A stretch of DNA of 5,039 nt from a virus (Duplodnaviria; Heunggongvirae; Uroviricota; Caudoviricetes), in the IMG/VR virus record IMGVR_UViG_2724679238_000013, one strand, 5' to 3'. Below are positions 1-5,039 of this stretch, in pieces. Positions within the stretch are counted from its first letter, which is position 1. Every line of letters begins with the position of its first letter. The notes under the pieces were generated by a model. That model was not told the DNA's origin. It ran no database searches and worked only from the letters and a program-made list of their open reading frames with translations. Made by a program: the position numbers and the translations under genes.

Positions 1-516
1 CAGTTTGATGGCATGGACTTTGAGCAGGACAATGAATCCTGTACATGCCGGATTTACCGCAAAGACCGTAATCATCCGATCTGCGTTACCGAATGGATGG
101 ATGAATGCCGCCGCGAACCATTCAAAACCCGCGAAGGCAGAGAAATCACCGGACCGTGGCAGTCGCATCCCAAACGGATGTTACGGCATAAAGCCATGAT
201 TCAGTGTGCCCGTCTGGCCTTCGGATTTGCTGGTATCTATGACAAGGATGAAGCCGAGCGCATTGTCGAAAATACCGCATACACTGCAGAACGTCAGCCG
301 GAACGCGACATCACTCCGGTTAACGATGAAACCATGCAGGAGATTAACACTCTGCTGATTGCCCTGGACAAAACATGGGATGACGACTTATTGCCGCTCT
401 GTTCCCAGATATTTCGCCGCGACATTCGCGCATCGTCAGAACTGACACAGGCCGAAGCAGTGAAAGCTCTTGGATTCCTGAAACAGAAAGCCTCTGAACA
501 GAAGGTGGCTGCATGA
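1..516 (+). CDS. bet: Bet (Red-beta) single-strand annealing recombinase, C-terminal ~171 codons; the 5' end lies upstream of the window
   Basis: The frame is open from base 1 to TGA at 514-516. The translation (...[108 protein letters not shown]) matches the lambda Bet C-terminus as I recall it. Its stop overlaps the exo start (ATGA at 513-516), as in lambda. The ATG at 13 in the ORF track is internal, not the true start. Confidence 0.9.
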
Positions 517-1193
517 CACCGGGCATTATCCTGCAGCGTACCGGGATCGACGTGAGAGCTGTCGAACAGGGGGATGATGCGTGGCACAAATTACGGCTCG
601 GCGTCATTACAGCTTCAGAAGTTCACAACGTGATAGCAAAACCCCGATCCGGAAAGAAATGGCCTGACATGAAAATGTCCTACTTCCACACCCTGCTTGC
701 TGAGGTTTGCACCGGTGTGGCTCCGGAAGTTAATGCTAAGGCGCTGGCCTGGGGAAAACAGTACGAGAACGACGCCAGAACCCTGTTTGAATTCACTTCC
801 GGCGTGAATGTTACTGAATCCCCGATCATCTATCGCGACGAAAGTATGCGCACCGCCTGCTCTCCCGATGGTTTATGCAGTGACGGCAATGGCCTTGAGC
901 TGAAATGCCCGTTTACCTCCCGGGATTTCATGAAGTTCCGGCTCGGTGGTTTCGAGGCCATAAAGTCGGCTTACATGGCCCAGGTGCAGTACAGCATGTG
1001 GGTGACGCGAAAAGATGCCTGGTACTTTGCCAACTATGACCCGCGAATGAAGCGTGAAGGCCTGCATTATGTCGTGGTTGAGCGGGATGAAAAGTACATA
1101 GCGAGTTTTGACGAGATGGTGCCGGAGTTCATCGAAAAAATGGACGAGGCACTGGCTGAAATTGGTTTTGTATTTGGGGAGCAATGGCGATGA
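513..1193 (+). CDS. exo: Lambda exonuclease (Red-alpha, 5'-3' dsDNA exonuclease), 226 aa
   Basis: The 226-aa translation ([37 protein letters not shown]...[11 protein letters not shown]) is recognised as near-identical to lambda Exo, and the length equals lambda Exo. The start is coupled to the bet stop by an ATGA overlap. Confidence 0.95.
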
Positions 1194-1372
1194 AGCATCC
1201 TCACGATAATATCCGGGTAGGCGCGATAACTTTCGTCTACTCCGTTACAAAGCGAGGCTGGGTATTTCCCGGCCTTTCTGTTATCCGAAATCCACTGAAA
1301 GCATAGCGGCTGGCTGAAGAGATAAATAATAAACGAGGGACTGTATGCACAAAGCATCTCCTGTTGAATTAA
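1190..1372 (+). pseudogene. orf60a-like small ORF coupled to the exo stop, interrupted by an in-frame amber codon (TAG at 1304-1306); 38 codons before the stop and 21 after
   Basis: ATG at 1190 overlaps the exo stop (ATGA), the arrangement I recall for lambda orf60a. The frame reads [38 protein letters not shown], then TAG, then RLAEEINNKRGTVCTKHLLLN before TAA at 1370-1372. Total span is 60 codons and the 3' end overlaps the next ORF by 28 nt, matching the lambda orf60a/orf63 geometry as I remember it. Not in the ORF track because each piece is short. Confidence 0.4.
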
Positions 1373-1536
1373 GAACGAGTATCGGGATGGCACATAGCCT
1401 CGCTCAAATTGGAGTCAGGTTTGTGCCAATACCAGTAGAAACAGACGAAGAATTTCATACGTTAGCCACATCCCTTTCACAAAAGCTGGAAATGATGGCG
1501 GCGAAAGCAGAAGCAAACGAGAGAGACCCGGCATGA
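1345..1536 (+). CDS. Hypothetical small phage protein, 63 aa (lambda Orf63-like by size and position)
   Basis: ATG-to-stop ORF of 63 aa with GAGGGA four nt upstream of the ATG. Same strand and operon as exo. Length and overlap with the orf60a-like frame fit lambda orf63. Function unknown. Confidence 0.5.
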   Translation: MHKASPVELRTSIGMAHSLAQIGVRFVPIPVETDEEFHTLATSLSQKLEMMAAKAEANERDPA

Positions 1537-1616
1537 CAACAACAGAATGCATTTTTCTGGCAGCAGGCTTCATATTCTGTGTGCTTATGCTTGCCGACAT
1601 GGGACTTGTTCAATGA
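1533..1616 (+). CDS. Candidate 27-aa hydrophobic single-TM micro-protein (MTTTECIFLAAGFIFCVLMLADMGLVQ)
   Basis: The ATG at 1533 overlaps the stop of the upstream ORF (ATGA, 1533-1536) and its own stop overlaps the next ATG (ATGA, 1613-1616). A purine-rich GAGAGAG lies about 8 nt upstream. The peptide has a roughly 20-residue hydrophobic core. Below the size cutoff of the ORF track. The alternative is that this DNA is the N-terminal extension of the 1547 frame. Confidence 0.3.
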   Translation: MTTTECIFLAAGFIFCVLMLADMGLVQ

Positions 1617-1828
1617 CACCTCAGCAGGAAAACGCCCTTCGCAGCATTGCCCGTCAGGCTAATTCTGAAATCAAAAAAGCCAGACAGCAGTTTCCGGATA
1701 AAAACGTCGATGACATTTGCCGTAGCGTACTGAAGAAGCACCGCGAAACGGTAACGCTGATGGGATTCACACCGACTCATTTAAGTCTGGCGATCGGCAT
1801 GTTAAACGGCGTCTTTAAGGAGCGATGA
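1613..1828 (+). CDS. Hypothetical phage protein, 71 aa (MTPQQENALRSIARQANSEIKK...); alternative start at 1547 would give 93 aa
   Basis: Open frame ending at TGA 1826-1828. The ATG at 1613 is coupled by ATGA to the preceding small ORF. The 1547 ATG has no Shine-Dalgarno sequence and would add a Cys/His/Arg-rich extension that looks non-coding. Confidence 0.5.
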   Translation: MTPQQENALRSIARQANSEIKKARQQFPDKNVDDICRSVLKKHRETVTLMGFTPTHLSLAIGMLNGVFKER

Positions 1829-1830
1829 AC

Positions 1831-1920
1831 ATGAAAAGCAAAATCATCAGGGAGCTACAGGCTCCTTTTTTATTGTTCGCATTCACCCTCAAGCGTATTA
1901 ACCAACAATTCAGGGATTAA
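1831..1920 (+). CDS. Candidate 29-aa ORF (MKSKIIRELQAPFLLFAFTLKRINQQFRD); uncertain because it contains a terminator-like hairpin
   Basis: AAGGAG at 1817-1822 sits 8 nt upstream of the ATG at 1831, an ideal spacing. The ORF ends at TAA 1918-1920, just before the next gene. It overlaps the hairpin plus T-run at 1851-1871, so either the ORF or the terminator (or both, under antitermination) may be real. Confidence 0.25.
   Translation: MKSKIIRELQAPFLLFAFTLKRINQQFRD
1851..1871 (+). terminator. Intrinsic terminator-like hairpin: GGAGC-tacag-GCTCC followed by TTTTTT
   Basis: A 5-bp GC-rich stem (1851-1855 pairing with 1861-1865) with a 5-nt loop, immediately followed by a T6 run (1866-1871) on the + strand. 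It lies just after the stop of the 1613-1828 gene. No T-run follows the hairpin on the - strand. The stem is short, so efficiency is uncertain; the position is consistent with a tL-type terminator read through under N antitermination. Confidence 0.4.
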
Positions 1921-1926
1921 TGGAAG

Positions 1927-2148
1927 ATGGCAGACATCATTGATTCAGCATCAGAAATTGAAGAATTACAGCGCAACACAGCAATAAAAATGCACCGCCT
2001 GAACCACCAGGCTATATCTGCCACTCATTGTTGTGAGTGTGGCGATCCGATAGATGAACTAAGACGTCTGGCCGTTCAGGGTTGTCGGACTTGTGCAAGT
2101 TGCCAGGAGGATCTGGAGCTTATCAGTAAACAGAGAGGTTCGAAGTGA
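1927..2148 (+). CDS. TraR/DksA-family C4 zinc-finger protein, 73 aa (lambda Orf73-like)
   Basis: The translation contains CxxC-(17 residues)-CxxC (CECGDPIDELRRLAVQGCRTCASCQ), and its length and motif spacing match F-plasmid TraR and phage Orf73-type proteins as I recall them. Same strand and operon context. Confidence 0.75.
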   Translation: MADIIDSASEIEELQRNTAIKMHRLNHQAISATHCCECGDPIDELRRLAVQGCRTCASCQEDLELISKQRGSK

Positions 2149-2750
2149 GCGAAATTAACTCTCAGGCACTGCGTGAAGCGGCAGAGCAGGCAATGCATGA
2201 CGACTGGGGATTTGATGCGGACCTTTTCCATGAGCTGGTAACACCATCGATTGTGCTGGCACTGCTGGATGAACGGGAAAGAAACCAGCAATACATCAAA
2301 CGCCGCGACCAGGAGAACGAGGAAATTGCGCTAACGGTAGGGAAGCTGCGTGTTGAGCTTGAGGAAGCAAAATCAAAACTCAACGAGCAGCGTGAGTATT
2401 ACGAAGGTGTTATCTCGGATGGGAGTAAACGTATTGCTGAACTGGAGAAAAGCGAAGAGCAACTCATTAACGAGCGTGACCATGCTGAGTCTGCTTTAGC
2501 TGATATGTACTTCGCAACAACCGGGGATAGGCCTGAGTGGAGTAACTGTTTCAGTTTTTCAGATGCTGTCGATGCCGTAGTTGACAGAATTGCTGATTTA
2601 GAAGCCAAACAGCCATCGCCAGTAGTACCGGAAGAAAAACCAATGCCTAACCCTCTTAGCATGTACACAGTTGATGCTGTTGCAGCTATTGCAGAGGTGA
2701 GAGGCTGGAACGCCTGCCGTGCAGCCATGCTTAAGGGAGATAAATCATGA
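2145..2750 (+). CDS. Ea22-like protein, 201 aa, coiled-coil-rich N-terminal half; start is GTG
   Basis: GTG at 2145 overlaps the upstream stop (GTGA) and has GAGAGG 6 nt upstream. The position just after the TraR-like gene corresponds to lambda ea22 by synteny. The central region is charged and heptad-like (ENEEIALTVGKLRVELEEAKSKLNEQREYYEG). The call rests on synteny and remembered lambda coordinates only. Confidence 0.5.
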   Translation: MSEINSQALREAAEQAMHDDWGFDADLFHELVTPSIVLALLDERERNQQYIKRRDQENEEIALTVGKLRVELEEAKSKLNEQREYYEGVISDGSKRIAELEKSEEQLINERDHAESALADMYFATTGDRPEWSNCFSFSDAVDAVVDRIADLEAKQPSPVVPEEKPMPNPLSMYTVDAVAAIAEVRGWNACRAAMLKGDKS

Positions 2751-3097
2751 TTAATCGAACCAAACTGGAGCACATCCTCGAGTATGCCAGGCAGCAGAGG
2801 CGCTTTGGCCAGCTTTGTAAAATTCTGCCAGGAGATATGGTTGAAATCGTGGAGATTGCCATGCGTAAGACTGGCAACTCTCCGGTAAGTCCGGGTGGTT
2901 GGATAAGCTGTAGTGAGCGAATGCCCGCTCAAGATGATTGGATTTTAATTTATTCAAAGCACGGTGAGTATATGGCAGGACAGGTACAAGAGGAATACGT
3001 GGAGTTGAGCGACGGCACTTTATCGTGGTTAGGGAACGCCTTGTACTGGATGCTGCTACCAGAACCGCCGCAGGGAGTGAATGATGAATTGGCCTGA
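2747..3097 (+). CDS. Hypothetical phage protein, 116 aa, with a DUF551-like motif (GGWISCSERMPAQDDWILIY)
   Basis: ATG at 2747 overlaps the upstream stop (ATGA), with AGGGAG 7 nt upstream. The W-I-S-x-x-E-R-M-P motif followed by a hydrophobic strand resembles DUF551 prophage proteins, from memory. Confidence 0.5.
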   Translation: MINRTKLEHILEYARQQRRFGQLCKILPGDMVEIVEIAMRKTGNSPVSPGGWISCSERMPAQDDWILIYSKHGEYMAGQVQEEYVELSDGTLSWLGNALYWMLLPEPPQGVNDELA

Positions 3098-3167
3098 AGC
3101 ATTCACCGCTGTAGGAGTTGCAATCGCGGTGGCATTTATTCTGTATTCGCTTTTCCGCTGGGGATAA
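3084..3167 (+). CDS. Candidate 27-aa single-TM micro-protein (MNWPEAFTAVGVAIAVAFILYSLFRWG)
   Basis: ATG at 3084 with AGGGAG (3072-3077) 6 nt upstream. It overlaps the last 14 nt of the upstream gene and ends 4 nt before the next gene's ATG. The peptide has a short polar N-terminus, a roughly 19-residue hydrophobic helix and an aromatic/basic C-terminus (FRWG). Below the ORF-track cutoff. Confidence 0.3.
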   Translation: MNWPEAFTAVGVAIAVAFILYSLFRWG

Positions 3168-3171
3168 AGGA

Positions 3172-3414
3172 ATGTTCGCTCTGATTCAACGTGGTCAGAT
3201 ATACACCGATAGCGCCGGCTACCCGATAAAAATTCTTCGCTGCATAAACAACACTGTGTTGTACAGAAGAATGGATGGGCGAACACAGTCGGTAAAAATA
3301 AACGATTTTAATGAACTGTTTGAACGGATCGATCACCAGGAATACCGACAAATTCTGGCTGAAACAGAGCAGGAGAACCATCTGAAAAAATTACGCGCCA
3401 TGCAAAGGAGATAA
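3172..3414 (+). CDS. Hypothetical phage protein, 80 aa (MFALIQRGQIYTDSAGYPIKILRC...)
   Basis: Open frame to TAA 3412-3414. The ATG at 3172 is preceded by GGGGATAAAGGA. The longer track ORF from 3118 would need a TTG start with no usable Shine-Dalgarno spacing and would overlap the candidate micro-ORF. Confidence 0.5.
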   Translation: MFALIQRGQIYTDSAGYPIKILRCINNTVLYRRMDGRTQSVKINDFNELFERIDHQEYRQILAETEQENHLKKLRAMQRR

Positions 3415-3532
3415 ACCGGTAAAGGTGTTCGCGATAAAGGTGAATATCGGCAATGAATAACAATCCTCGCACTCGCGGGGATTTCTTTTATCTGAACTCG
3501 CTACGGCGGGTTTTGTTTTATGGAGACAAGAA

Positions 3533-3877
3533 ATGTCAGATTTGGCTATGAAGGTTTTGAAATGGCAATCGACTGGCGATGTTGGCATCAGTAGCGCAAC
3601 TCTTGCCTCAATCGCATGTGGACTGAAAAAGAATATCTATGGTCATCACTTCGGCGCTCCACATGACGCAGCAGACTTCCGGCGATGCGTTGCACTTGTT
3701 GAGCAGATTCCAGAAATCAGAGATTCATTCGACAAGGTTGCAAAGCGCGTTCCGGCATTCAAAGGCATCCTCAACGAATGGGATTCCCTCGTCGCTCTGT
3801 TGAAGTCTGAAATGAAGATACACGGAAACAAAGCACCAGAGACTTACAGAAGAATTAGCGAGCTACGCAAGGACTAA
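3533..3877 (+). CDS. Hypothetical phage accessory protein, 114 aa
   Basis: ATG at 3533 with GGAGA 6 nt upstream. It is preceded by a 118-bp non-coding spacer and followed by a terminator-like hairpin, so it may be a separately regulated moron-like gene. I recognise no motif in it. Confidence 0.6.
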   Translation: MSDLAMKVLKWQSTGDVGISSATLASIACGLKKNIYGHHFGAPHDAADFRRCVALVEQIPEIRDSFDKVAKRVPAFKGILNEWDSLVALLKSEMKIHGNKAPETYRRISELRKD

Positions 3878-3935
3878 CCACAGCCTCACACTCAATGAGG
3901 CCTGTTCATTTCTCAAGATATCCAGACCTACCATT

Positions 3936-3958
3936 GCCGCATCAATGCGGCTTTTCTT
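3936..3958 (+). terminator. Intrinsic terminator-like hairpin (GCCGCA-tcaa-TGCGGC) followed by TTTTCTT
   Basis: A 6-bp stem (3936-3941 pairing with 3946-3951) with a 4-nt loop, then a T-rich tract (3952-3958). It lies between the stop of the 114-aa gene and xis, on the + strand. Confidence 0.4.
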
Positions 3959-3995
3959 GCGTGTAATTGCGGAGACTTTGCGATGTACTTGACAC
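3957..3995 (+). promoter_or_regulatory. pI-like CII-activated int promoter region: TTGC-N6-TTGC direct repeat just upstream of and overlapping the xis start
   Basis: TTGC at 3957-3960 and TTGC at 3967-3970 are separated by 6 nt (TTGCgtgtaaTTGC), the lambda CII recognition pattern. The surrounding sequence matches the lambda pI/xis start region as I recall it. Confidence 0.45.
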
Positions 3996-4207
3996 TTCAG
4001 GAGTGGAACGCACGCCAGCGACGCCCAAGAAGCCTTGAAACAGTTCGTCGATGGGTACGCGAGTGCAGGATATTCCCTCCTCCGGTTAAGGATGGAAGAG
4101 AGTATCTGTTCCACGAATCAGCGGTAAAGGTTGACTTAAATCGACCAGTAACAGGTAGCCTTTTGAAGAGGATCAGAAATGACAATCACTCTTCATGCGT
4201 GGCTTGA
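3983..4207 (+). CDS. xis: Excisionase Xis, 74 aa, with a C-terminal tail that differs from lambda Xis
   Basis: The translation (MYLTLQEWNARQRRPRSLETVRRWVRECRIFPPPVKDGREYLFHESAVKVDLNRPVTG.LLKRIRN...) is recognised as lambda Xis over about 65 residues. GGAGAC lies 6 nt upstream. The 3' end overlaps the int start by 29 nt. The last residues (DNHSSCVA) differ from lambda (GKKAKS). Confidence 0.9.
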   Translation: MYLTLQEWNARQRRPRSLETVRRWVRECRIFPPPVKDGREYLFHESAVKVDLNRPVTGSLLKRIRNDNHSSCVA

Positions 4208-5039
4208 CCGATATGAAACAATCCTCAGCGAGAGGGGTATCAGGCCGAAAACTCTACTCGACTACGCCAGCAAAATCAGGGCAATCCGAAGAAAATTGCC
4301 GGACAAACCGCTCGCAGACATATCAACGAAAGAGGTGGCAGCAATGCTAAACACCTACGTAGCAGAAGGTAAAGCGGCTTCCGCAAAATTAATCAGGTCA
4401 ACCCTTGTTGACGTTTTTCGTGAGGCAATAGCCGAGGGGCATGTGGCTACGAATCCGGTAACAGCAACCCGCACAGCAAAGTCAGAAGTAAGGCGCTCAA
4501 GGCTGACAGCTAATGAGTATGTCGCAATTCACCATGCAGCCGAACCTCTCCCAATCTGGCTGAGGCTTGCGATGGATTTGGCCGTCGTTACAGGTCAGAG
4601 AGTCGGCGATTTGTGCAAAATGAAATGGTCAGACATAAACGACAACCATCTTCACATTGAACAGGGTAAAACAGGGGCTAAGCTCGCCATTCCGCTGACG
4701 CTAACGATTGACGCGCTCAATATTTCATTGGCTGATACACTACAGAAATGCAGGGAGGCCAGCGGCAGTGAAACAATAATTGCATCAACGCATCACGAAC
4801 CGCTTTCCCCGAAAACAGTATCTAAGTATTTTACAAAGGCGAGAAATGCATCTGGACTCTCATTTGATGGAGACCCGCCAACATTCCATGAACTGCGTAG
4901 CCTGTCGGCGAGGCTATACCGGAATCAGATTGGCGATAAGTTTGCTCAACGTCTTCTCGGGCATAAATCAGATTCAATGGCGGCGCGGTATAGGGACAGC
5001 CGAGGGAGAGAATGGGACAAAATTGAAATCAACAAATGA
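4179..5039 (+). CDS. int: Lambda-family tyrosine integrase, 286 aa, lacking the N-terminal arm-binding domain
   Basis: The translation aligns to lambda Int from about residue 73 onward (TLHAWLDRYETIL... against lambda TLHSWLDRYEKIL...). Catalytic-motif contexts are present (TGQRVGDLC, HELRSLSARLY, LLGHKSDSMAARYRD). The ATG at 4179 sits at the lambda int start, with AAGAGGA 6 nt upstream, and an in-frame TGA lies 5 codons upstream (4164-4166), so no N-terminal extension is possible. The stop is at 5037-5039, the last bases of the window. Confidence 0.9.
   Translation: MTITLHAWLDRYETILSERGIRPKTLLDYASKIRAIRRKLPDKPLADISTKEVAAMLNTYVAEGKAASAKLIRSTLVDVFREAIAEGHVATNPVTATRTAKSEVRRSRLTANEYVAIHHAAEPLPIWLRLAMDLAVVTGQRVGDLCKMKWSDINDNHLHIEQGKTGAKLAIPLTLTIDALNISLADTLQKCREASGSETIIASTHHEPLSPKTVSKYFTKARNASGLSFDGDPPTFHELRSLSARLYRNQIGDKFAQRLLGHKSDSMAARYRDSRGREWDKIEINK

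Follow-up and report, generated by a model that had tools for sequence, protein, structure and literature searches.

What is encoded in the short interval between the orf63 homologue and the orf61-type gene of lambdoid phages, and where does the protein downstream of it begin? The question is raised here by the window, i.e., the whole stretch of 5,039 nucleotides analysed (IMGVR_UViG_2724679238_000013), which follows the direction of transcription and corresponds to the pL "exo-xis" region in a prophage of the lambda/Stx type. Throughout this region, the usual operon junction is a stop/start overlap of the form RTGA (positions 513, 1190, 1533, 1613, 1825, 2145 and 2747), and two overlapping reading frames, opened by ATG1533 and ATG1547 respectively, compete for the interval. 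The features concerned are the following.

Up to 516: end of bet.
513-1193: exo.
1184/1190-1306: orf60a (DUF1317), truncated in the window.
1345-1536, plus strand: orf63 homologue (DUF1382) of 63 aa, Pfam DUF1382 with E=2.6e-30, TGA at 1534-1536.
1519-1526, plus strand: Shine-Dalgarno-like element GAGAGAGA, weak to moderate (-5.1 kcal/mol), 6 nt 5' of the micro-ORF ATG.
1533-1616, plus strand: micro-ORF of 27 codons and a stop, ATG at 1533-1535, TGA at 1614-1616.
1547-1828, plus strand: alternative ORF of 93 aa.
1547-1612, plus strand: 22-codon N-terminal extension of the 93-aa model, MHFSGSRLHILCAYACRHGTCS, judged non-coding in the 1547 frame.
1613-1828, plus strand: orf61-type gene of 71 aa (MTPQQENALRS...), the preferred start model.
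1825-1920, plus strand: 31-aa ORF, next link of the chain, its ATG overlapping the orf61-type stop as ATGA.
1920-1943: 7-aa ORF of the same chain.
1927-2148: orf73 (TraR/DksA zinc finger).
Further downstream in the window: ea22-like genes, xis and int.

The annotations of 933W and other phages label the 63-aa ORF as similar to lambda orf63. On the distal side, the joints of the chain formed by the 31-aa and 7-aa ORFs are ATGA or TAATG overlaps, and a terminator-like hairpin (1849-1867) falls within the 31-aa ORF. The region is widespread. Positions 1300-1900 of the window recur with 95-99.5% identity (megablast) in 179 records of phages such as 933W, VT1/VT2-Sakai, phi24B, 434, 21 and lambda, and out of 5426 complete E. 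coli genomes, 3144 carry a 161-nt segment around the micro-ORF.

As a preliminary description of the window had stated, the ORF at 1533-1616 encodes a peptide of 27 aa, MTTTECIFLAAGFIFCVLMLADMGLVQ, which was verified from the sequence and from the ORF list. Its ATG does share an ATGA (1533-1536) with the stop codon of the 63-aa ORF and its TGA another one (1613-1616) with the ATG at 1613-1615. Such stop/start overlaps, a mark of coupled genes, are kept at both ends of the micro-ORF in 217/217 of the related loci described below, the second junction reading GTGA in 14 of these 217 relatives. Respective to initiation signals, the duplex formed with the anti-Shine-Dalgarno sequence amounts to -5.1 kcal/mol at ATG1533 and -3.9 kcal/mol at ATG1613, both weaker than at well-served starts elsewhere in the window (-7 to -8.4 kcal/mol), as is expected of coupled genes, as against -1.7 kcal/mol at ATG1547, for which the same description had rightly reported no Shine-Dalgarno sequence.

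Over the years, this interval has been annotated in two incompatible ways. On the one hand, the 93-aa ORF is annotated as "similar to lambda orf61" in 933W, phi24B, Stx2 phage I and the RefSeq record NC_000924. On the other hand, the 71-aa ORF is annotated from the 1613-equivalent ATG/GTG by CPT (phages 434 and 21) and by the current RefSeq PGAP (E. coli), which leaves a gap of 76 nt without annotation. In lambda, there is one extra A in the A-run corresponding to 1672-1678 of the window and, because of it, the annotated orf61 (30839-31024, complement) is a composite, made of an upstream ATG missing from the window, the extension in the 93-aa frame, 22 true residues and an out-of-frame tail. 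The micro-ORF is unbroken in lambda (30925-31008, complement), where the orf61 annotation covers all of it in a different frame. The micro-ORF is missing from the reference annotations examined, both of phages and of E. coli genomes, and the 27-aa peptide appears in nr/UniRef as a "hypothetical protein" from automated annotation (e.g., ETI79567.1 and A0A0A2SGE8; 981 contigs). A search of the accessible literature for the peptide sequence and related terms found no description of it.

To compare the candidate frames, 236 related loci were gathered from IMG/VR and GTDB as well as from annotated records of phages and of E. coli, and projected onto the coordinates of the window. Integrity was counted over the 217 of them that carry the complete segment, some contigs being included twice. 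The ATG of the micro-ORF is found in 217/217 loci and its 27 codons followed by a stop in 216/217, the exception being a Q27>stop change that shortens the peptide by one codon and turns the junction into TAATG. The pattern that the preliminary description had named as contradicting its proposal, i.e., a 1533 frame disrupted where the 1547 frame is preserved, is absent from these 217 loci, apart from this loss of a single codon. No indel occurs within 1533-1616, while the A-run of the neighbouring gene (1672-1678) does have some.

The distribution of substitutions points in the same direction. Counting distinct changes, pN/pS is 0.27 in the micro-ORF frame (15 synonymous and 13 non-synonymous), the same value as in the 71-aa gene, as compared with 0.69 in orf63 and 0.76 for the extension in the 93-aa frame (6 synonymous and 15 non-synonymous). 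When the same types of mutations were re-placed randomly over 1537-1612 and scored in the six frames, 14 of 27 changes proved synonymous in the micro-ORF frame where 8.1 were expected (P=0.013), and 7 of 27 in the 93-aa frame for 7.5 expected, i.e., no excess; the homologues being all Escherichia-type lambdoid elements with at least 90% DNA identity, divergence is low and this test draws on 27 distinct changes. Common changes, i.e., those present in at least 3 loci, are synonymous in 10 cases out of 14 in the micro-ORF frame (binomial P=0.0017) and in 2 out of 14 in the 93-aa frame. The frame comparison across homologous regions, which had been suggested as a check of the proposal, therefore favours the 1533 frame, which is under purifying selection, unlike the 93-aa frame. 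It is illustrated by the L237 allele, found in the sampled complete E. coli genomes, which differs from the window at five positions in the micro-ORF, all of them third positions and silent; the same five differences alter three residues of the 93-aa frame (R>G, T>A and M>V). The variants met in the peptide are conservative (T3A/I, E5K, F8L, G12V, A21S/V, D22N/G and V26I/A), and none of them touches the core FIFCVLML, which stays the same in 28 haplotypes. At the level of haplotypes, the contrast is small, with the consensus micro-ORF peptide in 14/28 and the consensus 93-aa extension in 11/28, and rare variants alone discriminate poorly between the two frames.

These data bear first on the 93-aa model, according to which translation starts at ATG1547 and yields a product with a Cys/His-rich N-terminal extension, the ORF at 1533 being an alternative-frame by-product. 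Besides its presence in the annotations mentioned above, this model can claim that PHROG 303 spans all 93 residues and that ATG1547 and the open frame behind it are found in 217/217 loci. Since ATG1547 sits inside codons E5-C6 of the micro-ORF, its conservation does not constitute independent evidence. The extension behaves as a non-coding sequence in the 1547 frame, the changes in it including for example G/R, T/A and H/Y, and its start codon is the one devoid of a Shine-Dalgarno sequence.

The upstream contexts in which the 71-aa gene is encountered are informative as well. Most loci have orf63 upstream. In about 24 loci, a Dam-type methylase gene stands in its place, and homology to the window begins at the ATG of the micro-ORF; the ATGA overlap with the micro-ORF is kept, and the last dam codons provide GGGAGG 5 nt before this ATG (-10.3 kcal/mol). 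In about 10 other loci, referred to as the L089 type, an unrelated gene of 250 aa lies upstream, and both the micro-ORF and the extension are absent. There, the downstream protein (cluster P0024, 344 members) begins at the 1613-equivalent ATG, preceded by a GAGG of its own (-5.6 kcal/mol). ATG1613 suffices as the start of the downstream protein, and because the L089-type proteins start at its equivalent, the functional downstream protein is the 71-aa form; the extension is missing from part of the loci that encode an orf61-type protein. The micro-ORF accompanies the 71-aa gene in two independent upstream contexts, yet is not obligatory, the L089-type variant showing that it is dispensable for carrying the 71-aa gene. 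One further locus with a junction inside the micro-ORF (L232) is a rearranged prophage remnant and is uninformative.

Structural modelling agrees with the shorter form. With AlphaFold2 (single sequence), the mean pLDDT of the 93-aa form is 40 for residues 1-10 and 53 for residues 11-20, as against 73-92 for residues 21-70, confidence being high only from about residue 23; in agreement with it, published modelling of the orf61-type protein left out residues 1-23 (PMC8614690). Considering all these elements, the 93-aa product appears very unlikely. Regarding the identity of the orf61-type protein, Foldseek returned no match with E<1 against the PDB, which provides neither a lead to its function nor support for the name "ZapA" given in RefSeq; the Pfam ZapA score is 16 bits for a cutoff of 23.8.

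The third positions of the micro-ORF coincide with those of an antisense ORF of 61 aa on the minus strand (1415-1600), which could in principle be the frame under selection. It is open in lambda as in the window, and its excess of synonymous changes reaches 12/27 (P=0.038), i.e., less than in the sense frame. In 9/217 loci the antisense ORF has no ATG (1598 C>T), and the Dam context reduces it to an unrelated ORF of 35 aa. Between the window and lambda, moreover, five differences fall in it opposite orf63 (M/I, L/F, R/H, L/S and W/R) and none opposite the micro-ORF. Between 1100 and 2200, neither strand showed a promoter-like site. That selection acts on the antisense frame is thus scarcely credible.

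A different objection is that the micro-ORF arose by chance in an untranslated spacer of 76 nt, its conservation only reflecting the low divergence of a recently spread module. Identity is indeed 90% or more in all relatives, distinct variants are no sparser in the micro-ORF segment (0.36 per nt) than in the flanking genes (0.23-0.26 per nt), and the current RefSeq annotation leaves this gap empty. A tblastn search with the 27-aa peptide detected nothing beyond the lambda/Stx module (best outside match E=5). Within the module, this search recovered the micro-ORF from 175 phage records, among them those of lambda, 434 and 21 as well as of the Stx phages 933W and phi24B, the peptide being 100% identical in 138 of the 175 records for a DNA identity mostly of 95-99% over the 1345-1828 query. 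A GTDB scan with the 71-aa protein found only Escherichia and evident contamination by lambda DNA in unrelated genomes. A chance ORF would explain neither the codon periodicity of the variants, which is exactly in the 1533 frame, nor the complete lack of indels in 217 loci, nor a start and a stop that match exactly the boundaries of both neighbours, nor the extreme hydrophobicity of the product, nor the strong Shine-Dalgarno sequence in the independent Dam context. As such, an accidental origin is regarded as improbable.

The hydrophobicity of the encoded peptide is, in itself, out of the ordinary. As first proposed in the preliminary description, the peptide consists mostly of one hydrophobic segment of transmembrane length, here placed at about residues 6-26, and this character goes beyond chance, since only 1 in 20,000 random stop-free peptides of 27 aa drawn with the base composition of the window is equally hydrophobic. 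With a Kyte-Doolittle mean of 2.33, its best 19-mer ranks third in hydrophobicity among the 162 stop-to-stop segments of the six frames of the window. The peptide contains a hydrophobic segment of the length required of a membrane protein (at least about 19 residues), with a Hessa sum of +0.3 kcal/mol that is borderline for insertion. It contains no Lys or Arg, so the flanking positive residues called for by the positive-inside rule are missing, and charge is confined to E5 and D22; because of the lack of Lys/Arg and of these two acidic residues, its topology is not predictable by this rule. As for known families, there was no match in Pfam, and the best matches in PHROGs (E=0.68, not significant) and NCBIfam (E=0.034, under its cutoff) do not assign the peptide. 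Members of 428 aa in its 90% cluster were attributed to a clustering artefact, the one examined (P0083) being an unrelated glycosyltransferase-like protein.

Small proteins of less than 50 aa with a single helix in the inner membrane are well known in E. coli, e.g., KdpF, AcrZ, MgtS and CydX, and their genes are routinely missed by gene callers. The micro-ORF peptide resembles them in its comparable length and single hydrophobic helix of transmembrane length, but differs in that it is not similar in sequence to any family of Pfam, NCBIfam or PHROG, is not flanked by Lys/Arg, and is phage-borne, within one lambdoid module. Type I toxin peptides, namely Ibs, ShoB, TisB, DinQ, Ldr and Hok, are also hydrophobic, with 19-50 aa, and are expressed from loci with their own promoter together with an antisense RNA or a structured 5' UTR. 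The product of the micro-ORF is likewise a short hydrophobic peptide, with the very length of DinQ (27 aa), but has no sequence similarity to these toxins, and its ORF is tied into a polycistronic operon through ATGA overlaps. The possibility of a type I toxin locus was rejected on account of this setting, of the lack of promoter-like sites between 1100 and 2200, of the lack of an Rfam match and of the lack of a stable RNA structure. The region 1500-1660 is actually less structured than its shuffled counterparts (z=+2.1), and a role of the micro-ORF region as a structured RNA was discarded as well.

Taken as a whole, the most probable reading, at roughly 60%, is that of a real small gene for a hydrophobic and probably membrane-inserted peptide, reached by reinitiation after orf63 and relaying ribosomes to the 71-aa gene. 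In this model, 1533-1616 would be a gene coding for a protein within the early leftward (pL) operon of phages of the lambda/Stx type. Ribosomes terminating orf63 at the UGA at 1534-1536 would restart at the AUG at 1533, aided by the modest GAGAG-type Shine-Dalgarno sequence, and at the UGA at 1614-1616 would restart again at the AUG at 1613, the putative true start of the 71-aa protein, which has a weak GGGA of its own. The 27-residue peptide would most likely form a single helix in the inner membrane, and the micro-ORF would then play a double role, i.e., providing its own peptide and relaying ribosomes to the next gene. Translation of the micro-ORF, reinitiation, membrane insertion and any cellular target that the peptide may have are here deduced from the sequence.

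Coupling through AUGA or UGAUG is classical and is encountered at trpB-trpA as in many phage operons. The predicted coupling of the micro-ORF follows the same design, with a four-base overlap, here at both ends, and a weak Shine-Dalgarno sequence at the downstream start, but differs from it by the interposition of a complete ORF of 27 codons between two junctions, i.e., a double relay. The micro-ORF would provide in this sense a simple case in which to study double stop/start coupling and does not define a new class of system.

Relaying might conceivably be its only role. The 27 codons would then be kept open just to carry ribosomes from orf63 to the orf61-type start, and the peptide would be functionless and degraded. 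Several features fit with this possibility, namely (i) the weak Shine-Dalgarno sequence of ATG1613 (-3.9 kcal/mol), compared with the better GAGG (-5.6 kcal/mol) of the variant without micro-ORF, (ii) the organisation of the operon as a chain of RTGA overlaps with other tiny ORFs, (iii) the dispensability of the micro-ORF in L089-type prophages, and (iv) the lack of positive charges flanking the hydrophobic segment. An ORF serving as a relay only should nonetheless tolerate amino-acid changes, whereas its pN/pS of 0.27, the silence of 10 out of 14 common variants and the invariant FIFCVLML core in 28 haplotypes indicate the contrary, and a hydrophobicity reached by 1 random peptide in 20,000 would be left unexplained. 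A peptide without function is accordingly rated as unlikely, and a real small gene with both roles is the reading retained in what follows.

A real gene at 1533-1616 amounts to a corrected gene model for a much-studied stretch of lambda and Stx phages, in the order orf63, 27-aa peptide and 71-aa protein, with three testable products. It also affects the way existing genetic data are read. Phenotypes reported for lambda "orf61" concern the lysis-lysogeny decision and prophage induction, and the design of the published delta-orf61 mutants in lambda and phi24B followed the annotations of 61 aa and 93 aa (PMC6213356). Judging from the coordinates, such deletions would take away the micro-ORF as well, entirely or for the most part, and the delta-orf61 phenotypes are for this reason not cleanly assignable to the 71-aa protein and may in part reflect loss of the peptide. 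In lambda PaPa, the 71-aa gene is frameshifted by the extra A, and the intact micro-ORF lies wholly inside the "orf61" interval. That the 27-aa peptide, and not the 71-aa protein, is behind at least part of the lambda "orf61" phenotypes is a speculative and doubtful proposition; if true, the peptide would be a new factor, expressed early and active at the membrane, by which lambdoid and Shiga-toxin phages modulate their host.

Other micro-ORFs of the lambda exo-xis region have been recognised by ribosome profiling, namely orf2311 (7 aa) and orf2313 (31 aa) (Liu et al., 2013, as cited in PMC8614690). Like them, the present micro-ORF is very short, belongs to the same operon and conserved block, and is wedged between known genes. 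Going by size, the 31-aa ORF of the window (1825-1920) would be the ribosome-profiled 31-aa peptide of lambda; the 27-aa micro-ORF is far more hydrophobic than it. The extra peptides that the review PMC8614690 gives for the region are those of 7 aa and 31 aa only, the 27-aa ORF not being among them, and its location inside the annotated lambda orf61 may be the reason why it was not scored as new.

The window contains a second hydrophobic micro-ORF at 3084-3167, MNWPEAFTAVGVAIAVAFILYSLFRWG, which has the top 19-mer hydrophobicity of the window. No sequence similarity was detected between the two peptides. As for 1533-1616, it comprises 27 aa, lies on the same strand and in the same operon, and has a hydrophobic stretch preceded by an acidic residue, at position 5. 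Unlike the former, it bears an Arg near the C-terminus, and it overlaps the end of the preceding ORF (116 aa) by 14 nt, versus 4 nt for 1533-1616.

As regards the gene of the orf61 type (71 aa; window 1613-1828), the annotated orf61 of lambda is a frameshifted allele of this gene and begins at a spurious start farther upstream, because A7 replaces A6, i.e., the A-run at window 1672-1678 is A7 in lambda PaPa vs A6 in natural relatives. Loci with the extra A all resemble laboratory lambda; among them are contigs present as contaminants in unrelated GTDB genomes. The annotated gene lies as follows:

NC_001416 30839-31024 (1040-1225 in locus L005), minus strand: annotated lambda orf61

In RefSeq, the 71-aa protein bears the name "cell division protein ZapA," which looks unsupported; the Pfam ZapA match was sub-threshold (E=0.015, 16 bits vs 23.8) and a Foldseek search against the PDB returned no match at E<1.

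Downstream, two small ORFs and a hairpin follow:

Window 1825-1920: 31-aa ORF, ATGA overlap with the stop of the orf61-type gene
Window 1849-1867: terminator-like hairpin followed by a T-run, inside the 31-aa ORF
Window 1920-1943: 7-aa ORF (MEDGRHH), TAATG overlap with the stop of the 31-aa ORF

The 31-aa ORF is conserved, its overlap with the orf61-type stop being GTGA in many relatives and ATGA in the window. The two ORFs equal in size the lambda ribosome-profiling peptides orf2313 and orf2311 (Liu et al., 2013, via PMC8614690), respectively, to which we infer that they correspond.

On the other side of the 1533 micro-ORF, a Dam-type DNA methylase of 185 aa takes the place of orf63 in the related locus L013 (367-924) and about 24 similar loci, with the mosaic junction falling at the start codon of the micro-ORF. 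Of note, orf60a (DUF1317) carries in the window a private nonsense change, CAG to TAG (1304-1306), where 175/175 other loci having this position read CAG. Owing to the TAG, its product is 38-40 aa vs the usual 60-62, and the overlap with the orf63 start, usual elsewhere, is gone. A second terminator-like hairpin, recorded by consensus scan only, also lies within orf60a:

Window 1254-1276, plus strand: terminator-like hairpin, then a T-rich tract

Further on, another hydrophobic micro-ORF is present:

Window 3084-3167: second 27-aa hydrophobic micro-ORF, MNWPEAFTAVGVAIAVAFILYSLFRWG

Similarity between its peptide and the 1533 peptide was not found. This micro-ORF shares 14 nt with the end of the 116-aa ORF before it, has a good Shine-Dalgarno sequence (-7.7 kcal/mol) and contains the top-ranking hydrophobic 19-mer of the window; its peptide is listed in nr as "hypothetical protein."

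Follow-up and report, generated by a model that had tools for sequence, protein, structure and literature searches.

The window, that is, the whole stretch of 5,039 nucleotides recorded as IMGVR_UViG_2724679238_000013, carries on a single strand the order bet-exo-orf60a-orf63-orf61-orf73(TraR)-ea22, then a group of variable genes and finally xis-int. By gene order and domains, the region studied here (2747-3877) was placed between exo and xis, 3' of the orf60a-orf63-orf61-orf73-ea22 block and on the pL-transcribed strand. The window's prophage appears to be defective: int is without codons 2-72, an in-frame deletion of 213 bp lies in int and xis, and orf60a has a nonsense codon, so that expression in the strain of origin is uncertain. 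Two complete E. coli genomes contain the same segment at 100% identity, and 141 genomes have 80% or more of it. The features identified were the following.

2145-2750, plus strand: Ea22-like gene (context; Pfam Ead_Ea22, E 3.7e-29)
2747-3097, plus strand: 116-aa DUF551 protein (Pfam PF04448, E 2.3e-9; PHROG 924 and PHROG 24004)
3081-3167, plus strand: single-pass hydrophobic micro-ORF of 28 aa, MMNWPEAFTAVGVAIAVAFILYSLFRWG (GRAVY 1.14)
3172-3414, plus strand: 80-aa DUF4222 protein (Pfam PF13973, E 7.3e-16)
3407-3460, plus strand: remnant of an HK022 gp34-type gene, about the last 18 codons (homology to HK022)
3458-3520, plus strand: tL4 terminator module, a tandem pair of G+C-rich hairpins (3462-3483, 3494-3513) with a T-run after each (terminator scan)
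3533-3877, plus strand: ORF114 (434 ORF114, HK022 gp32, PHROG 1229), 114 aa, all-helical (PHROG 1229, E 7e-52)
3883-3901, plus strand: hairpin right after the ORF114 stop (terminator-like scan and RNA fold; weak T-tract)
3936-3959, plus strand: t'I terminator 5' of xis, hairpin GCCGCATCAATGCGGC (3936-3951) followed by TTTTCTT
3983-4207, plus strand: xis (context; Pfam Exc, E 1.5e-38), downstream edge of the variable region

All that an earlier, sequence-only reading of this DNA had described, namely four ORFs, a 118-bp spacer, a Shine-Dalgarno site and a downstream hairpin (the one at 3883-3901), was found where that reading had placed it. The ORFs have matches among protein families and show the substitution patterns of coding sequence, and are thus real genes rather than chance frames, while the minus-strand ORFs of the region gave no convincing family match. 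The first three are chained through overlapping or near-abutting stops and starts: the stop of the Ea22-like gene overlaps the start of the DUF551 gene (ATGA at 2747-2750), and the micro-ORF starts ahead of the DUF551 stop, with 4 nt between its own end and the next ATG, being translationally coupled on both sides.

The DNA comparison showed that positions 1-2446 are 96.8% identical to lambda and that, beyond this point, identity to lambda is found only at 3457-3535 (95% identical to lambda 29361-29283, the tL4 terminator region) and from 3952 (xis) onward (97%). The departure from the lambda layout had been set at about 2747, but it already occurs at 2446, inside the ea22-like gene. This gene is chimeric, with an N-terminus and coiled coil of lambda type (residues 1-104 are 94% identical to lambda Ea22) and a non-lambda C-terminus, and window positions 2618-2925 are 96% identical to the 3' end of gp36 plus the 5' end of gp35 of HK022. 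As had been predicted, tblastn disclosed no homologue of the 116-, 80- and 114-aa proteins in the lambda int-cIII region.

Gene content differs between phages at this same position, confirming that the region is a mosaic hotspot. It is not, however, a single accessory cassette as had been proposed, because the modules occur apart or in other combinations and the genes reassort independently among YYZ-2008, Stx2 phages, HK022, 434, P22-like phages and E. coli prophages. YYZ-2008 has DUF551, the micro-ORF and DUF4222 without ORF114; Stx2a_WGPS8 has DUF551, a different TM peptide (another hydrophobic ORF, of 29 aa, at the junction taken by the micro-ORF), tL4 and ORF114, without DUF4222; HK022 and 434 both have tL4, orf55 and ORF114. 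In the P22-like phage SPN9CC the order is eaA(DUF551), ORF114 homologue and int, and E. coli prophages carry ASCH, DUF4752 or MazZ-like genes, with TorI instead of Xis. These results show that the segment is a patchwork of modules moving independently between phages, five in number: a helical N-module plus DUF551, the TM peptide, DUF4222, the gp34-like stub plus tL4, and ORF114, after which come t'I and xis.

The spacer (3415-3532) is exactly 118 bp long, and its RNA is predicted to fold at -37.8 kcal/mol (z -3.47). Window positions 3407-3526 are 96.7% identical to the HK022 locus (L002, 3637-3756), where gp34 ends at 3690. RefSeq names the E. coli homologues of the gp34-type gene ASCH domain-containing or RNA-binding proteins; for HK022 gp34 itself ASCH was not confirmed by Pfam, the name coming from the RefSeq annotation only. 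tL4 is annotated at the homologous positions in 434 (M60848) and HK022 (X51962), and the t'I region has its homologue in 434, where the feature is annotated t'-I (M60848; L001 968-991). Each of the three hairpins 3462-3483, 3494-3513 and 3936-3951 has a T-run and stands at a position homologous to an annotated terminator, and the basis for calling tL4 and t'I terminators is the depositors' annotations in the 434 and HK022 records; the literature search found no open-access paper on tL4. By homology, the spacer is the conserved tL4 twin-hairpin module, present in lambda too, joined to the 3' remnant of another accessory gene. The 114-aa gene does have its own Shine-Dalgarno sequence (GGAG, 3522-3525, 7 nt before the ATG) and the 118-bp spacer ahead of it, as the sequence-only reading held, but that spacer is not a region private to the gene. 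A simple consensus scan, blind to weak or activator-dependent promoters, gave no promoter-like site in 2600-4250. A promoter of its own was also sought for ORF114 and none was found, just about 40 nt separating the tL4 hairpins from the ATG. Rfam gave no RNA family in the window.

Profile searches with the 116-, 80- and 114-aa proteins matched DUF551, DUF4222 and PHROG 1229, respectively, and no characterised housekeeping protein, in line with the proposal of uncharacterised functions; PADLOC, NCBIfam and PDB sequence searches with the three gave no match. In the 116-aa protein, a helical N-module of 50 aa is followed by a GNSPVSPGG linker and a C-terminal DUF551 domain (PF04448, 38.4 bits against a gathering cutoff of 22; residues 51-109, profile positions 1-68). 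The same C-domain, at more than 90% identity, is also attached to Ea22 coiled-coil and PF04447 N-modules, and DUF551 appears as a portable C-terminal module in published work as well (PMC10834534). P22 EaA, E. coli CPS-53 YfdS and the Ea22 variant V2 share with the window's protein the C-terminal DUF551 and the early "ea" setting, whereas the N-terminal modules of EaA, YfdS and Ea22 are unlike its 50-aa helical segment (PHROG 24004), which showed 9 non-synonymous versus 5 synonymous differences. The sole phenotype on record for these DUF551 proteins is the H2O2 sensitivity of a yfdS mutant (cited in PMC4776307), which tells little about mechanism. Our guess is that DUF551 might be a shared targeting domain bringing various N-terminal modules to one common partner.

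The 80-aa protein is basic (pI 9.6) and belongs to DUF4222 (PF13973, 57.9 bits against a gathering cutoff of 27), all 79 homologues found being named DUF4222 or bearing that domain; the literature search found it mentioned just in passing, in five papers. It was modelled as a Tudor/SH3-like five-stranded barrel followed by a long basic C-terminal helix, and the predicted barrel came closest to the RNA-polymerase-binding domains of UvrD, PcrA and CarD. Small barrels of this kind are common. The C-terminal domains of UvrD and PcrA, and CarD, dock on the RNA polymerase beta subunit. These domains have the Tudor-like barrel in common with the DUF4222 model but are without its basic helix of 25 residues, and no profile-level homology was detected between DUF4222 and the UvrD/PcrA C-terminal domains or the CarD RID (sequence identity 4-8%). 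By analogy with them, one may guess that the DUF4222 barrel docks on the beta subunit. As to the micro-ORF, it is without PGAP annotation and without family match in Pfam or PHROG, and it differs from its YYZ-2008 counterpart by 3 synonymous and 0 non-synonymous changes, the peptide being identical.

The 114-aa gene is not new. It corresponds to ORF114 of phage 434 and gp32 of HK022 ("N15 early protein homolog"), which are 97-98% identical to it (97.4% over 114 aa for 434), and it covers positions 1-113 of the 116 of the PHROG 1229 profile. The flanks in 434 and HK022 match as well, with tL4 upstream and t'I plus xis downstream, although both phages have an extra orf55 between tL4 and ORF114 that is missing from the window, where ORF114 stands alone between two terminators. 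Codon differences were 11 synonymous to 1 non-synonymous against Stx2a_WGPS8 and 8 to 3 against 434, a pattern that, like that of the micro-ORF, points to purifying selection. The family comprises 2846 clusters at 50% identity in phages of Proteobacteria and Actinobacteria, with W11, GxSS, PxDxxDxxRC and W83 invariant. The protein is basic (pI 9.2), and its fold was predicted confidently as helical, residues 19-28 lying in a helix of a compact globular domain (pLDDT >90); the model gave no fold match and no solved structural relative. Pfam searches with 45 diverse members returned only noise, the family being absent from that database, and literature searches on ORF114/434, the protein accessions and the PHROG identifier yielded nothing useful.

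To gather ORF114 loci, we searched for PxDPxDFxRCxxL as a degenerate DNA motif; of the 120 loci obtained, 117 contained a genuine homologue. Homologues lie also beside exonuclease genes and downstream of integrase. A link to integration or excision was discarded, an integrase-like ORF being present in only 7 of 85 dereplicated viral loci and adjacent in none, and so was a conserved partner gene, the neighbours being diverse. The lipoprotein annotation of the AP012530 homologue did not hold either: C29 occurs in only 10 of 89 members, the invariant cysteine being C52. We infer that ORF114 is a conserved stand-alone early effector.

Loci of this type have been described before, as the variable part of the exo-xis region (PMC8614690, PMC10834534), a conserved block followed by a set of genes that vary between phages (PMC8614690). 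The variable tail of lambda and Stx phages (ea8.5 and orf55 in lambda, gp05 and others in Phi24B) has the same position after the ea22 block and before xis, the same strand and pL operon, and small ORFs varying in number and kind; the difference is that lambda carries ea8.5 and orf55 where the window has DUF551, the TM peptide, DUF4222 and ORF114, and we found no study of any of these four in the exo-xis literature. As a locus it is ordinary, one further combination in a region known as a mosaic of dispensable early genes. We believe, with a probability of about 0.6, that 2747-3877 forms the distal, variable part of the exo-xis operon, transcribed from pL, in an E. coli prophage of lambda/HK022 type and carries delayed-early accessory genes that tune the host. 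N-modified RNA polymerase coming from pL would read through tL4, and only then would the genes of the segment be made, in which case they would be delayed-early in infection or induction and silent in a repressed lysogen; the pL and early-expression step is suggested by position and by the absence of promoter-like sites. The products would be accessory and dispensable, and by binding to host machinery they would tune both the host and the outcome of the lysis-lysogeny decision. Such an action has been shown or proposed for the operon neighbours Orf73/TraR (RNA polymerase), Ea22, Orf60a/61/63 and Orf55; exo-xis genes affect the lysis-lysogeny decision (PMC10834534, PMC10789677), and Orf73 reprograms host transcription (PMC9239242).

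The position would suit an anti-defence role just as well, since the same early leftward operon carries, further up, the true counter-defence genes ral and gam. The genes might then encode early proteins neutralising host restriction, abortive infection or other immunity, their rapid turnover at this position reflecting an arms race. Consistent with this are the non-synonymous excess in the DUF551 N-module (9 vs 5) and the fusion of DUF551 to PF04447 dATP/dGTP pyrophosphohydrolase modules, a class linked to inhibition of host restriction (PMC10834534). One ORF114-family member (P0176) is a fusion with a CCA-adding enzyme that has an HD domain, which would fit tRNA repair against anticodon nucleases, but this is one case among the 150 matches listed. 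Moreover, neither Pfam, PDB sequences, PADLOC and NCBIfam nor the ORF114 fold search gave a sequence or fold match to a characterised anti-defence protein; ORF114 is strongly conserved across phages of Proteobacteria and Actinobacteria, unlike most inhibitors, which are narrow in range; and ORF114 and DUF4222, being basic, are not DNA mimics. We therefore regard counter-defence as possible but doubtful for the genes as a group. For the ORF114 family, we put forward with similar reserve a new kind of host-directed effector. It could be a small enzyme, or it could bind some host component that is conserved universally; a counter-defence factor linked to tRNA or nucleic-acid repair is one possibility.

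It seems improbable that the genes are morons expressed in the lysogen to shield the host by superinfection exclusion or anti-phage defence, for instance with a membrane peptide blocking DNA entry. A small hydrophobic peptide kept at the amino-acid level, the bracketing of ORF114 by terminators like an insulated unit and an apparently immobilised prophage (int truncated), compatible with domestication, would suit such a role. However, the simple consensus scan of 2600-4250 offered no promoter-like site, the genes are co-oriented with and downstream of pL and would be repressed in a lysogen, no PADLOC defence model was matched, and homologues adjoin recombination and replication genes in the early regions of many phage genomes. 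Less probable still, to the point of being hardly tenable, is that the segment is decaying, non-functional prophage DNA in which ORFs survive by chance: the 213-bp deletion in int and xis, the orf60a nonsense codon and the gene stub inside the spacer would fit decay, but none of the four ORFs is disrupted, ORF114 and the micro-ORF have a synonymous excess, the segment recurs in other complete genomes as noted above, and the same genes are found in functional phages, namely HK022, 434 and Stx phages.

Under the reading that we prefer, that of delayed-early accessory genes at the distal end of the exo-xis operon, what gives the locus value is that it points to three unstudied proteins, produced just when a lambdoid or Shiga-toxin phage is choosing between lysis and lysogeny. 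If DUF4222 binds RNA polymerase, it would be a third polymerase-directed exo-xis factor, beside Orf73/TraR and the proposed Orf55. ORF114 is the better target, as it is very widespread, strongly constrained and absent from Pfam and the PDB, and for these same reasons finding its function would annotate phage genes by the thousand at one stroke.

All substantial ORFs with family support in the window lie on the + strand, and the minus-strand ORFs of the region gave no convincing family match. The features are arranged as follows.

Features of the window (position, strand, description)
5' part, +, bet (partial) and exo, family match
After exo, +, orf60a (DUF1317) and orf63 (DUF1382), family match
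After orf63, +, orf61-like gene, then orf73 (TraR/DksA zinc finger), family match
2145-2750, +, Ea22-like gene, preceding the DUF551 ORF
2747-3097, +, 116-aa ORF, Pfam DUF551 match
3081-3167, +, 28-aa hydrophobic micro-ORF
3172-3414, +, 80-aa ORF, Pfam DUF4222 match
3415-3532, spacer of 118 bp upstream of ORF114
3533-3877, +, 114-aa ORF (ORF114), GGAG 7 nt upstream of the start
3883-3901, hairpin downstream of ORF114
3936-3951, second hairpin past ORF114
After the segment, +, xis and int, last genes of the window

The four ORFs of the segment (2747-3877), the spacer, the Shine-Dalgarno sequence and the hairpin were each found where the sequence-only reading had placed them; its observation is confirmed, and its interpretation, an accessory cassette foreign to lambda, is partly supported. 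The stop of the Ea22-like gene and the DUF551 start overlap (ATGA), the end of the DUF551 gene is overlapped by the start of the micro-ORF, and DUF4222 starts 4 nt past the micro-ORF stop, an array of overlapping or nearly abutting stops and starts, so that translation is coupled from DUF551 through the micro-ORF to DUF4222. That the ORFs are coding is borne out by the substitutions: ORF114 shows 11 synonymous and 1 non-synonymous differences from Stx2a_WGPS8, 8 and 3 from phage 434, and 9 and 1 from an E. coli H5 prophage, and the micro-ORF of YYZ-2008 has three synonymous changes that leave the peptide as in the window.

The departure from the lambda layout is real, but it starts inside the ea22-like gene at 2446, where lambda homology stops (96.8% identity across 1-2446), and not at about 2747 as proposed; the match resumes at 3952 (xis). 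As had been claimed, the 116-, 80- and 114-aa proteins (DUF551, DUF4222 and ORF114) have no counterpart by tblastn of the lambda int-cIII region. However, window 3457-3535 aligns at 95% identity with lambda 29361-29283, between ea8.5 and orf55; the proteins are thus foreign to lambda, but the spacer that precedes ORF114 is not. Window 3407-3526 is also 96.7% identical to HK022, a match that takes in the final codons of gp34 together with the annotated tL4 terminator, which is annotated in 434 as well. The spacer has a pair of tandem hairpins, both with a T-run after them, and its fold is better than that of shuffled sequence (z -3.47). The HK022/434 match and the hairpins thus identify it as the stub of a gene joined to a terminator module that is conserved, and the proposal that ORF114 stands apart behind a spacer of its own gives way to a gp34-type stub followed by tL4. 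In 434 and HK022, orf55 lies between tL4 and ORF114; it is missing in the window, and lambda has orf55 and lacks ORF114. At 3936-3959, a hairpin and the T-run after it are the counterpart of the annotated t'I terminator of 434.

Comparison of the locus across related prophages disclosed differing gene sets, and the components proposed as a single cassette proved to occur in differing combinations. YYZ-2008 carries DUF551, the same micro-ORF, DUF4222, a 44-aa ORF and xis, without ORF114; Stx2a_WGPS8 and its relatives carry DUF551, a different 29-aa hydrophobic ORF, tL4, ORF114 and an AlpA-type regulator, without DUF4222; HK022 has gp36, gp35 (DUF551), gp34, tL4, orf55 and ORF114; the P22-like SPN9CC has eaA (DUF551), an ORF114 homologue and int; and E. 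coli prophages have MazZ-like, ASCH-annotated or DUF4752 genes, with TorI replacing Xis. Mosaicism extends within genes. Residues 1-104 of the Ea22-like protein are 94% identical to lambda Ea22 and then switch, and window 2618-2925 (approximately the last 44 Ea22-like codons and the first 60 of the next gene) matches the HK022 gp36/gp35 junction at 96% identity; by these alignments the gene at 2145-2750 is a sub-genic chimera. Two E. coli genomes, E2865 and OkiPb01691, have the exact segment at 100% identity; of 5426 complete genomes, 141 carry at least 80% of it and 3162 carry parts.

DUF551 is a portable domain, also present in YfdS of prophage CPS-53 (PMC10834534, PMC4776307). Its C-domain is >90% identical across proteins with unrelated N-terminal parts, including Ea22 coiled coils and PF04447 pyrophosphohydrolase modules, joined through a GNSPVTPDGW linker, and this near-identical module on many N-terminal partners suggests a shared docking function. 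The 28-aa micro-ORF, which has no PGAP annotation, plausibly encodes a single-pass membrane peptide. At the same junction after DUF551, Stx2a_WGPS8 (about 1890-1980 of its locus, L011) has the different 29-aa hydrophobic ORF (MMPPVKVVIITLVMIVIARIMSGEIVWIW), and a hydrophobic peptide of similar length at the same Stx2-phage junction speaks for selection acting on the kind of peptide that the putative gene makes. A further hydrophobic ORF of 27 aa (MTTTECIFLAAGFIFCVLMLADMGLVQ; window 1533-1616) overlaps the orf63 stop and enters the orf61-like gene in another frame; a family search gave no match, and it may be the counterpart of one of the short peptides from lambda ribosome profiling cited in PMC8614690. 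The DUF4222 model (mean pLDDT 85.9) shows a small barrel of five strands and, after it, a basic helix of 25 residues with an invariant HLKKLRAM motif. For both DUF4222 and ORF114, literature searches gave nothing beyond annotation.

ORF114 gave a confident AlphaFold2 model of seven helices (mean pLDDT 93.7), and profile searches of PDB sequences and Pfam returned no match. Among 1.84 billion representatives searched with its HMM, 2846 clusters match at E<=1e-3 and 655 still do so at E<=1e-10. By tblastn, 277 phage records contain it, with Vibrio, Klebsiella, Mannheimia and Arthrobacter phages among them. Residues W11, G18, S20, S21, P43, D45, D48, R51, C52 and W83 show no or almost no variation in 89 diverse members; part of this conservation may be structural, since helix caps and core aromatics account for several of these residues. 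Among 85 dereplicated viral loci no neighbour is conserved, the recurrent ones being early DNA-metabolism genes (YqaJ exonuclease, SSB, RdgC, a YfbR-like HD protein, DUF5131 and DUF1643). An integrase-like ORF occurs in only 7 of the 85 and is adjacent in none, which speaks against a functional link to integration and makes the constant position beside xis a local habit of lambdoid phages. The only informative domain fusion seen in the family is a metagenomic protein of 558 aa (P0176), a CCA-adding enzyme bearing an HD domain, to whose C-terminus an ORF114-family domain (residues 451-537) is fused; other members show tandem duplications or zinc-ribbon extensions. The depositor's label "lipoprotein" on the Stx2a_F349 homologue (884-1228 of locus L135) looks like a false lipobox call, the cysteine concerned not being conserved. 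In several E. coli database proteins (P0028, P0036, P0015 and P0017), part of ORF114 runs into a segment of Ea22, Kil, PF04447 or ERF, with near-100% identity; they are probably deletion products within degraded prophage pL operons.

The prophage itself bears marks of decay. Compared with HK022 and E. coli prophage int, its int (4179-5039) misses 213 bp in frame, keeping the ATG and losing codons 2-72 (arm-binding domain), and the overlapping Xis C-terminus (4186-4207) reads DNHSSCVA in place of GKKAKS; the deletion is shared by none among the listed complete E. coli genomes, and the prophage is probably unable to integrate or excise in the normal way. A second sign of decay is orf60a (1190-1372), where CAG in lambda and an E. 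coli prophage is TAG at codon 1304-1306, shortening Orf60a from 60 to 38 residues. The orf61-like frame (1547-1828) encodes 93 aa (71 aa by PGAP annotation), and lambda orf61 departs after "...SEIKK" and stops at 61 aa, which suggests that this prophage lineage and lambda differ in reading frame here. The segment's intact ORFs and its excess of synonymous changes nevertheless contradict pure decay.

Published work refers to this locus as the exo-xis region (PMC8614690, PMC10834534). Genes of its conserved block alter the lysis-lysogeny balance (PMC10834534, PMC10789677), the TraR homologue Orf73 directly reprograms host transcription (PMC9239242), and modelling presents Orf55 as an RNA polymerase inhibitor of the T7 Gp2 type (PMC8614690). 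The best supported reading is that the genes studied here are delayed-early accessory genes; its structural and evolutionary part is shown, and we infer the expression mode and targets, in which antiterminated transcription from pL would pass tL4 to reach them and their products would modulate host machinery and the lysis-lysogeny outcome. A counter-defence role is the main rival, and it fits the gene turnover at the locus and the presence of Ral and Gam upstream, but nothing supports it positively. Defence expressed from the lysogen is unlikely, given the gene orientation, the lack of promoter-like sites and a PADLOC search without match. The locus is a further member of an already known type of mosaic region, and its interest is modest, resting chiefly on ORF114 as a large uncharacterised family.

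Follow-up and report, generated by a model that had tools for sequence, protein, structure and literature searches.

A conserved, unannotated micro-gene in the exo-xis region of lambdoid prophages, predicted to encode a 27-residue single-pass membrane peptide

We analysed a 5,039-nucleotide stretch of viral DNA (IMGVR_UViG_2724679238_000013; hereafter the window) and find that positions 3084–3167 of its plus strand are probably a genuine gene, whose product would be a 27-residue single-pass inner-membrane accessory peptide that is expressed early and is proposed to act by helix–helix packing. The coding sequence comprises 27 codons and a TAA stop (3165–3167), and its product is MNWPEAFTAVGVAIAVAFILYSLFRWG. 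A Shine-Dalgarno-like AGGGAG (3072–3077, plus strand) is located 6 nt before the ATG, inside the last codons of the upstream DUF551 gene; this gene overlaps the micro-ORF by 14 nt, and only 4 nt separate the micro-ORF stop from the ATG of the downstream DUF4222 gene. The ORF with its start, stop and product, the ribosome-binding motif and the tight packing between the two neighbours are thus all as the preliminary description had given them. An alternative in-frame ATG (3081–3083, plus strand), directly after an in-frame TGA (3078–3080), would yield a 28-residue product, (M)MNWPEAFTAVGVAIAVAFILYSLFRWG. By alignment of the homologues, this ATG is limited to the MNWPEAF allele group, and the single ATG of all 27-residue homologues aligns with position 3084. 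Because of this alignment, and because ATG 3081 is only 3 nt from the Shine-Dalgarno site, which is a poor spacing, 3084 is the better start.

The window matches a prophage of E. coli O26:H11 strain 11368 at 100% identity and corresponds to the early-left arm of a lambdoid prophage, with all genes on the plus strand. A partial bet and then exo come first in gene order, followed by orf63/DUF1382 (1345–1536), an orf61-like gene (1613–1828), a TraR/DksA orf73-like gene (1927–2148), an Ea22-like gene (ending at 2750), the DUF551 gene as 5' neighbour of the micro-ORF (2747–3097; Pfam PF04448, E = 2.3e-9), the DUF4222 gene as its 3' neighbour (3172–3414; PF13973, E = 7e-16), a hypothetical gene (3533–3877), xis (3983–4207) and int (from 4179). 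Since the genes around it, from bet/exo through to xis/int, all share one strand, the micro-ORF would be transcribed within the early-left (pL) operon. This gene set is the 'exo-xis' region as described for lambda and Stx phages, in which the exo-xis/ea region affects host DNA replication, cell-cycle behaviour and the lysis–lysogeny decision (PMC10834534). A second hidden hydrophobic ORF of 27 residues is present at 1533–1616 of the window, between lambda orf63 and orf61.

Copies of the micro-ORF were gathered by nucleotide BLAST with the region, tblastn with the peptide, three peptide-pattern scans of IMG/VR and a degenerate DNA pattern run over GTDB species representatives, and about 330 related loci were considered in all. 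The length is exactly 27 codons in 254 of the 257 pattern-found copies, and no indel separates these 27-codon copies, which comprise 61 distinct coding sequences encoding 31 distinct peptides. Entropy at codon positions 1, 2 and 3 is 0.29, 0.20 and 0.68, respectively. A minimum spanning tree built from 69 distinct sequences carries 119 synonymous against 112 nonsynonymous changes, corresponding to a per-site nonsynonymous/synonymous ratio of 0.30 (binomial p = 4e-19); codons 7–24, which lie outside most search patterns, give a ratio of 0.35 (p = 1e-11), and the remaining two sense frames give ratios of 1.1–1.8. A further IMG/VR scan was anchored on the DUF4222 protein and provides a sample unbiased for the micro-ORF. 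In 65 of these 80 loci the 27-codon ORF is intact and its end lies exactly 4 nt from the DUF4222 ATG; its 15 distinct sequences show a ratio of 0.53 (p = 1e-3). Comparison at the sequence level demonstrates that the frame, the length, the Shine-Dalgarno-led start and the predicted hydrophobic character are maintained by purifying selection. The tblastn survey and synonymous test that the preliminary description had called for thus return a conserved frame, and its core claim of a genuine phage micro-gene is borne out by the conservation of frame and length, the third-position bias, the retained hydrophobicity and the Shine-Dalgarno site with start/stop overlap.

The same unbiased sample contains one decayed allele in 14 of its 80 loci, with DUF4222 intact behind it and 7 different upstream genes. 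In this allele, a 1-nt deletion after ATGATG is combined with the internal loss of about 25 nt, and what remains is MMLGLKYFM followed by a stop codon. In addition, two singletons are disrupted, by a W3-to-stop change in POCJ13 and by a 1-nt deletion causing a frameshift in L305. The decayed allele and the singletons indicate that the gene is not required and is accessory, such that it can be lost. The preliminary description had held that tolerance of frame-breaking indels in homologous regions would speak against a coding role; such lesions do occur, in the minority of loci given here, and they mark the gene as dispensable, not as non-coding.

Hydropathy and Hessa ΔG place a predicted transmembrane core at codons 6–24 (AFTAVGVAIAVAFILYSLF; 3099–3155, plus strand), with a mean Kyte–Doolittle hydropathy of 2.28 and a summed Hessa ΔG of −0.9 kcal/mol. 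These 19 residues are hydrophobic and long enough to span a membrane, and the micro-ORF ranks second in hydropathy among the 54 ORFs of 20–45 residues in the window. This predicted core, with its slightly negative Hessa sum, agrees with the hydrophobic helix proposed earlier for this peptide. The 35 peptide variants all keep a hydrophobic character; among nine representative variants scored, core hydropathy is 1.9–2.8 in eight and 1.4 in the ninth, a K8/E9 variant. The family consensus is M-[TSN]-W-P-[ED]-A-F-x-T-V-G-x-x-x-A-x-A-[LF]-x-V-Y-S-I-C-R-W-G, in which none of the 35 peptide variants departs from W3, G11 or W26, each has A or S at position 15, and P4, A6, A/S15, A17, S22, I23, C24 and R25 are nearly invariant; the nonsynonymous changes among the variants are conservative. 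W–P and R–W pairs, here W3–P4 and R25–W26, are typical interfacial anchors. The conserved small-residue motif G11-xxx-A15 (3114–3128, plus strand) lies within the core, and a GxxxA-type small-residue face is a motif used in transmembrane helix–helix packing. Furthermore, the positive-inside rule leads one to expect a basic residue at the cytoplasmic side, and the N-terminus with E/D5 may face outward and R25–W26 the cytoplasm, an orientation predicted weakly from a single Arg.

We then asked how existing resources treat the micro-ORF. RefSeq has no call for it in the 100%-identical O26:H11 11368 prophage, and none of 17 phage GenBank/RefSeq regions calls it, including those of BP-4795, VT1-Sakai, JLK-2012, 933W and Stx2 II. 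For the 1600 matched E. coli RefSeq records, the sampled rows show an overlapping upstream gene under the match, or nothing. An exact peptide look-up over 5.8 billion protein clusters (about 15 billion proteins) returned no more than a few GenBank 'hypothetical protein' entries (for example, ETI78407.1 and ASL58468.1), and a homology search with P0004, a 45-residue cluster member, returned only three called proteins or clusters. The expectation that standard annotation would miss this ORF is therefore upheld, apart from these few hypothetical entries. One RefSeq protein, WP_249540521.1, appears to be a natural fusion with the upstream protein, and reflects a 1-nt frameshift artefact or mutation instead of a designed fusion. 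The peptide strings are absent from the searchable full-text literature and from the supplements of the ribosome-profiling paper on E. coli O157:H7 Sakai, and the micro-ORF is not mentioned in the exo-xis literature examined.

Profile searches of the micro-peptide against Pfam, NCBIfam, PADLOC and the PDB gave nothing above threshold. The sole PHROG family with matches is phrog_4612 (function unassigned), which matched 6 of 25 peptide variants with a best E of 1e-3 by aligning peptide residues 1–23 with profile positions 33–54 of 57; we rejected membership, as the match is marginal, the window allele itself has no match and the profile is twice as long as the peptide. Judged by its predicted features, the micro-peptide is a member of an undescribed family and resembles a known class of small single-pass membrane proteins. 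This class includes AcrZ, MgtS, KdpF and CydX of E. coli and MgtR and PmrR of Salmonella, all small inner-membrane modulators, with which it shares a length below 50 residues, one hydrophobic helix with aromatic or charged flanks and a small-residue face, its own Shine-Dalgarno site and start codon, and a routine lack of annotation. Unlike these proteins, to which it has no sequence similarity, the micro-peptide is phage-borne and mobile, whereas they are encoded in the chromosome beside their targets.

The signals for expression are similarly consistent across loci. Only a handful of 113 distinct contexts lack an overlap or direct contact between the upstream stop and the micro-ORF start; the two overlap in an ATGA in 75, the stop ends at the A of the start ATG in 21, and a 14-nt overlap is present in 15. 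In the great majority of these contexts a GGAGG/GGGAG-type motif precedes the ATG by 6–9 nt, with a few weaker variants, and this GGAGG-like motif sits within the last codons of the upstream gene. A stop/start overlap with an embedded Shine-Dalgarno site is the classic arrangement for translational coupling, and the micro-ORF would be translated by coupling to the Ea22/EaA/DUF551-type gene before it, given the overlap of that gene's stop with the micro-ORF start. A consensus scan of 2600–3600 revealed neither a sigma-70-like promoter (both strands scanned) nor a minus-strand terminator-like site, no Rfam match was obtained in the window (E ≤ 1), and no unusually stable fold was found, with z = +1.3 for the plus strand (less stable than shuffled sequence) and z = −0.35 for the minus strand. 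With no promoter, Rfam match or stable fold, expression is most likely from the early-left polycistronic transcript. The lack of an Rfam match and of a stable fold also led us to reject a structured RNA or sRNA as the conserved element. The preliminary description had advised a check for an antisense small RNA, and this check yielded no minus-strand promoter, terminator, Rfam or fold signal; a novel sRNA with a non-consensus promoter may nevertheless exist.

Taken together, the preferred reading is that the peptide would insert into the inner membrane, with a predicted N-out/C-in topology, and that its small-residue face (G11-xxx-A/S15, A17, S22) would pack against another transmembrane helix, either its own in an oligomer or that of a host inner-membrane protein, such that host membrane physiology may be modulated early in infection or induction. 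The invariant G11 together with the small-residue face formed by A/S15, A17 and S22 makes a helix-binding peptide likelier in our view than a detergent-like toxin.

The preliminary description had listed type I toxin-like, holin-like, superinfection-exclusion and membrane-modulating functions, of which the first two are argued against by the absence of an antisense signal and of a lysis cassette, respectively. A holin is rejected, as the micro-ORF resides between the DUF551 and DUF4222 genes of the early-left exo-xis/ea region and not in a lysis cassette, its location in other phages is alike, and the micro-peptide has no holin match in Pfam, NCBIfam or PHROG. A membrane-damaging toxin of type I-like character, depolarising or pore-forming, which would kill or arrest the host in an addiction or abortive function, is unlikely. 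The small hydrophobic peptide of 27 residues and core hydropathy 2.28 would suit such a role, and TisB, DinQ, ShoB, Ibs and Hok-class toxins are hydrophobic single helices of similar size. Moreover, about 20 contexts have a hok/mok/sok locus some 153 nt downstream, hokW of 933W among them. However, this adjacency is one of at least five downstream contexts, and the searches gave no minus-strand promoter-like or terminator-like site in 2600–3600, no Rfam match in the window and no unusually stable fold on either strand. In type I toxins the ribosome-binding site is sequestered and a dedicated promoter is present, whereas the Shine-Dalgarno site of the micro-ORF is exposed, its start would be coupled to an upstream gene that is constitutively co-translated with it, and no promoter of its own was found. 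Thus, the micro-ORF shares with the type I toxins (Hok/Gef, TisB, DinQ, ShoB, Ibs, Ldr and ZorO) its size, its single hydrophobic helix and a location that for them, too, is often in prophages, but it differs from them in having no antisense RNA signal, promoter of its own, structured leader or sequence similarity.

The distribution of the micro-ORF is wide and patchy. Of 5426 complete E. coli genomes, 1560 have at least one copy and some have as many as 7, and the micro-ORF occurs in 95 phage records, including 933W, VT1-Sakai, VT2-Sakai, BP-4795, Min27, P1-like phages and Av-05. It is also present in 180 plasmids (Escherichia, 154; Salmonella, 25; Klebsiella, 1), most of which have a size of about 95 kb, are non-mobilisable and are hence P1-like. 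A search of the GTDB species representatives with the strict pattern gave matches in Escherichia and Shigella only, plus two tiny contigs; these matches, in Xanthomonas and Acinetobacter, are on contigs below 450 bp and look like contamination. The yfdS (DUF551) region of CPS-53 in K-12 lacks the micro-ORF, and K-12 ribosome-profiling data are accordingly not expected to cover it at CPS-53. Small phage membrane proteins are often involved in superinfection exclusion, and the patchy distribution, the dispensability and the location in an accessory, moron-rich region near int/xis would fit a prophage-made factor that blocks DNA entry or the development of incoming phages. Against such an exclusion or defence factor, which we consider quite improbable, stand the lack of a promoter of its own in the sigma-70 consensus scan, the position inside an early-left operon that, by its gene order, would be repressed in the lysogen, the absence of a PADLOC match, and the occurrence of the micro-ORF in Av-05, a lytic Vequintavirinae phage.

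Our comparison of the 113 contexts further reveals that the surroundings of the micro-ORF vary extensively. On the upstream side, the partners are Ea22/EaA/DUF551-type proteins of highly mosaic make-up, among which at least six unrelated C-termini occur (…LPEPPQEVNQ, …GLISVEDILR, …LKNIEQEVNQ, …VIAGIGVEVK, …GQAVWRLEVR and …AMLKKKGMNQ). Downstream, at least five kinds of context are found: DUF4222 at +4 nt in about 38 of the 113, a 77-residue acidic ORF at +2 nt in about 19 (P1-like contigs of about 95 kb), the hok/mok/sok locus mentioned above, a convergent toxin–antitoxin pair in ArgO145, and a hairpin resembling an intrinsic terminator in L016 and L098. The window allele is 96% identical to the BP-4795 and VT1-Sakai alleles, while its flanks are 50–60% and 68–75% identical, and the micro-ORF is intact in L008 and L017, where DUF4222 is a pseudogene. 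These alignments establish the micro-ORF as a unit that, judged from sequence relationships, travels independently, as a mosaic module of its own, among the hypervariable ea/exo-xis regions of lambdoid (including Stx) prophages, P1-like phage-plasmids and a lytic Vequintavirinae phage. Guilt by association yielded nothing, with both upstream and downstream partners heterogeneous and unannotated; as no neighbour gene is constant, the context gives no clue to function.

A module that sits exactly at mosaic junctions and is better conserved than both flanks could also be an untranslated boundary or linker for recombination between mosaic modules, or could reflect a gene on the antisense strand. 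Of 58 variants, 55 leave antisense frame 1 open, and the antisense frame with the same wobble positions as the sense frame has a nonsynonymous/synonymous ratio of 0.29, as low as that of the sense frame, so that the ratio alone does not fix the strand. What assigns the gene to the plus strand is the constancy of its ATG and of its stop, together with the Shine-Dalgarno site and the direction of the operon. The three-base periodicity of substitutions and the absence of indels in 61 sequences likewise argue for plus-strand coding and render an untranslated element highly improbable. For an antisense gene, no start covers the region in 81 of 110 contexts, the ORF length ranges from 0 to 168 residues, and the neighbouring genes are all on the plus strand; it is ruled out by this inconsistent start and extent despite the low ratio.

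The idea that ribosomes merely pass through the micro-ORF to initiate DUF4222, the peptide being functionless, could appeal to the 14-nt and 4-nt spacings and to the conserved 3' end CGCTGGGGATAA, which gives a GGGGA Shine-Dalgarno-like element for DUF4222, but it is largely refuted by the context data and retains hardly any probability, since about two thirds of contexts lack DUF4222, the peptide is still conserved before the terminator-like hairpins or the convergent gene, DUF4222 is intact behind the decayed allele, and amino-acid-level purifying selection with retained hydrophobicity is not expected of a bridge. The diversity of contexts and the independence from the flanks instead indicate that the micro-ORF is more than a leader for DUF4222 and that selection acts on the peptide itself.

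The accessory membrane peptide that we favour has implications for the region in which it is encoded. It directly follows the ea22/DUF551-type genes of the exo-xis/ea set and shares with the genes of this set (orf60a, orf63, orf61, orf73, ea22 and ea8.5) its region, strand, early-left operon, mosaic character and dispensability. By comparison, the products of these genes are soluble, have predicted or solved folds and have been studied, whereas that of the micro-ORF is a predicted membrane peptide. The exo-xis phenotypes have so far been assigned to annotated ORFs only, and the deletions or clones published for 'ea22' variants may have affected the micro-ORF as well, by removing it or carrying it along. 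About 29% of complete E. coli genomes, including major EHEC lineages, carry this gene missed by annotation pipelines, and it represents a compact candidate for a phage peptide that interacts with a host membrane protein in a new way. Even if it is only a dispensable accessory peptide, its recognition is a useful correction to annotation. We also put forward, as a tentative and rather doubtful extension, that the micro-peptide is the founding member of a widespread and so far undescribed family of membrane micro-proteins made early by phages; carried by Stx-converting phages such as 933W and Sakai VT1/VT2, it would bind a specific host inner-membrane protein through G11-xxx-A15 and thereby measurably shift host physiology or the lysis–lysogeny decision, and so Stx phage induction, with the ORF at 1533–1616 as a second example. 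If this is true, the long-studied exo-xis region would encode membrane-active products that were overlooked by all previous genetic studies.

The 3' side of the micro-ORF, the 27-codon reading frame for a predicted single-pass membrane peptide between the DUF551 and DUF4222 genes, is occupied by different neighbours in related loci. In phage 933W (L011, AF125520.1 58460–58909), a hok/mok/sok type I toxin–antitoxin locus starts approximately 153 nt beyond the stop codon of the micro-ORF, and about 20 further contexts, such as L340, have the same locus at this distance. The toxin–antitoxin locus is named hokW/sokW, or hokD in the annotation of L340, and the boundary between the micro-ORF and hok/mok/sok is a recurrent module junction. 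Where DUF4222 follows, it is frameshifted or truncated in L008 (Stx2a_1447, AP012536.1), in which it is annotated as a pseudogene, and in the IMG/VR locus L017, with the adjoining upstream micro-ORF intact in both.

Inactivated copies of the micro-ORF are also observed, as is one fused to the upstream gene. In the IMG/VR loci L264–L276, a decayed allele lies upstream of DUF4222 at about 600–700 in locus coordinates, where the loss of 1 nt after ATGATG and of an internal stretch of approximately 25 nt leaves a 9-aa remnant. This allele is present in 14 of the 80 loci gathered through the neighbouring DUF4222 protein. Its junction with seven different upstream genes shows that the dead copy has been spread by recombination. 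In Shigella phage POCJ13 (L013, KJ603229.1, locus 901–981), codon 3 is changed from TGG to the nonsense codon TAG, and the record instead annotates two antisense 'hypothetical proteins' over the micro-ORF region. In E. coli strain 317 (L339, NZ_CP023357.1, locus 75–785), the RefSeq CDS WP_249540521.1 is a 236-aa fusion, in which an Ea22-like gene has lost one nucleotide close to its end, so that the frame runs on into the micro-ORF; as a result of this frameshift, its C-terminus reads MTWPEAFTTVGIAMAVALVVYSICRWG.

Elsewhere in the window, a second hidden hydrophobic micro-ORF (1533–1616, + strand; 27 aa, MTTTECIFLAAGFIFCVLMLADMGLVQ) has the top hydropathy among all short ORFs. Its ATG overlaps the stop of the orf63/DUF1382 gene in a shared ATGA, and its TGA overlaps the ATG of the orf61-like gene at 1613. 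By tblastn, this micro-ORF is present in 175 phage records, phage lambda itself among them, all with at least 92.6% identity. It is almost never annotated in these records; its counterpart in phage 21 (OL657228.1) carries the label 'putative membrane protein'. Between the DUF4222 gene and the 3533–3877 gene, a tandem pair of hairpins on the + strand (3462–3483 and 3494–3513), each followed by a T-run, resembles intrinsic terminators and falls within the presumed antiterminated early-left operon.

Copies of the E. coli phage type of the DUF551–DUF4222 micro-ORF occur on very short contigs of two non-enterobacterial assemblies, Xanthomonas pisi DSM 18956 (L099, a 431-bp contig) and Acinetobacter idrijaensis MII (L102, a 369-bp contig). 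The L099 copy encodes the same peptide as 933W within near-identical flanks, and both copies are most likely assembly contamination. The lytic Vequintavirinae phages Av-05 and 24-2-1 (L014 and L015; ~120 kb) contain the module of Ea22-like gene and micro-ORF, and the 65–69-aa ORF behind it overlaps the stop of the micro-ORF. The presence of this module in lytic phages shows that temperate and virulent coliphages have exchanged it.
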